Sequence record: MN655998.1
Strand: one strand, 5' to 3'
From: Escherichia phage E26
DNA: 64,000 nt
Below the pieces are notes generated by a model. The model ran no database searches. It saw nothing but the letters and a program-made list of their open reading frames with translations, and was not told the origin of the DNA. Both the position numbers and the translations under genes were made by a program. Position 1 is the first letter of the stretch. Every line of letters starts with the position of its first letter. Below are positions 1-64,000 of the stretch, piece after piece.

Positions 1-2109
1 TTAAAATTTAACATTCTTAACCAGTTTCATAAAGTCTTGTGCGCGTTTGTCGTTATGCAGAATACGATACCAGTTATCTACAATATCATACAGTAACGGG
101 CTATTCTCTTTAAACTTCGCACAAACTGCTTTAATTCGTTCGTTTGCTGTCGTGAATTTTTCATCACAGATCTTTTTAGTTTCTTCGTCCATAATCCAAC
201 GAGTACGAAGGAGTAACTTGGAAACCTCTTTATTATAATGACGACCGTACAGTCTGTCAATAAATTCTGGAACACAGCGTTCTAGTTCATCGTCATGAAA
301 CAACATAGTGATCACACCCAGATATTCGCCATACCCCAGATGATTGGTCTTAACCTTCTTAGCCAGACCAGCCAGCTTACCGCGAACAAATTCTAGCGCA
401 CATTCCAATTGTTCGTCAACGAGATATTTTTGTGTCTCGTTTCGAGTAATAATATACTTTGTTACCCCGAAGTAGTCAAGCGCCGTGTGTAATGTATTTT
501 CACTATGGATCGATTTACGACTACGGCTTTCGAATGCATCACCTACGCGGAACATGTGCAAGCCTGATAACTCGCGAATCTCTGCCGCTTTCATGTGATG
601 GCTGGTTTTATGCCAACTGTCACCAATCTTTTCCATAATATACACGTTAGGCAGCTTAGGAGTAGCTTCACGTTGTGTACGCTCGGTCTTCTCCGGTTTA
701 ACTGCTTTAGCACGCAGATCATCGGCCTCAGACACTTTAATCACGGTCATTTCAGAATCATCATAATACTGTTTGATGTACTCGAAAGTCTCCATATGTT
801 TTTCGTTGCGCTGACGGAACACCAGTACCTTTTTATTGATTCCGTATTCCTGGAACATGCCGTTAAGAGTCAGTGCACGCAGTTTCGGTTTATCGGTATC
901 ATCAATAAGACACGTAATATCTTCTTTATGCATCCATACAAAATGCGTAATGTTGTATTGACTGCTAACGAAAGCAGGGCGCAATTTACTGATTGTGTGA
1001 CGAGTACGATACAGAGTATACACCTGACCTTCTACGTCATTTGGCGAATCTTTACCCGCATTCACAAACTTATTATAGATTGCTACCGGATCATCCCACT
1101 GCCCGATCTTACCCATCTTGCTAATAATATTGCGTTGAGTCGATGAATACTCGCTCATAAATTGCGCAAGTTTACGCTCTGTTTTAATGTTGGCGATCTT
1201 CTCTTTAACCTTTTCCAACATCATTTCATTGATTTCTGCAATGCGTTTTTCGATGTTCGCTTTAGTCTCAATTGACAAGTGAACTTCTTCACGCGATGGC
1301 ATCAGGTCCAGATCACCCAACTCAAAATTAATGTAAATGGTCTGGTGCTGGCGGTTTACAGCTTCTAACCACGTTCCGCGAACATATTCATACGGGATCG
1401 GATACTGGATCTTACCCATGATTGCATATACTACATAGGAATCGTTATCACGCCCATTGCAAACATAATAATTATCAAAGCTAGGGAAATAATTAATTTC
1501 GATTGCATTGATATTAGGTTTGTGTTCCCCAAAATGACGAAGTACAAATTGTGCTTCTCGATGCCATGTCTGAATGTCTTTTTCTTTCACCGGAATAGTG
1601 ATTTTCAGACCATTGTCTTCATAGGTCGGTTCGTCGAAAATCTGCACCATTTTCGGCATAGAGTTTTGCACAAATGCCGTAAAGCCATAAGCGCGACCAT
1701 TGTAATAGTTTACGATTGTAAAGGTGTCAGTGTAGCTATAAGCAGATTTCGCACCTAAACCAAAAGATCCGATATAATCATTAGTCTGGTCTTTTGTTGA
1801 TTCAAAGTAAACCGTAAACAGTTGTTCTAATTCTTTCTTAGACGGAATACCAGTACCATAATCACGCACAGAAAAATACGGTTCGATTGCAGTCGGTAAA
1901 TGAATATCAAACGGACGATCTAAGGTTCCGGCTTCTTTGTGAGTGTCGGTAGCATTGCACGAATACTCACGGACGCAAGCACGTTCACAATATTGATAAG
2001 TGTTCTTAGAAAGCACCATAAAAGCCTTGCTACTTGCTTTCAGTGAAAAATCAACCGCACCGCTCAAGTCACTGCCAAATACTTCTTCATTATCAATATG
2101 CATTTTCAT
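1..2109 (-). CDS. rIIA: rIIA membrane-associated protein (complete, stop at 1-3)
   Basis: 702 aa; HATPase-like N-terminus (DYGTGIP...FGLGAKSAYSYTDTF) as in T4 rIIA; first gene of T4-convention genome. Confidence 0.85.
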   Translation of the reverse strand: MKMHIDNEEVFGSDLSGAVDFSLKASSKAFMVLSKNTYQYCERACVREYSCNATDTHKEAGTLDRPFDIHLPTAIEPYFSVRDYGTGIPSKKELEQLFTVYFESTKDQTNDYIGSFGLGAKSAYSYTDTFTIVNYYNGRAYGFTAFVQNSMPKMVQIFDEPTYEDNGLKITIPVKEKDIQTWHREAQFVLRHFGEHKPNINAIEINYFPSFDNYYVCNGRDNDSYVVYAIMGKIQYPIPYEYVRGTWLEAVNRQHQTIYINFELGDLDLMPSREEVHLSIETKANIEKRIAEINEMMLEKVKEKIANIKTERKLAQFMSEYSSTQRNIISKMGKIGQWDDPVAIYNKFVNAGKDSPNDVEGQVYTLYRTRHTISKLRPAFVSSQYNITHFVWMHKEDITCLIDDTDKPKLRALTLNGMFQEYGINKKVLVFRQRNEKHMETFEYIKQYYDDSEMTVIKVSEADDLRAKAVKPEKTERTQREATPKLPNVYIMEKIGDSWHKTSHHMKAAEIRELSGLHMFRVGDAFESRSRKSIHSENTLHTALDYFGVTKYIITRNETQKYLVDEQLECALEFVRGKLAGLAKKVKTNHLGYGEYLGVITMLFHDDELERCVPEFIDRLYGRHYNKEVSKLLLRTRWIMDEETKKICDEKFTTANERIKAVCAKFKENSPLLYDIVDNWYRILHNDKRAQDFMKLVKNVKF

Positions 2110-2123
2110 AATATAATCCTCAC

Positions 2124-2381
2124 TTAATTAAAATCTTCTTTGTCCATCTCTGCGTAGATTACATCCCACGCCCATAAATCAATAAACGCATTATATGTCA
2201 CGGTGCAATCGTTGTCAATCACTTCTTTCGCATATTTCTTGATGTTTTCGTAGGAAACTTGCGGATCAATTTTGTGTTTACGAAGATGCGCATATTCATA
2301 CCTCAAACACTCCATAAACAGGTCCATCGATTTCTTTTCTCGATGACACTTGGCGATCAGAAAATCAAAACTTCGACTCAT
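2124..2381 (-). CDS. hypothetical protein (rIIA.1 position)
   Basis: ORF tiling on minus strand; no recognisable motif. Confidence 0.5.
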   Translation of the reverse strand: MSRSFDFLIAKCHREKKSMDLFMECLRYEYAHLRKHKIDPQVSYENIKKYAKEVIDNDCTVTYNAFIDLWAWDVIYAEMDKEDFN

Positions 2382-2391
2382 TTTCTACTCC

Positions 2392-2586
2392 TTATACATT
2401 TTCAATCACCCATTGCAGATGGGCTTCTGCGTCAACCAGTTCAGCGCGGCTTTTCTCTAAGCACTTGCTGTATTCTTTACGTTCCCAATCAGCAATTTCG
2501 TTTTTCAAGACTTCTTCATAGTAAGCAATTACGCCTTTCAGATCGGAAACTCTACGGCTTGCCAGTTCGATGTAATGGTTACGCAT
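2392..2586 (-). CDS. hypothetical protein
   Basis: ORF tiling; no motif. Confidence 0.45.
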   Translation of the reverse strand: MRNHYIELASRRVSDLKGVIAYYEEVLKNEIADWERKEYSKCLEKSRAELVDAEAHLQWVIENV

Positions 2587-2782
2587 TTTGATTCTCCTTT
2601 GTTACTAGATAACGAATTTGGTCTTGCATTGCGATCAGTTCCCAGCGTGCTACTTTCATCATGGAAACCGACTCTTTGAACATAATATTAGCTTTTTCAT
2701 TATTCCCTGTCAAGTAGATTTCTGCAATTTTTTCACAAAATTTTTGAGTTTCTTCATTCTTAAACGGTTTCATATAAGTCAA
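2579..2782 (-). CDS. hypothetical protein
   Basis: ORF tiling; no motif. Confidence 0.45.
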   Translation of the reverse strand: MTYMKPFKNEETQKFCEKIAEIYLTGNNEKANIMFKESVSMMKVARWELIAMQDQIRYLVTKENQNA

Positions 2783-2839
2783 CCTTTTGTTTTCGATGGG
2801 GACATTATGATATATCCCCGATCCAGTGTCAACAGATTT

Positions 2840-3139
2840 TTAATCTTTTTTCAATGCATCCATTACTCGCTCTGCGATCAGTTCTCGTAAGCACTGATAA
2901 CCATGATATTTGATGGCAATGTCACGCAGATCATTAACCAGTTCCCGTACTTCATGGTCTTTCAGATCGTCTCTGTATTTCGATTTAACCGTGTCTTTAG
3001 GTGGATTGTGGATAACCTGAAAACCTTGTTCTGCAATCACTGCGGCTTCTCGCTGGCGTTCATGCTGTACTGTATTTTTGATCAGGTCTGCTTCCATGAA
3101 CTTTGCCATACTCATCATCATGTTATTCTTTTTGCTCAT
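2840..3139 (-). CDS. hypothetical protein (start placed at internal Met after promoter cassette)
   Basis: Track ORF 2840..3220 runs through promoter; GAGGA RBS 8 nt before ATG at 3139. Confidence 0.45.
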   Translation of the reverse strand: MSKKNNMMMSMAKFMEADLIKNTVQHERQREAAVIAEQGFQVIHNPPKDTVKSKYRDDLKDHEVRELVNDLRDIAIKYHGYQCLRELIAERVMDALKKD

Positions 3140-3173
3140 TATTAAATCCTCATAAAAGAAAAGGGAGACTCCC

Positions 3174-3201
3174 ATTATAGAGAATCTCCCTTGTATGTCA
3201 A
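3174..3201 (-). promoter_or_regulatory. early promoter cassette (TTGACA-N16-TATAAT)
   Basis: rc tgtcaa at 3196-3201, rc attata at 3174-3179; palindrome gggagactccc downstream. Confidence 0.5.
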
Positions 3202-3204
3202 GTG

Positions 3205-5028
3205 TTATGATTGCATCCAAATTTTGCGCTGATCTGCATCTTCACTATAGAGCAAATCGAATAGCTCTTTATAGTTTTCCGGTAACGTGATGATCTCCAT
3301 GACAGGATCGTTGATCACGCGATGATAGTCTGATTCTGTGAGCGATGCTAAACCTTTGATATATCGAATGTTGTAACCTTTGATATTATCTCGGTCGTTC
3401 TCGAAATCTTCTAGGTCATAATACCATCGAACATCATCACCTTTCTTTGGTTCAGCAATGATAATAGGTGTTTTGATAAACCGGATTCGTCCATCTTCGA
3501 ACAATTCAGGCCAACGTGCAAAGAAAGAGATCAGACTAGGTTTAATAGACCCGATCCCGTCGGTATCCGCGTCTGTCATAATCGCAATATTTTTGTATTG
3601 CATAACTTCCAATGCATCAACACCAAATTGCAAACCAGTGATCGCCATGATGTTAAAAATTTCGGCGTTCTTAACGATCTTTGCCTCCGGTTGTTCCCAC
3701 GTTGTAAGAGTTTTGCCTCGCAACGGGAAACCGCCATGTAAATCTTGATCACGTACAGAGATCAGATAGTTGATCGCGGAATCACCTTCCGTCAAAAACA
3801 GGGTAGTTTCTGCGTCAGTTCCAATAAGGTTAGCTTTAACATGTTTTGCTACCTTAGCCCGTTTCGCTGCCTTTGCTGCCTTAGTCGCTGCCGCTTTATC
3901 GGCTGCCTCTTTGCGTGCCAGGACTACAGCAATAATAGGCATGATAATGTTTTCTTTCTTCGCAATGACTTTAGCCAGCTTTTTAAAATCAAGATCAATA
4001 TGACGCTTGATATCACCAGTCGGGTTAGTCAAGCGTTCTTTTGTCTGTGAATCAAAACGAAGGTTAGGCAATTCACGAACAATAAGAATACAGGTCAATC
4101 CAGACTTAACCGCAGCTTTAGTAACATCAACCTTATATTCTTTCTTGATTCGTTTTACAATCTCTTCACAAAGATCATCTGTCACGTAGTCTACGTGTGT
4201 TCCCCCGTTTTTGGTAAACAGACCATTAGCAAAGGATACTGATTTAAAACCTTCTCCCTCGACCGCAGGAACTAGGGCAAGTGAGAAGTTTTTATCCTCG
4301 ATGACAAACGGATCATCATTGTATAGTTTAGCATAATCCTTAAACTTGCTGGTTATCTTTTTGCCATTAAACTTAAACGTGATCTTAGGAAAGATTACAC
4401 TTAAGGAATACATACGGTCACAAATTACATCTGAAATTTCTTGTGACATGATCATGCCTTCAAAATGATCGAAATCAGGGCAGAATGTAACCTTAGTCCC
4501 TTTCAGCTTTGATGGTTTAGATGACCAACTAATATTTTCAGCGCCATTGGTGCATTGTACGGTCAATTCATTCTCACCATCGCATGTCACACCAGTAAAC
4601 CACGATGAGAAAAATGATGTGAGCGCGCTTCCTATCCCATTCATCCCCATAGTGACACGATTTGTATCATCAAAGTTAGATCCTGCTTTAGCTCGTGTCC
4701 ATGCAGCCACTGGTTGGGGAATCTGTTTCCCTTCTGGTGTAGTGACTATATGTTGTGGAATGCCGCGACCGTTATCTGTTACCGACACAATGTTATCTTT
4801 GATATCTACGCTAATAACATTAGCGTATTCAAAATTAGTGCGGATCGCTTCGTCTACAGAGTTGTCGATAATCTCATCAATAATTTTAACTAGACCGGGA
4901 ACATATGATACTTTGGTCCATTTTCCAAAAAGGAAACGATTATGTGATTCATAAGTCGTTGACCCTATGTACATCGAAGGTCTTTTAAGACAGTGAGCGC
5001 GATCATCTAACAGCAAAAATTCAGACAT
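3205..5028 (-). CDS. 39: DNA topoisomerase II large subunit, GyrB-like ATPase + Toprim (gp39 and gp60 fused)
   Basis: 607 aa; PSMYIGST, DNGRGIP, MTDADTDG motifs; length matches fused 39+60 of non-T4 T-evens. Confidence 0.9.
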   Translation of the reverse strand: MSEFLLLDDRAHCLKRPSMYIGSTTYESHNRFLFGKWTKVSYVPGLVKIIDEIIDNSVDEAIRTNFEYANVISVDIKDNIVSVTDNGRGIPQHIVTTPEGKQIPQPVAAWTRAKAGSNFDDTNRVTMGMNGIGSALTSFFSSWFTGVTCDGENELTVQCTNGAENISWSSKPSKLKGTKVTFCPDFDHFEGMIMSQEISDVICDRMYSLSVIFPKITFKFNGKKITSKFKDYAKLYNDDPFVIEDKNFSLALVPAVEGEGFKSVSFANGLFTKNGGTHVDYVTDDLCEEIVKRIKKEYKVDVTKAAVKSGLTCILIVRELPNLRFDSQTKERLTNPTGDIKRHIDLDFKKLAKVIAKKENIIMPIIAVVLARKEAADKAAATKAAKAAKRAKVAKHVKANLIGTDAETTLFLTEGDSAINYLISVRDQDLHGGFPLRGKTLTTWEQPEAKIVKNAEIFNIMAITGLQFGVDALEVMQYKNIAIMTDADTDGIGSIKPSLISFFARWPELFEDGRIRFIKTPIIIAEPKKGDDVRWYYDLEDFENDRDNIKGYNIRYIKGLASLTESDYHRVINDPVMEIITLPENYKELFDLLYSEDADQRKIWMQS

Positions 5029-5034
5029 ATTATA

Positions 5035-5778
5035 TCATTCTCCGTCAGTTCGTTTCAGGTATTCCAACGCTGCATATAGTCTTTGCGGATCGTCTTTGAA
5101 CATTCCTAATCCGGCGTTACATTTTCCACAAAGAACACCTCTTATCTTACCAGTCTTATGATTATGGTCAAGATGTTTCCACTTTTGGCGTTTTCTCTCG
5201 CCGCATCGTTCATTTATGAATTTTACACCGCATATCTCGCAATTGTCAACTCTGTCTAAAATTTCTAGCGCTTCTCGTTTTGTTATTTTTATACCATCTT
5301 CGGCGTGGTGATATGGTCTATCTAGTTCTCGTTCTCGTTTCTCAAACAATCGACACTCATCAGAACAATACTTTTGAGATGCGTTTATTGCAACAAATGG
5401 TTTACCGCATTTAGCGCATTCTCGTTCAATCTTTATGTTTTGTGTCTGATCCAACGATGCGCAACGAGAACAGCAAAATTTATGATAGCCTCTAGAGTAT
5501 GTATGATAATTTACAGGATTTGGGCATCTTGCACATTTAACTATTCCTGTTATTCCGTGGCGCAATCTATAAACAGCCTCGTTATATGGTTGTTGATTTC
5601 TGAGACCTCCATTACAGAACTTAAACTCATTCCTTATAATCTGAAATTCCGCAGGATACAATTTTTCCATTTCTGGAATTTTATTTTCTTTAAAAAGATT
5701 TGAGTTTAGTCTATTTCCGCTTTTCGCCTCCAGAACATCAACAATAAACTTTTTGATGTTCACTTTTTCTCTCTCCAA
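5035..5778 (-). CDS. HNH (endonuclease VII-type) homing endonuclease-like protein with N-terminal Cys clusters
   Basis: C-terminal HLDHNHKTGKIRGVLCGKCN motif; several CxxC pairs; track start is TTG, true start may be GTG at 5763. Confidence 0.65.
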   Translation of the reverse strand: MEREKVNIKKFIVDVLEAKSGNRLNSNLFKENKIPEMEKLYPAEFQIIRNEFKFCNGGLRNQQPYNEAVYRLRHGITGIVKCARCPNPVNYHTYSRGYHKFCCSRCASLDQTQNIKIERECAKCGKPFVAINASQKYCSDECRLFEKRERELDRPYHHAEDGIKITKREALEILDRVDNCEICGVKFINERCGERKRQKWKHLDHNHKTGKIRGVLCGKCNAGLGMFKDDPQRLYAALEYLKRTDGE

Positions 5779-5870
5779 TACATAACATAACCATAACTTA
5801 CTGCAACCGCCACAAAGACGGCTGCAACAATCATATTAAAAATTGAGTGATTGTCAAGTATATGACTCAT
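5760..5870 (-). CDS. small membrane protein (36 aa, below track cutoff)
   Basis: Hand-translated MSHILDNHSIFNMIVAAVFVAVAVSYGYVMYWREKK; ATGA stop-start overlap with upstream gene. Confidence 0.35.
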   Translation of the reverse strand: MSHILDNHSIFNMIVAAVFVAVAVSYGYVMYWREKK

Positions 5871-6040
5871 GACACGCGCACATTTTTATCATAGTACCCG
5901 CCATTAATCCCGCGCGGGGCAGTCAATCCCTGTTTGCATTCTTTACCACATTCAGGGCATTCTGCCTTTTCACGCTCGGAAATTTTGCGGATTTTCTGAA
6001 ATTGACCGTGTTCTTCACAAGAATAATCGTATAATGGCAT
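5867..6040 (-). CDS. FmdB-like zinc-ribbon protein
   Basis: MPLYDYSCEEHG...CPECGKEC; start at internal Met of track ORF 5867..6121. Confidence 0.5.
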   Translation of the reverse strand: MPLYDYSCEEHGQFQKIRKISEREKAECPECGKECKQGLTAPRGINGGYYDKNVRVS

Positions 6041-6041
6041 A

Positions 6042-6710
6042 TTATCCCCTTTGTTTCTTAACTGAATTTGGATCTGGATTTTCTGGTAGGTCTTCCAGAC
6101 CCATAGCATAACGTTGTGCATAGATTAGCATAAGAATATCGCGAGCGCAATCATGAATTGCATCATGTGCGATAAAACCATCTAGCGTACCCATTGGTAA
6201 CGGACACTCACACATCCCGCGATGCATCAATGTACGCTCAATGGCGGTGCGAACATCTCGGATATTCCAGAATCGCACAGGTTCAAGGCTGAACGTCTCT
6301 CGTGTATTGTGTGCACGGCGGATCATATCAACTAGCAACGGAATATCAAACGCATTACCGCGTGACCACATTACTGATTTAACCGGATCTACTCCTACGG
6401 CTTCACAGAATGCGTTAAAACGAGCTAAACCTTCTTTAGTTGATACTTCCGTACCATTTGTGATTAATTGCTTTCTCATGCCTTCTGAGGCGGTATTCTT
6501 CCACCATTCAACCACACCATGATCAAACACTCTTACACCTTTCTGGGAAGGAATATCAAATTTTACCAGAAAGGAATTGTCAACCAGTTCTTTAAATGTA
6601 GGTGGATTGTGCGGATCTTCTTTAAATCCGATTGCCGCCATATTGATAACCGCCCCATCAGGCGGATAACCTAAACTTTCAAAGTCAATCATTAAATCCA
6701 CTGGAAGCAT
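6042..6710 (-). CDS. dexA: exonuclease A (DEDD 3'-5' exonuclease)
   Basis: DFESLG...H motifs; T4 synteny upstream of topo II; start at MLPVDL internal Met. Confidence 0.8.
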   Translation of the reverse strand: MLPVDLMIDFESLGYPPDGAVINMAAIGFKEDPHNPPTFKELVDNSFLVKFDIPSQKGVRVFDHGVVEWWKNTASEGMRKQLITNGTEVSTKEGLARFNAFCEAVGVDPVKSVMWSRGNAFDIPLLVDMIRRAHNTRETFSLEPVRFWNIRDVRTAIERTLMHRGMCECPLPMGTLDGFIAHDAIHDCARDILMLIYAQRYAMGLEDLPENPDPNSVKKQRG

Positions 6711-6711
6711 T

Positions 6712-6954
6712 TTAAATATCCTCCGCGATATGCCGGAACAACTCCAGATCGTTTTTATCCAGAATGAAACCGCTACAATCAATAATCCCGTTACCGTAAT
6801 TATCGGTTAACAGTCGTTCCGTTGCCATGTATGCGCGTACTTTGTTGTTAAAATTCATTACATGTTGTGCATAGTCACAATGAATCTTTTGACGGTTCCA
6901 CGCGACAATTGATTGTAGATGTATTACATTAGCCATATCATTAATAACAACCAT
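6712..6954 (-). CDS. hypothetical protein
   Basis: ORF tiling; no motif. Confidence 0.45.
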   Translation of the reverse strand: MVVINDMANVIHLQSIVAWNRQKIHCDYAQHVMNFNNKVRAYMATERLLTDNYGNGIIDCSGFILDKNDLELFRHIAEDI

Positions 6955-6955
6955 A

Positions 6956-7123
6956 TCAAAAACCTCTCTTAGTGAAATGCTCGATCATTTTATTGATACA
7001 TGCAGCTTCACTATCGCCGGACACGTTCCAGCCGTATAGACCCCATCTAAAGCACATGGTAACAGTTCCATTGTGACGGCTTACCGTCACATCATTAAAT
7101 TCTGGGATACTTCGCATAATCAT
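6956..7123 (-). CDS. small hypothetical protein (55 aa, below track cutoff)
   Basis: Hand-translated ORF with GAGGAA RBS; fills gap between dda and downstream gene. Confidence 0.35.
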   Translation of the reverse strand: MIMRSIPEFNDVTVSRHNGTVTMCFRWGLYGWNVSGDSEAACINKMIEHFTKRGF

Positions 7124-7133
7124 AATAATTTCC

Positions 7134-8525
7134 TCAAATATAGTCTACTCGATACCTCGCACGGGTAACACCCACATATAATAACTGCATTGCCAATTCA
7201 AAGTCAACATTGTCTGTACACATGCAAGGAGTATACAGGAACACGCGGTCTACGCTGATCCCTTGTGACTTATGAATGGTGCAAGCTGGTAATGCTTTTA
7301 CATTCAAGAACATACGCTTCATCGTCCAGAATGAATCCCAATCTGGTTTAAATTTTGGATTCTCTTTCTTCATTTCGCGATATTGTCCGGCGACCGTATT
7401 CAGATAGATAGAGAAAATGTTCTTCTGACGTTGTTCTGTCAGAATGTTGATTTCTACTAAATCCGGTTTATCTGTAGTGATTCCGACTGCATCTAAACCG
7501 ACTTTCTGATTTAGGATTTCTTTGTCTTCGTCATCATCGACGCTTTCCACTTTCAGAGTATAGCCTAAAACTGGTTGCGGATCTACCCCCGTGCAACGTA
7601 ATGTAAATTCACGCGGTATAACCTCTTTAACCCGGATCATCTCACCATTGTTAAAAATAACATTGGGAATTTTCTTCCCGCGTTCATCTCGCAGATATTC
7701 GATCAACGGTTCCTGAGTAACCAGAATTTCATCTACAATCACTGGTTCATCGGTGTTATAAACGCGCTTGCGCACAATTTCATTGAGTTTTTCGACGCTC
7801 TTGTTAGTGTAAGCCAGAATACGGTTTTCTAGAAGGTCTTCCGGCGTTTTAACGGTTTCGAAATAATGCTTCATAAACTCCGGCAGAGTTGAGCTATGGA
7901 ATACACCCTCGTTACCGCACTGCTTTTCGAATACCCATTTACCGTTACGGACAGCGGTCGCCACATCAATGATCGGTGCATTAGATCGTTTAATTTCTGT
8001 CAACTCCACGTTTTGAAAATTTTCATCCGTGAAGAAAGGAGAAATTGACGTTGCACCGCTCGGATCAACTGGTCGTAACTGGTGCGGATCGCCAACTGCA
8101 ATAACAACAATTCGACCGTTGATACTCTTCATGAGAATATCAAATAGTTTCTTATCGACCATACTCGCTTCATCAACAATGATGATCTGAACATCATCTA
8201 GCTTAGGAGTATCTTTTTGCTCAAATACTTGAGTATCTTCATAGTTGGTCGGGTTTAGTCGCAGTAGTGCATGTAAAGTAAATGCTTGACGACCTACCGC
8301 TTTACTCAAAACTTTTTTAGCCTGGTGGGTAGGCGTTGCCAAAACCACACCAGTTACACCACGGCGGACCATTTCCTGAACAATGAATTTCATCATTGCG
8401 GTTTTACCAGTACCAGCCGCACCCCGGACAGTTGTATGCTTCTTTTGTTCAATGCGTTTCATTAGAACATCAAAAGCATGTTTTTGCCCGTCTGTTAACA
8501 TATCGAAAGTTAATACTCTGCTCAT
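7134..8525 (-). CDS. dda: Dda DNA helicase (SF1)
   Basis: Walker A GAAGTGKT; KRSNAPIIDVATAVRNGKW; LYVGVTRARY C-terminus as in T4 Dda. Confidence 0.9.
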   Translation of the reverse strand: MSRVLTFDMLTDGQKHAFDVLMKRIEQKKHTTVRGAAGTGKTAMMKFIVQEMVRRGVTGVVLATPTHQAKKVLSKAVGRQAFTLHALLRLNPTNYEDTQVFEQKDTPKLDDVQIIIVDEASMVDKKLFDILMKSINGRIVVIAVGDPHQLRPVDPSGATSISPFFTDENFQNVELTEIKRSNAPIIDVATAVRNGKWVFEKQCGNEGVFHSSTLPEFMKHYFETVKTPEDLLENRILAYTNKSVEKLNEIVRKRVYNTDEPVIVDEILVTQEPLIEYLRDERGKKIPNVIFNNGEMIRVKEVIPREFTLRCTGVDPQPVLGYTLKVESVDDDEDKEILNQKVGLDAVGITTDKPDLVEINILTEQRQKNIFSIYLNTVAGQYREMKKENPKFKPDWDSFWTMKRMFLNVKALPACTIHKSQGISVDRVFLYTPCMCTDNVDFELAMQLLYVGVTRARYRVDYI

Positions 8526-8839
8526 TATCCTAAAATCCTCACCTTGCGAACACAGATAGTATTGAGTTCTCGCCGTACCCGTTCTTTTTCATATTCAGGA
8601 ATTTTATATTCGATACCATCCCGAACAATTTCAGAAGACCGGATTATGCCAAATTTTCGTTTAGGTACAACCTTGTATTTCGGTTCACCTGCCAATAGAC
8701 TCTCACAATAATCTATCTGATCACACATTGACGCTAACGCAGCATCATGTGTTTCGCAAGTTAGGACGCGACCCTTCGCGTCCACTGAGTATTGAAAGAA
8801 TCCGTCTTTATCACGATAACATACAGCAAATACATGCAT
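8525..8839 (-). CDS. hypothetical protein (dda.1 position)
   Basis: ORF tiling. Confidence 0.45.
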   Translation of the reverse strand: MHVFAVCYRDKDGFFQYSVDAKGRVLTCETHDAALASMCDQIDYCESLLAGEPKYKVVPKRKFGIIRSSEIVRDGIEYKIPEYEKERVRRELNTICVRKVRILG

Positions 8840-9594
8840 TATAAACCTACCTTCGCTTTCATCAATTCAATCCACGACGCATCAATCGGAAGCCCGTATT
8901 TCACGCGTTCTTTTTGTGCTGGCGTTAAGTTCTCATACTTAGAAAGAGATTCAATCAAAACGCTGGTATATTTTAGCACGACTTCGGTATTGTTTGCAAT
9001 AGCCTTAAGTTTTTCTTCTTTCTTGTTGATTTCGCTAAGGGCTTGCTTGAGATCTGCAATTTTCTGATAACGTTCTTCCATACGGAAGAGAGTATTTTTA
9101 ATCGCTCGCTCGGCTGCCTCTGCTTTCTCCGGTTCGTTGTGCTTTTTGTGGCGCTCGATTGCTAATTTCTTTTCTTCGATTGCTATTTCCTGATTTTTGA
9201 TGCGATTCTCGTTAAGTTCGATCCACTCGATGTACTTCGCACGTAGGGCAATTTCATCATCAGAAAGTTTACCGTTAGTTCCTAGTTCCTGGATCTCTTT
9301 AAGAGATTCGATAGTGTGATTGCCACGGAAAGAATTGTATTTCAGTTTAACCGGAATTACATTGCCATCAACATATCCCAGATTGCAATCAATGCGCTCT
9401 AAGGAGAGTCCATCATCACCTTCACCGAAAGCCTCACCGGAATAGGCGCAATGAGTCTGTCGGTAAATGTTACGCACAGTGACTAAGCTCATAGAGAAGT
9501 CTTTGTTGCGACGTGAAGCACCAGCCATGATAGAGTTCAGCCGGAAAACAACCAGCGCCAATTCTTCGTTAGATTTAAAAGCAAACAGTTTCAT
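8839..9594 (-). CDS. hypothetical protein with degenerate HNH-like motif and long C-terminal coiled coil
   Basis: LSLERIDCNLGYVDGNVIPV...FRGNH then K/E-rich heptads; AGGAGAATCAA RBS. Confidence 0.45.
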   Translation of the reverse strand: MKLFAFKSNEELALVVFRLNSIMAGASRRNKDFSMSLVTVRNIYRQTHCAYSGEAFGEGDDGLSLERIDCNLGYVDGNVIPVKLKYNSFRGNHTIESLKEIQELGTNGKLSDDEIALRAKYIEWIELNENRIKNQEIAIEEKKLAIERHKKHNEPEKAEAAERAIKNTLFRMEERYQKIADLKQALSEINKKEEKLKAIANNTEVVLKYTSVLIESLSKYENLTPAQKERVKYGLPIDASWIELMKAKVGL

Positions 9595-9622
9595 AATTGA
9601 TTCTCCTTAGTTGGTATGTGTG

Positions 9623-9652
9623 TATTATTGTCTATCTGGTTTGTGCTGTCAA
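9623..9652 (-). promoter_or_regulatory. early promoter cassette
   Basis: TTGACA at 9647-9652 (rc); A/T-rich -10; conserved leader to AGGAGAATCAA-ATG. Confidence 0.45.
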
Positions 9653-9655
9653 CAC

Positions 9656-10159
9656 TTAAATTAAAGAAAATTTGTAAATCTCTATCAGATCGCCGTTACA
9701 CGCGTAAACTTCCTCGATCTCGTCAAGGATCATGGTCGTCCCTGTCTTGTATATGCACTCGCGCTCATCTGCCAACATAGCATACAAAGACAGTCGAGTA
9801 GTCGGATTGTCATACTCTTTAGACACCACTCGGTCAATAGCATGTTCGTAATAATTCATGCAAGGCTTGGTAGGTTTTATTGCAATAATCTTTCCTGTTG
9901 CATAAACATCGGTTGCAAAGTCCTCTGCTGTTGATTGCAGTGGCGTAAAGCTCATAGGACGCTCTACAACGAAAGAATCACCTACAATTAAGGTATCCAG
10001 CTTACGGCCTTCTCTTTTGCTCACACCGCGATACAAGGCTTCGTGATGCACTAACCGCTCGGTCTTTTCGATCAATCCATTAAGGATCGACATATCGATA
10101 TTTTCTTTAGAGTTCATCACTTCATCAATGATGTTAAGTTCTTCTGGTGTAAATTGCAT
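9656..10159 (-). CDS. putative ADP-ribosyltransferase (ModA/ModB-like)
   Basis: Ordered R (LYRGV), S-T (LQSTAEDF), E-x-E (ADEREC) triad; T4 mod position. Confidence 0.5.
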   Translation of the reverse strand: MQFTPEELNIIDEVMNSKENIDMSILNGLIEKTERLVHHEALYRGVSKREGRKLDTLIVGDSFVVERPMSFTPLQSTAEDFATDVYATGKIIAIKPTKPCMNYYEHAIDRVVSKEYDNPTTRLSLYAMLADERECIYKTGTTMILDEIEEVYACNGDLIEIYKFSLI

Positions 10160-10162
10160 AAT

Positions 10163-10192
10163 AAAAAAGCCTCCAATCTTTCGACGGGAGGC
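10163..10192 (-). promoter_or_regulatory. hairpin sequestering the GGAGG Shine-Dalgarno of the ADP-ribosyltransferase gene
   Basis: GCCTCC-N12-GGAGGC stem plus U-run; ATG at 10159. Confidence 0.4.
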
Positions 10193-10221
10193 ATAATAAA
10201 ACCATTATAGAGTAGTGTCAA
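10193..10221 (-). promoter_or_regulatory. early promoter (TTGACA-N17-TATTAT) initiating inside RBS-sequestering hairpin
   Basis: rc tgtcaa 10216-10221; -10 at 10193-10198. Confidence 0.4.
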
Positions 10222-10228
10222 CTAATTT

Positions 10229-10753
10229 TTAGTAGCCGCGTTCTTGACGGGCGAAGTTTTCAGCATTTTTCAGATAGTACAGAATAAAGAGTTCTTGAGC
10301 GTCAATACCCAGCGGGATCATCTTTGACAGAATGAAGTGGATCGCGTCCACAAATTCAAATTTCACTTCAAGCTGATCTTCAGGTGACAGTTCAGAGAAT
10401 TTACGCGATCGCGCTTCTCCGTGGTTCTTTTTCCACATTTTCCAGATTGCACTTGCATCTTTACCATTGGACATTCCACCCAGCGATGTGTAAAGCTCTC
10501 GTGTTTCGTCTGCGATAGCGTCATCCATCCGCTGCATCCAATCCAGCATTTCACCGCAAGTCTCTAGCTTAGTTGGATTTGGGACCCAATCAAATTTTTC
10601 GGATAATGCAACCTGCAAACCAGTTTGCATTTCGAGCATCACCTGAAACGGATCTTTACCTTCTGCAATCGCGTGATGATATGCGGCGATTGCCGCGTTA
10701 ATATCTTTTTCGTTAACCAGACCAGCACAAGAATTAAATTCTGACATATTCAC
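10229..10753 (-). CDS. 56: dCTP pyrophosphatase (MazG-like dCTPase gp56)
   Basis: DPFQVMLEMQ...KLET...SPEDQLEVKFEFVD...YYLKNAENFARQERGY matches T4 gp56. Confidence 0.85.
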   Translation of the reverse strand: MNMSEFNSCAGLVNEKDINAAIAAYHHAIAEGKDPFQVMLEMQTGLQVALSEKFDWVPNPTKLETCGEMLDWMQRMDDAIADETRELYTSLGGMSNGKDASAIWKMWKKNHGEARSRKFSELSPEDQLEVKFEFVDAIHFILSKMIPLGIDAQELFILYYLKNAENFARQERGY

Positions 10754-10761
10754 CTCATTAA

Positions 10762-11790
10762 TTAAAATTTACAATATTTCATAAACCGCATTTTAGCCAT
10801 CAGACCTTGTACGGTGTTCTCTTTGATGTATTCCATGATCTGGTCGCGTGTAGCGCCCTCGTCCTGAATCATGGCGTTAACGTCTTTAGAATGCCACGGG
10901 CAGCGATCCCACAAAACAATCTTTTCCCCTGCATTGATAAACTTTTCCAGTCGGTGCATTGTATCGGCAGACCGTGGTTCCGCATCAAGTACAAACACTC
11001 GCTGGTCTGGGAAAGGGATTTCATCTAATCCCAAAGTACCGCCAGTAATTGCACACCCGTTATCAATAAACAATGAATCGATCGGACCTTCTAAGAAATA
11101 CACCGGTTTACTCGGATCGGCGCGTTCAAGACCATAGACCTTACTCGCTAACTCATGAGTTTTAATCGTCATATATTTGGTCTTTCCGTAATCCTTTCTC
11201 AATGCTCGCCCCTGAATGGATTCTATCTTGTTCTCGCGGTTAAAGATAGGAATCACTAAACGCGGTTCCGGTTGCGGATTCTTGAAGGTATCCGCTTTAA
11301 TGTGATTTGCTACCTTTTGCCATTCTCTCGTGAAATACAGAAGATCCCATTTATCATGAGGGATGCAACGATCACTGACATACTTTATTATAGGATGATT
11401 AGCCGGAAGAGTATCTAATCTATCGCAGAAAGGCAATGTTTGCACTTTCTTAATCCCCGGCTTTTCTACCTTTTTCAGTGGCTTGAACGTAGTGTTCTTG
11501 TGATCGCCTTGTTCCTTCCGTCGTTCCATAAGCCATTCCCTGAATAGGTCCGGCTTATACTGTTTGAGAAATTCACCTAACGGCTGATTGTAGTTACAGT
11601 TGAAACATCCTGCTCGCAAACTATCCTTATAGGTATAGATACGGAATCGCGCTTGAGTATGATTTTTCTTTGAGTCACCGCAGATCGGACAACTACAGAC
11701 CAGCGTAAATGAGCTAGTATGCAACCGTTTAAAATTTCGTTCGCCGTATATGGCTTTTTCCGCTATTTCATAATCTGCGTAGTAAATCAT
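10762..11790 (-). CDS. 61: DNA primase gp61
   Basis: 342 aa; N-terminal zinc ribbon CSCPICGDS...CFNC; Toprim region; T4 gp61 length. Confidence 0.9.
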   Translation of the reverse strand: MIYYADYEIAEKAIYGERNFKRLHTSSFTLVCSCPICGDSKKNHTQARFRIYTYKDSLRAGCFNCNYNQPLGEFLKQYKPDLFREWLMERRKEQGDHKNTTFKPLKKVEKPGIKKVQTLPFCDRLDTLPANHPIIKYVSDRCIPHDKWDLLYFTREWQKVANHIKADTFKNPQPEPRLVIPIFNRENKIESIQGRALRKDYGKTKYMTIKTHELASKVYGLERADPSKPVYFLEGPIDSLFIDNGCAITGGTLGLDEIPFPDQRVFVLDAEPRSADTMHRLEKFINAGEKIVLWDRCPWHSKDVNAMIQDEGATRDQIMEYIKENTVQGLMAKMRFMKYCKF

Positions 11791-11799
11791 AATAACCTC

Positions 11800-12003
11800 T
11801 TATAGCTCAAATTTCATGAAAGTTCCTACACTTTCATTTTCATTCTCTCCGTTTTCATCTAAGCCAAATTTGTAGACACTACCATCTGGCGATGTGTAAG
11901 AGAATACACGAAAACGGCCTACCGAATCAAGTTCTGTAAATTCATATTCTTTTCCGGCTTCAAAAAGTGCATATGTGCTTTTAAGACATTTCATCGTAAT
12001 CAT
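11800..12003 (-). CDS. hypothetical protein
   Basis: ORF tiling; start overlaps upstream stop (ATGA). Confidence 0.45.
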   Translation of the reverse strand: MITMKCLKSTYALFEAGKEYEFTELDSVGRFRVFSYTSPDGSVYKFGLDENGENENESVGTFMKFEL

Positions 12004-12143
12004 TTAAGCGCCACCGACAACAGAATGAGAACTACACCAACATACATTGTGATCTCGGATAACTTTTCTGTTTTTGTTTTGTGTCCAGATAATCCGAAAA
12101 CAACAACACCGATAATAGCGGACAGCAAGCCAACGATAAACAT
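12000..12143 (-). CDS. small two-helix membrane protein (47 aa, below track cutoff)
   Basis: Hand-translated MFIVGLLSAIIGVVVFGLSGHKTKTEKLSEITMYVGVVLILLSVALK; TGA overlaps next ATG. Confidence 0.4.
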   Translation of the reverse strand: MFIVGLLSAIIGVVVFGLSGHKTKTEKLSEITMYVGVVLILLSVALK

Positions 12144-12310
12144 GATGATACTAAGCACCGTCTTTCTTTACCCGCTACACTAGGTCCACGATTGGTGATA
12201 GATCCGCTCGTTTCACCTGCTGCGATCTTCTCAGGATTGCCGCCAGCATCGCCAGCGGTCATATCTTCTTTGAGTTTATTTTCTTCAACAAACTGTTTAA
12301 AGCCAATCAT
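12032..12310 (-). CDS. uncertain ORF; N-terminal 44 codons protein-like, remainder overlaps the 12000..12143 frame
   Basis: C-terminal half Cys/Leu/Ser-rich as for out-of-frame translation. Confidence 0.25.
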   Translation of the reverse strand: MIGFKQFVEENKLKEDMTAGDAGGNPEKIAAGETSGSITNRGPSVAGKERRCLVSSCLSLACCPLLSVLLFSDYLDTKQKQKSYPRSQCMLV

Positions 12311-12684
12311 AGAATAATCTCTTTCAGTAAGTCAACAATCTGGTCTTTCGTCAGTTTATCCTGATTCTCTACAATCTTGATAACACAAGCGTTAACATCT
12401 TTTCGAGTCACGCGGGAGATCGTTTTAATGCGGTTAAATGGTTCGTAGAAATATACTGCTTCATTATAGAGAGCGGATACTTTACGACGCATTTGATCTT
12501 TATCTGACAAGAAAACAAGTGCTGTTTTATGACCTTCTACACCCGCCACGTTATATAGTTCAGCAACACCCCAGCGACCTTCCGGTTCAATCATTCCGGC
12601 GTGTTTACCGTCGATAAAAATAAGAATATCTCCGTTGAATGCGGTTTTGAATGCTACATCTTCCGGCTTAATCATATTTTTCAT
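12307..12684 (-). CDS. hypothetical protein
   Basis: ORF tiling. Confidence 0.5.
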   Translation of the reverse strand: MKNMIKPEDVAFKTAFNGDILIFIDGKHAGMIEPEGRWGVAELYNVAGVEGHKTALVFLSDKDQMRRKVSALYNEAVYFYEPFNRIKTISRVTRKDVNACVIKIVENQDKLTKDQIVDLLKEIIL

Positions 12685-12714
12685 AATATAGTCTCCTTAG
12701 AGTTTCATTATAGA

Positions 12715-13350
12715 TCAATCGAATGTAGAAAGCAACTGTTTTGTTTCTTTCAGTTGTCGTTCAAGATTTTTGCGTTTCTCTTTAAGTTGCATTTTAGCAT
12801 TATTTCGCTCTCTTGTAACCTCTTTATCAATGCTCTTATTCCAGTTATCAATATCAGAATAAGTTGGCATACCCAATTCTAAACCTAATGCGGTTGGATG
12901 CAGGGTAACAGTCCATAAACCGCTAATCTTCTTAAATAGGTCTGGGTGTAGTGTACTATCTACATCTTCCGGTGTCAACTCTTTTTCTTCTTTCAGTGGT
13001 GGGTTCTCGTCATATGGTTCCAGTGCATTTACTTTAATATCAGATACCTCATCAAAGAATCCGCGTACATCCGCAGGAAATACACAAGCAATTTCCCAAC
13101 CGTGTTCACGCAGAGAAGTAATATTTTTCACTTCCCCACCATGTGCGATAATTGACGTAACATTACCATCAAGATCCACAGAATTTACAAGAAACGGCTT
13201 ATCGTCTGTCAGATCATTATAAAATTGTGCTTCGGCGGTAGTCATCTCCAGAAAAAGGTCACGAATAGGTCGACCATCTGGTGCATTGCCTTCCTTGAGA
13301 GTGTAGATTCGACTTACGATCCATTTTGGCGGTAAAGTATTAGCGATCAT
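12715..13350 (-). CDS. hypothetical protein
   Basis: ORF tiling; AGGAG RBS. Confidence 0.5.
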   Translation of the reverse strand: MIANTLPPKWIVSRIYTLKEGNAPDGRPIRDLFLEMTTAEAQFYNDLTDDKPFLVNSVDLDGNVTSIIAHGGEVKNITSLREHGWEIACVFPADVRGFFDEVSDIKVNALEPYDENPPLKEEKELTPEDVDSTLHPDLFKKISGLWTVTLHPTALGLELGMPTYSDIDNWNKSIDKEVTRERNNAKMQLKEKRKNLERQLKETKQLLSTFD

Positions 13351-13378
13351 GTTATATCTCCTATCAAATCATTCACCA

Positions 13379-13394
13379 GCGCCCCGCAGGGCGC
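13379..13394 (-). promoter_or_regulatory. intercistronic GC-rich stem-loop after gene 41
   Basis: GCGCCC-cgca-GGGCGC; no U-tract on minus strand. Confidence 0.3.
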
Positions 13395-13400
13395 ATTTTA

Positions 13401-14813
13401 TTAGAAAGTCATATTATTTGCTAGCTCGTCGAGTTTTTCGCGTTTCTCGGCTTGCTGTGCGCTTTGTGGTTTAACTTGTGCATTCTCCTGATCTGCGATC
13501 TGGTTTGGAACTTCATACCAACGCTGATTTCCTTTTTTCACACCAACGTTAAACCGTGAATAATAGTTCTTATCACCGTAACGAGACTTGATCTGCTTCA
13601 TGAGTTGGACGCCCATTTTAGCCAGGTCTTCGGTTTCGATAACACCCAACATAAAGTCGGCTGTAGCCGGAAGACCTGCTGATTCAGCGGTATCACTCAT
13701 GTTAAGGTCGGAAGCATCCCAACCCGCGCGGGTAGTCTGTGCCGCAGTCCAACCAACAACATCCCACTTAACAAAAAATCCGCGAAGTTCTTCCGCAATC
13801 GCTTTAACGAGAGTGTAGCTATTCTCAGAGTATACACGCAAGCGAGACGATGCGCAAATCCCCAGATAATCAACAATCACAACATCAGGTTTAAACTGTT
13901 TCTTGAGTCGCAATTCATTCATTAACGCCTCAAAGTGATTGGAGTTTGCGCCACCAGTCGGATATTGCTTGATCATCAATTTTCCAACCGGACGATCTCC
14001 GATCTTCTTATTCTTAACACGCTTCATACGTGCGGAATATTCCGCAAAAGAAACATTACCATTATCCAATTCATCTAAGGTAATGTCAAGTAAGTTTGCA
14101 TCAATACGTTTGGCTACGACATGCTCTGCCATCTCCATTGAGATATACAATACATCATAACCACATTCCATATAATCCGCAGCAAGAGAACACAATCCAA
14201 GCGATTTGCCAACGTTTACACCAGCAAGCAACACATTTAGAGTTTTTCTTTCCGCCCCTCCTTTCGTGATTTTATTCAACATAGGCAGTTTAAACGGGAT
14301 CTTATTCGCTTTAGTCTGATATAGCAAGAATCGTTTTTCAAAGTCATTAAACCAGTCATGACCTACATCAGAATCAAACGTAATGGATAGTGCTTCCTGC
14401 ATGATCTCAGGAATAGCTCCCTCACTCGGCAATTTCTTATTCTGTTTCTCTTTTGGTAGTTGTGCGTTCGCCTGAATCTCTAGCGCCCGTGACATTGCAT
14501 TATACATGGCACGGTCACGAATAAATTTTTCGGTTTCCTTCATTAACCAATCAAGGTCTTCCGGTGTATTCTCCAGCGAATCGAGAAGAGTTTTAGCCCC
14601 TTCATATGTTGTCTGATTGCCTCTCTCCTTGTCCAAAGCAATCTGTAATGCAGTTGGCGTAGGAATATTGGAATATTCGTCTACGTGCTTTTTAATCAGC
14701 TTATAAATCAGTTTTTCTTCGTCTTCGGTGAAGTAGTCCGCTTTAAGGTGAGGCCATACATTCGTAAAGAATGCGCCATTGTAAATCAACTGTGAAAAGA
14801 TAGTTTTAATCAT
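13401..14813 (-). CDS. 41: replicative DNA helicase gp41 (DnaB-like)
   Basis: Walker A GVNVGKS; DnaB-family C-terminal domain; 470 aa; synteny 61-41-uvsX. Confidence 0.9.
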   Translation of the reverse strand: MIKTIFSQLIYNGAFFTNVWPHLKADYFTEDEEKLIYKLIKKHVDEYSNIPTPTALQIALDKERGNQTTYEGAKTLLDSLENTPEDLDWLMKETEKFIRDRAMYNAMSRALEIQANAQLPKEKQNKKLPSEGAIPEIMQEALSITFDSDVGHDWFNDFEKRFLLYQTKANKIPFKLPMLNKITKGGAERKTLNVLLAGVNVGKSLGLCSLAADYMECGYDVLYISMEMAEHVVAKRIDANLLDITLDELDNGNVSFAEYSARMKRVKNKKIGDRPVGKLMIKQYPTGGANSNHFEALMNELRLKKQFKPDVVIVDYLGICASSRLRVYSENSYTLVKAIAEELRGFFVKWDVVGWTAAQTTRAGWDASDLNMSDTAESAGLPATADFMLGVIETEDLAKMGVQLMKQIKSRYGDKNYYSRFNVGVKKGNQRWYEVPNQIADQENAQVKPQSAQQAEKREKLDELANNMTF

Positions 14814-15127
14814 ACATAGCCCCCAACTACACGCATAACAAAGGTCTTGAGTTTATACCAGAAAGTTTCTTTTTTCAACTTTTCTTCTGCTTCTTTGATC
14901 TGCGCGGTTAACGCCTTAATGACGTGTGGATATACCACATCACGATCTGACGGCGTGGAGTAGTCGACCACAATACCTTTAGTGTCTGGATCGTATTCAA
15001 CATTATGAATATAGACAATATGATGTTCTCCCTCTTCATCAACAATTATCATTTCCTGAATAACTGTCTTCATTGCTTCTTGAATCAAGCCGTGTGCTTC
15101 TTCTAAACTTGTTGGCTTATTATCCAT
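14810..15127 (-). CDS. hypothetical protein (T4 gene 40 position)
   Basis: ORF tiling; synteny only. Confidence 0.45.
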   Translation of the reverse strand: MDNKPTSLEEAHGLIQEAMKTVIQEMIIVDEEGEHHIVYIHNVEYDPDTKGIVVDYSTPSDRDVVYPHVIKALTAQIKEAEEKLKKETFWYKLKTFVMRVVGGYV

Positions 15128-15150
15128 AATATAATCCTCTCTAGATATGA

Positions 15151-15169
15151 AAAAGGGGCACGTAGCCCC
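15151..15169 (-). terminator. rho-independent terminator after uvsX
   Basis: GGGGC-tacgt-GCCCC followed by UUUU on minus strand. Confidence 0.45.
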
Positions 15170-15182
15170 TTTACTACCATTG

Positions 15183-16253
15183 TTATGCTAACATATCTTC
15201 GATTTCTTTGTCAACTGCTTCGTCGCTGATCACTTGCCCCAGCTTATAATGATCGTTGATTGCTTCGTTAAACTTATCGTTTGTCAGAAGTGGTTTCCAG
15301 AACTCAATGCTATTGGTTTCTTTAGCACGGAACTTGCGTTCTTCGGTTTCCATCTCTCCGGTCTCAGTATTCAGGATTGAACGAGAATACCAGCCGTTTG
15401 ACGGTTTCACTACCCAGCCTAACTCTACAGCCAACTCCAACAAACCGGAATAAGGATCGATGCCACCGCTAAATGTTACGCTAATCGGGAACTTAGATTT
15501 TTCTTTAACGGTTCGTGATTTTTCCGCATTCAGGATAAAATCATAACCAGTAATTTCGGTTCCTTCTTTCTGCTGACGACGACCAATAATGAAAACTTCA
15601 TTGGCTGAATACATCGCTCCAGTACCGCCGGACATAACGGTCTTACTAAACATTTCTTGCGTTTCGTAAGTGTGGTTAATAGCGATGCACGGGATATCAT
15701 TCATAGTCAGATACGGCGTAACCATACGGAACAAGCCTTTAAGTGCTTTCGCTCGCGTCATATCCTGTGCGGATTTCTCATTAATCGCGTCTTCAACTTC
15801 TTTTTTACTTGCTAAGTTACCGATTGAGTCAATAAAGATGATCACTTTATCTTCACGGGTAATTTGCTCAAGCTGGTTCATGATTTCAAATTTAAGTTCT
15901 TCGATGTTCTTGATTGGAACATGCACTACGCGATCAGGATCTACGCCCATAGATTCCAGATAAGCGGGCGTAATACCGAACTCAGAATCAAAGAACAAAC
16001 AAGCCGCATCGGGATTCTGTTTCATGTATGCACTAACACAAGTTAATCCCATGTTTGATTTAAAGTGCTTAGACGGACCAGCAAAGAAAATCAGACCAGA
16101 TTGAAAGCCTTTTTTAAGATCACCGGAAAACGCAATATTCAGCATCGGGATCTTAGTGCGAGTATTTGTTTTTTCGTTAAAGAAGCTGGATTTAGACAGT
16201 ACCGCAGTAGTTTTCAGGGTAGAGTTCTTTTTCAGTTTTTCCAGTACAGACAT
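15183..16253 (-). CDS. uvsX: UvsX RecA-like recombinase
   Basis: RecA-fold motifs (FFAGPSKHFKS Walker A-like, FFDSEFG); 356 aa. Confidence 0.9.
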   Translation of the reverse strand: MSVLEKLKKNSTLKTTAVLSKSSFFNEKTNTRTKIPMLNIAFSGDLKKGFQSGLIFFAGPSKHFKSNMGLTCVSAYMKQNPDAACLFFDSEFGITPAYLESMGVDPDRVVHVPIKNIEELKFEIMNQLEQITREDKVIIFIDSIGNLASKKEVEDAINEKSAQDMTRAKALKGLFRMVTPYLTMNDIPCIAINHTYETQEMFSKTVMSGGTGAMYSANEVFIIGRRQQKEGTEITGYDFILNAEKSRTVKEKSKFPISVTFSGGIDPYSGLLELAVELGWVVKPSNGWYSRSILNTETGEMETEERKFRAKETNSIEFWKPLLTNDKFNEAINDHYKLGQVISDEAVDKEIEDMLA

Positions 16254-16264
16254 TATTAATACCT

Positions 16265-16492
16265 CTATTCAGTTAATCCGTAATACTTTAATTGCTTCAT
16301 TGTTATTCGATCTTTGTAGTGCTCTTGAATTAACTTTTTCATCGCATCAACATCGATCGTCACAAATACTTCGTTGCTGTGATTTCCGTGAACTTTCTTG
16401 AAATGCTCTATGCCTTCCTCACGTTCACGTTTAATCTTTTCAATGTCTCTCATAGTATATTTCTCACGTTGGCGGGTATCGTCACCCAACAC
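16265..16492 (-). CDS. hypothetical protein
   Basis: Only ORF between uvsX and 43. Confidence 0.45.
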   Translation of the reverse strand: MLGDDTRQREKYTMRDIEKIKREREEGIEHFKKVHGNHSNEVFVTIDVDAMKKLIQEHYKDRITMKQLKYYGLTE

Positions 16493-16514
16493 CCGCCATT
16501 ATACACACATTATC

Positions 16515-19193
16515 TTAAATGTCAAACAGGTCCGTAAGCGATGCCACCTTTTCATATTGCAGCTTTGCAGCCGTGGTAATGTTCTCAAGCGGTTTGACGA
16601 AAGTCTTATTAAACAACAAAGGCCAGTCTAACCACTTCAACACTTCTGATTCAATTTCTGGCGGAATACGAGTACCAGACAACCAACCAAAACAGATTTC
16701 TCCAAACGGATTTCGATCTTTAAGCGGTACAATCATAACCTTCTCGCCTTCACGAATCGGATCTAGTCCGAATTTTCTGGCATTACGATTATAACACAAT
16801 ACACTCTTAACCGCATACGGACAACCCTTAATCGGATACCCGTTTGAATCGCTGTATTTCTGTAGGTTGTTTGCCGATGATACCGCAGCAACCTCAAGAT
16901 AATCAAGTCTTCTAAATTCTTGCTCAAAAATACCGTAGTATTCCTGTAATGACTCTTCCCCTTCCTGCAACATACGGCGAATACATTCTTTCAGTGATTT
17001 CTGACATGCTTTAGGTGTAGAACTACGTTGTGTTTCCAAGCCCATGATTTTTAGCTTAGGTTCAGCAAAGCGCGTTCCTTCCATATCCCAAACATTAAGA
17101 GCATAACGCTTTTTACCAGTCCAGAATCCACCGATACCCGCAGATTTCAATGGAGGACCAGCAATTGCCTCACGGTCCATAAACATCAAGTGCTCATAGT
17201 TGTTCATGTACTCGCATAACTCGCGATATCCCTTGTCGATAATAGGTTCCATTCGATGTTTACCGAAATTATCAAGGAAGTCAACAAGTTTTTCGGTATC
17301 GTCGAAACGGTCTTCCCCGCCAACCTTATCAACAACATTGTTAACCAGCACATAAACGGAGTCAGTATCACAATAACGAACATATGCAAAATCAGTTGTT
17401 CCGCAAAGCTCGTTTAAGTATTCGTTAATCTTACGCTCAATCCACTGAATTGCAAGCTGACCGAACAGTGTGATCGCACTAGCGTTACGGAGATCATAAA
17501 AACGGAATTTAGGATTCCCCAACGCACCATAAAGGGAGTTGATCAAAACTTTTCGGGAAAGCTGGTTTGTATTGCACAAGATCGACTCGTCTTTACATTC
17601 TTCCAGCAATTTTTCTAGGGTATCTTTGCTTAATTCCAAAAGCATAGATTTAAACGCTTCATCGAAGTCATGACGCACTTCAACGCTATAGCTAATGGTT
17701 CCCCCATAAACATGATTTTCATCGTGTAGAATCGCTTTACAGAGTTCAGCATTGCGATCACATGCCAACATCATGTTTTTGTACTGCTTACGCTGATCGA
17801 ATACCTTTTTAATCTCAATCGGTACGATACCATGAATATCTTTTCGATACATCCATCCGTTAGGCGAGCAAGAATACTCATCACTCGGACGCGGGGCAGT
17901 TTTATTGATATACTCGTGCATCGGTGCAGCATCAAAAGATCCAGCGATAGTTTCGGGTGAAATATTTACCTGCCTAATTATTGAAGGATACAAACTCGTG
18001 AGATCGAAGCTCATCATCCAACGGTAAGCATTCGGCACAGGTTCTTTTACAAATGCGCCTGGATACGTCTGCTTAGGCTGTATCTTATTTTCCGGTACTA
18101 CTTTACCCTCTGCTTTCAGAGATCCGAAGATAATAGCATCCCATACTTTCATCGGATTATAAACATGGTTAAATTTAATCTTTGCATAGAAACATAGGCT
18201 ATACACCAGATCAATAAAACCACGCTTTTTATCAATCGCCAGCACACGGTCAACGTCGCCGATGTTATAATCGATGTAAAGTTGATGGTTGTCATCACGC
18301 AATTTCTTTAATGGACCATCATAATCAACCTTACCGATTCCTGTCTCATATTCAGCAACATAATCTAATGCATATGTTGGTTGAGTCGTAAAGCTAAATT
18401 TCTTGTACAGGTCAATATAATCAAGGCTTTCGATCCCCATGATCGTAAATGCTTCACGCTCGTTGCCAAAATCATCCTGTGAGATTCGGGATTTAATCTT
18501 ACCGCACGGGCTTAATCGGTTTGCCGTTCGACTTCCAAACTTATTACTGATACGCTTAATGATATATGGAATATCGAATGTTTCTGTGTTCCAGCCAGTG
18601 AAGCCAACTGGTCGGTTTTCCTCAAAGAATCGGATGTATTCTAATAGCAATTCATCTTCTGTATCATAGACGTTATAAACAACGCGCTCTACAATATCAG
18701 GTCGAAGAATAGATTTGCTTGCTTCCCAGATTTCACCGTTCTTTCCTTTCAAATCAAATACAAAGAAACGATCATGTACGGAATCATAATGCGTAATTGC
18801 ATCGATAGGATATTTCGCTTCTTCTGGTTTAGGAAATTCAGGTGCAGTGACCTCAATATCAACCCATGCTACACGGATTTTATTTCGGTCATATCGAATC
18901 TCTCCTTTATACGTATCGGACAGATAGGAGATGATAAAATCATCCATCCCTAGTGCCTCTTGCCCCATCTCCCCCATCTTTTTACGCCATTTGTTGGCCT
19001 CGTTCATAGATGGGAATTTTTTAGCAATGCAAGGCTTGCCATAGATATCTTTATAATTCGTAACCATACCAGGCGCGGCATGATGAAATAAAGTTGGCGT
19101 ATATTCAACGTAACGCTCTTGCTCTTGTCCAGCATCATCAATATAACGCTCGTAGATCTTATCACCTACTCGCTCACATGACAGAAAATACAT
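16515..19193 (-). CDS. 43: DNA polymerase gp43 (family B)
   Basis: SLYPSII, YGDTDS-like YCDTDSVY, exonuclease motifs; start at Met 11 after AAGGAG RBS. Confidence 0.95.
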   Translation of the reverse strand: MYFLSCERVGDKIYERYIDDAGQEQERYVEYTPTLFHHAAPGMVTNYKDIYGKPCIAKKFPSMNEANKWRKKMGEMGQEALGMDDFIISYLSDTYKGEIRYDRNKIRVAWVDIEVTAPEFPKPEEAKYPIDAITHYDSVHDRFFVFDLKGKNGEIWEASKSILRPDIVERVVYNVYDTEDELLLEYIRFFEENRPVGFTGWNTETFDIPYIIKRISNKFGSRTANRLSPCGKIKSRISQDDFGNEREAFTIMGIESLDYIDLYKKFSFTTQPTYALDYVAEYETGIGKVDYDGPLKKLRDDNHQLYIDYNIGDVDRVLAIDKKRGFIDLVYSLCFYAKIKFNHVYNPMKVWDAIIFGSLKAEGKVVPENKIQPKQTYPGAFVKEPVPNAYRWMMSFDLTSLYPSIIRQVNISPETIAGSFDAAPMHEYINKTAPRPSDEYSCSPNGWMYRKDIHGIVPIEIKKVFDQRKQYKNMMLACDRNAELCKAILHDENHVYGGTISYSVEVRHDFDEAFKSMLLELSKDTLEKLLEECKDESILCNTNQLSRKVLINSLYGALGNPKFRFYDLRNASAITLFGQLAIQWIERKINEYLNELCGTTDFAYVRYCDTDSVYVLVNNVVDKVGGEDRFDDTEKLVDFLDNFGKHRMEPIIDKGYRELCEYMNNYEHLMFMDREAIAGPPLKSAGIGGFWTGKKRYALNVWDMEGTRFAEPKLKIMGLETQRSSTPKACQKSLKECIRRMLQEGEESLQEYYGIFEQEFRRLDYLEVAAVSSANNLQKYSDSNGYPIKGCPYAVKSVLCYNRNARKFGLDPIREGEKVMIVPLKDRNPFGEICFGWLSGTRIPPEIESEVLKWLDWPLLFNKTFVKPLENITTAAKLQYEKVASLTDLFDI

Positions 19194-19225
19194 AATATAA
19201 ACTCCTTCACTTACGAAAGACACTC

Positions 19226-19254
19226 ATTATAGGGGAATCGACCTAGTTTGTCAA
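19226..19254 (-). promoter_or_regulatory. early promoter of gene 43 (TTGACA-N17-TATAAT)
   Basis: rc tgtcaa 19249-19254; rc attata 19226-19231; inverted repeat ATAGGGG/CCCCTAT. Confidence 0.55.
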
Positions 19255-19275
19255 TACCCCTATCCCATCAGTATC

Positions 19276-19638
19276 TTAGCGTCCGATCTGATATTTCTCG
19301 ATCAGCGTCCACTCTTCTTTCTGTTTAAAAGACAGTACACGGAAATTATTAACTTCGGTAGTTTCAAAATCACTATCAATCAGGGTACACAGATTCCACT
19401 GCGCCAGAAGTTTTGCAATGTTATTGCGGCGTAATTCATCTTCCCACGTCATTTTAACACTACGACCATCTAATTTCAACAACTCCTTGAAATGAACGAT
19501 GTAATAGCGCCCTTTCTTCTGGAGAATATGACAAGACTGATACAGTGTCTTGTCTCGATTGTTGGCAATGCCGCAGCGGGTTAAAGTCTCCTTAATTTTA
19601 AGGAAGTTTTCAGGACTAATCAAATTAATTTCAATCAT
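19276..19638 (-). CDS. regA: RegA translational repressor
   Basis: MIEINL...KETLTRCGIANN...LYQSCHILQKKG...NNFRVLSFKQK matches T4 RegA. Confidence 0.9.
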   Translation of the reverse strand: MIEINLISPENFLKIKETLTRCGIANNRDKTLYQSCHILQKKGRYYIVHFKELLKLDGRSVKMTWEDELRRNNIAKLLAQWNLCTLIDSDFETTEVNNFRVLSFKQKEEWTLIEKYQIGR

Positions 19639-19639
19639 T

Positions 19640-20218
19640 TTACCACCTTTCTATAATCTTTTTAAGTCGTTTCCTTTCTGTCTGATTCTTAGTAACACCC
19701 GCCAAAAGTTCATCGGTCGCATACGGTTTAATGTGCTTCAATAACTTGTCCATATATCCCTTTTCATTAGCCAAATCGAGATAAAACCGGGCGTCATCCA
19801 TATTTACACAATATGCTTTCGCCACTGCCGTTAAAACCAATTTTTGGTCCAATTCTTCTGTTAGTTTAGCCCATTTACCGTATCGTTTCCCCTTAGAAAT
19901 ACTCTGTAAGAGATAATCAAAATGCATTTGATCTGGGAGGCCATGACCGATTAAATTCATCACATACGCGCTATATAGGCAATCTGCGTGCTGGGAAAGA
20001 GCGGTGTTAATCCATCTCTGGTTATATGCAGAATTGTTTCCCACATTAACGCGCTGTTTATCTAAGGTGATATGATCCATCAGAGCAAATAATGCATTGT
20101 CGGTTTTCTCGGTGAATGTATCCGCTAATTCAGACACCTTTTCCCAATCACGAGAACGCCATGCAATTTCATGCTCGTTTAATTGTGTATCATCTTCACC
20201 GAAAAATTGACCTAACAT
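19640..20218 (-). CDS. 62: clamp loader small subunit gp62
   Basis: QLNEHEIAW...KRYGKWAKL as in T4 gp62. Confidence 0.8.
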   Translation of the reverse strand: MLGQFFGEDDTQLNEHEIAWRSRDWEKVSELADTFTEKTDNALFALMDHITLDKQRVNVGNNSAYNQRWINTALSQHADCLYSAYVMNLIGHGLPDQMHFDYLLQSISKGKRYGKWAKLTEELDQKLVLTAVAKAYCVNMDDARFYLDLANEKGYMDKLLKHIKPYATDELLAGVTKNQTERKRLKKIIERW

Positions 20219-21207
20219 TATACGAACTCCAATTCAACCATTAATTGCATTAACAAAAAGACAATGTGAATCTCTTTATCAGCCGCGTGCGCAAACATCT
20301 GATTATTTTCACCGATAATCTCAGTGAGACGAATAATAGAAGCTGGCTTAACTTGAGTATACAACTCATTATAAAGTTTCTTGACAAATTGAGCGTATGT
20401 ATTGGTATATCGTGGCGCAAGTTTACGCACATTAGCAAACTGTTTAGTTTTAAGTGCTTCCACCACATCGGTTACTTCGGTATTGCTACTTTCGATAACC
20501 ATGCTCAATACGCCAGCATCAATTTTACCGTGTTTTGCGTAACGGTCCAAGAGTTTCATTACGCGCCGGAAATCTGGGAAGTTCTGCTTAACCAGTTCCG
20601 CCAATACGCGCATTTCTTCTACTGGAACACCTTCTTTATCAAGAATTGCTTTACACCGGACGATCATTTCTTTCATCATGCGAAGCTGATCATCTTTAGT
20701 CGGAGATCCAAACGTGATTGGATCAAATCGAGATCTCAACGCTGGGATAATACCTTCTAGATCGTTTGCTGTGATAATGAAGGTCACATTGTTTGAGTAT
20801 GCCTCAGAGAAACTACGCAAGTGTCTTTGAGCATCAGCCAGCCCCGCTCGGTCATACTCATCGATAATAACAACTTTGCCTTTTTCTCGTTTTTCTTCAT
20901 CGAGTGATACACTCTGCGCAAAGCGTGTAATCTCATCGCGGATAAAATCAATCTTACAATCTGCGCCGTTAACAAACAGATAATCAACACCCACATCTTC
21001 ACAAAGCGCCTTAGCAACGGTTGTTTTACCAGTACCCGGCGATGGGCTATGCAGAATCATTGAAGGGATTCGGCCTTGTTTCACGATCTGCGCGAAGATC
21101 TTTTTATCTGCTTCCGGCAGAATACATTCAGAAATTGATTTAGGACGGTATTTCTGTTCCCACTGAAACTCATTTTCATTAACACTCAGCATATAATCAC
21201 CTCTCAC
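20218..21207 (-). CDS. 44: clamp loader ATPase gp44 (AAA+)
   Basis: Walker A SPSPGTGKTT; Walker B IIDEYD; SRF-like SRC motif. Confidence 0.9.
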   Translation of the reverse strand: MRGDYMLSVNENEFQWEQKYRPKSISECILPEADKKIFAQIVKQGRIPSMILHSPSPGTGKTTVAKALCEDVGVDYLFVNGADCKIDFIRDEITRFAQSVSLDEEKREKGKVVIIDEYDRAGLADAQRHLRSFSEAYSNNVTFIITANDLEGIIPALRSRFDPITFGSPTKDDQLRMMKEMIVRCKAILDKEGVPVEEMRVLAELVKQNFPDFRRVMKLLDRYAKHGKIDAGVLSMVIESSNTEVTDVVEALKTKQFANVRKLAPRYTNTYAQFVKKLYNELYTQVKPASIIRLTEIIGENNQMFAHAADKEIHIVFLLMQLMVELEFV

Positions 21208-21220
21208 AAGTTACATCATT

Positions 21221-21244
21221 AAAAAGGGGAGTTTTATACTCCCC
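21221..21244 (-). terminator. rho-independent terminator after gene 45
   Basis: GGGGAGT-loop-ACTCCCC followed by UUUUU. Confidence 0.5.
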
Positions 21245-21256
21245 ATAATCATTATA

Positions 21257-21946
21257 TTAGTCGGTGTAGCTGGAGTCAAGGTCACACGCGATCATGTAAG
21301 ACACGGTTTCACTTGCCAACCATACAGCCTTACGGCGAGTGAAGCTCAATTTATAATCGCCGAAGTCAGTAGCAACCAGTTTCATGTTATCTTTACGAAT
21401 AAAGAAATGGAAGTCGGCGGTTCCGGTATATTCGCCCATATCAAGACAAAACATCTCATTCGGATTGTTTTTGTCAATCTCTTCCCAGCCTTTGATCATC
21501 AGACGACCATCAATCGGAAGAAATTCAAGGCGATCCACTTTAAGCTGATTGCTCATTTTCATAAGCTGTTTCAGATCGTCGTTGCTCAGTTCGTAATCTA
21601 CATCGCTTGCAGGTGGAGTAACTCGGCCTTTCGGTGATACGATAGCAGCAGCACTAGCACCAGGATAATTAATTTTCAGACGATCATTAGACACACGAAT
21701 GTTTCCGGTGCGGTTATCAACCGTAATATCTGCTTCATCGCCTACCAGATTCAGAATACCCAAGAAAGAGTTAAGATCATAGATCCCAATTTCGTGTTCC
21801 AGTTCTTGATTCAGAGTCGCTTCACCATATACAACGTTTGTCATGTTTTTGGTGATCAGGACGTTTCCTTTTTTCAGGATGATACCTGGGTTAATAGCGG
21901 AAAAGTTTTTCAGGGTAGCAATGGTTTCTTTAGTCAGTTTCATCAA
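21257..21946 (-). CDS. 45: sliding clamp gp45
   Basis: 229 aa; LKNFSAINPGI..., IYDLNSFLGIL as in T4 gp45. Confidence 0.9.
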   Translation of the reverse strand: MMKLTKETIATLKNFSAINPGIILKKGNVLITKNMTNVVYGEATLNQELEHEIGIYDLNSFLGILNLVGDEADITVDNRTGNIRVSNDRLKINYPGASAAAIVSPKGRVTPPASDVDYELSNDDLKQLMKMSNQLKVDRLEFLPIDGRLMIKGWEEIDKNNPNEMFCLDMGEYTGTADFHFFIRKDNMKLVATDFGDYKLSFTRRKAVWLASETVSYMIACDLDSSYTD

Positions 21947-21973
21947 ATCACCTTTATCATGTTAATCAATTAA

Positions 21974-22372
21974 TTACGGGTTTACTTCGTGTTCGTTACG
22001 AATCTTGAGCATTTTGTTTTGGAAGTTTTCCGCAGCTTGCTCATCAATAGCATGAGTATACTTAAATCCAATGTATGCTGTCAAGTATTGTTGCAGAGCA
22101 TAGACAGTAACAGGATTCTTTGCGGTCTTCTTGGCTTCGAGATATATCAGATCACCACGAACATCAAACGCAAGTTTACGACGAATCACATTATCAACAA
22201 ACTCATCAACAACAAAATGCCAAATGTTGCTATCGGTTCCAATATCAAAATTAACCACACAGCCTTGTTTGACATAATCAAACGGTATCGGGAATAGTTT
22301 ATAGTCAAGATCGATAAACATTAATTGTTCTTTTAAGCTCATACGTTTCATTCTATCACTTCCCATCAGCAA
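21974..22372 (-). CDS. hypothetical protein (rpbA position by synteny)
   Basis: Synteny only. Confidence 0.4.
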   Translation of the reverse strand: MLMGSDRMKRMSLKEQLMFIDLDYKLFPIPFDYVKQGCVVNFDIGTDSNIWHFVVDEFVDNVIRRKLAFDVRGDLIYLEAKKTAKNPVTVYALQQYLTAYIGFKYTHAIDEQAAENFQNKMLKIRNEHEVNP

Positions 22373-22748
22373 TTGCGATCAGACGAGTTACTACTACGCT
22401 AGCGGCTTCAATCAGCAGTTCATCGGTGTCAATCTGATAACCTTTTTCGAGAATATCTTTACCTCGAATGGTTTTAGCTCCTTTAGCAATGGAATCATCG
22501 TAATACTTGCGCATTGCCGCGATCCATTCTTTTTGCACCATATCATCAATATGCGCGTACAGTTCAAAGCGTGCTTGCTGCGGGATAACCTTCATTTTAG
22601 CTTTCTCGCTTTCCGGCATTTGCAGTACCCACGCTTTACGGATCTTGTTCATTGCTCGGTCAAATTCGAGACTGGTTTTCTTGTTCTGAATGTCTGCTAC
22701 AGTAATTTTAGCCAGGTTTGCGGAAGTAGTCATAATATTAATCTCCAA
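22356..22748 (-). CDS. hypothetical protein
   Basis: ORF tiling. Confidence 0.45.
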   Translation of the reverse strand: MEINIMTTSANLAKITVADIQNKKTSLEFDRAMNKIRKAWVLQMPESEKAKMKVIPQQARFELYAHIDDMVQKEWIAAMRKYYDDSIAKGAKTIRGKDILEKGYQIDTDELLIEAASVVVTRLIAIADGK

Positions 22749-22763
22749 AATAAAATCAGTATA

Positions 22764-22994
22764 TCACGTTCTAAAGTTTGTTGCAACCCCAGCATCAGGG
22801 TAATCAAGTTTATCAAAGTTGGGGACCAACATAAACTCATGATGACGACAAGACAACATTTTTGTTATGTCTTCATCGCTGTATATGCTGTTTTTCATAT
22901 CCCCCATACTAACTACATATTCTTCACCGGAATATAGATTGATTAATGTATACAATTCTAACTCCGGCTGCGTTACTCTGTCAAATGTTAACAT
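22764..22994 (-). CDS. hypothetical protein
   Basis: ORF tiling. Confidence 0.4.
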   Translation of the reverse strand: MLTFDRVTQPELELYTLINLYSGEEYVVSMGDMKNSIYSDEDITKMLSCRHHEFMLVPNFDKLDYPDAGVATNFRT

Positions 22995-24678
22995 TCATTT
23001 CAGTGAATCGCCCACGTTTAACCATCTTGAGATGACGGCTAAAATCATCAGGGTTATGGTCACGATGGCTGATAATATACACGTTATCATCTAACTTGTC
23101 AATGATGGAATCAAGTGCTTTTACGCCCTGAACGTCCGTAGCCCCATCATAAATTTCGTCGAGTACCAACAAAGAAATATTAGTACCAGATACTTTACCA
23201 GCAACATCACGCCATGTAAAGAGCATCGCAAGATCAATACGTGCTTTTTCGCCTTGACTGAATGATGTATACGAAAACGATTCACGCCCCCGTGATTTGA
23301 TTGTTTCGTTAAACTCTTCATCTAGCGTAAAGATATAATCCGCTTCCATGATATCAAGATAATACGCAATCCGATCATTGAAATATGGAATATATTTCTT
23401 GACGATAGACGCCTTAACACCGGAATCCTTCAACATTTCTGTTACAAATCCGCGATGATATTTTTCAAGAACTAGTTTTGATTTTTCATTGGTAATCTCT
23501 ACCAGTTCGTGTTCCAGTTTAGCAAGTTCTTCGGAATTGTCAACCCTTTCTTTTTGCAATTCTTGCATTGCTTTCTGGATCTGTTTAGCCCGACCTACAG
23601 ATGCCGTTAAATTCGCTCTCTGTGACTCTATAGCGCGTTTAATTTCCAAGACCTTAGTTTGTGCTGTCTGGAAAGAATTGGCCTTCTCCGCGTATTCTAC
23701 GCGTTTCTCGTCAATCAGAGACAGTTTATGTTCGGCTTGTGCTTTTTGTTCGCGTACAGCCTGATCATTACCCTGAATGATCGGTTGTGTACACGTAGGA
23801 CAGACACCGCCTTTCTCGTGCATATGGATAACACGATCAAAGTTCTGGATCTGTGCCCCAATCTGTGCGATAGCCGTATTAATTTTAGCCAATGCCGCGC
23901 TGGGATCTTCCGGCATAACAACAGCCAATAGCTCATCGGTCAAGCGAGTTTCTTCGGCTTTAAATGCTTTAGCCGATTCCACCTCTTTATCATACATATT
24001 CTGTAAACGCTGGAGATTCTCGGCACTCGCCTTGCTAGCGTCTTCTATGTACTTTTTATGAGTGTTGATTTGTTGCTGAACGTGATTAGCTTTCATTTCC
24101 TGCATTTGGATATTCTGGGTAATCTCGCGCACATACGCTTTATTCAGTTTATCCATTTCGCCTAGCGTAGCAATATCAAGCAAATCCTCGACCAGCTTAC
24201 GGCGACCCGCTGCCGGAAGACTCATAAACGGAACATAACCCGCAGTGCCTAAAACAACAATCTGCTTAAAGCTGGCTAGGTTCATGCCTATGATACCTTC
24301 AAAATATTCCTGAAAGTCTTTGGTGCTTGCGCTCTCATCGATCTTTTGACCGTCGCGATGCACTTCGAATACTTCCGGCTTTTGTCCACGTTTAATATAA
24401 AATTCTTTCCCGTCCAGTTCAAACCAGACTTCGACTAACAGTTTCTTTTTGTTGACGCTGTTAATCAATTGGCCTTTCTTGATACTACGAAACGGTTTAC
24501 CAAACAATACAAAGCAAAGCGCCTCGATCATTGTTGATTTACCAGCACCGTTAACACCAGTGATCAGTGTCTTTTTGAATCCGTCTAGCTGAATCTCAAC
24601 AGGTTCAGCACCCACGCTCATTATATTTTGATAGCGCAAGGTTTTAAAATTTAACTTTGCCATTAAGCCACTCCGCAA
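22981..24678 (-). CDS. 46: recombination endonuclease subunit gp46 (Rad50/SbcC-like)
   Basis: Walker A GVNGAGKST; long coiled coil with CPTC zinc hook; C-terminal signature and D-loop LLVLDE. Confidence 0.9.
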   Translation of the reverse strand: MRSGLMAKLNFKTLRYQNIMSVGAEPVEIQLDGFKKTLITGVNGAGKSTMIEALCFVLFGKPFRSIKKGQLINSVNKKKLLVEVWFELDGKEFYIKRGQKPEVFEVHRDGQKIDESASTKDFQEYFEGIIGMNLASFKQIVVLGTAGYVPFMSLPAAGRRKLVEDLLDIATLGEMDKLNKAYVREITQNIQMQEMKANHVQQQINTHKKYIEDASKASAENLQRLQNMYDKEVESAKAFKAEETRLTDELLAVVMPEDPSAALAKINTAIAQIGAQIQNFDRVIHMHEKGGVCPTCTQPIIQGNDQAVREQKAQAEHKLSLIDEKRVEYAEKANSFQTAQTKVLEIKRAIESQRANLTASVGRAKQIQKAMQELQKERVDNSEELAKLEHELVEITNEKSKLVLEKYHRGFVTEMLKDSGVKASIVKKYIPYFNDRIAYYLDIMEADYIFTLDEEFNETIKSRGRESFSYTSFSQGEKARIDLAMLFTWRDVAGKVSGTNISLLVLDEIYDGATDVQGVKALDSIIDKLDDNVYIISHRDHNPDDFSRHLKMVKRGRFTEMNVNI

Positions 24679-24907
24679 TCACACATTCCATAATATTAAA
24701 TGCTAACACATCTTCATCAATGTTGTAAACACTTGCAGCCTTCACTTTAACTAGTGTGTCTCTGCGATCTGGCAACATGATCACATAATCCAGTGTCGCC
24801 GGATCATATGTCATAAAGGGATCAATGTAAATCCCTTTATTCAATGCCAGATATTCGCGAAGACCTTCTATAACCCTGTGTCTAAGGTAGGCCATCGATA
24901 GAATCAT
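24644..24907 (-). CDS. hypothetical protein
   Basis: ORF tiling. Confidence 0.4.
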   Translation of the reverse strand: MILSMAYLRHRVIEGLREYLALNKGIYIDPFMTYDPATLDYVIMLPDRRDTLVKVKAASVYNIDEDVLAFNIMECVIAEWLNGKVKF

Positions 24908-25500
24908 TTTAGTTTATGTTCCTCTAAAAATTCTTCAATTTCACCTTGCAGGTCTTCCGCTTGCTGTTCCAGAATATCGCGAAATTCACCTACAGTCAAG
25001 CGGTGATCACATTTCACCAGTCTATGCGGGAGAATATACCCCTTGTACATTGTCTCTGACGCTTCCAGGAATACCCCGCTATGCATGACAGAGATCCAAC
25101 CTGTTAGAGTCAATGGAGTATTCGGAAAATAATATTTGCTGGATTGTTTCCACTGGACGAAAGCACCATATACAATCGGATTATATTCACCAACCACACT
25201 CTTAATAATAGCTTCTACTTTGTCTTTTACAAATACGCCCATATCCATATTGATCATCAATTCTTGTGGATGTATCACTTTAAGATAACGATGATAACCA
25301 TCATCATAATACAGCTTAACCACTGGCTGACCCCACGTAGATGAAATATTCGCTTTCAGATAACCATAAATCGGATTCTTGTAATGTGATTGTTTTATCG
25401 TGTAGTTATGCAACAGCGTAATAAAATGTTGCATTACCAATTTATCTGGATCAGCCGCGACCATAGTCGTATTCATAATATGTTCCCCATTCAATCTCAT
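24904..25500 (-). CDS. hypothetical protein
   Basis: ORF tiling. Confidence 0.45.
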   Translation of the reverse strand: MRLNGEHIMNTTMVAADPDKLVMQHFITLLHNYTIKQSHYKNPIYGYLKANISSTWGQPVVKLYYDDGYHRYLKVIHPQELMINMDMGVFVKDKVEAIIKSVVGEYNPIVYGAFVQWKQSSKYYFPNTPLTLTGWISVMHSGVFLEASETMYKGYILPHRLVKCDHRLTVGEFRDILEQQAEDLQGEIEEFLEEHKLK

Positions 25501-25768
25501 ATTGTTTCAGGTCTTCTAAAAGTTCATCCATTGCTTGTTTCAGCACATGACGCAGCGTAAAGTAATAGCTTTCATCAAATTCTATTTCATCGCGAGGAAT
25601 AGAGCGAAACTTACACTTAACGGTAGTGTCAGTGAGTCGCTTTTCGAGCATCATCCGAACTTCTTCATGCTCTTTGGAATACCATACATCAACGGAGATC
25701 CCCTTACGGCGAGCAAACATAGGCAACGCTGCATTAAATTCCATTACTTTTTGTGCAAGTGTTTTCAT
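25451..25768 (-). CDS. hypothetical protein
   Basis: ORF tiling. Confidence 0.4.
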   Translation of the reverse strand: MKTLAQKVMEFNAALPMFARRKGISVDVWYSKEHEEVRMMLEKRLTDTTVKCKFRSIPRDEIEFDESYYFTLRHVLKQAMDELLEDLKQYEIEWGTYYEYDYGRG

Positions 25769-26016
25769 CGTACAGACTCCATAGACCCACGAGCAATAAC
25801 ATTCTGGGTAATATCAGCAACCTTACGGGATACGATGGTTGCTAGTTCCAGTCTAGTGATATTGTCTCGGTCGAAAGGAATTTCATCATGTGTCCACATC
25901 CCGTAATTAGAACGGAAGGATAGCATATGTTGACCATTCCGAACAACCTCAAAAACTCGGATCTTAGTAAACTTCTCTAAACTTGCGTTAAATTCTTTCA
26001 GTGTGTCAGTAATCAT
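25765..26016 (-). CDS. hypothetical protein
   Basis: ORF tiling. Confidence 0.4.
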   Translation of the reverse strand: MITDTLKEFNASLEKFTKIRVFEVVRNGQHMLSFRSNYGMWTHDEIPFDRDNITRLELATIVSRKVADITQNVIARGSMESVR

Positions 26017-26071
26017 AATAACCTCCCATCAATTTTTTAGAGAGTATAACGGGGATTTCTCCCCGCGTCAA

Positions 26072-27097
26072 CTAACTTTTTGCGCTATTTACTTCGGCTA
26101 AAAGCTCATCGGAGATACGCTTAACTGCCGCAAGTTCTTCCGGTTCTAGGTTTTGTTCTTCCAGATATTCATAGACCATCTGAATAGTGCTTTTAACTTC
26201 AATAACACCTGTTTCCTGTGATGCGCTACTCTCCAGCTTATGGACCACTTTTAGCTTGTGTACAACGGCCTCTAACGCGCTTTCTAACTTAGTTAACCCA
26301 TTATCAGCGACCGTTGCAATTAGGCGCACACTAAGCCCTTTAAAGCGTTCTACATCGATTTTATCATCTGACGGGTAAGTGATACGCACATGATAAGTTT
26401 TGTCATTCTGGATAAACTCCTTTTTGTGTGTATCTGTATCGAATACCCAAAAACCACGCGGATCATTTTCGTCGCCAGCCGTTAGTGTGTATGGTGTGCC
26501 AATATACGTTACGTTACCGCCATCACTGATAGTATGAAAGTGACCGGAAAACACTTCACGGTATTTCTTGAGGAAGTCCGCGCTATAACCTTCGGATTTT
26601 AACCCTTTATAGAAATAGTAGCCGGACAATTCCCAATGGCCTACACAATATTCGCTGAATGAATTTTGAATAAACTCTAAAACCTCGGATTTATTGTCAT
26701 CACAAAACCACGGGAACAGGTCGAATGATACCCCATCAAAGGTAACTGTTTCTGGCTTATCAATAACCTTAATGCAATCATACTGGCTTAACACTTCACG
26801 CGGCGCGTTAGGCTGGATCTTATTGCGTTTAAACATATCATGATTCCCGACCGTGATATAACAGGTGATTCCTGCCTCTTCCAGTAATGGGATGACCTTA
26901 GTACGGTTAAATTTCATGGTTTCATGTGTGATAGCCTTGCGACAATCAAACCAATCCCCTGTTTGAATCCATATCTTAATACCATTTTCTTTAGAATAAT
27001 CAACAGCTTTCTTGATCGTGTCTAAAATATACTCATGCACCCACGGATCATCGCCACCGATACCAGTATGCAGATCACCCAAAAGCAAAATTTTCAT
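26072..27097 (-). CDS. 47: recombination endonuclease subunit gp47 (Mre11/SbcD-like)
   Basis: Calcineurin-like phosphoesterase motifs (GDLH, GDWFD, GNHD, GHxH). Confidence 0.9.
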   Translation of the reverse strand: MKILLLGDLHTGIGGDDPWVHEYILDTIKKAVDYSKENGIKIWIQTGDWFDCRKAITHETMKFNRTKVIPLLEEAGITCYITVGNHDMFKRNKIQPNAPREVLSQYDCIKVIDKPETVTFDGVSFDLFPWFCDDNKSEVLEFIQNSFSEYCVGHWELSGYYFYKGLKSEGYSADFLKKYREVFSGHFHTISDGGNVTYIGTPYTLTAGDENDPRGFWVFDTDTHKKEFIQNDKTYHVRITYPSDDKIDVERFKGLSVRLIATVADNGLTKLESALEAVVHKLKVVHKLESSASQETGVIEVKSTIQMVYEYLEEQNLEPEELAAVKRISDELLAEVNSAKS

Positions 27098-27187
27098 AGT
27101 CTCTTCCTCTCTTCGTTTTCGATGCTCTCACTATATCATAGAAAAATAAAAAGGGAAACCCCTTTCGGAGTCTCCCTTATAAAGCCA

Positions 27188-27475
27188 TTACAGCATACTT
27201 AATACCGTTTGCCGTGTACTAATCCACATAGCAGAAAGCAGTTCTGGCGTGTGTGGCTGTTTGTAGATATCACGTAACTTTCCGATAGCGTAGATATACG
27301 CATCACGGTTATCATCGATGATAGCTTGTTCAGCCCACCGCTTAAGGCGTGCAATCTCTCGCGAGTTCTTACGCAAGATCTTTTCCGCTTTCTTAGCGGC
27401 TTTAGCCTCTAGTTCTGCTTGTACTTTGTCTACTTCATTCACTGCAATCTTGTCATGCTGTTCATCGTAAGTCAT
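27188..27475 (-). CDS. hypothetical protein
   Basis: ORF tiling. Confidence 0.45.
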   Translation of the reverse strand: MTYDEQHDKIAVNEVDKVQAELEAKAAKKAEKILRKNSREIARLKRWAEQAIIDDNRDAYIYAIGKLRDIYKQPHTPELLSAMWISTRQTVLSML

Positions 27476-27476
27476 G

Positions 27477-27704
27477 TTATTTTACCTCTGGGATATAATC
27501 AATTATTAAAGAAAATTCATCTTCTGATACATTATAGCTATGTGAGATTGTACCCGTCAAGACCTCAAGATCCGGTGATTTGATATTGCACGGATCGATA
27601 ATCACCGGAACGCCGCAATCTCTCAAAAATAATTTGGCGAAATACGGCACGAGGTCAGTTTCAAACTCTGCTTCTTCCAGCAAACGGGAAATGTTAATTT
27701 TCAA
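27477..27704 (-). CDS. hypothetical protein
   Basis: ORF tiling. Confidence 0.4.
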
Positions 27705-28227
27705 TCACATAAAATTGGTCCAGGCTAGGCAATTCCTCAGTCAATACATCTTCAACCTTTGGCGCTTTCGGTTTATTGACCGATTCCTCGTAGTTGTTGA
27801 TTTTATCGTAAATGTCCTGTATGAATGCCTCATCAGCAATCTGGCACATATCAGCGTCGCGTTCGTCATATACATGATGCACAAAATATTTGTATTTTGC
27901 GGCTGTCGCTGTTCTCTCTTTTTTAATGCGCTGTACAAAAGCATTAAAGCACGCTTGCGTGATGTAAGCATGAGGATTTTTATACTTTGTCTCGTCAAAA
28001 TTAATCAAACCCTTGACCGCCGCTTCGATTCCGTCGTCGATCATTTCTTCGCGCCATGTTTGACTATAACCAGAAAAGTTAAAACGACGTGATAGATTTT
28101 TAGAGATTTGCATAATTGCTAGGCCGATTTGATCGCTCATTGGAACTTGCCGACCTTCTGCTGCAATTTGTTGTTTCCAACGGCAAATTTCTTCGTAAAG
28201 CTCTTTATTGTTTACATAATCAGACAC
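27694..28227 (-). CDS. 55: late transcription sigma factor gp55
   Basis: [23 protein letters not shown]...[22 protein letters not shown] matches T4 gp55. Confidence 0.85.
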
Positions 28228-28267
28228 TTCGCACCCTCGCTATTATTTAGGAAATAACCCTTTCGGG

Positions 28268-29737
28268 CTATTCCCCATTACCATTATACTTTCTTTGCTT
28301 AGTTATCCACACTCTAACCATCTCTACTGATTCACCATCAGACGGATCAAGAGTTTTTCCTTTTTTCTTCATGCGATACTTAAATCCGTTAAATCTTGCA
28401 TTCTCTTGCTCGTTAAAGTCGAACATCTTTTTAAATGATTTTCTCCCTTTACGCTCACCACATTCTAGCGGAATCATTCGGTCTGTTATTACATTGGCAT
28501 TAGGTAGAAACGTTTTTAGATAATCCACCAACGCCCAATCAGGAACATATAGATTAACATTCTCCTTGCTCTCGTTGTCTCTCAGGTTACAACGCAAACA
28601 TAATTGAAATGCTGGTTCCAGATAATCAGACACATGACGCGCTTTCAAAAACTCGTTTGTCGGGAGATCACAACTATTAGCAAGACCTTTTAAAATATCA
28701 ATCTCCCATCGTTGAGGGTTAAAGCTGAACATCACAGCAACATTTTTATGATGAATGTAAGAGTTAAGACCATAAGATCCGTAAGGTATCCGCTCACCAA
28801 TACCATTTGTGCACGCTTCACGGTCCCGATTCACGGTATAAATGAAGTCATCGCCACATTCATTTTTAACCATATCAACAAGACGTTCAAAGGTATTGTT
28901 TGTTTCTGACTGGTGACGCGACCAGCGTTCGGAGTCAGTCATAAGGATGATGTTAACTCTATCTGTATTTTTATACTCTTTGAAATATAGTCTGGATTCT
29001 AGCGCACTCGGAACAAAATCGCAATTTGCATAGTATCGTAGATACTTCCCACTATATGTATCAAAGAGATTTGCACATGCTATCGTAACCTTTTTAAAGT
29101 CTCCCCACGTACCGTGTTTGTTATCGTTCAAGAAAACAATTTTCGACCCATTCTTCCGGTGTCCTTCGTTATGTTTTACCATAACGTTGATTTTCTTCTC
29201 TAATAACGCCTCATAAAGCCCTCTAAGAGAAGAATCGATCATATCAGTACCATCCTTTGCACTTTCTATCTTTTCTTTGATAGCGGCCTTCTCAGAGTCT
29301 TTTAGAACTAAGTTCTGTAGGCATTCCGATTCGTCGGCGATTGGTTCGCAATGCTTCGTGATAAGTTCAAGATTAGACTTAAACGGATACTCATTAAATT
29401 CAACCAGTTGAGGAACTTCATCAATGTAAAGAGCATATTCACCAAACATTTTTGAACGTTCCATATTAGATAACGCTGTATGTGTAATGAATATCACATC
29501 AGCACCGTCTTTAACTGATTGCATTATCGACGCTTGCACTGTCTTAAGGCTTCTTAGTCTTGTGCTATCGATCAAGACAGCACGACCGCCCATTCTTTTA
29601 AACTTATTGTAAGATTGTTCACTTAAAACACGAGATGGCGAAGCAATAACCGCTTTTTCTTTTGTCTCTAGGACGTGGGAAAGTATAGCATCAGTTTTCC
29701 CCGCCGCTGGCAATGCGATTAATGTTTCAATCTTCAT
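28268..29737 (-). CDS. P-loop NTPase of unknown function with Cys/Lys-rich C-terminus
   Basis: Walker A-like ALPAAGKTD, Walker B-like LYIDEVPQ about 95 aa later; not recognised as a T4 core gene. Confidence 0.5.
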   Translation of the reverse strand: MKIETLIALPAAGKTDAILSHVLETKEKAVIASPSRVLSEQSYNKFKRMGGRAVLIDSTRLRSLKTVQASIMQSVKDGADVIFITHTALSNMERSKMFGEYALYIDEVPQLVEFNEYPFKSNLELITKHCEPIADESECLQNLVLKDSEKAAIKEKIESAKDGTDMIDSSLRGLYEALLEKKINVMVKHNEGHRKNGSKIVFLNDNKHGTWGDFKKVTIACANLFDTYSGKYLRYYANCDFVPSALESRLYFKEYKNTDRVNIILMTDSERWSRHQSETNNTFERLVDMVKNECGDDFIYTVNRDREACTNGIGERIPYGSYGLNSYIHHKNVAVMFSFNPQRWEIDILKGLANSCDLPTNEFLKARHVSDYLEPAFQLCLRCNLRDNESKENVNLYVPDWALVDYLKTFLPNANVITDRMIPLECGERKGRKSFKKMFDFNEQENARFNGFKYRMKKKGKTLDPSDGESVEMVRVWITKQRKYNGNGE

Positions 29738-30042
29738 TAGAAACCCTTACGTCGTGCTTTCTGGCATTTCTTGATCATTTTATCAGAAATTTCGCGCTTA
29801 GGTGCAAGCTCTTTCACACCGAAAGCACTAATGCCAAATTCAGAGAGAATATATTCAACCAACAATTCACGCACACGCGCTTTACCGATATTCACGCCGT
29901 TATTTTTCAGATATGTCTGGCCTTCGACTTGCATCAGATCTAAATCTGCGTCGGTAATATTGATTTCTTCCCTGCGCCCAAATCGAGAATAAACCATGTG
30001 TGCGATTGCATTGTGTACTAACATAATATATTCCTCACTCAA
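29737..30042 (-). CDS. hypothetical protein
   Basis: ORF tiling; track start is TTG. Confidence 0.4.
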   Translation of the reverse strand: MSEEYIMLVHNAIAHMVYSRFGRREEINITDADLDLMQVEGQTYLKNNGVNIGKARVRELLVEYILSEFGISAFGVKELAPKREISDKMIKKCQKARRKGF

Positions 30043-30045
30043 GAA

Positions 30046-30204
30046 TTACTTAATGATACTTACTTTACCAGATCCATGACAATGAGCGCAACACCCATCA
30101 CCGCGCAATCCTGTCCCGTTACAGTGTTTACACGTCTTCAACGGTAAAGCCATTATAGCAAATAAAGCAATAATGAACACCGAAACTAAATTCTCAATAA
30201 TCAT
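30046..30204 (-). CDS. membrane-anchored DnaJ-type zinc-finger microprotein (52 aa, below track cutoff)
   Basis: Hand-translated MIIENLVSVFIIALFAIMALPLKTCKHCNGTGLRGDGCCAHCHGSGKVSIIK; GAGGG RBS. Confidence 0.35.
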   Translation of the reverse strand: MIIENLVSVFIIALFAIMALPLKTCKHCNGTGLRGDGCCAHCHGSGKVSIIK

Positions 30205-30463
30205 AAATCGCCCTCAGTTCTTTATAGCCTCCAATGTGCTCGTTGTCAATGAATATCTGGGGGTATACAAACCGGAGGCTCTTTGAGTTTAGCCTCCCCG
30301 CCAGCTCTTCAATCATATCACGGTCGGGAATAATGTCAACCCCGACCTGCTTGAATACTGGTTTAAGTGTATACGGAATACCCAGATCATCCAGTAGCTT
30401 CATTGCACCAATACAACCATAACAATGATAAGCCTCTTTCGGTATACCGTATATCTCGATCAT
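30194..30463 (-). CDS. nrdH: glutaredoxin-like protein (NrdH-like)
   Basis: CYGC active site, 89 aa, glutaredoxin fold pattern; adjacent to nrd genes. Confidence 0.65.
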   Translation of the reverse strand: MIEIYGIPKEAYHCYGCIGAMKLLDDLGIPYTLKPVFKQVGVDIIPDRDMIEELAGRLNSKSLRFVYPQIFIDNEHIGGYKELRAIYDY

Positions 30464-30966
30464 TTCTCAGCCTTTAATCTTTCTAGTTCTTCTTCCAGTT
30501 CCTTAATGCGCTTCTCGCGTTCAATATCACGTTGGATCTTAGTGGCGAATACTCGTTTAAACTGATTATAGTCATCAATTTTAAATACTTCCTCTTCACC
30601 ATATCGACGTACAGAAACTTCGTAGTTGTTGAAAAATTGTTCCAACATTGCATCAGTGGTCAGTTCTGCCGATACCACTTTAAAATGACGTTCTTCTGAT
30701 TGCAAAAACCAGTTGTGCGCGTATTCCCGTACATCATCAACATTGCGGCAGGTGTATACCGTGCCATCAATTTCAATCACAGAAACATAATTCACATCCG
30801 ATGCATGGTGATCAAATGCGATAACTTTAAATGGACGGTCGCCTATAAACTCTGCTATTGCATCATTTGCAACGCTAAAGTTTGCAAAATCTTCTCTCGT
30901 TTTCTTATCTTTCCACTGATAGGTCACGCCAGCAACAAACATATTACCATCCTCGCTCTTTACCAA
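30460..30966 (-). CDS. paralog family A member 1
   Basis: GVTYQWKDKKTREDF N-motif, C-terminal coiled coil; similar to neighbours. Confidence 0.55.
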   Translation of the reverse strand: MVKSEDGNMFVAGVTYQWKDKKTREDFANFSVANDAIAEFIGDRPFKVIAFDHHASDVNYVSVIEIDGTVYTCRNVDDVREYAHNWFLQSEERHFKVVSAELTTDAMLEQFFNNYEVSVRRYGEEEVFKIDDYNQFKRVFATKIQRDIEREKRIKELEEELERLKAEK

Positions 30967-31480
30967 TCAAAAATTCAACTTCACGACGTTTAATGTCTTC
31001 TTGAAGGTCTTTAATCTTCTGTCGATCTTGCATGATTTCGTCCATCTTGTCAAGTGCTGTAATGAAGTCATCGAAACGTTCAAAGGTTTTACCTTCATTT
31101 GCTTCGCCAAATTTAACCATTGTCAGGCCGTAACGACTACTAAACAGACGTTTCAACTGTCCAACGATTTTAGAATCAGTGGTTATAACTTCCAATTCTT
31201 CTACTTCACGAAAGAATTTTCTATCGAATGGACTAAAGAAATATGTTGACGTCCAAATGTCTTTTCCTGTAGCAGTTTTCGTCGTATGCTCGACCCCATC
31301 GAGTTCTATTACATTAATCCAACCATTATCATCGATCTCGATGATGGTAAATGGCTTGTCACCAATAGCTGCACTAATATCGCTGTTAAGTGGAGAAAGA
31401 ACACCTTCTCCGTTAGTAATAAACTCAGTTTTAGCGTTTTCGTCTTTCCAGGTGTAAGTTTTACCAATTTCCCATTTCAT
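30944..31480 (-). CDS. paralog family A member 2
   Basis: GKTYTWKDENAKTEF; C-terminal FITALDKM + coiled coil. Confidence 0.55.
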   Translation of the reverse strand: MKWEIGKTYTWKDENAKTEFITNGEGVLSPLNSDISAAIGDKPFTIIEIDDNGWINVIELDGVEHTTKTATGKDIWTSTYFFSPFDRKFFREVEELEVITTDSKIVGQLKRLFSSRYGLTMVKFGEANEGKTFERFDDFITALDKMDEIMQDRQKIKDLQEDIKRREVEFLIGKERGW

Positions 31481-31492
31481 AATATAGTCCCC

Positions 31493-31993
31493 TTAACCGA
31501 TTTTATCAAGTTCGTTTAATGCTTTCTCTGCTTCCTGTATAGCTTGCACCCTTTCCGGCATTTTGTCAAGAAAATCTTTCAACTCTTCAAAACTGGAGAT
31601 ATGACGCAAGGCGTTAGCACCGATAGCCGCATGTGATTTGCATTCAAAGCGGATTTTATAATTATCCATCGCCAATTTGAGAAGGTCTATTAGATCATAT
31701 TCATGACCAGGCAATAAAACTTCTTTGAAGCACGCTCGGTCGCCATCGGAAAACCATATATTATCACCAACATCGATAGAACTAATATAATCCCCTTCGT
31801 GATTATAGATTGAACGTACATTACCCCAACGGTCTACCGTAGCGACAGTAAATGGTTTATCTAGATATGTAAACACACCATCAATATTAGGTTTTTGTTC
31901 GTAACGCCAACCATCACGCAAAATACGCTTTTCGTCCTCACCAACCAACTTATATGTCTTCCCTTCTTCCCATTTCATAATATCATCTCTCAT
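31493..31993 (-). CDS. paralog family A member 3
   Basis: GKTYKLVGEDEK; C-terminal LKDFLDKMP + coiled coil. Confidence 0.55.
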   Translation of the reverse strand: MRDDIMKWEEGKTYKLVGEDEKRILRDGWRYEQKPNIDGVFTYLDKPFTVATVDRWGNVRSIYNHEGDYISSIDVGDNIWFSDGDRACFKEVLLPGHEYDLIDLLKLAMDNYKIRFECKSHAAIGANALRHISSFEELKDFLDKMPERVQAIQEAEKALNELDKIG

Positions 31994-32519
31994 TTTTGAT
32001 ACGTGATTCTAATTGGATCATACGGTCGCGCGTTTGCTTATATTCGCGGATAGCACCGATTCGGCTAGGCATACCATCCAGTACGCTCTTAATACCTTCT
32101 AGGGTAGTGATTTTAGCAATGCTATTATGCAATCCTGTCTTATCGATCAACTGAATGTCGTAGGCTTCCATAAGCAGACCCAGACGTTCTAAAGTTAGGT
32201 CTTCTTCTTTTTCTTCCGATTCTGGAATCTTAGGTTCAATAGTAACTTCGGTAAAGAAACGACGCTCAGCAGCCCAAAACCACACACCGGAACAGCCAAT
32301 AGGGGATTCTTTTAACGTCATAGAGTCGAAATCACTACCAATAATAGTAATTTCTCTAACATCACCATCATCGTCAATGTCTTCTACCATAAACGGGCGA
32401 CCAGCCAACAAGTCCACAATACATCTGTTAATAGACGACGAAAATTTAGTCAGTTCGGCTTTCGACGCTTCGCATTCAATCTTGTAAGTTTTACCAACTT
32501 CCCATTCCATAATAATCAC
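31983..32519 (-). CDS. paralog family A member 4
   Basis: GKTYKIECEASKAEL; C-terminal IKSVLDGMP + coiled coil. Confidence 0.55.
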   Translation of the reverse strand: MIIMEWEVGKTYKIECEASKAELTKFSSSINRCIVDLLAGRPFMVEDIDDDGDVREITIIGSDFDSMTLKESPIGCSGVWFWAAERRFFTEVTIEPKIPESEEKEEDLTLERLGLLMEAYDIQLIDKTGLHNSIAKITTLEGIKSVLDGMPSRIGAIREYKQTRDRMIQLESRIKNER

Positions 32520-32520
32520 C

Positions 32521-33030
32521 TCAAATAATTTTCACTGGAATACTATTAACAATCTTGTATTGTACTTGATTGTCAGACCCCCGCCACGGCTTCTTCGTTG
32601 GCATATCTTTAATATAACGACCATCTATGAACATGTCAACTGATTCTACAATTTTTCTTTGCTCATCATTCAATTGGTCAAGGGTATAACCGGACCATAG
32701 CCAAATATCTTTATTTGGCATCCATGATTTTACTTCATCGATGATCCGCTGTACACCCTTTAAATTGCGTTTATACAGCGGATCACCACCTAAGAATGTT
32801 AACCCCTGAATAAAATCAGGTCTAAGCAGATCCAGAATCAATCCCATTGTATCATCGGTGAATGGTTCCCCGTTCTTAGGATTGAGTAGGCTAGCATTAA
32901 AGCAACCATCACATGCGTGTGAACATCCGGTAACGTAAAGGGAGACTCTCACTCCCTCACCGTTAACCATATCACAATCTTTAATATCGGCATAGCGTAG
33001 TTTGCCGTATGTATCAGAACTCATATTCAA
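32521..33030 (-). CDS. nrdG: anaerobic ribonucleotide reductase activating protein (radical SAM)
   Basis: CxxxCxxC cluster CSHACDGC; 169 aa; adjacent to nrdD. Confidence 0.85.
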   Translation of the reverse strand: MNMSSDTYGKLRYADIKDCDMVNGEGVRVSLYVTGCSHACDGCFNASLLNPKNGEPFTDDTMGLILDLLRPDFIQGLTFLGGDPLYKRNLKGVQRIIDEVKSWMPNKDIWLWSGYTLDQLNDEQRKIVESVDMFIDGRYIKDMPTKKPWRGSDNQVQYKIVNSIPVKII

Positions 33031-33166
33031 TTACCCCGAACTCGTTTACAATCTGCGCTTTATAGTAACCACCGCGAGATGCTAATAGATAAGCTGGGCT
33101 TAGGTATTCGTATTCACGGATTTCTACTTGTGCGTTTTCAGTTTCCCAAATCAGTAAAGTCCACAT
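33014..33166 (-). CDS. small hypothetical protein (start after promoter cassette)
   Basis: Track ORF 33014..33241 includes promoter; ATG at 33166 follows AGGAGAATCAAAT. Confidence 0.4.
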   Translation of the reverse strand: MWTLLIWETENAQVEIREYEYLSPAYLLASRGGYYKAQIVNEFGVIEYEF

Positions 33167-33208
33167 ATTTGATTCTCCTGTAAAGTTGTATCTCGTCTTG
33201 ATGAATAT

Positions 33209-33237
33209 AGTATAGGGGATCGCGAGATCCCCGTCAA
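33209..33237 (-). promoter_or_regulatory. early promoter cassette (TTGACG-N17-TATACT)
   Basis: Palindrome GGGGATCGCGAGATCCCC in spacer. Confidence 0.45.
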
Positions 33238-33241
33238 GCAT

Positions 33242-33775
33242 TTATTTTAAATTTTTTCGAATGTATTCAGACCATTCCTTCCCTGTCAGTTCGGTCCCAT
33301 TCTGGAAACTGAAATATTCATACGGCATCGAGTCAAGATAAAACAGGATCATACATCGCGCCATATAATACCAATCACGATTAAAGTAAACTACGTTATC
33401 TCCAGTACCATCAGCACCTTTATCATAACCATCGCGGGTACGGGCGACCCATTGAATGGTATCATTTTTCTCACGGATAGTAACAGGTTCCCAATATCCA
33501 GCACACCCAGCATGACCACACGAACAAGTAAGGAAATATTGACCTTTTGCTTTGTTGTCATCCCATTCACGATGGATTGGTTTGATCTCGTGAAACAGTG
33601 CCAAACAATCATGATTATGCAACACTGGCTTACCATCAATCAATGCATGGAATGTATACAAACGACCCGTAGACAAATAGCTATCCTCACGCTCAACCAG
33701 TTCAATAGCAATCTTTTTAGCTCGTTCTTTGTGTCGTTGTGCTTTACGTTTACGGTTTAATGATTTCATAGTCAC
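33242..33775 (-). CDS. hypothetical protein with Cys/His cluster
   Basis: CSCGHAGCAGYWE; no family recognised. Confidence 0.45.
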   Translation of the reverse strand: MTMKSLNRKRKAQRHKERAKKIAIELVEREDSYLSTGRLYTFHALIDGKPVLHNHDCLALFHEIKPIHREWDDNKAKGQYFLTCSCGHAGCAGYWEPVTIREKNDTIQWVARTRDGYDKGADGTGDNVVYFNRDWYYMARCMILFYLDSMPYEYFSFQNGTELTGKEWSEYIRKNLK

Positions 33776-33786
33776 CTCACATTATT

Positions 33787-34326
33787 TCAAAGATCGCGAT
33801 ATTGTACATTATGAAAATGAGAACTTGCATTACCAATATTGTAGATAACAAATTCTTCATCCGGCGCTTGCGCTACAAATTGAGTATGAGCAACCGCCAC
33901 AACCTTAAAAATACGATCCGTGATCTTGTGTTTAATTTCTGCCCCTACTTCCATAGGAACATATTCATTTGTTTCTGTTTCAGTCGCAAAACAGCCATCT
34001 TCTTCATAAGCACGAACAAATCGGTCGCAATCAGTACGCTTAACAAATTCAAGAGTATATAATTCTCGTGAATTGTCGGTATAGACCAATACAGAATTAT
34101 TATGATAGCGAATCACATACAGGTTATTATCATCGTCAATTACACAAAAGCTACGGATTCCTTCGCCTTGACTCCAGCAGACATTAACCACCGTTCCTCT
34201 AATAAAAAAACTTTCCTTTAAATTAAAACTAGTCAATGTGCTAGCGTGCATTTTAACAACAACACCATCGCCAATTTCCAGTTTACGAAGTTTAACTTCT
34301 TTGCTCAGTACACAAAACATCATCAT
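33787..34326 (-). CDS. hypothetical protein
   Basis: ORF tiling; preceded by promoter cassette. Confidence 0.45.
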   Translation of the reverse strand: MMMFCVLSKEVKLRKLEIGDGVVVKMHASTLTSFNLKESFFIRGTVVNVCWSQGEGIRSFCVIDDDNNLYVIRYHNNSVLVYTDNSRELYTLEFVKRTDCDRFVRAYEEDGCFATETETNEYVPMEVGAEIKHKITDRIFKVVAVAHTQFVAQAPDEEFVIYNIGNASSHFHNVQYRDL

Positions 34327-34355
34327 GTTGTCCTCTCGTTGTTTTCGATGTGAGC

Positions 34356-34383
34356 ATTATACATTAGCTAATCAGGTTGTCAA
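34356..34383 (-). promoter_or_regulatory. early promoter cassette (TTGACA-N16-TATAAT)
   Basis: Immediately downstream of nrdD terminator. Confidence 0.5.
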
Positions 34384-34395
34384 CACCCAAAAACG

Positions 34396-34420
34396 AAAAA
34401 GCCGACCCTTTCGGATCGGC
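34396..34420 (-). terminator. rho-independent terminator after nrdD
   Basis: GCCGATCCGAAAGGGTCGGC + UUUUU. Confidence 0.55.
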
Positions 34421-34426
34421 TGAAAA

Positions 34427-36289
34427 TTACATGTGCTTAACGCGGTTTACCATCTCGGAGTGTTTCCCGTGGTTGAATGGACGCAGATCAACAGATCCAA
34501 GATATCCACTAACGCGACGGATAACATTCATCTTTTCCAGATTGTCGTTGCCGCAATCAGGACAAACAAAACCAGACTCGGTCGCTCTCATTTCCTTATT
34601 AGATCCGCATACATGACATACATCAGAAGGAGTATTAACACCGAAGTAGTGCAATTTATCCATTGCATAGTCTACTACAGTTTCAAGACCTTTCAGGTTG
34701 TTTTTCATGTCTGGGAACTCAACATAAGAGATCATGCCACCGGACGCCAGCCAGTGATAATCTTTCTCAAAGTCGATTTTCTCAAATGGTGTGACTTTCC
34801 GGTCTACGTCAAGGTGGAATGAGTTGGTGTACCAGTCTTTATCGGTAGCACCCTTAACAATACCAAATTGCTCTCGATCCAGTCGATTAAATCGATAGCA
34901 AAGGCTCTCGGCTGGCGTACCGTAAAGACTAAACCCAAGTCCGGTTTCATCCTTCCATTTTTCAGTATAATGACGCAAGATCTTAAGAATATGTTTACCG
35001 TATCGCTGCGCATCTTCCGAATCAAACGGATGAACACCAAACAGGACGCTCAATACCTCATGTAAACCAATATATCCAAGAGAGATACTAGCGCGACCAT
35101 CTTTCAACACTTCCAAAATTTCATCGTTTTGATGAATACGGAAAAATGCACCTTCTGTATACAGCACCGGAGCAACATTGGCTTTAGCGCCTTTTAAAGC
35201 GTCTACGCGACTCATGAGCGCATCAAAGCAAATAGGCATACGATTGGCTAGCTCTTGTTCGAATAGCTCAATTCTGCGCATTACAGACGCTTTACCAGCA
35301 CGAAGCGCGGCAATAAGGGCAATACGCGGAAGATTCAGAGTCACAACACCTAAGTTATTACGTCCGTCTAATACTTCTTCGCCTTTCTCATTATGCCACA
35401 CACCCAGGAAGCTACGACAACCCATCGGGCTAACCGGAACACTAGATCCAGTGATGCTACGGTTATTCTTCGCAGAGATATAATCAGGGTAAAGACGCTT
35501 ACTAGAACATTCCAATGCAAGTTGCTTAATGTCGTAGTTCGGATCTTCCGGTTTAAGGTTTAATCCTTCTTCTAAGAACATCACCAGCTTAGGAAACACC
35601 GGAGTTATACCATCTTTACCTAAACCTTTAGTTCGAACTTTCAGGATCGCTTTCTGAATCAGTTTTTCTTCCCAGCTAGTACCCATACCAAAGGTTAAAG
35701 TCACAAAAGGCGTTTGACCGTTGGTGGAGAACAAAGTGTTGATTTCATATTCCAACGCTTGATACCCGTCTAAAGTTTCTTTTTCTGTCTTCTCTTGTGC
35801 ATAGAGAGTATCAGCTTTGATTCCGTAGGTTTCGGCATCAGCAAGGTGTTTATGATATGTTTTCTCAACGTATGGCGCTAAAACCTGATCGATGTTTGCA
35901 ATTGTGGTCCCGCCATATTGATGACTTGCCACCTGTGCGATAATTTGAGCGGTTACAGCACAAGCAACGCCGATTGATTTCGGACTTTCGATTTGTGCGC
36001 TACCCAATTTAAAACCATTCTCTAACATGTCTTTGAGATTAACAAGACAGCAGTTAGTAAACGGCATAGCGGGTGCATAATCCATATCATGATAATGAAT
36101 ATCACCGTCTACATGCGCTTTATAGATGTGCTCAGGTAACACGGTTTTAGCAATCTGTTTAGACACAGCACCAGCAATCAGATCTCGACGTGTCGGGAAT
36201 GTTCGCGCGTCTTTGTTCGCGTTCTCTTTGCTTACTTCGTTTTCTTTACCCGTTGCGATCTCTGTAATGTCTTTGATTAGTTTTTCCAT
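34427..36289 (-). CDS. nrdD: anaerobic ribonucleoside-triphosphate reductase (glycyl radical enzyme)
   Basis: 620 aa; C-terminal glycyl radical motif RVSGYLG and zinc ribbon CHVCGS...CPDCG. Confidence 0.95.
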   Translation of the reverse strand: MEKLIKDITEIATGKENEVSKENANKDARTFPTRRDLIAGAVSKQIAKTVLPEHIYKAHVDGDIHYHDMDYAPAMPFTNCCLVNLKDMLENGFKLGSAQIESPKSIGVACAVTAQIIAQVASHQYGGTTIANIDQVLAPYVEKTYHKHLADAETYGIKADTLYAQEKTEKETLDGYQALEYEINTLFSTNGQTPFVTLTFGMGTSWEEKLIQKAILKVRTKGLGKDGITPVFPKLVMFLEEGLNLKPEDPNYDIKQLALECSSKRLYPDYISAKNNRSITGSSVPVSPMGCRSFLGVWHNEKGEEVLDGRNNLGVVTLNLPRIALIAALRAGKASVMRRIELFEQELANRMPICFDALMSRVDALKGAKANVAPVLYTEGAFFRIHQNDEILEVLKDGRASISLGYIGLHEVLSVLFGVHPFDSEDAQRYGKHILKILRHYTEKWKDETGLGFSLYGTPAESLCYRFNRLDREQFGIVKGATDKDWYTNSFHLDVDRKVTPFEKIDFEKDYHWLASGGMISYVEFPDMKNNLKGLETVVDYAMDKLHYFGVNTPSDVCHVCGSNKEMRATESGFVCPDCGNDNLEKMNVIRRVSGYLGSVDLRPFNHGKHSEMVNRVKHM

Positions 36290-36333
36290 TGTATCACCTA
36301 TGAAAAAGCGGGATTTCTCCCGCTCGTTGATAG

Positions 36334-36828
36334 TTATTTTACCAGTTCTGCTAATTCTTTTTCCGCCGCTTCCAGTTCAGCTTTAAGCTGTTTAATCTCT
36401 TGTCGCTTCTTATTAGCGGCTTCCTGCTTACTATTTCGGATAACCTGATCTAGATACAACTCCCAATCCTGAATATTTTTGATAATGTAGCCGTCAACAT
36501 TAATTGGTCGTAGATTCAGTACAGCTTCCAGTTTAGTCGCAAAAACTTTAATTGCTGGTGTGAAGTATTCATATTCGTTATCTTCAAACCAATAACCTAG
36601 ACTTGCATTATCAATACGAAGACGAAGTTCAAGATCAAGGTCTTTATCTTCGGTGTAAAGATCTTTCACCTGACCCAGCGAACTAACAACAACTTTAAAA
36701 CGAATTTTATCTACACCACCAAACACATCAGTAAGTATACCAGCAATTGAGCTATTAGCGCAAGATTGGTCGCTGAATGCGTCAAGGTTTTCTTTAGTTA
36801 CAGTATACCAAACATCTTGTACCCACAT
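36334..36828 (-). CDS. paralog family A member 5
   Basis: C-terminal coiled coil KQLKAELEAAEKELAELVK; family-like N-domain. Confidence 0.5.
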   Translation of the reverse strand: MWVQDVWYTVTKENLDAFSDQSCANSSIAGILTDVFGGVDKIRFKVVVSSLGQVKDLYTEDKDLDLELRLRIDNASLGYWFEDNEYEYFTPAIKVFATKLEAVLNLRPINVDGYIIKNIQDWELYLDQVIRNSKQEAANKKRQEIKQLKAELEAAEKELAELVK

Positions 36829-36858
36829 AATATAATCCTCTCGTTGTTAAGTGGGAGT

Positions 36859-36886
36859 ATTATAGCATACTCCCTTCGCATGTCAA
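36859..36886 (-). promoter_or_regulatory. early promoter cassette (TTGACA-N16-TATAAT)
   Basis: Stem GGGAGTAT/ATACTCCC spans -10. Confidence 0.5.
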
Positions 36887-38061
36887 GCACTAACTTTTTT
36901 CTTTACTGCTTTCACCTTCTGGCGAATTGCTCGAATCTCTTCGATCTCTTTTTCAGTATCTTTAACAATTTCTTTGCGATTCTGAATATCTTTATCGAGA
37001 TTATCATCAAGTTTAGGCAGCATGTCAATCAAGAACTTTTTAAGGTCTTTCAGGTTGCGAATAACAGTACCTTCACCCATTACCGCCACACCTACACCGT
37101 CCGGCAGATCACCAAACAGTTTAACCAGTTCAGACAGATGATCATGATCTTCTAGTGCTTCTTCCGGTTCAGATGGCAGTTCAACAAAGTTATAACGTTC
37201 ATCATTGCTGATCAAGTGATACCAGCAAAGCCCGAAAGATTTCGGTGTATATTCTACACCATCAATTTCAACCGCGTCAACACTTCCATAATCATCTACT
37301 TTAGTTACCTTAAATCCTTGTCCCAGCTTTTGAACAATTTCAACAACATGACTTGATACAGTTTCAGCGGTAAACCAATATGGCAAATTATGCTGATTTG
37401 GCTTGTAGCGTTCACCTACTTTAAATCTCTGACCATCCGCTTGCATAGAATGAAATTGTTGTTTCGTGATTTCCGCGAAGTATTCAAATTCGCTACCGTC
37501 AAACAAGCAATTCCATTGATCACAAAAACGATCCGCCTTAACAGTTTCACCTTTCGCGGTGATCATGGTAGCTGATCCGTGCAATTCTTCTTCAACTAAA
37601 AAGCCATATTCGACAAAATCAACAAGTTTCATAGCTTCTTTGTGATCTGGATCATGCTCTCCCCAGAATCGCTTAAATTCTTGCAAACCTTCTGGTGTAA
37701 ACGAATAACATTTACCTTTTTCAAAGTAAGTCGGCATTGCATCCTCTTTCTTGTTCATCGCTTCGTATGCCTCTTTTGAGATGCGTTTAAAGTATTTACG
37801 CTCATCGTGCATAATCATAGTAGCCCAATAATAAACGATATCCTCAGCGGAATAAACTACATCTCCAGCTTCAATAGTAATAACATGACCGTTGTCATCT
37901 TTTTCTAATACTTTAAAGCCCTTTTCGACGATTTCAGCAACCCGAATATGACCACGGCGCGAAGCATCGGTCAGAATAATTGAATAGCGAGAAAAGTCTA
38001 GAAACTCATCTTTACCACCTTCACGGAATGCATAGTAATGACCTTCAAAGAATTTAGCCAT
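36883..38061 (-). CDS. paralog family A member 6 (three tandem family domains in one protein)
   Basis: Repeats GHYYAFREGGKDEF / GKCYSFTPEGLQEF / GERYKPNQ; ERKYFKRISK; C-terminal LKKFLIDMLP + coiled coil. Confidence 0.55.
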   Translation of the reverse strand: MAKFFEGHYYAFREGGKDEFLDFSRYSIILTDASRRGHIRVAEIVEKGFKVLEKDDNGHVITIEAGDVVYSAEDIVYYWATMIMHDERKYFKRISKEAYEAMNKKEDAMPTYFEKGKCYSFTPEGLQEFKRFWGEHDPDHKEAMKLVDFVEYGFLVEEELHGSATMITAKGETVKADRFCDQWNCLFDGSEFEYFAEITKQQFHSMQADGQRFKVGERYKPNQHNLPYWFTAETVSSHVVEIVQKLGQGFKVTKVDDYGSVDAVEIDGVEYTPKSFGLCWYHLISNDERYNFVELPSEPEEALEDHDHLSELVKLFGDLPDGVGVAVMGEGTVIRNLKDLKKFLIDMLPKLDDNLDKDIQNRKEIVKDTEKEIEEIRAIRQKVKAVKKKVSA

Positions 38062-38092
38062 AATATAATCCTCTAGTTGTTTAAATGGGAGT

Positions 38093-38121
38093 ATCTTACT
38101 ACTCCCGTTTCATCATGTCAA
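38093..38121 (-). promoter_or_regulatory. early promoter cassette (TTGACA-N17-TAAGAT)
   Basis: Stem GGGAGTA/TACTCCC. Confidence 0.45.
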
Positions 38122-38124
38122 GTG

Positions 38125-38703
38125 TTAAAGTGACTTTTGGATCTCTTTCAGTTCAGCTACTTTATCGGCGCTGAATTTAGCGTAGGTATCATGTCGAATA
38201 ATTTCACTTTCAAGAAAGGTTTCCAGCCGAGATCTATTTTCAATAAGGAACTCTTTCAGGTCTTCCGCGTTCTTGATAAAGATTTTATTGTCAGTAATGT
38301 CATCTTCAATCGCAAAGGAGATAGAGCGAACTTTACCAAACAAGTTAATCAGATCTTCCAGAGATTCTTCTTTCTTAACTGGTTTCATTTCTTCAAACTG
38401 CTTTTTAGTGATGCGTTTAAAGTATTTGCGCTCGCTTGCATCAATCATGATTGACGCACCCTCATAATCATGAGTTTCTACCAAATACACTTTACCCATA
38501 ACATTAACCGTAAGAACTTTAAAGCCCCTGTGAAGCACACCATACAGGAACTTGTTATGTTGTGGATAGCGTTTAACAAATTCCTCTGCGGACTCAGCAT
38601 TACGGAAAGTGTAATAACGACCTCGTTCAAAAACAGCATCATTTGAAGACTTAGCTGGATACAATTTATACGTTTTCTGTACCATAATACAATCCTCTAT
38701 CAT
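38125..38703 (-). CDS. paralog family A member 7
   Basis: GRYYTFRNAESAEEF; ERKYFKRITK; C-terminal LKEFLIENR + coiled coil. Confidence 0.55.
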   Translation of the reverse strand: MIEDCIMVQKTYKLYPAKSSNDAVFERGRYYTFRNAESAEEFVKRYPQHNKFLYGVLHRGFKVLTVNVMGKVYLVETHDYEGASIMIDASERKYFKRITKKQFEEMKPVKKEESLEDLINLFGKVRSISFAIEDDITDNKIFIKNAEDLKEFLIENRSRLETFLESEIIRHDTYAKFSADKVAELKEIQKSL

Positions 38704-38972
38704 TTCACTAATTGAACAGCACGAAACAGAATGCGGTCACACGGAAGAAGCATAAATTCCCAACGCGGATCAAAGTCTTTAGCGGTATATGTTTTCCCAT
38801 CAACCGAGATTTCACTTACATAACCAATAGGTGACACTTTAAGAACAGTAAATCCATTCTTGATGACTTCGTAGGTATCTTTCAAACCTTCGTAGTCATC
38901 CTCTAAGAAGTCTTTACGTGCTTGCTCAGATTTAAAAACATAGGCAACACCGGATTTAAACATCTTACGCAT
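38700..38972 (-). CDS. paralog family A member 8 (single domain)
   Basis: GVAYVFKSEQARKDF...DGKTYTAKDF. Confidence 0.5.
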   Translation of the reverse strand: MRKMFKSGVAYVFKSEQARKDFLEDDYEGLKDTYEVIKNGFTVLKVSPIGYVSEISVDGKTYTAKDFDPRWEFMLLPCDRILFRAVQLVK

Positions 38973-39003
38973 TGTTGATTCTCCTTCTTGATTAGATGGG
39001 AGT

Positions 39004-39032
39004 ATTTTACTACTCCCATTTCATGCTGTCAA
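39004..39032 (-). promoter_or_regulatory. early promoter cassette (TTGACA-N17-TAAAAT)
   Basis: Stem GGGAGTA/TACTCCC. Confidence 0.45.
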
Positions 39033-39035
39033 CTA

Positions 39036-39524
39036 CTATCTTAATCTTTGTATAAATTGTTTCTTATACTTCTTCGTGATCTCTTCTCTTGTATCAGCGT
39101 CACAATAATCGAAACCTTCTGCGTCCATAATAGCAACCATCTCCGCGCGTGTCAAGCGTGAAAATCGTTTTACTTTATCAACAGCATATTGAGGATGTAA
39201 ATGATTGTTGGTGTAGTCTCCTTTGATGTAATTAACATAGTTTGTCGCCCAAACAACGAAATCAGCACCTAAAGCACCAACACCAAACCGTTTAAAGTCT
39301 CCGGTCAACGATCCTTCTAGGCGGTTGCAACACGAATGAAGCAATCCCCTTACGCGGCCTTGCCCTTTACCATCTAGATCGTGGTCGTGGTCAAGATGGT
39401 TTTTGCTCATATCCTCAAAAAGTGGCAATTGACAAAGGGGGCAAATGCCCCCCTGTTTTTCGAATAGTTCTTGTTTGTACTCTTTAGCACTCTTAGCAGT
39501 CAGTAACATAAATTCACCCTCCAA
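39036..39524 (-). CDS. 49: recombination endonuclease VII (Holliday junction resolvase gp49)
   Basis: CPLCQ...HLDHDHDLDG...RVRGLLHSCCN matches T4 endo VII. Confidence 0.9.
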   Translation of the reverse strand: MEGEFMLLTAKSAKEYKQELFEKQGGICPLCQLPLFEDMSKNHLDHDHDLDGKGQGRVRGLLHSCCNRLEGSLTGDFKRFGVGALGADFVVWATNYVNYIKGDYTNNHLHPQYAVDKVKRFSRLTRAEMVAIMDAEGFDYCDADTREEITKKYKKQFIQRLR

Positions 39525-39533
39525 AGAAGGTAT

Positions 39534-39827
39534 TTAACCATGAATCTTGTTTTTGACTACAAAGGATCGGAACTCATCAAAGCCACCAATATAATCACCA
39601 TCATAGAAAATCTGCGGCATGGTGGCAATAACTTCTACCCCTGCGCGATCCTGAATATCGGCAATGATAGAATCAATCTTTACGGGGCGACCGTTTTCGT
39701 CAACACCATCATTAACCGGAATGTAGATGTAAGGGATCTTACGCGATTCACAAAGGCGCTTTGCATTCTGGCAATACTTACAGTTGTAACCTTCAAAACC
39801 AAAAATTTCTACCATATTATACCTCAA
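39534..39827 (-). CDS. nrdC: glutaredoxin/thioredoxin-like protein (NrdC-like)
   Basis: CKYCQNAKRL active site; PQIFYDGDYIGGFDEF; 97 aa. Confidence 0.8.
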   Translation of the reverse strand: MRYNMVEIFGFEGYNCKYCQNAKRLCESRKIPYIYIPVNDGVDENGRPVKIDSIIADIQDRAGVEVIATMPQIFYDGDYIGGFDEFRSFVVKNKIHG

Positions 39828-40636
39828 TCTACGTTAGTTACATAAACTTCTTGCGTATCAGAAGACTTGCCACCTGAACGGTCTAGGCAATAGGTCTTAT
39901 TCAACAGGACGCAGTTTAAATCATTCCGCTTGATAAAGTCAAGAAGATGATCGTTTACCTTTCCCTTATGATGCGTGACATTACTGATACCAAACTGAAA
40001 ACCACGCGCCATAATAGATTCCACCCACCGATAGAATTTAATCTCTTCCTCGTCACTCCAGAACTTATTATATTCCGCAGAAGTGATAAGGTACGGCGGG
40101 TCCAAATAAACGAAATCACCTGGCAAGATCTCGATCTCGTCATAACGACCAGACGTAAAACTGATTCGACCGTCTTTGTTTTCTTCCTTAAAATTCAGGA
40201 CACGCTCTACCGCGTTTTCGTTAAAAGTCCGGCGACCAAAATTAGCATTAAATTCGCCCTTTCGGTTATGGCGGTTAATGTTGCTAAAACTGTGCTGAAT
40301 CAACACAAACAGCGATAGCGGATCTGGATTCTCGTTATACTTCTTACGGAATGCCATGTAAGCGTCTTTATCATCACGAGACAAACCATTTTCGGAAATA
40401 ATCCGATTGATTGTAGAAACCGGATCAGGACACGCATCAATGGCCTTGTAAGCGTCAATTAAACGATGGTCATAGTCATTAGCCAACACATCACCTTCGA
40501 CGTACAGAGACACGCTCAAACCGCCACAAAAGGCATCAACAAAGCGGTTATAGTGCTTAGGGAAATACTTACTAACACCTGGCAATAGCTTTTCCTTATT
40601 GCCAGTATAGGGAATTAAACCTAATGCTTTCTTCAT
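39824..40636 (-). CDS. dam: DNA adenine methyltransferase (Dam, N6-adenine)
   Basis: FVDAFCGGLSV (SAM binding) and DPPY catalytic motif. Confidence 0.9.
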   Translation of the reverse strand: MKKALGLIPYTGNKEKLLPGVSKYFPKHYNRFVDAFCGGLSVSLYVEGDVLANDYDHRLIDAYKAIDACPDPVSTINRIISENGLSRDDKDAYMAFRKKYNENPDPLSLFVLIQHSFSNINRHNRKGEFNANFGRRTFNENAVERVLNFKEENKDGRISFTSGRYDEIEILPGDFVYLDPPYLITSAEYNKFWSDEEEIKFYRWVESIMARGFQFGISNVTHHKGKVNDHLLDFIKRNDLNCVLLNKTYCLDRSGGKSSDTQEVYVTNVD

Positions 40637-41067
40637 TATCCCTTCCTCAAATAAGTTCGCTCAATCTCTACCAGTTCGAAAAAATCTTGCCAGTCGCAAG
40701 GAAAATTGCAGTTTCCGAAATGATCCTCTTTGTAAAGTTCTTTACCGGATGGCAGCTTAATATCTGTTACGCTGTAGTATCCGCAACAATCGCAATCACC
40801 CTCTGTATATTCTGTTTTGGTAGGAATATCCATCATTGCCAGATACAAAGGCACATCGTCTTGCTCAAAGTTCATGTAACCTTCATGGTCGAATGAAACA
40901 AAGTTATCATCACCACCGAAAGGGATATAATGGTCATAATCTGTTACAGGTTGACCGTGTAATTCCCATTCTACAATTTTAACATTACCGCTAAACTTGA
41001 TACCCATAATTTCAACAATAAAATGAGTATCGTCAATGTAAATCTTACCAGGAGTTGGATAAACCAT
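40636..41067 (-). CDS. hypothetical protein
   Basis: ORF tiling. Confidence 0.45.
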   Translation of the reverse strand: MVYPTPGKIYIDDTHFIVEIMGIKFSGNVKIVEWELHGQPVTDYDHYIPFGGDDNFVSFDHEGYMNFEQDDVPLYLAMMDIPTKTEYTEGDCDCCGYYSVTDIKLPSGKELYKEDHFGNCNFPCDWQDFFELVEIERTYLRKG

Positions 41068-41077
41068 TATATAATCC

Positions 41078-41374
41078 TCATATCTCAGAGAATAGAATCT
41101 CTGTTAGCTTCACTGACTGCTCTCTGAATGTTAGCGTATACTCGAAAGGAAAGTCAACACCCAATTTCAAAAGAGAATAGCCTACCGCCTCTTTATGCTT
41201 ATCGGTTAGGGCGATCCTAACCAATTCCCGTTGAATCTCTTTAGGCGGTGAATGGATAGTAACACGGGTATCATGTAATGTCCAGTCACCATTACGAATC
41301 AGGATTAACGGTTTATCGTCATTAAAGATCACCGACCCCTTTCCGGTCGGTGAGTGTTTTATACTAATCATCAA
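41078..41374 (-). CDS. hypothetical protein
   Basis: ORF tiling. Confidence 0.4.
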   Translation of the reverse strand: MMISIKHSPTGKGSVIFNDDKPLILIRNGDWTLHDTRVTIHSPPKEIQRELVRIALTDKHKEAVGYSLLKLGVDFPFEYTLTFREQSVKLTEILFSEI

Positions 41375-41585
41375 ATTCTAAGAAATATTCTGGAACGATA
41401 TAACCGTTAAAGTCATTGCACTTATAAAAATGTGGTGCATTTAATGCTGGATGAGCGTTTGTAAAGAGTTTACCCTCTAGAAACAGAATGTAATTAATAG
41501 GTCTTATACCGACAGAATCAGGGTCTAATCCTTTTTCTCTCAGTTCAGCCAGCGTTAAAACTCGTCCAGATCGTAACTTAGCCAT
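41364..41585 (-). CDS. hypothetical protein
   Basis: ORF tiling. Confidence 0.4.
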   Translation of the reverse strand: MAKLRSGRVLTLAELREKGLDPDSVGIRPINYILFLEGKLFTNAHPALNAPHFYKCNDFNGYIVPEYFLEFDD

Positions 41586-41871
41586 GATTTACCCCCAATT
41601 CATCAAGATTGTGTCGCAGCATTTCAGAGTATTTTTCTACTTCCTTAATCTTAGTGTGGATCTCCACGATCTCATCTTCACTATCAGAAAGTTTAATGGC
41701 AATAGCGGTACTGCTTTTACCCGCTTTCATAGTCTCTTTCAGTTCAACCAACAGGTCCGCGTGTTTCAGTAGCAGTTCTTCACGTCGAACATAAGCGACG
41801 GTCAAAGCCTCATCAGCGATTTCTAAAGCATTTTCAGCGACACCAACAACCATTTTACGAGTAGACAGCAT
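41578..41871 (-). CDS. hypothetical protein
   Basis: ORF tiling. Confidence 0.4.
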   Translation of the reverse strand: MLSTRKMVVGVAENALEIADEALTVAYVRREELLLKHADLLVELKETMKAGKSSTAIAIKLSDSEDEIVEIHTKIKEVEKYSEMLRHNLDELGVNHG

Positions 41872-41885
41872 AAATTCACCTCACA

Positions 41886-42194
41886 TTATTTCACGTTAAC
41901 GCCGCCATCAATCCAGCCGACGCTATTTGGTTTAACAGTTTTACCATAGGATGCATACTTAATCAAGCATGGTTTAACATCATTATCAAATCTTCCTAAG
42001 CGTACTCCCAAATCAGGAATATCCATGTAAGCGGCTTTATATCCCCATGTACAATATTCAGCATCAATCTCAACCGGACGGCCTTTAAAAGCATACACTA
42101 CACCGTAACGGTCAACGATAACATAGCGATAGCCAGCCGGAAGATACACAGTTTCGCCGTAAACTTTAACTGGAGTAGCAGAAGAGATAAACAT
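41886..42194 (-). CDS. hypothetical protein
   Basis: ORF tiling. Confidence 0.45.
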   Translation of the reverse strand: MFISSATPVKVYGETVYLPAGYRYVIVDRYGVVYAFKGRPVEIDAEYCTWGYKAAYMDIPDLGVRLGRFDNDVKPCLIKYASYGKTVKPNSVGWIDGGVNVK

Positions 42195-42228
42195 AATATA
42201 TTCCTCACATCGTTCATTTGATGCGGCT

Positions 42229-42257
42229 ATTATAGGATAACCGCATTTTCATGTCAA
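42229..42257 (-). promoter_or_regulatory. early promoter cassette (TTGACA-N17-TATAAT)
   Basis: Inverted repeat GCGG/CCGC in spacer. Confidence 0.45.
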
Positions 42258-42263
42258 CAGTTT

Positions 42264-42638
42264 TTAAAAATCTTCTTCCGGTTTATATCGACCGTCGTCT
42301 TCTTGTTTTGGGCTGAATCCGGTATGTTTGCGCGGCTTCGCTTCCGGTTTACCCGCAATCATCAAACCAAAACATTTCAGCCCCTTATAACACATAACAA
42401 TATAAACTACTGTCCACGTTATAGGCCAGATGATTGCGGCAATACAAAATGCTCCTGTATCGACCTCTTTCGTGTCCTTATCGAATCTGGCATACAAGCA
42501 GAATATAAGATACGAGATCATTGCACCCGTAGGCCAGATATAAAGCACATTAACAATATCTTGTGTTGTCACATTGTCCTCCTTACATGTCTTGCAGTGC
42601 GTAGAAGCATTTTTCTTCATAGTCATAGAAAATGTCAA
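42264..42638 (-). CDS. hypothetical membrane protein
   Basis: Two hydrophobic segments. Confidence 0.4.
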   Translation of the reverse strand: MTFSMTMKKNASTHCKTCKEDNVTTQDIVNVLYIWPTGAMISYLIFCLYARFDKDTKEVDTGAFCIAAIIWPITWTVVYIVMCYKGLKCFGLMIAGKPEAKPRKHTGFSPKQEDDGRYKPEEDF

Positions 42639-42861
42639 AGTATGCTTTTTCTACATACTCGCCATTGATCCAAGCGGCAGTAACAATCAGGGTAGTCCAG
42701 TTAGATCCGCTCTCAACGGTAAAGGTTTTAATACCCAGCTTCACAGCAAGGTCACGCGCAAACTGGTCGCAACCACGGCAGGAAGTGATATTGGAAGTTT
42801 TGATTTTGATGCCACCGCGAGTTTTAGAAATTTCTACTTTAGCGAAAGACAGGTTGCTCAT
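42583..42861 (-). CDS. hypothetical protein (start after promoter cassette)
   Basis: ATG at 42861 follows AGGAGAATCAAA leader. Confidence 0.45.
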   Translation of the reverse strand: MSNLSFAKVEISKTRGGIKIKTSNITSCRGCDQFARDLAVKLGIKTFTVESGSNWTTLIVTAAWINGEYVEKAYFDIFYDYEEKCFYALQDM

Positions 42862-42904
42862 TTTGATTCTCCTTAAGAAAAGTGTGTTTCGTTTTGATGT
42901 GTGT

Positions 42905-42933
42905 AGTATAGGGGATACGCGATCCCCTGTCAA
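42905..42933 (-). promoter_or_regulatory. early promoter cassette (TTGACA-N17-TATACT)
   Basis: Palindrome GGGGATACGCGATCCCC in spacer; leader GTTTCGTTTTGA. Confidence 0.5.
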
Positions 42934-42948
42934 CAACTTTTTATGATT

Positions 42949-43269
42949 TTAGTGAATTAACTCTACACCAAAATGAGGCACAGAGAACGCCTTACGAAAC
43001 ACATATTCATCATGTTTAGGGATCGCCCCTAACCTCTCTATTTCGCTCGCCATAACGATAAACTGTTTATCTGGTGCATATGCCTTGTGTGCTTCAACAA
43101 CGCACGGAAAACGCGTTTTAGAGAGTTCTGGATAGTTTTCTGAATCCAGAAGGACGATGAATACCCTATTACATTGATTGTAGAATCCTGTTTTTGATTT
43201 CATCAAGTTTTTTTCTATGTACATTTCGTGCAATCTTCCTTTCATGATTTCGTTGGTTCTTGTCTTCAC
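42949..43269 (-). CDS. hypothetical protein
   Basis: ORF tiling; start uncertain. Confidence 0.4.
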   Translation of the reverse strand: MKTRTNEIMKGRLHEMYIEKNLMKSKTGFYNQCNRVFIVLLDSENYPELSKTRFPCVVEAHKAYAPDKQFIVMASEIERLGAIPKHDEYVFRKAFSVPHFGVELIH

Positions 43270-43510
43270 ACTTTACCCACTCAACAAGATCTTTACCTAA
43301 CTCGAAAGCCCATTCTCGGTCTTGCTTTACGTTTTGTAGGTATGGGCTTTCCGACACTCGACGAAGTGATCTTGTCGTAACAAGAATGATCCCAGGAATG
43401 GTCGGATGTTCTTTTCCATATACAATAGGACGCGAGTCACTATCAATACCTTGTAAGAAGGTGTATCCTGAATCACTTAGAATCATATACTTTTTCATTT
43501 CACACATCAC
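43169..43510 (-). CDS. hypothetical protein
   Basis: ORF tiling. Confidence 0.4.
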   Translation of the reverse strand: MMCEMKKYMILSDSGYTFLQGIDSDSRPIVYGKEHPTIPGIILVTTRSLRRVSESPYLQNVKQDREWAFELGKDLVEWVKCEDKNQRNHERKIARNVHRKKLDEIKNRILQSM

Positions 43511-43764
43511 AGATTCCTCAACCAGTTATTAAAGCGAGCAAACCATGATGCTTTTCGTGCTTCTTTTACTTTATGTGCACGAAAACCACTGAAACACCAT
43601 TCATAATCATCACCGAAACATGATTCAACAGGAACACCCGCATTTCGTAGTTCTCTGGTCTTTATCATGAATCCTTGACATAAGGGTCGACCTTCAACAA
43701 TGATAGGAAGTTTAACTTTTTCCATGAAAGTATACCCAGCACGGTCAATAATTTCAATCTTCAT
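43507..43764 (-). CDS. small paralog family B member
   Basis: MKIEIIDRAGYTFMEKVKLPIIVEGR; paralog of 43783..43980. Confidence 0.5.
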   Translation of the reverse strand: MKIEIIDRAGYTFMEKVKLPIIVEGRPLCQGFMIKTRELRNAGVPVESCFGDDYEWCFSGFRAHKVKEARKASWFARFNNWLRNL

Positions 43765-43782
43765 AATATAATCCTCAATTAG

Positions 43783-43980
43783 TTATACCGCCCAGGCTTC
43801 ATTTGCACGAAAACACCATTCATACTCAGGAAAATAACCTTTAATTGGCACGCCAGCTTTTTGTAGTTCCTGCGTTTCTACAAGATAATCAAGCCCATAA
43901 CGACGACCTTCCACGATGATAGGAAGTTTAACGCCATTCATGAAAGAAAATCCACCATCATCAATAATTTCAATTTTCAT
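43783..43980 (-). CDS. small paralog family B member
   Basis: MKIEIIDDGGFSFMNGVKLPIIVEGR. Confidence 0.5.
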   Translation of the reverse strand: MKIEIIDDGGFSFMNGVKLPIIVEGRRYGLDYLVETQELQKAGVPIKGYFPEYEWCFRANEAWAV

Positions 43981-44224
43981 TTACATTGTCTCCATAGATC
44001 TTTCCAGCAATATCAATTTCACCAGCGCGAACATCTAGGATAAGATGCGGTAGGTGTATGCAGTTTTCCCACCCTACGCGCTTCATTTCTTCTACGGTAA
44101 CGTAAGCCCACCCGTTCGCTGTAATAAAGTCTACTTCAACCTTGAGAGGAAAGCAAGACTTTTCTATGTCTTCGAATCCGACAATATGTTTTGTTGTTGA
44201 ATATGGAATATATCCGGTGATCAT
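43970..44224 (-). CDS. hypothetical protein
   Basis: ORF tiling. Confidence 0.4.
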   Translation of the reverse strand: MITGYIPYSTTKHIVGFEDIEKSCFPLKVEVDFITANGWAYVTVEEMKRVGWENCIHLPHLILDVRAGEIDIAGKIYGDNVNEN

Positions 44225-44655
44225 TTTGTGATCTCCTTATACTCAACACACCATAAGCGGGTAGCCCATGATAAACGCTCATAACGCTGGCAGAAATCGG
44301 ACCATAGATATTGTGTACCGTCTTGCATAGTTGAAATATGCGTTTTCTCTCCTACTTTCACGAAAGAAGTATTCGATTTTGTGATCTCGACAGGAGTATA
44401 TCCGAAAGCTGGTTCCAAGTCAACATCTGAACTAAATGCCAATTTAACAGAATTTGTTTTTCTGACCGCTGTCCGGTTTCCTTCTGGGTATAGCACAGCA
44501 GGTTTAGCGCCTAAGCGGATAAACTCAGTATTTTTAATGAACAGAATATCATGATAACCGTCATATTCCGACACTTCCATAGTAACAGGAAAATCGATAT
44601 GTGCTAAACCTGGTAGATCTCGCATGTCATGAAATGTAGCCATCAACTTTTTCAT
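44221..44655 (-). CDS. paralog family C member
   Basis: C-terminal ITKSNTSFVKVGEKTHISTM...YERLSWA shared with 44666..44911. Confidence 0.5.
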   Translation of the reverse strand: MKKLMATFHDMRDLPGLAHIDFPVTMEVSEYDGYHDILFIKNTEFIRLGAKPAVLYPEGNRTAVRKTNSVKLAFSSDVDLEPAFGYTPVEITKSNTSFVKVGEKTHISTMQDGTQYLWSDFCQRYERLSWATRLWCVEYKEITK

Positions 44656-44665
44656 TTTGTATTCC

Positions 44666-44911
44666 TCACTCTTCTGTAATTACTTCATATTCAATTTTCC
44701 ATACATCAATCGCCCAGCTTAAAAGCTCATACGATTTACAGAAAGATGACCAAATATACTGTTTTCCGTGCATCGTTGTTATGTGTGTACGCTCGCCAAC
44801 CTCAACGAAAGACATATTTGACTTTGTGATAACTATAGGAATGCGACCGAAAGCTGGCGGTATTACTGATTCGTTGGTCTTCATTCTATGTTCCTCACTC
44901 TTCTGTTTCAT
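44666..44911 (-). CDS. paralog family C member
   Basis: ITKSNMSFVEVGERTHITTM...YELLSWA. Confidence 0.5.
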   Translation of the reverse strand: MKQKSEEHRMKTNESVIPPAFGRIPIVITKSNMSFVEVGERTHITTMHGKQYIWSSFCKSYELLSWAIDVWKIEYEVITEE

Positions 44912-45131
44912 TTCTTTTATATGGTACTATAACAGGATTAATACAGTAAGCACCAATTACGTTATGAGCACCACAATTTAAGCATTTATAATCATGGAAC
45001 TTATTAAGGAATCGCCCGAACTCATAACCGACTAGCGCCGCATGTACTTGAGTCTCGATCTCATCCATATCAGCCAATGTTTTAACCCTCATATTATAAT
45101 CCTCAAATGGTAGTTTTGCGAAGATGGTCAT
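44895..45131 (-). CDS. hypothetical protein
   Basis: ORF tiling. Confidence 0.4.
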   Translation of the reverse strand: MTIFAKLPFEDYNMRVKTLADMDEIETQVHAALVGYEFGRFLNKFHDYKCLNCGAHNVIGAYCINPVIVPYKRNETEE

Positions 45132-45393
45132 TACATGCTTTTAATGCATCAGTCGCGGTGTCATAGCGAGTATTATCATAGCACCAGTAACCATCTGTCA
45201 ACTGATAAATTAATCCATCCTTTTTAGCTTCGATGAAAGATAACTCTTTGAAAGTTTCTACTTTCTTTACGGATACTCCACGGTCACGGCGCTCATAGAG
45301 TTTAGCTAAAATGCGTTCAGCTTGTTCCTCTTTATCACCAGACAGATCCCAAATAATGTTGCGGATATGTTTGATTAATTGTTCAGCGGTCAT
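45103..45393 (-). CDS. hypothetical protein
   Basis: ATG follows cassette leader. Confidence 0.45.
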   Translation of the reverse strand: MTAEQLIKHIRNIIWDLSGDKEEQAERILAKLYERRDRGVSVKKVETFKELSFIEAKKDGLIYQLTDGYWCYDNTRYDTATDALKACNDHLRKTTI

Positions 45394-45422
45394 CTTTGAT
45401 TCTCCTTAGTTGGTATGTGTGC

Positions 45423-45450
45423 ATTATAGCACTATGATTTTCATTGTCAA
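45423..45450 (-). promoter_or_regulatory. early promoter cassette (TTGACA-N16-TATAAT)
   Basis: Follows terminator after gp38-like gene. Confidence 0.5.
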
Positions 45451-45460
45451 CACCCAAAAA

Positions 45461-45487
45461 ACAAAAAGGCTATCCCGAAGGATAGCC
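45461..45487 (-). terminator. rho-independent terminator after gp38-like gene
   Basis: GGCTATCC-ttcg-GGATAGCC + U-run. Confidence 0.5.
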
Positions 45488-45494
45488 CATAAAA

Positions 45495-46274
45495 TTACAC
45501 GCGAGCACCGTAGATCGTGCCTACTTTATCCCAGCGAGGGGCATTGCCAGTAACAGCCTTACCAGCCGCACCGCCATTATATTCCGATCCCTGTCCACGG
45601 ATATTACATTTACCACCAGCACCGCCAGCATCACCACCGTTACCGCCATTATATACACCGTTGACAGACCCTTTACCTGGCGCGGAAATAGTACCAGCAG
45701 TAGCACCCCGTTCCATATTAGCAGACCCACCGGCAGCACCAAACGGACGCCCACCACCACCGCCAAAGGTTAATCTCATTTGTGAAAAAGGAGAATAATA
45801 CCCACCGCCGCCACCACCACCGCCACCACAAATAGCGCCGTTATTTGTGATGCGTAAGCGTGTGCCTATACCGTTGTTAATTGCATTACCACCAGCACCA
45901 CCAGCGGAGTTATTGCCACCATTACCACCACGCCCCCAAACATGAACACCGGGGTTAATGATCAATGTTACATATTCGTTTGTTAACGAGCTAGGGAAGT
46001 CAAGACAAGGAACGCCAGTAGATTGGGAAACAATATTACCCGTGATAGTAATTACTACAGGAGTAGACCCTTGTGCTTTCATCCAGTTAATAAGAGTGTC
46101 TTTATTGTAAGAGTTACTAGCACCAATGCTATAATGAATCTCTTTAGAGCGTCCGACCATTGCCGACATATACGCCGGACGACCTAAGCGTACAGCTTGC
46201 ATTGCGGCGCTCATCCACCGTTGACCAGTCTCGGACACCGCAGATGATCCTACCCATCCAGAAGATATTGCCAT
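45495..46274 (-). CDS. glycine-rich gp38-adhesin-like protein (tail-fibre receptor-binding protein homolog)
   Basis: 259 aa; conserved-looking N-domain then poly-Gly motifs (GRGGNGGNNSAGGAGG, GGGGGGGGG, GGGGGRPFGAAGGSA) separated by short variable segments. Confidence 0.55.
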   Translation of the reverse strand: MAISSGWVGSSAVSETGQRWMSAAMQAVRLGRPAYMSAMVGRSKEIHYSIGASNSYNKDTLINWMKAQGSTPVVITITGNIVSQSTGVPCLDFPSSLTNEYVTLIINPGVHVWGRGGNGGNNSAGGAGGNAINNGIGTRLRITNNGAICGGGGGGGGGYYSPFSQMRLTFGGGGGRPFGAAGGSANMERGATAGTISAPGKGSVNGVYNGGNGGDAGGAGGKCNIRGQGSEYNGGAAGKAVTGNAPRWDKVGTIYGARV

Positions 46275-46287
46275 AAAATTTCCTCAC

Positions 46288-46310
46288 AAGAAAAGCCCCA
46301 ATTAAGGGGC
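46288..46310 (-). terminator. terminator-like hairpin just upstream of gp38-like RBS
   Basis: GCCCC-ttaatt-GGGGC + UUUUCUU. Confidence 0.35.
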
Positions 46311-46328
46311 ATTGATTGATAATATTAC

Positions 46329-46550
46329 TTAGATGACCTCGGCTTCACCATCCAGGAAGAAAGACCATGTTTTGTTAGGATAGCGAAGCGCCCAAGATTC
46401 GGCAGTCTTAACACCAGCTTCGAACAATTGACGGCTGGTTACTTTAGCCATACCATCTTCGATGGCAACGTTTTCAATAATCATCGGGTACTTAGCGCCA
46501 CGCATGAAACCGAAACCAGCGGAAGATTTGATAATTTTAACAGTTGCCAT
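46329..46550 (-). CDS. small paralog family B-like member
   Basis: KIIKSSAGFGFMRGAKYPMIIE...QLFEAGV resembles 43507 and 43783 ORFs. Confidence 0.45.
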   Translation of the reverse strand: MATVKIIKSSAGFGFMRGAKYPMIIENVAIEDGMAKVTSRQLFEAGVKTAESWALRYPNKTWSFFLDGEAEVI

Positions 46551-46593
46551 TTTTTTGATTCTCCTAGAAAGTGTATCTCGTTTCGATGGATGT

Positions 46594-46622
46594 ATTATGC
46601 ATTAACACCGGATCGCTGTCAA
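46594..46622 (-). promoter_or_regulatory. early promoter cassette (TTGACA-N17-CATAAT)
   Basis: Conserved leader CATCGAAACGAGA...AGGAGAATCAAA. Confidence 0.5.
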
Positions 46623-46640
46623 CACTTTCTAAGAAAAATT

Positions 46641-46925
46641 TTAAATTAATCGAATATATCCCAGAATTTCAGCACCTTTAGCCAGTCCTAAAACCTCCCA
46701 TTCAAGGTCGCCGTAGTCATAATTTGCAACCATCAGTTCACCATTTTTCATGCAGCAATCATGAGAGAAAATTTGCCCCGCATAAACTACGATAGTAATA
46801 AACTTTCCTGATTCTGGCGGTGTGGAAGACAAAGCGACCATATGACCATTCAGCTTAGTCACCAGTGATGGAACAATAAAATTCGGGCTTACCTGAATGC
46901 AGTTAAATTCGTTTGTGTCTTTCAT
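46641..46925 (-). CDS. hypothetical protein
   Basis: ORF tiling. Confidence 0.45.
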   Translation of the reverse strand: MKDTNEFNCIQVSPNFIVPSLVTKLNGHMVALSSTPPESGKFITIVVYAGQIFSHDCCMKNGELMVANYDYGDLEWEVLGLAKGAEILGYIRLI

Positions 46926-47272
46926 GCCATACCTCGCAAAACACTAATAGCATAATCATGCTGGTTATTCATAATATCAATTGCATTGTGATAACGAGCT
47001 AAACCATCAAGGATAAATTCTTGTTTATCCTGTTTCAGTTTGGTATCACGCGCAGCCATAAGAGCATCAAGAACAGGTCCAAAGTGATTATCTAATTCAT
47101 CTTCGGTTGCAATGTTTCCTATTGCCTCGTCGATCCGTGATTCTAATGCTTGCTTTTCGTTGATCACTTGCTGGGTATATTCCAACACATCAAGAATATC
47201 GCGGGTAACGTCGCCATGATAAGGTATTCCCGCATGAAGATGATCAATTAATCGTTGAATGTCAATGTTCAT
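46922..47272 (-). CDS. hypothetical protein
   Basis: ORF tiling. Confidence 0.45.
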   Translation of the reverse strand: MNIDIQRLIDHLHAGIPYHGDVTRDILDVLEYTQQVINEKQALESRIDEAIGNIATEDELDNHFGPVLDALMAARDTKLKQDKQEFILDGLARYHNAIDIMNNQHDYAISVLRGMA

Positions 47273-47607
47273 TTGTAACCCTCCTCTGAAAGCACATCCC
47301 AGATAATCGGATCAAGGTGCATTAAATTCCACATAATAGAGTCATAACTACCGAAGCCAGAAGTAAAAATTACATCACACTGGCGATATGTCTTATGAAA
47401 ATCGGTGGCTGTCTCTGCATCAATCGGCATATCGTCACCGGAAAGCACCAGACATTTAAGAATCATAACCCTGTTAGCCGTTGGCGCTTGCTTAGTCTTT
47501 TCAGCATATTTTTCGATGATCCGTTTTGCCTTTTCTTCTTTGATACGTCCAGACCAAATCCGGTTTCGGTATTGATTCATAATAATTTCAATCACATCAT
47601 TTTGCAT
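47269..47607 (-). CDS. hypothetical protein
   Basis: ORF tiling. Confidence 0.45.
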   Translation of the reverse strand: MQNDVIEIIMNQYRNRIWSGRIKEEKAKRIIEKYAEKTKQAPTANRVMILKCLVLSGDDMPIDAETATDFHKTYRQCDVIFTSGFGSYDSIMWNLMHLDPIIWDVLSEEGYK

Positions 47608-47806
47608 TCTTCACGGTCTCCATAATTGTTTTGTAAGCCAGTTTAAGATGATCACCGAAAAACTTTGCAGTGTTACCATTCGGATCGCGGAGCATGGTTT
47701 CTACGATCTCATCGGCAGTAACAATTTCTCCTTTCTTTGCTGCATGTTCTACCATATACTTCAAAGTTTCTTCGGAAGCAAGTGCTGCGGCTACTGGATT
47801 AATCAT
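47597..47806 (-). CDS. hypothetical protein
   Basis: ATG follows cassette leader. Confidence 0.45.
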   Translation of the reverse strand: MINPVAAALASEETLKYMVEHAAKKGEIVTADEIVETMLRDPNGNTAKFFGDHLKLAYKTIMETVKNAK

Positions 47807-47835
47807 TTTGATTCTCCTTTGTTGTCGATGTGTGC

Positions 47836-47864
47836 ATTATGCTATACCCTATTCCGGTTGTCAA
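47836..47864 (-). promoter_or_regulatory. early promoter cassette (TTGACA-N17-CATAAT)
   Basis: Conserved leader; follows terminator. Confidence 0.5.
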
Positions 47865-47875
47865 CACCTAAAAAC

Positions 47876-47900
47876 AAAAAAGCCACCCTTTCGGATGGCT
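47876..47900 (-). terminator. rho-independent terminator
   Basis: AGCCATCCGAAAGGGTGGCT + UUUUU. Confidence 0.5.
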
Positions 47901-48133
47901 TTTGATTATATTTTATTCACGTCCATTTGTATAGTAGTGTTTGAATCGACCTTTGCTAAACTAGTTAAACATAGTAACCAATTCACCATCCCTTTCCAAT
48001 GATAACCCTTCCTCGTCTTAGACGGGTCTTCCGATTCGGCAGTAATTGAACACGCGAAAGTATGAGGAAACCAAATAGTTGTGTTAATGCTAGTATTCTT
48101 TTACTTATGGTATGCATCCCACGGTGACTAACA

Positions 48134-48532
48134 TTAAGCCAGTCGAGTGAGTTTATAAATTGTTTTAAAGCATAGAGCTTTGATATCGTCTAAAACACTC
48201 TGTAACGAGCTATCAACATCATTATAAATCTCACTAGCCATTTGCGTTAACTCTTGCAAATAGGCAATTTCGCTAATCTCCTTGCGGACGACCAACTTTG
48301 GCTGATAACGACCAGTGATCCCAATATTGGTTTCAGTGAAATTATCAACCAATTCTTGCATTTCAAGATAGAACTCTTCTAGAGCCTTATGTTTTGCATA
48401 AGATCCAGGACCAGTTACCCCAAAATGCGCAGAATGCATATAAGTAACACTCATCAGACATTCACCGATAAAGCGGTCAACTTTATTAGCCTTTCCCTCT
48501 TCGGAAGTCTTTAGAAAATCACTGAATTTCAT
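48134..48532 (-). CDS. hypothetical protein (start at internal Met)
   Basis: Track ORF 48134..48631; N-terminal 33 codons overlap neighbour. Confidence 0.4.
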   Translation of the reverse strand: MKFSDFLKTSEEGKANKVDRFIGECLMSVTYMHSAHFGVTGPGSYAKHKALEEFYLEMQELVDNFTETNIGITGRYQPKLVVRKEISEIAYLQELTQMASEIYNDVDSSLQSVLDDIKALCFKTIYKLTRLA

Positions 48533-48821
48533 GTTCTCGATTCTCCATATTATGCAACAGAACAAATTGTTGTGCGGCATATCCCCCCATAATAAAACAC
48601 TGCCTAGAATCCATACATTTACTACGAGCATACATCTTCATAATATGGGCATGAAATTTCTGGCTGGTTTCAATGGAAGGAGATATTTTGTTTACATATA
48701 CTATCATTGCGCCGTCGAAATAATCAGTAAAGTCACCAGTTGGATCATATTGATCAGCACTGACACTTCCGACCGCAGTCAAGCATATTGCCGCTGTTAG
48801 AGTTTTACGAATAAATGACAT
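48519..48821 (-). CDS. putative secreted protein
   Basis: N-terminal signal peptide MSFIRKTLTAAICLTAVGSVSA; TATAAATA late-promoter motif upstream. Confidence 0.4.
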   Translation of the reverse strand: MSFIRKTLTAAICLTAVGSVSADQYDPTGDFTDYFDGAMIVYVNKISPSIETSQKFHAHIMKMYARSKCMDSRQCFIMGGYAAQQFVLLHNMENREHEIQ

Positions 48822-48854
48822 AAGTCATTCCCCCAGATTGAAAATATTCAGTTA

Positions 48855-48862
48855 TATTTATA
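48855..48862 (-). promoter_or_regulatory. late-promoter-like motif TATAAATA
   Basis: About 35 nt upstream of secreted-protein ORF 48519..48821. Confidence 0.35.
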
Positions 48863-48889
48863 ATCCGGGGCTTTATTTATGATTAACTC

Positions 48890-49486
48890 TTATTTGGTAG
48901 TACCATCAATAAAATGTTTACGACACACAGAAACATATTTATCCTCTGCACCAACTTCTATTTGAGCACCATCGCGAATAACATTACCATCTTTATCTAC
49001 GCGAAGGACCATAGTCGCTTTCTTGCCACAATGACAAATACCCTTCATTTCGACCAGTTTATCAGCAAATGCCATTAATGCCGCAGATCCTTCAAATAGA
49101 TTGCCCTGAAAGTCAGTGCGAAGGCCATAGCACAGTACAGGGATATTAGCATCATCAACAAGCGCACACAAGCCTAAAACATGCTCTTTAGTCATAAATT
49201 GGGCTTCGTCTACAAAAACTGCATCTGGACGCCATCGATCCGGTCTACGCTTACCTAACGATTCACGATAAACCAAATCGAAAAGATCATCCGATTTAGT
49301 GAAGGTGATCGCTGGGGCACTTAGGCCAATTCGGGAAACGACTTCACTTTCTGAATCTCGATTATCAATCGCTGGCTTAAGAATTAATACTCGCATATCA
49401 CGTTCGGTATAGTTATAAGCACTTTGTAACAGAGAAGTTGATTTGCCAGCGTTCATAGATGCATAGTAGAAATATAATTGCGCCAT
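48890..49486 (-). CDS. tk: thymidine kinase
   Basis: Walker A MNAGKST; CHCGKKA zinc site; matches T4 Tk. Confidence 0.9.
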   Translation of the reverse strand: MAQLYFYYASMNAGKSTSLLQSAYNYTERDMRVLILKPAIDNRDSESEVVSRIGLSAPAITFTKSDDLFDLVYRESLGKRRPDRWRPDAVFVDEAQFMTKEHVLGLCALVDDANIPVLCYGLRTDFQGNLFEGSAALMAFADKLVEMKGICHCGKKATMVLRVDKDGNVIRDGAQIEVGAEDKYVSVCRKHFIDGTTK

Positions 49487-49779
49487 TAATTAATCTCCAA
49501 AAATCCAGCAAGACCTAAACCGATATAAGTCCAGATACCAATAAAAAAGATGTTAATGCTCATGGCAAGGATAAACCATTTCAGCGTTTTGGGATACCCA
49601 ACCCAATATTCCCGACCATCTTCTAACCGGATCAACTTATTGCCTTGCGAGTCCATATCAACGACAACATGTTTATTTCGAGATTGCAATAGATATTGTT
49701 TTACAATCTCTACACCCGCCATAATAACAATAACGAAAATAAAAGTCCACACAACAAGATTAATGATAGTCTCAAGCAT
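49486..49779 (-). CDS. hypothetical membrane protein
   Basis: Two hydrophobic segments. Confidence 0.45.
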   Translation of the reverse strand: MLETIINLVVWTFIFVIVIMAGVEIVKQYLLQSRNKHVVVDMDSQGNKLIRLEDGREYWVGYPKTLKWFILAMSINIFFIGIWTYIGLGLAGFLEIN

Positions 49780-50014
49780 TTTCTATCACCTCCACCCAAT
49801 CAGGTGTTTCCTGAAAGACTCCTTCACCTTCATGATGGTCGCAACCTTTATTGCTACAATACATCCACCAATCCCACATTCCCCACGGTAAACGCTGCAT
49901 ATCGTCGTTACAGCAAGTGAATATAATAGGCCAACCACATCTAACACATCGGCAGTTTTCTTTCATGTGAGCGGTATTAGGCTTCTTCATAGATGACTCC
50001 AATATAATCGACAT
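49772..50014 (-). CDS. hypothetical Cys-rich protein
   Basis: CRCVRCGW...CCNDD...CSNKGCDHH. Confidence 0.4.
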   Translation of the reverse strand: MSIILESSMKKPNTAHMKENCRCVRCGWPIIFTCCNDDMQRLPWGMWDWWMYCSNKGCDHHEGEGVFQETPDWVEVIENA

Positions 50015-50217
50015 TTACATTTAGGGCAATGCGGTTCTTTAATATAATACCCGTCTGTCTTTGGAACACTAACAGGAGCGGTTTTTATATTGTATTCAGT
50101 GAAACAACGAAAACAAGTTACGTTTTCTACAGACTGACGTTTCACCCAATCACCGGAATATAGATCATTTTTATTTGTCATATTCAACCACCACAATGTT
50201 AATGTCTGGAGTAGCAA
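49987..50217 (-). CDS. hypothetical zinc-ribbon protein
   Basis: CFRCF...CPKCKC. Confidence 0.4.
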   Translation of the reverse strand: MLLQTLTLWWLNMTNKNDLYSGDWVKRQSVENVTCFRCFTEYNIKTAPVSVPKTDGYYIKEPHCPKCKCRLYWSHL

Positions 50218-50626
50218 TATTAATGATCTCTTCTACACATTCCCACTCAAGGCCACCGATACCGCAACCGATTTTAGGAATATAGAAAGGCTGTATAGCA
50301 CCTTCAAAAACATCATTGATAGTCTCAAATCCTTTCAGGATAGCACCATATTCAGCATTTGGACCCGGTCGGAATTGGGTATAGAGATTCACCCCGCACC
50401 AGTTATAACCATTAACTTGATGCGTCCAGACACTAAACCCACCCAGCTTTTCTACCTTACCGCGAGAAGTTTGCTTGTCAATCTCTAACGCTTGCGGGAA
50501 CTCTTTCGCGATCTTTGCAGCAATACCAGCGCCCATAGTATGAAAACAATTACAACCATGAATTAAATGACCGTTTCCTTGTTTAAACAGGGCGATGAGA
50601 TCGTCCTTTACAGTATCAATAATCAT
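50171..50626 (-). CDS. putative macro-domain (ADP-ribose binding/processing) protein
   Basis: HGCNCFHTMGAGIAAKIA glycine-rich loop and about 150 aa size. Confidence 0.45.
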   Translation of the reverse strand: MIIDTVKDDLIALFKQGNGHLIHGCNCFHTMGAGIAAKIAKEFPQALEIDKQTSRGKVEKLGGFSVWTHQVNGYNWCGVNLYTQFRPGPNAEYGAILKGFETINDVFEGAIQPFYIPKIGCGIGGLEWECVEEIINIATPDINIVVVEYDK

Positions 50627-50641
50627 AATATAAACCTCTCA

Positions 50642-51001
50642 TTAGTCACGGGACGACAACCCAGCCATAAAACGGCTTAACAGTGTGTCGCGATAAGCAA
50701 AGCATAATTGCTTATCAGGGGCAGTATCACAAAGGTTGCGTTTTGTTTTAGCAAAGCTGGCAATACTCAGATCCCACGCTCGATTTTTTCGTTTTTCGTC
50801 TCGACCTTGTTTGTATGCTTCGTCGAGTTCGAGCGCGATAAAATCACTACACATGTTATCATCATCACAGAAAGTTTTAATGATCTTTTTGTTGATCTCA
50901 AATCCTTTGTATTCAAACTTTGGATAAGGGCGCTCATTACTAGCAAGCGCACCAGCCGAGAACATCATAGCAATCATAGCAATTATTGTCAACTTTTTCA
51001 T
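50642..51001 (-). CDS. putative secreted Cys-containing protein
   Basis: Signal peptide MKKLTIIAMIAMMFSAGALA; four Cys. Confidence 0.45.
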   Translation of the reverse strand: MKKLTIIAMIAMMFSAGALASNERPYPKFEYKGFEINKKIIKTFCDDDNMCSDFIALELDEAYKQGRDEKRKNRAWDLSIASFAKTKRNLCDTAPDKQLCFAYRDTLLSRFMAGLSSRD

Positions 51002-51008
51002 ATATTCC

Positions 51009-51599
51009 TCAATAGCGTTTAGTCTTAAGAATGCCTTTACTCTTTAGATGGTTAGCCTTTTTTAGTACGTCATCAGCATAACCTAATCCGGCTTTATAGT
51101 TCCATCCAGCATTGTAAGAAGCTAGCGCGAGTCGGATATTACCGTTTCTAACATCCAGCCAGTATGCTAACTCATCCATCGCGTAGAATGCAGAAACCTC
51201 GCGATTCATGATAAAGTTGATAGTCTGGCGATCACTCATTTTAACACCGCGCTTTGCATTTTTCGCTTTCACCGTTTTAAGGTAATTTTGAAATAATCCA
51301 TAAGCATGATGATTTTTCTTTGGTGCTAAGTTTGCACCCGCGCTTGATTCTTGCCATGCGATACCCGCCAGGATGTGGCCTAAACCCTTTCCGTTATAGC
51401 GAATATTCGGATGGTACTTTTTCAACTTACCGCTTTTCTCGAATTGCTCGCCGTATTGATAGGCGAAATGTAAATTATCTAGTTGGTGTGCTGTAAAGTT
51501 GTCTATCGGCGCTTTTTTGATCGGTGCGCTAGTCGATGCGTGTGTAGCACCAACGGCTAGTGACAGACTCAATACTATCGCTTTTAGAACTTTTAACAT
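51009..51599 (-). CDS. putative secreted lytic transglycosylase (SLT domain)
   Basis: Signal peptide; AWQESS...GLFQ...YNAG SLT motifs. Confidence 0.6.
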   Translation of the reverse strand: MLKVLKAIVLSLSLAVGATHASTSAPIKKAPIDNFTAHQLDNLHFAYQYGEQFEKSGKLKKYHPNIRYNGKGLGHILAGIAWQESSAGANLAPKKNHHAYGLFQNYLKTVKAKNAKRGVKMSDRQTINFIMNREVSAFYAMDELAYWLDVRNGNIRLALASYNAGWNYKAGLGYADDVLKKANHLKSKGILKTKRY

Positions 51600-51684
51600 T
51601 AATTTCTCCTGTTTGGCTTAACTTTCTGATTCCATAATATAGCCCTATCACCAGAAAGTCAAGCATTAATTTAACCAATTTCCA

Positions 51685-52149
51685 TTATTGGTCCACTTTC
51701 AAAACAACCGCCGACATTTTACCCGCCAGTCGTTTTGGATTCTCTATAATCATTCGGCAGCATAGACCGTGATACGGCTTACCATCTTCAATTAGGTCTA
51801 CTGTCATCCCGATCCACATGTTACCGTCAGTAATTTCTAATCGATTAGGTCGGTTTTCCATTTTCAGGAAGTCGAAGATCTCCGGCAAACGAGTTTCTAT
51901 CTTATTGAATAGTTCCATTGTCTTATGTTCATCGATATGACGATCTGTTAGACGGTCGATCATATGCGGACTAAAGCGAATGAAAATATACTCACCATAA
52001 CCATCATTCAAGCACTTTTCTTTGATCTGCGCATTGGTTTTGCGCATTTCGGTTTCGAAGAATCTACGCAGCTTACTACGGCGAACATGTACGTTAATTG
52101 TTTCCATTTTATTATCCTTTCTTAAACAAATTGCGAAGCCAGTATACAA
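51685..52149 (-). CDS. hypothetical protein
   Basis: ORF tiling. Confidence 0.45.
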   Translation of the reverse strand: MYTGFAICLRKDNKMETINVHVRRSKLRRFFETEMRKTNAQIKEKCLNDGYGEYIFIRFSPHMIDRLTDRHIDEHKTMELFNKIETRLPEIFDFLKMENRPNRLEITDGNMWIGMTVDLIEDGKPYHGLCCRMIIENPKRLAGKMSAVVLKVDQ

Positions 52150-52447
52150 ACGGGATTTCTTTAAACTTGAATTTCTCTATAGTTAATTCTTTAGTAGCAA
52201 GATGAATACCATAAGCATCATGTGTCACGATATGCCATTTTCTATAGTCCAAATGTGAACAACCGTCTGGATCTAGATTAATAAGAGTTTCTCGCTCACT
52301 AGGATTATTTTTCCACAATTTTGTAATCGGATCGCACATAATTCGACCTAGCGTACCATGAATAATCTCACAACGGTAAAGTTTTCCAGCAGTGAGATAG
52401 GCGCACCCGTCATAGTCGGTATAAACAAACACTTCTTTAACACTCAT
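52112..52447 (-). CDS. paralog family D member (start after cassette)
   Basis: GKLYRCEI...CSHLDYRKW. Confidence 0.45.
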   Translation of the reverse strand: MSVKEVFVYTDYDGCAYLTAGKLYRCEIIHGTLGRIMCDPITKLWKNNPSERETLINLDPDGCSHLDYRKWHIVTHDAYGIHLATKELTIEKFKFKEIPFVYWLRNLFKKG

Positions 52448-52478
52448 TTTAATACTCCTTTGTTGTTTCGATGGGGGT

Positions 52479-52507
52479 ATATTACTACCCCCGTTTTGTT
52501 GTGTCAA
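52479..52507 (-). promoter_or_regulatory. early promoter cassette (TTGACA-N17-TAATAT)
   Basis: Stem GGGGGTA/TACCCCC. Confidence 0.45.
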
Positions 52508-52768
52508 CTACTTTTTCAAGATTTTTTTGAGTGCATTCCAAAGACCTTTATTCTCAGGTTGTTTTGGTTCTTCGATCAGTGTCCACGGACGGTCGTCTAA
52601 GTATGCACAGCTTTTCAGAGAAATAAAAAGTTTATATCCTTTATCATCTTTGATGTAACCGTAGGTAGACATTCTTTCATCTGGCGTAAACTTATACAGT
52701 TTATTTGGGGTGATGTAAGATCTACTACTATAAGGTGTCATTACATATTTCATGGTACTAACTCCCAT
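52508..52768 (-). CDS. paralog family D member
   Basis: TPNKLYKFTPDER...CAYLDDRPW. Confidence 0.45.
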   Translation of the reverse strand: MGVSTMKYVMTPYSSRSYITPNKLYKFTPDERMSTYGYIKDDKGYKLFISLKSCAYLDDRPWTLIEEPKQPENKGLWNALKKILKK

Positions 52769-52944
52769 TTATCACCGCGAAGATGAGAACATCTACCATC
52801 AATAAGTATAGTAATACGAAACCCCGCATCATCTTCAATATACCCGATAGTCGGTGGATGTTCGTCTTCTCGTGCCGGAGTAAAATCATACATCTTACCA
52901 GGCGTAATATCTTGTCCTTTATTGCTATTGGTATAAACTTGCAT
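52750..52944 (-). CDS. paralog family D member
   Basis: TPGKMYDFTPARED...CSHLRGDKW. Confidence 0.45.
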   Translation of the reverse strand: MQVYTNSNKGQDITPGKMYDFTPAREDEHPPTIGYIEDDAGFRITILIDGRCSHLRGDKWELVP

Positions 52945-52965
52945 TTTCTTAATCTCCTATATTAA

Positions 52966-53664
52966 CTAACCACGGGTATAGTGTTCCAGAACAACTGTCA
53001 GATGGATATATTCTAATAGATCTTTCCAAAAGTCAACATCTGGTTCTTCCGGCATACCGTTTTTCTTTGCCTCTTCACTCGCGAGTTTAACACGCTCGTA
53101 GAGATCTTTCAATTCTTCCCGCACATTATCAAAGGTTCTTTCTCCTAACTTACACGCTAAAATAGAAGAACATCGCGCGAGCGGGAATTGTAGATCACCA
53201 GTCTGATAGATTTCAAGTAGCTGATAACCAACACGCAGAGCATGAGAAAGGTCTTTCCAGTTACTGAAATACTTTTCAGATTTGGCTACCTGCTTTTTGA
53301 GATAGCCAGACAAACCCCACATACCAACATGATAGAATTTATCACGATGTGTTCGGATGTATTCCCATTCTCTGGAGGATTCAATCAACATGTCACTAGG
53401 CGCGTGTACCATGTCAATAGCGCCAATATCGCCTTTACATGCCAGATTGATAAACCGTTTCAGACTAAACATATTAACGTCAATATCGTCTTTGGTGTTC
53501 TTGATACCTTGACCGCTAGTGCTTTGGTCATAGTGTTCTTTCATCGATCCTAAGATAATTTCTTTCGCAGTCGGAACAAAGATACCACGATAATCTTTAT
53601 CGGAGTTTTCAGTATCAAGGCCGTATAAGTGAGATCCGAAAACCATTTTAACCATTGTATGCAT
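52966..53664 (-). CDS. putative nucleotidyltransferase (Pol-beta superfamily fold)
   Basis: N-terminal FGSHLYGLDTENSDKDYRGIF (GS...D-x-D) motif. Confidence 0.5.
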   Translation of the reverse strand: MHTMVKMVFGSHLYGLDTENSDKDYRGIFVPTAKEIILGSMKEHYDQSTSGQGIKNTKDDIDVNMFSLKRFINLACKGDIGAIDMVHAPSDMLIESSREWEYIRTHRDKFYHVGMWGLSGYLKKQVAKSEKYFSNWKDLSHALRVGYQLLEIYQTGDLQFPLARCSSILACKLGERTFDNVREELKDLYERVKLASEEAKKNGMPEEPDVDFWKDLLEYIHLTVVLEHYTRG

Positions 53665-53710
53665 AATTAAACCCTCAGTTGATTAAGAGATTGCATCATA
53701 TCATCATAAA

Positions 53711-53737
53711 ACGAAAAAGCCAACCCTTTTTGGATTG
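53711..53737 (-). terminator. rho-independent terminator after grcA
   Basis: Imperfect stem AGCCAATCC/GGGTTGGCT + U-run. Confidence 0.4.
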
Positions 53738-53750
53738 GCTTGATGAAAAA

Positions 53751-61610: not shown

Positions 61611-62267
61611 TTAAATGTTCGCGAGAATCGCGCTTTCAAATTCTTCTAATGTACCATTATTTATGATAATGGTTTCACCGTCAATAGGCAAAATTCCTTT
61701 TTCGGTGGAGTGAGTCGATACAATACCAGTATCACGCTGAATATGCAACACCTTAGCACCCATAGCACGCATAAGAGCAATTTCAATAGGCTGACGCACA
61801 TCAACCACTACAAAATACCCTTCTTCATTTTTGCGCTTCATAAACTCATTCACGAAGAGATTACACCAATAAAGCGGATTGATCAAGTTAACCATTATAT
61901 CAGTACCGAGAGTGGTTAACATGAGACGAATAGACCAGACGTTATTATGTTTTTCGCCGATCTCATTAACGACCTTGTAAATCTCAGCCAGACTATCACA
62001 AGTAAAGGAACTACCGCCATACTTCGAATCTAGCATAAGCAGACACTGAATAAACCACTTATGCGCGGTATAGGTATCAATACCTAGATCGGCTTCTCTG
62101 TCACGCCCTAACCCGTCAAAGTCAAGATAAGTCAGACCTAAGTCTGGTTGACATTCGCATAAGATTTCTTTGATCGGTGCTGCCAGTTGATAACTGTGTC
62201 CATCAATGATTAACGCGGCAGTGTCTTTTCCTACTCGCTTTTTACCACAAAGTGCAATCAATTTCAT
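61611..62267 (-). CDS. 1: dNMP kinase gp1
   Basis: Walker A GKKRVGKDT; AAPIKE; RLMLTTLGTDIMVN...VVDVRQPIE match T4 gp1. Confidence 0.85.
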   Translation of the reverse strand: MKLIALCGKKRVGKDTAALIIDGHSYQLAAPIKEILCECQPDLGLTYLDFDGLGRDREADLGIDTYTAHKWFIQCLLMLDSKYGGSSFTCDSLAEIYKVVNEIGEKHNNVWSIRLMLTTLGTDIMVNLINPLYWCNLFVNEFMKRKNEEGYFVVVDVRQPIEIALMRAMGAKVLHIQRDTGIVSTHSTEKGILPIDGETIIINNGTLEEFESAILANI

Positions 62268-62282
62268 AATATAAGCCTCTTA

Positions 62283-62873
62283 TTACTTTCTAAAAGCAGG
62301 ATGCATAGCTTTAATTCCTTCCACTCGCTGACGATCCGCCGCCTGAATTGCAGGGCGAGGAACGATCAGCTGACCATCACGTTCAATGCTCATCGTTTTA
62401 AATGGAAGAATTGCAGTACACACCAGAGATTCATGCATATCATCGGTGTATGTTAACTCAAGTTCCCCCAATTGTGAACACCAACAACCATAAAAGTTAA
62501 AAGTGCACACAATGTTACGGCGTTCGTTGTCCATCATGTGAACTTGAACGGCTTCCGGCATTGAATCCTTCCACGCTGTGGAGTTACCGTTATTGTAGTC
62601 TACTATAGAAAGCATCCATGTGTAAAGGTTTAGATAGCTTTCCAAATGCTCATCGACAATAAACCGGACTACCAACGGGTCAAACTCTACATGACTAGAC
62701 GGATAATCAGCTACTGCCAAACCATATTGACCAGCAACTTGTTTAGTCGGTGGAATGGTTATAGCCGGAAGTGTAACACCTTGACAGTTTAAAGTAAAGC
62801 CTTTTGTTAGTTGACCATCTGGAATGGCAATCTGCCAGTTGCTGGGGTTAGCATAGTTAAAGAGATTAGACAT
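62283..62873 (-). CDS. hypothetical late protein (gp3-like by synteny)
   Basis: Position after gene 1 as in T4; sequence not recognised. Confidence 0.45.
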   Translation of the reverse strand: MSNLFNYANPSNWQIAIPDGQLTKGFTLNCQGVTLPAITIPPTKQVAGQYGLAVADYPSSHVEFDPLVVRFIVDEHLESYLNLYTWMLSIVDYNNGNSTAWKDSMPEAVQVHMMDNERRNIVCTFNFYGCWCSQLGELELTYTDDMHESLVCTAILPFKTMSIERDGQLIVPRPAIQAADRQRVEGIKAMHPAFRK

Positions 62874-62895
62874 TACTGATTCCTCAAATGAAAAT

Positions 62896-62903
62896 ATTTA
62901 TTA
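62896..62903 (-). promoter_or_regulatory. late-promoter-like motif AATAAATA upstream of gp3-like gene
   Basis: One mismatch to TATAAATA; 22 nt before ATG; GAGGA RBS. Confidence 0.3.
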
Positions 62904-63028
62904 ACAATTGTCGCTTTGCGACGTGCCGGAGGCACTGACTACTTTTTAACCGAAACAAATTTTTATTATTCTAAAGATCTTTCTTCGTTTTGGTTATGTT
63001 TTAACCAATAACTATATTTTTATACAGT

Positions 63029-63036
63029 AATAAATA
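63029..63036 (+). promoter_or_regulatory. late-promoter-like motif AATAAATA upstream of plus-strand ORF
   Basis: Same variant box; 26 nt before ATG at 63063. Confidence 0.3.
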
Positions 63037-63062
63037 AAACGGGTACTATACGAGGACTTCTT

Positions 63063-63317
63063 ATGACAGAAGACATTTTGTTAAAACTCTATGATCGTTT
63101 GGATAACGAATTGGCAACATTGCGGGGTGAAGTTCTCTATTTGTCTAAATGCAATACAGATCTGCTTAAGCAGATTGCAGAAAGGGATGATCAAATAAAA
63201 TCCCTTTCAGGTGCATTACGTGATCGCGACAAGGCATTAGAGATTTTACAGCGTGTTACCAATAAGGAAGAATTAAAAGACTTCTTACATGGTTATGCTC
63301 ATGCCATCGATCTATAA
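63063..63317 (+). CDS. hypothetical coiled-coil protein (only plus-strand gene in window)
   Basis: GAGGA RBS 7 nt before ATG; followed by hairpin terminator. Confidence 0.5.
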   Translation: MTEDILLKLYDRLDNELATLRGEVLYLSKCNTDLLKQIAERDDQIKSLSGALRDRDKALEILQRVTNKEELKDFLHGYAHAIDL

Positions 63318-63319
63318 TA

Positions 63320-63343
63320 AAAAAGCCCGTCAATGACGGGCTT
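63320..63343. terminator. bidirectional terminator between converging genes
   Basis: AAAAAGCCCGTCA-ttg-ACGGGCTT. Confidence 0.5.
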
Positions 63344-63347
63344 AATC

Positions 63348-64000
63348 TTATGCATCCTTCCAAACTTTCCTTGCGTCGTATTTCTTGCCTTTTGACATAA
63401 ACTGATATGTAGGCATATAGATAATATTGCTCCAGTCTTTCGGGCTAATCTCAACAAGTTTTGTTTTAATGTGTCCCGGTAGATATGCTTTGATCATGTG
63501 GTCACTACCACGCATACCTTTTACATCGCTCCATTTGATTTTTAAGCGTGTTTTATTGCTCAAGGTAGGAGTAGATGCATATTGCTTTAAAAGTGCCTCT
63601 AAAAACTGCTGACGGGCTTTAGGAGTTACATAGTGTAAGTTAAGACCCAGCATCACAGTATTACCCGCCTTTGTCTTAGAATCACCCAGACAAATGATCA
63701 GCGGGAAAACATCCCAATATGGCAAAGTGTCTTTATACTTAGCATCATACATAAAGGTATAGATTCGCCCTACTTGCGGTTTTACAATCTGGTGTCCCTT
63801 TATTCCAGCTTTTATTGTTTTAGTAAACCACTCCTGTGATTTTTCTTTAGGACGACTCTTTGATACAGCACGCATAGACGCACGAAAATCATTAATCATC
63901 ATCATTGCGCGTTGCTGCTTATTGAGACCCTTTGCGCCTTTCCCTTTTAGTTTTTCAACTTCTATTGCTGTTTTAATTTCGCTGGCATAACGAGACATAC
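63348..64000 (-). CDS. hypothetical late protein (gp2-like by synteny; probably 5'-partial at window edge)
   Basis: ORF open to window end; position after gp3 as in T4. Confidence 0.4.

Follow-up and report, generated by a model that had tools for sequence, protein, structure and literature searches.

Background

The early regions of phages RB49 and phi1 carry an element known as the promoter-early stem-loop (PeSL), described by Arbiol et al. in 2010 (PMC2839356) and extended by Comeau et al. in 2014 (PMC4122927). A PeSL consists of a near-consensus sigma70 promoter, an AT-rich upstream region with an upstream stop codon, a stable and often poly-G/poly-C stem-loop and, on the 3' side, a Shine-Dalgarno (SD) sequence and an ATG (PMC2839356, PMC4122927). 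The stem-loop falls into five positional subclasses (PMC2839356) and mostly lies between the -35 and -10 hexamers or overlaps the -10 (PMC2839356, PMC4122927). Its discoverers proposed that the stem-loop terminates or attenuates transcription from upstream and that PeSLs mediate modular shuffling by recombination (PMC2839356, PMC4122927), and speculated that the GGGG...CCCC motif is possibly bound by a protein (PMC2839356). In lacZ assays, PeSL206/205 was tested for promoter activity and the stem-loop of PeSL211/210 for termination; the latter lowered downstream lacZ expression, bringing it to a level comparable with that seen for rrnB T1 (PMC2839356).

Two other kinds of phage hairpin associated with promoters serve as points of comparison. 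The hairpins of phage N4, with stems of 5-7 bp, 3-nt loops and conserved sequence, are extruded as single-stranded structures and read by a dedicated virion RNA polymerase. In T4, promoter-spanning hairpins that sequester the ribosome-binding site are found at soc and I-TevI. At T4 gene e, such a hairpin sequesters the ribosome-binding site in read-through transcripts (reviewed in PMC3014915).

Here we examine a hairpin embedded in an early promoter of Escherichia phage E26, together with its paralogous copies in the window, by which we mean the whole 64,000-nt stretch analysed (from record MN655998.1). An initial annotation of this stretch had described compensatory base changes that keep a hairpin across the spacer and -10 region of several promoters, and had read the hairpin as more likely a signal at the DNA level than a structure in mRNA.

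Results and discussion

The focal site is a PeSL in a Krischvirus early region

An 8-kb piece around the focal site matched 57 Krischvirus phage genomes (RB49, Phi1, GEC-3S, Brandy and others) over its full length at 97% identity, and this likeness of ~97% assigns the window to Krischvirus, as an RB49/Phi1/JSE-like T4-type coliphage. The window's early genes are on the minus strand, and GC skew, start codons and the annotation of relatives put the genes around the focal site on that strand too. The focal region is a series of small, mostly unnamed early ORFs, organized as tandem, co-directional cassettes; GEC-3S, JK32 and JSE have arrays of small hypothetical ORFs, and regB lies just downstream of the focal cassette in the window's relatives. 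A comparison of the whole window with Rfam matched no family.

All eight inverted repeats listed in the initial annotation are present at their coordinates, and every one of them is embedded in an early promoter, of the sigma70 type, that belongs to a small-gene cassette. These minus-strand promoters have the form TTGACA-N17-(T/C)A..AT, followed by a C-rich stretch at -3 to -1, ATCGAAAC, GGAG and ATG. Early promoters of RB49 are likewise reported to favour C from -3 to -1, with a consensus in agreement with 5'-end mapping (PMC1524935).

At the focal site (Table 1), TTGACA-N17-TAATAT forms a near-consensus sigma70 early promoter, with caacaaaac between the -35 hexamer and the 5' arm. Immediately before TTGACA, aaaaaaatcttgaaaaagTAG provides an AT-rich upstream region that includes the stop codon of the upstream gene; the stable stem-loop GGGGGTA/TACCCCC lies within the promoter, and a Shine-Dalgarno sequence and an ATG follow. 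Judged by its sequence, the element is a PeSL of the RB49/phi1 kind, with which it shares the genus (at 97% identity), the promoter, the AT-rich upstream region, the placement of G(n)-loop-C(n), the SD and ATG, and a location between small ORFans in hyperplastic regions. The finding is in this sense already known, because the element has every sequence-level feature of a PeSL and the genome belongs to the same genus. The PeSL papers contain no covariation framing, no terminator exclusivity and no wobble-pair strand bias, and their termination assay concerns a stem-loop of our class B (defined below) only.

Table 1. Promoter-embedded stem-loops, focal promoter elements and upstream terminators in the window (stems are written 5' arm, loop, 3' arm on the strand given; promoters are named by coordinate).
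Position	Strand	Feature	Initially listed	Remarks
52473..52492	-	Focal class-A7 stem-loop GGGGGTA gtaata TACCCCC	yes	5' arm 52492-52486, loop 52485-52480, 3' arm 52479-52473
52502..52507	-	Focal early promoter, -35 hexamer TTGACA		GEC-3S orthologue annotated as promoter
52479..52484	-	Focal -10 hexamer TAATAT		Bases 1-5 in the loop; base 6 opens the 3' arm
52472	-	Predicted +1, A of the conserved ATCGAAAC		From spacing; hairpin ends at -1
52508..52510	-	TAG stop codon of upstream ORF, abutting the focal -35		Sequence and GEC-3S annotation
52445..52458	-	GGAG Shine-Dalgarno (52455-52458) and ATG (52445-52447) of the small ORF preceding regB		PeSL feature
60322..60341	-	A7 stem-loop GGGGGTA gtaaga TACCCCC	yes	Promoter 60356
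38087..38106	-	A7 stem-loop GGGAGTA gtaaga TACTCCC	yes	Promoter 38121
38996..39019	-	A7 stem-loop (AT)GGGAGTA gtaaaa TACTCCC(AT)	yes, as 38998-39017	Promoter 39032
57819..57840	-	A8 stem-loop GGGTGTAT agcata ATACACCC	yes	Promoter 57853
36853..36874	-	A8 stem-loop GGGAGTAT gctata ATACTCCC	yes	Promoter 36886
42221..42246	-	A8 stem-loop (AT)GCGGTTAT cctata ATAGCCGC(AT)	no	Promoter 42257; one sense-strand U·G pair
2798..2819	-	A8 stem-loop GGGGATAT atcata ATGTCCCC	no	Promoter 2832; one sense-strand U·G pair
42911..42927	-	Class-B stem-loop GGGGAT cgcgt ATCCCC	yes	Followed by -10 TATACT
33215..33232	-	Class-B stem-loop GGGGATC tcgc GATCCCC	yes	Spacer of promoter 33237
58521..58537	-	Class-B stem-loop GGGGAG gataa CTCCCC	no	Promoter 58543
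26050..26065	-	Class-B stem-loop CGGGGA gaaa TCCCCG	no	Promoter 26071
3161..3192	-	13-bp stem with two U·G pairs, loop formed by the -10 TATAAT, then TTCTTTTAT	no	Other geometry; canonical terminator overlapping promoter 3201
19229..19263	-	Stem ATAGGGG/CCCCTAT around -35 and spacer	no	Other geometry; promoter 19254
60824..60844	-	Canonical hairpin + T-run terminator upstream of promoter 60807		Promoter has no embedded hairpin; terminators annotated in GEC-3S
58845-58866, 47878-47903, 45468-45487, 34400-34421		Further sites with the same upstream-terminator arrangement		

The stem-loops occupy two main positions

The initial annotation had placed the stems at the same position in every copy. 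This holds for six of the eight listed sites, which overlap the -10 and whose 3' arm ends 6 nt past it, at -1 (class A). It does not hold for the two GGGGAT sites (class B); these are not positionally equivalent to class A, because they take up the entire 17-nt spacer adjoining the -35 and stop short of the -10. Class A itself comes in two registers offset by 2 nt, A8 (8+6+8) and A7 (7+6+7), the 5' arm of A7 lying 2 nt closer to the -10 than that of A8. Loops measure 6 nt in class A and 3-5 nt in class B, and further copies of A8 and B, as well as other geometries, lie beyond the initial list (Table 1). We located the assayed PeSL211/210 stem-loop in the Phi1 genome, where it is class B (TTGACA GGGGATCggtGATCCCC TTATAAT).

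Outside Krischvirus, hairpins with the class-A geometry but unrelated stems are present in Nanhuvirus (Cronobacter phage LPCS28) and in relatives of fENko-Kae01 among the ~350-kb jumbo enterobacterial phages. In pattern scans of IMG/VR, a 23-base pattern led to useful relatives, and patterns with 15-17 specified bases gave mostly unrelated contigs among the matches listed.

Pairing is maintained while the arms diverge

Promoters were predicted blind to hairpins, requiring a -35, a -10 and an SD plus ATG, across one genome-equivalent made up of the window and the remaining 100 kb of phage Brandy. Fully complementary arms were found at 6 of 60 promoters in the A8 register and at 9 of 60 in the A7 register, compared with 0.2% (A8) and 1.5% (A7) of arm pairings made across promoters (binomial P ~1e-8 and 3e-7), and sliding the 3' arm by 1-3 nt left only 0-1 of the 60 promoters fully complementary. 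Among ten distinct A8 hairpins from Krischvirus and the related jumbo phages, a set that is 100% paired by construction because it was chosen for pairing, five of the eight pairs have changed on both sides (13 cells), although such statistics overstate the number of changes because paralogous copies are not independent events. The A8 covariation score was reached by 0 of 500 shuffles, and slid structures scored far lower.

Complementarity and covariation thus lie far above chance, as the proposal of compensatory changes had implied. The accompanying view, that structure and not sequence is constrained, is likewise upheld: the arms differ between copies yet remain complementary, and each arm pairs better with its own partner than across promoters or in slid registers. 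These differing but complementary arms point to a constraint on pairing, not on sequence. A comparison of three orthologous genomes showed identical stems beside spacer bases that differ.

The RNA forms of the class-A hairpins fold at -12 to -15 kcal/mol (z -3.0 to -4.3), the focal stem-loop having a minimum free energy of -15.3 kcal/mol (z -4.3), and those of two class-B sites at -10.7 and -13.0 kcal/mol (z -1.9 and -3.3). The best-hairpin score within ~115 nt did not separate promoters from random segments of that size, and the register- and class-specific tests above were used instead.

Two candidate identities were set aside. A palindromic operator was rejected on the covarying arms (GGGTGTAT, GGGAGTAT, GCGGTTAT, GGGGATAT, GGGGCTAT and AGGGATAG), because half-site conservation, as such an operator would show, is not seen when the arms co-vary. 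Hairpin promoters of the N4 type resemble the present sites in having a short DNA inverted repeat just upstream of an early-gene start site; they differ in that the sites described here have sigma70 consensus hexamers, 6-nt loops in class A and a hairpin that is dispensable in paralogous promoters. The related-phage annotations that we examined include no virion-RNAP gene, and the N4 type was rejected on loop size, on the sigma70 hexamers and on the T4-type genome.

Embedded hairpins and upstream terminators are mutually exclusive

We scored as a canonical upstream terminator any hairpin plus T-run within 80 nt upstream of the -35. Among 61 predicted promoters of the genome-equivalent, 31 had an embedded hairpin only, 11 an upstream hairpin and T-run only, one had both and 18 had neither. 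Embedded hairpins and canonical upstream terminators are thus mutually exclusive (Fisher p=0.0008), in a test that is conservative because many of the 18 promoters with neither are probably false predictions inside genes; the terminator in the single case with both is weak.

The same relation is seen among promoters that share one backbone, CATAATACAC(C/A)C-ATCGAAAC ('ACACCC' or 'ACACAC' after CATAAT), which occur with and without a 5' arm. Those without a credible upstream terminator keep the arm (57853 in the window; 38028 and 42388 in the Brandy segment L130, 42388 being the weak case with both), and those with an upstream terminator have a decayed arm (58812; 38802 and 39305 in L130). Because paralogous promoters on this shared backbone exist with a decayed 5' arm, the promoter itself does not require the hairpin.

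In cassettes with an embedded hairpin, the end of the upstream stop codon falls anywhere from 21 nt before the -35 to 4 nt inside it, and the median intergenic length (GEC-3S annotation included) is 66 nt, versus 106 nt with a separate terminator. With cassettes arranged in tandem and in one direction, and with the upstream stop at or near the -35, RNA initiated upstream includes the hairpin, either at its 3' end or as an intergenic stretch; the hairpin is the first structure past the upstream stop codon. At the focal site a separate terminator has no room, because the upstream TAG abuts the -35. Together, these observations indicate that the stem-loop stands in for a terminator and is not tuning the promoter.

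Mispairs within the stems were counted with a detector that makes no distinction between G·T and A·C. The ratio of internal G·T to A·C pairs was 12:1 in upstream terminators and 11:3 in embedded stems, the latter excess not being significant against the whole sense-strand background of 132:79. In the A8 stems, all four wobble pairs are G·U on the sense strand. This strand bias points towards sense-strand RNA and, for the embedded stems, is suggestive.

The initial annotation had reasoned that a hairpin preceding the start site is more likely a DNA-level signal than an mRNA structure. That step is not supported, as the hairpin lies in read-through RNA; the terminator exclusivity, the predominance of sense-strand G·U among the mispairs, the dispensable 5' arm and the class-B lacZ data all speak for a terminator-like role in RNA. 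Control of the promoter at the DNA level would mean that the early promoter is turned off or on by a supercoil-driven cruciform or by a dimeric protein that binds the palindrome overlapping the -10; we regard this as very unlikely. The palindrome does overlap the -10 and the discriminator, it lies entirely upstream of +1, and both strands can fold (DNA hairpins of -6.3 to -8.8 kcal/mol). However, the same -35, -10 and leader are found in promoters without the 5' arm, the stem-loop shifts against the hexamers from class to class (A7, A8, B and further geometries here, five published subclasses), and an anticorrelation with upstream terminators is not expected of a promoter switch. Each G·T pair would become an A·C mismatch in the other arm of a cruciform, and the covariation of the arms speaks against a sequence-specific operator. 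For cruciform extrusion, stems of 7-8 bp closed by a 6-nt loop are also short.

Transcription of the opposite strand offers another setting for the hairpins, as antisense (plus-strand) or bidirectional terminators that would shield the early cassettes from converging or late antisense transcripts. A terminator scanner flagged 52470-52495 and 60320-60343 as terminator-like on the plus strand, where G·U pairs lengthen the stems, the tails are TTGTTGTGTC and TTCATGTTGT, and the RNA folds at -16.8 kcal/mol. These two A7 copies are the only ones followed by a U-tract on the opposite strand, and copies of A8 and class B have no such tail. The orthologues weaken the idea further, since they do not share the U-rich antisense tail: in JK32 and JSE the A-rich spacer behind it has changed (…ccatgatcGGGGG), but the stem is kept. 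The wobble pairs of the core stems favour the sense strand as well, and we give a shielding role of this kind only a very slim chance.

It is also conceivable, if highly improbable in our judgement, that the hairpins are a non-adaptive by-product, the 3' arm being fixed by the promoter and the 5' arm being kept perfect by templated repair of quasi-palindromes, or by gene conversion among paralogous cassettes, and not by selection. T4-type replication is rich in recombination, T4 is known to undergo mutation by quasi-palindrome correction, and the 3' arm is conserved here even in copies without a hairpin. Such an origin would leave the mutual exclusivity with upstream terminators unexplained, though, and class-B hairpins use no promoter-constrained bases. 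Nor would it account for hairpins of this geometry, but with unrelated stems, in Nanhuvirus and the ~350-kb jumbo phages.

Class-A hairpins differ from standard terminators

Like intrinsic terminators, the embedded stem-loops are G+C-rich hairpins shortly downstream of a stop codon, they tolerate G·U pairs on the sense strand, and their distribution here is interchangeable with that of hairpin plus U-tract terminators. They differ in that the hairpin overlaps a functional promoter, and in what follows it: the only tail of class B is the U/A-rich -10, and class A has no sense-strand U-tract. Directly 3' of the class-A hairpins, which are followed by AUCGAAAC, ACAAACAA or AUUUAAAC, no such tract was present on the sense strand (tails atcgaaac, acaaacaa, atttaaac and acttaaca). 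Promoter-overlapping designs with a true U-tract do exist; in the window this is the case at 3161-3192, where the tract is on the sense strand, and in the jumbo phages a -35 or -10 lies inside a stem that is followed by a T-run.

Under the standard model of intrinsic termination, class-A hairpins are expected to terminate poorly because they have no U-tract. We infer that they nonetheless act like class B; as their tails are not U-rich, class A may attenuate only weakly, or act mainly as a 3'-end barrier after processing. For such processing, regB and GGAG Shine-Dalgarno sites are available.

A role in RNA stability may therefore be weighed, in which the polymerase does not stop at the hairpin; after read-through and processing, for example by RegB at the GGAG ~15-20 nt downstream or by RNase E, the hairpin would block 3'-to-5' exonucleases and so set the stability of the upstream message. 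The absence of a U-tract in class A fits such a stabiliser, as do the location of the hairpin 15-35 nt past the upstream stop codon with GGAG sites after it, and the presence of regB just downstream of the focal cassette in relatives. The strand asymmetry and the exclusivity with terminators would be the same in either case. We nevertheless find a pure stabiliser unlikely, since a class-B stem-loop, assayed on a plasmid with no phage factors present, cut downstream reporter expression (PMC2839356), a result that attenuation fits better.

Alternatively, class A could be a distinct device conserved in Krischvirus, Nanhuvirus and the ~350-kb jumbo phages, for example a U-tract-independent stop or hand-off by which the end of a transcript is linked to initiation at the overlapping promoter, or a structure-specific DNA site that promotes the excision of cassettes as mini-circles; we consider this a rather remote prospect.

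Comparison with the T4 hairpins that hide a ribosome-binding site is instructive in a different respect. In both cases only RNA initiated farther upstream can form the structure, since the local promoter begins transcription within or beyond it. The 3' arm in T4 lies in the leader and hides the Shine-Dalgarno sequence, whereas the class-A hairpin ends at -1 and leaves the SD untouched. As a separate observation, a structure of this T4 type may exist at 46559-46637.

Recombination between PeSLs

Arbiol et al. sequenced recombinant PeSL-PeSL mini-circles, one of which had its crossover in a loop (PMC2839356). The published crossovers are scattered over the ~100-bp element, running from SD to -10, from ATG to -10 and from the stem-loop to the AT-rich region (PMC2839356). 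In light of these reports, the G(n)...C(n) inverted repeat might be a DNA site, perhaps bound or cut by a protein, that targets cassette exchange, shuffling and mini-circle formation. The mini-circles, the crossover in a loop and the authors' speculation about a protein binding GGGG...CCCC are in keeping with such a signal, as are chimeric PeSLs with a common 3' half but a different 5' arm.

In our data, PeSL paralogues share 60-100 bp at 82-88% identity, and the scattered crossovers fit plain homologous recombination over ~60-100 bp of such identity. Between 44 and 64 kb, none of the indel junctions relative to JK32, JSE and GEC-3S, a small sample, fell in a class-A stem; the junctions seen there comprised insertions of endonuclease genes, one replacement that borders on the terminator of PeSL 47864, and a deletion of 213 bp between repeats in SD regions. 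The stem sequences also vary (GCGGTTAT, GAGGTCAT, AGGGATAG), which argues against a sequence-specific protein. We therefore doubt that the inverted repeat serves as a dedicated recombination signal, and put its probability low.

Conclusions

We suggest, as a reading somewhat better than even, that the hairpins are PeSL stem-loops that terminate or attenuate transcription in read-through RNA and, for compactness, share bases with the promoter. Each small early gene has its own strong sigma70-type promoter, and with the upstream stop codon at the -35, the end-of-transcript structure would be written into the promoter itself. The 3' arm reuses bases that the promoter requires (the A/T ending the -10 and the C-rich stretch at -6 to -1), and the otherwise unconstrained spacer supplies the complementary G-rich 5' arm. 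The same bases could then function as a promoter in duplex DNA and as a 7-8 bp G+C-rich hairpin in read-through RNA. This hairpin would attenuate or terminate read-through, or at least define and protect the 3' end of the upstream message; with read-through blocked or the 3' end set, each cassette would be insulated.

As the element is published, no new kind of system is described here; a reading of the bare sequence independently recovered the PeSL stem-loop and its covariation. What the present analysis adds is a formal test of covariation, the exclusivity with terminators, the relation to stop codons and intergenic length, a suggestive wobble bias, and the occurrence of the class-A geometry in Nanhuvirus and jumbo phages. 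Class A, which lies over the -10 and has no U-tract, is the commonest class here, and the published termination assay covers class B. Should class A prove to terminate or insulate efficiently, phage engineering would gain a very compact promoter/terminator module, and the transcriptional isolation of shuffled orphan genes in T4-type phages would be easier to explain.

Sequence variation and strand asymmetry of the focal hairpin

We compared the focal A7 stem-loop (52473-52492, minus strand; a 7+6+7 hairpin over the -10) with its orthologue in phage GEC-3S, in which the 5' arm reads GGGGGG, one G more, while the 3' arm retains five Cs; the extra G makes the promoter spacer 18 nt instead of 17. 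The G-run thus varies in length within the stem of these orthologues. On the plus strand, antisense to the early genes, both the focal hairpin and its sister A7 copy (52470-52495 and 60320-60343) are lengthened by G·U pairs and followed by T-rich tails, and a simple scanner therefore scores them as terminators in that direction. When the JK32 and JSE orthologues were compared, this plus-strand T-rich tail was not conserved.

Other overlapping structures and indel junctions in the window

Several further structures in the window lie on or near promoters (see table). Judged from its bases, the element whose loop is the -10 is a canonical-looking terminator that completely overlaps a consensus promoter. 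The stem around promoter 51662 has the -35 within its 5' arm and leader sequence as its 3' arm. The GCCTCC...GGAGGC hairpin is located between the -10 of promoter-like site 10221 and the start codon, and with its TTTTTT forms a terminator-like structure within the would-be leader. The putative transcript-specific stem would, as predicted from sequence, bury a GGAG Shine-Dalgarno in read-through RNA, and its 5' arm is absent from RNA initiated at the promoter's own +1, an arrangement similar to the transcript-specific translation control of the T4 gene e type.

Positions of additional structures and of indel junctions
Position	Strand	Feature
3161-3192	minus	13-bp stem, two sense-strand U·G pairs, loop = -10 TATAAT, then TTCTTTTAT
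about 10169-10192	minus	Hairpin GCCTCC...GGAGGC, then TTTTTT
46559-46637	minus	Putative transcript-specific stem structure
51616-51664	minus	13-bp stem, one G·U pair, around entire promoter 51662
44677-44891		Indel junction vs JK32/JSE
47912-48127		Indel junction vs JK32/JSE
53677-53962		Indel junction vs JK32/JSE
54866-54890		Indel junction vs JK32/JSE
56863-57260		Indel junction vs JK32/JSE; 396-bp stretch, replaced by 197 bp in JSE

Among the junctions with JK32 and JSE we found loss of a 213-bp small ORF between direct repeats, one in each of two Shine-Dalgarno regions; inserted HNH/homing endonuclease genes; and a 2.1-kb ORF replacement adjoining the terminator of the promoter-early stem-loop cassette PeSL 47864.

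Promoter hairpins in other phages

The class-A geometry, with the loop over the -10 and the 3' arm ending at -1, is also present, with different stems (GGGGCTAT/ATAGTCCC, AGGGATAG/CTATCCCT, GGGGATAT/ATATCCCC and GAGGTCAT/ATGACCTC), outside Krischvirus in jumbo enterobacterial phages of ~350 kb and in Nanhuvirus (Klebsiella phage fENko-Kae01, 1-50 kb; IMG/VR L018 and L128; Cronobacter phage LPCS28). Many promoters of the jumbo phages have the -35 within a stem. In unrelated phage contigs of about 36% GC (IMG/VR L156, L161 and L169), consensus promoters occur at 1.4-2 per kb, and many of them have the form GGGG-TTGACA-N-CCCC, whose hairpin encloses the -35. Based on these low-GC contigs, we suggest that promoter-overlapping hairpins may reach beyond the T4-type phages, and may be widespread outside them.

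Follow-up and report, generated by a model that had tools for sequence, protein, structure and literature searches.

Locus, Source Phage, and Expression Signals

The gene analyzed here lies on the minus strand of the window, by which we mean the whole 64,000-nucleotide stretch of Escherichia phage E26 DNA (MN655998.1). The ORF list gives it an ATG start and 232 aa at positions 52966-53664. It encodes a nucleotidyltransferase (NTase), is single-copy in the window, and has a GC content of 0.406, against 0.403 for the window. The gene and its flanking elements are as follows.

52966..53664, minus strand: CDS of the RlaP-family nucleotidyltransferase, 232 aa (ORF list, RB49 annotation, and Pfam)
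52966-52968, minus strand: stop codon of the nucleotidyltransferase CDS
53672..53676, minus strand: Shine-Dalgarno sequence GAGGG, 7 nt upstream of the ATG (read from the sequence)
53695..53723, minus strand: sigma-70-like promoter candidate, TTGGCT, 17 nt spacer, TATGAT, with a TG extension (consensus scan)
53717..53741, minus strand: intrinsic-terminator-like hairpin and T-run between grcA (vs.6) and the NTase gene (scan)
52112..52944, minus strand: three small ORFs in tandem, paralogs of 64, 86, and 131 aa, immediately downstream (paralogy)

The source phage is a Krischvirus, RB49-like and T4-type, at 97% nucleotide identity. The RB49 ortholog is nrdC.11 (RB49p098), with the RefSeq product name 'nucleotidyltransferase'. 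Over the 6 kb around the gene, the 25 Krischvirus phages that match best, RB49, Phi1, and GEC-3S among them, were 96.6-97.3% identical. A nucleotide search with the same 6 kb matched 58 records, each with at least 80% query coverage; 56 of them were at 95-99% identity and two at 90-95%. The protein has 98% amino acid identity to Krischvirus proteins and was present in 58 phage records at 95-99% identity. Remoter homologs occurred in 1,628 further phage records, including Tequatrovirus and phages of Klebsiella, Aeromonas, Acinetobacter, Bacillus, and Mycobacterium. Searched exhaustively, a set of 1.84 billion cluster representatives yielded 3,517 related clusters with E no higher than 1e-3. Compared with RB49, the window gene carries 19 synonymous and 4 non-synonymous codon differences, a ratio that indicates purifying selection.

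A glycyl-radical domain (PF01228, E = 1.5e-16) was detected in the neighboring ORF at 53751-54167 (minus strand). This ORF corresponds to RB49 vs.6 and to a T4 gene annotated as GrcA, so the position beside grcA given in the first-pass annotation holds. The hairpin and T-run separating the two genes is annotated as a terminator in phage GEC-3S, whereas the sigma-70-like site has no annotation there. Thirteen such sites were found in the region against 9.5 +/- 3.0 in shuffled sequence; since they are no commoner than in shuffles, the upstream promoter is only a candidate. Going downstream, the next promoter to be annotated is found behind the second of the small ORFs (window positions 52507-52479). 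All three of these ORFs probably share a transcript with the NTase gene. They match phrog_6261 and phrog_15978, both labeled as of unknown function in PHROG, and the same small-ORF family also follows the RlaP gene in a divergent relative (L086). Homology of these ORFs to T4 vs.3-vs.5 was considered and rejected.

The Krischvirus NTase gene is flanked by vs.6/grcA on one side and by the small paralogs on the other, in a block of RNA-related early genes that also holds regB, four genes away. The T4 locus differs, with nrdC.11 placed between nrdC.10 and mobD. No Pnkp or Rnl1 homolog was found in the 64-kb window, and no RNA ligase or kinase gene adjoins the NTase gene. In RB49, pseT and rnlA are located at 128-130 kb, some 75 kb away from nrdC.11, and there is a second 'polynucleotide kinase', a small one; the RB49 ranges examined carry no rnlB annotation. 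The window holds no tRNA genes, and the RB49 ranges examined show no tRNA features. Maturation of phage tRNAs was considered as a role and rejected, as the window is without tRNA genes.

Family Membership and Catalytic Residues

The protein matched the Pfam family RlaP (PF10127) with E = 3.7e-14 and 53.4 bits, against a gathering score of 23. The alignment covered protein residues 7-190 and model positions 24-197 of 249. RlaP is also the precomputed database family of the 98%-identical cluster, and PHROG 388 'nucleotidyltransferase' was matched with E = 1e-78. An NCBIfam search with the protein returned no family. Membership of the RlaP family is near certain. The residues discussed below are located as follows.

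53632..53637, minus strand: G10-S11 of the NTase signature (GGA TCT; read from the sequence)
53593..53601, minus strand: D22-K23-D24 (GAT AAA GAT), two predicted metal-binding carboxylates (read from the sequence)
53479..53481, minus strand: D62 (GAC), predicted third catalytic carboxylate (alignments and AlphaFold2 strand position)
53233..53256, minus strand: K137 to R144 (K137, H141, R144), conserved basic residues of the helical domain (alignments)

The Pol-beta superfamily signature is hG[GS]-x(9-13)-Dh[DE]h, with a third carboxylate on a following beta-strand. The first-pass annotation had recognized this signature in the peptide FGSHLYGLDTENSDKDYRGIF, which corresponds to residues 9-29. 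The protein indeed has G10-S11, ten residues, and then D22-K23-D24, giving an intact GS-x10-DxD. In six-frame translation, 4 of the window's 128 stretches of 100 aa or more contained a relaxed form of the motif, so the motif alone is weak evidence. The Pfam and PHROG profile matches are decisive for the assignment.

Loss of the catalytic carboxylates on alignment would have spoken against the first-pass annotation, but D22, D24, and D62 are all retained and invariant in the three alignments (A1, A2, and A5). In the cross-subfamily alignment, the window protein was set against a Bacillales subgroup (26-29% identity) and against the canonical RlaPs of bacterial RNA-repair operons (13-21%). Across these divergent subfamilies G10, S21, D22, D24, D62, K137, and R144 were invariant, and S11 and G15 were nearly so. 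H141 is invariant inside the NrdC.11 lineage. D62, within 'IDV', opens the strand at residues 62-67 of the AlphaFold2 model, the expected place of the third carboxylate. Given this invariant set and the strand position of D62, the residues for two-metal nucleotidyl transfer are all present. K137, H141, and R144 are candidate contacts for NTP or RNA phosphates.

Known Activity of RlaP Enzymes

RNA repair was first found in T4-type phages, in which Pnkp and Rnl1 reverse the damage done by PrrC. For the RlaP family, Burroughs and Aravind (2016), as quoted in later work, predicted that it restores nucleotides lost from damaged RNA ends before ligation. Activity has since been described by Carruthers, Fatma and Huang in a bioRxiv preprint of 30 December 2025 (PMC12776372). 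Two Pseudomonas enzymes, PfRlaP and PaRlaP, extend RNA 3'-OH ends by one or two NMPs or dNMPs, with Mn2+ or Co2+ as the best metals. Both are inactive on DNA and protein and did not label E. coli proteins, and, given a mimic of cleaved tRNA, both extend the 3' end at the break in preference to the acceptor end (PMC12776372). RlaP improves the aminoacylation of a tRNA repaired after the loss of one anticodon-loop nucleotide, and its 3'-OH product fits 5'-phosphate ligases such as Rnl1 (PMC12776372). In total E. coli RNA, PfRlaP labels rRNA-sized and full-length tRNA species with little NTP specificity (PMC12776372).

Canonical RlaP genes sit inside RtcB-RtcA operons (PMC12776372). The same preprint places T4 NrdC.11 in the RlaP family as a member of cluster 5, the assayed enzymes belonging to cluster 1a. 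In jumbo phages, the distribution of RlaP mirrors that of RNA ligases, and the same role has been predicted (PMC7824862). The window gene is therefore already known: RefSeq calls it a nucleotidyltransferase, RlaP is named for RNA repair, and both the family activity and the membership of T4 NrdC.11 are in the preprint. As the gene is annotated and the family activity published, our analysis confirms an existing annotation and describes no new system. Our additions are modest and consist of the insert-less Krischvirus architecture, the repeated loss of the insert, and the tandem pairs of long and canonical RlaPs in bacterial RNA-repair operons.

The window protein shares with PfRlaP and PaRlaP the PF10127 family, the domain order, the three conserved aspartates, and a similar length. 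It is nonetheless very divergent, the canonical RlaPs from operons being 13-21% identical to it, and whereas their genes lie inside RtcB-RtcA operons, the phage gene is distant from pseT and rnlA.

Predicted Structure and Fold Comparisons

The AlphaFold2 model, built on a 35-sequence alignment, had a mean pLDDT of 91.9 and a pTM of 0.88. It comprises two domains.

53374..53664, minus strand: N-terminal Pol-beta-type NTase domain, about residues 1-97 (AlphaFold2 and fold matches)
52969..53373, minus strand: C-terminal helical domain, residues 98-232

The NTase domain is a four-stranded alpha/beta domain with strands at residues 2-9, 24-30, 44-48, and 62-67 and helices at residues 68-76 and 80-86. 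The following part is all helical over residues 98-230, as the first-pass annotation had expected of the C-terminus, and finishes in a long terminal helix at residues 210-230. This domain order agrees with that described for the PfRlaP crystal structure, where a helical domain comes after the NTase domain and a terminal helix packs back on the latter (PMC12776372). In PfRlaP the three conserved aspartates lie in an acidic pocket opposite a basic cleft (PMC12776372).

Foldseek, which had been proposed as a check, returned NTase folds. The top matches were ANT(4')/KNTase and LinB, with E ~1e-4, TM-scores of 0.3-0.4, and 10-13% identity, and further matches included HalB, AadA, MNT, and TUTases. 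Class II CCA-adding enzymes and poly(A) polymerases gave weak matches with E above 0.1. Those enzymes are comparable as template-independent Pol-beta-superfamily members extending RNA 3' ends; they differ in having other accessory domains and a much larger size. The BFVD fold search retrieved only phage and giant-virus NTases of the RlaP family.

The ANT(4') and LinB matches share the arrangement of an NTase domain followed by a helical domain, and the C-terminal domain also resembles HEPN-like bundles, with MNT-HEPN complexes among the fold matches. Together with one bacterial relative located beside an AbiEii NTase toxin (L068), these matches would suit a small-molecule or protein NTase, either ANT(4')/LinB-like or an MNT that AMPylates a HEPN toxin, inactivating a host toxin or metabolite. 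We consider this reading very unlikely. ANT(4') and LinB modify antibiotics and have no RNA-repair context, the low TM-scores and identities come with no sequence-level similarity, and purified RlaPs left E. coli proteins unlabeled (PMC12776372). No HEPN toxin gene adjoins the window gene, whose flanking ORFs encode the GrcA-like protein and small proteins.

HalB was the nearest solved structure, at 12-14% identity, although it ranks first partly by default because the PfRlaP structure was absent from the set. It raises a reading, which takes in the second-messenger interference suggested in the first-pass annotation, in which the phage protein polymerizes an oligonucleotide, de novo or protein-primed, as an oligo-dA-like decoy or signal against host immunity. 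HalB of the Hailong system (PDB 9dbh/9dbj), the partner of the HalA channel, is tetrameric and synthesizes poly-dA from a tyrosine primer; it makes DNA instead of extending RNA. A search of PDB sequences with the single protein found no meaningful relative, and neither did profiles of the NrdC.11 lineage and of RlaP across subfamilies, which missed HalB at E up to 10. PADLOC defense models gave no meaningful match, and no HalA-like membrane effector was identified among the adjacent genes. In addition, the characterized RlaPs stop at one or two additions and require an RNA 3'-OH (PMC12776372), and the informative genomic contexts of the lineage are all those of RNA repair. A HalB-like polymerase is thus quite improbable. 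The chances are very slim for the particular version in which the protein is a HalB-like synthase with no part in RNA repair, supplying an oligo-dA decoy or replacement signal that, for example, would hold a Hailong-type DNA-gated channel closed. In such a decoy scheme, phage nucleases would meanwhile destroy the host's own oligonucleotide.

Position in the NrdC.11 Lineage and Loss of the Insert

Both halves of the window protein aligned by BLAST with long NrdC.11-type proteins at 33-52% identity, whereas the canonical RlaP tandem partners were barely detected, with E from 1e-7 to above 1. In the distance analysis its nearest neighbors were P0002 and then the long form P0121. The possibility that the window protein is itself a canonical RlaP was rejected by both BLAST and the distance analysis. 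T4 NrdC.11 (NP_049709) belongs to the same lineage, with 41% identity over the N-terminal half and 52% over the C-terminal half. It has the same catalytic and helical-domain residues and is likewise an accessory early-region gene of a T4-type phage. It differs in its locus and in carrying an alpha/beta insert of about 100 aa that the Krischvirus protein does not have. The lengths reflect this, at 232 aa for the window protein and 336 aa for T4 NrdC.11, with nearly all close relatives at 300-345 aa.

In alignment A1, about 100 residues of the T4-type proteins are absent between 'GYLKKQVAKS' and 'NWKDLSHALR', and a short loop takes their place.

53260..53280, minus strand: short loop SEKYFSN, residues 129-135, deletion scar at the T4-type insert point (alignment A1)

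Among the 153 closest representatives of 50%-identity clustering, 147 had 80-130 residues at this point, one had 67, and only five lacked the segment. The model of a T4-type protein (pLDDT 86.3) folds the insert (residues ~131-240) into a subdomain of its own, with two helices and five strands, emerging between two helices of the helical domain. Searches of Pfam and solved structures with the insert sequence gave no match. The short form runs colinearly with the 249-position Pfam model; the additional residues belong to the T4 form. The insert and its conserved flanking motifs, KYGxKGSR and YGERA, are kept in ~96% of the lineage and are absent from the Krischvirus protein, which the alignments identify as an NrdC.11-lineage enzyme that has shed both the insert and its flanks. 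With these parts lost, its substrate selection may differ from that of the rest of the lineage.

The distance analysis placed the insert-less forms at no fewer than three separate positions, namely the window protein with P0002, P0151 on its own, and P0140 with P0215. By this placement, the insert of about 100 aa was lost independently at least three times. P0002 is the sole other close short form, with 234 aa and 56% identity. Its contig is syntenic and carries, in this order, an endolysin, vs.8, Gly_radical, a homing endonuclease, RlaP, and then the same family of small paralogous ORFs as the window. Since P0002 is short and syntenic at 56% identity, the deletion and the position beside grcA are both old and maintained.

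The missing insert and the missing flanks KYGxKGSR and YGERA could also be read as decay, with an internal deletion of about 100 aa having destroyed function and an ORF that persists by chance. This account is hardly tenable. The catalytic residues are all intact, and around residues 121-140, where the deletion lies, the model stays compact and confident (block pLDDT 88-94). The 19 to 4 ratio of synonymous to non-synonymous changes, the intact ORF in all 58 Krischvirus records, and the short form kept in the syntenic relative also argue against it. The same holds for the repeated loss of the insert and for a resulting length that is colinear with the canonical Pfam model.

Bacterial Relatives

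A scan of bacteria with one genome per species gave 147 loci encoding relatives of the protein. Neighbors were counted at the 37 loci with long flanks, taking the two nearest ORFs on each side. The commonest neighbor family was RlaP itself (9 of 37 loci). This partner is a canonical RlaP of 255-277 aa that abuts the 3' end of the long NrdC.11-like gene. RtcB was a neighbor at three loci, and Pnkp-ligase and Hen1 at two each; overall, an RNA ligase lay among the two nearest genes on each side at only ~5 of the 37. Three operons illustrate the arrangement: RtcB-RtcA-long RlaP-canonical RlaP-Hen1-AAA in L022, Pnkp/ligase-long RlaP-canonical RlaP in L083, and RtcB-long RlaP-canonical RlaP in L051. 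By its gene contexts, the NrdC.11 lineage shares the RNA-repair association by which RlaP is defined, though only in a minority of loci.

The frequent pairing of a long and a canonical RlaP suggests that the two are non-redundant and that their activities possibly differ. The NrdC.11 lineage might have an activity distinct from that of canonical RlaPs, which would explain the bacterial tandem pairs.

Nucleotide addition to RNA 3' ends could also act on a target other than the anticodon loop, tailing or repairing intact tRNA 3' ends (for example a damaged CCA) or fragments of rRNA or mRNA; one possibility is that it marks or rescues the products of phage or host RNases such as RegB. The broad labeling of rRNA-sized and full-length tRNA species by PfRlaP, at low NTP specificity, is compatible with this (PMC12776372). 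So are the Krischvirus gene order, with regB four genes away in an RNA-related early block, and a relative at L084 that has a CCA-adding/poly(A)-polymerase-like gene upstream. Against it, characterized RlaPs favor the break end of cleaved tRNA over the acceptor end, the operon contexts of the lineage center on ligases and end-healing enzymes, and proximity to regB is not kept in T4. We regard a target of this kind as unlikely, though it deserves more weight than the polymerase, small-molecule, and remnant readings.

Proposed Function and Mechanism

We propose that the window protein is a template-independent RNA 3'-terminal nucleotidyltransferase of the NrdC.11 lineage, which would restore damaged tRNA between the steps of Pnkp and Rnl1. 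We put the probability of this reading at about 60%. Taken on its own, nucleotidyl transfer to RNA 3' ends by the window protein is likely, whereas for the role in tRNA repair the odds are about even. The first-pass annotation had held that the substrate could not be deduced from sequence. This was too pessimistic, as family membership would point to RNA 3'-OH ends. It had offered several roles, and repair of RNA or tRNA is the one favored by RlaP membership and by the RtcB, RtcA, Pnkp, and Hen1 operons of relatives. Interference with nucleotide second messengers and modification of host proteins found no support, given the PADLOC result and RlaPs that label neither protein nor DNA (PMC12776372).

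In the proposed mechanism, Pnkp (PseT) would first heal the ends of the cut tRNA to give a 3'-OH and a 5'-phosphate. D22, D24, and D62 would bind two divalent metal ions, Mn2+ being the one that the characterized RlaPs prefer, with the NTP in the acidic pocket of the NTase domain. The broken RNA 3'-OH end would lie in the basic cleft facing the helical domain, near K137, H141, and R144, and one or two NMPs would be joined to it. The NTase would in this way replace the nucleotides excised from the tRNA by RloC-type host anticodon nucleases. The 5'-P/3'-OH ligase Rnl1 would then seal the break and regenerate a usable tRNA.

Our analysis itself supplies the family, the modeled fold, the intact catalytic residues, the purifying selection, and the lineage contexts. 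We infer the in vivo RNA target of the NTase and its link to a particular host nuclease. The enzymatic activity of the NrdC.11 lineage is likewise presumed, the assayed RlaPs being canonical Pseudomonas enzymes only. An accessory counter-defense function is proposed for the NTase. Such a role fits the hypervariable location of the gene and the observation that T4 nrdC.11-mobD.3 can be deleted in the laboratory (PMC9825161).

Against the main model stand the divergence from the assayed RlaPs, the bacterial tandem pairs, the absence of the insert, and ligase genes that do not adjoin the NTase gene in the phage.

If NrdC.11-type enzymes do restore the nucleotides excised by RloC, they would supply the missing third step of the Pnkp-Rnl1 counter-defense. 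The Krischvirus enzyme would then be the smallest natural form, which would make it convenient for biochemistry and structure work.

Genes flanking the NTase gene

Three small ORFs, all on the minus strand, followed the NTase gene in tandem.

52750-52944 (-), small ORF of 64 aa, the first to follow the NTase gene
52508-52768 (-), small ORF of 86 aa, in tandem with the 64-aa ORF
52112-52507 (-), small ORF of 131 aa, in tandem with the 86-aa ORF

The 64-, 86-, and 131-aa ORFs were paralogs of one another, sharing the motif ITPGK[ML]Y.FTP...GYI.DD.G...C[SA]HL...W.L[IV]. They matched phrog_6261 and phrog_15978, neither of which has an assigned function, and a Pfam search of the three gave no match. 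Homology with T4 vs.3-vs.5 was considered and rejected, as these genes were unrelated. In L086, a divergent Krischvirus-like contig whose RlaP is 56% identical, the same small-ORF family also came after the RlaP gene; the linkage between the RlaP gene and the small paralogs is therefore conserved.

On the other side of the gene, the gap to grcA in the window held only a terminator hairpin and an 86-nt spacer. In L086, an HNH/NUMOD4 homing endonuclease gene (3951-4547) was inserted at exactly this point, separating grcA from the RlaP gene.

Tandem RlaP genes and the T4-type insert

In 9 of the 37 bacterial loci, a second, canonical RlaP paralog lay immediately after the long NrdC.11-like RlaP gene. 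Three of these nine loci are listed below; the other six had the same arrangement.

L022:7001-8743, long and canonical RlaP genes in tandem
L083:7001-8802, long and canonical RlaP genes in tandem
L051:7001-8781, long and canonical RlaP genes in tandem

These pairs were found inside RtcB/RtcA/Hen1/Pnkp RNA-repair operons. The arrangement suggests two non-redundant NTases, which possibly act as a heteromer.

The insert of T4-type NrdC.11 (~100 aa, residues about 131-240) was absent from the window. In the predicted model (mc4358a5a7c67) it folded with confidence as an alpha/beta subdomain, and its sequence matched nothing in Pfam or the PDB. Conservation was highest at its flanks, KYGxKGSR and YGERA...IDWK, and the insert was lost independently at least three times.

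Other genes in the window and in RB49

60851-61321 (-), T4 57B homolog, phrog_755 'RNA ligase' (E=1e-54)
50171-50626 (-), Tk.4 homolog, macro domain PF01661 (E=1.3e-6)
55269-57447 (-), about ten very small ORFs in a row (54-88 aa each), upstream of the endolysin gene

RB49 also annotates the 57B homolog as 'RNA ligase'. This label is probably misleading, because T4 57B is a 2H-phosphoesterase, the same protein as the anti-CBASS nuclease Acb1. The Tk.4 homolog, a 'phosphatase' in the RB49 annotation, had vs, regB, and the NTase gene nearby, within a block of early genes related to RNA/ADP-ribose. Outside the window, RB49 has, besides pseT, a second small 'polynucleotide kinase' by annotation (RB49p229, 158 aa; RB49 record 132333-132809, L005:20634-21110) near nrdB, which may serve this phage group as a further component for RNA end healing. 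The very small ORFs near the endolysin gene, hypothetical throughout in the RB49 annotation, encoded strongly hydrophobic, membrane-like peptides.
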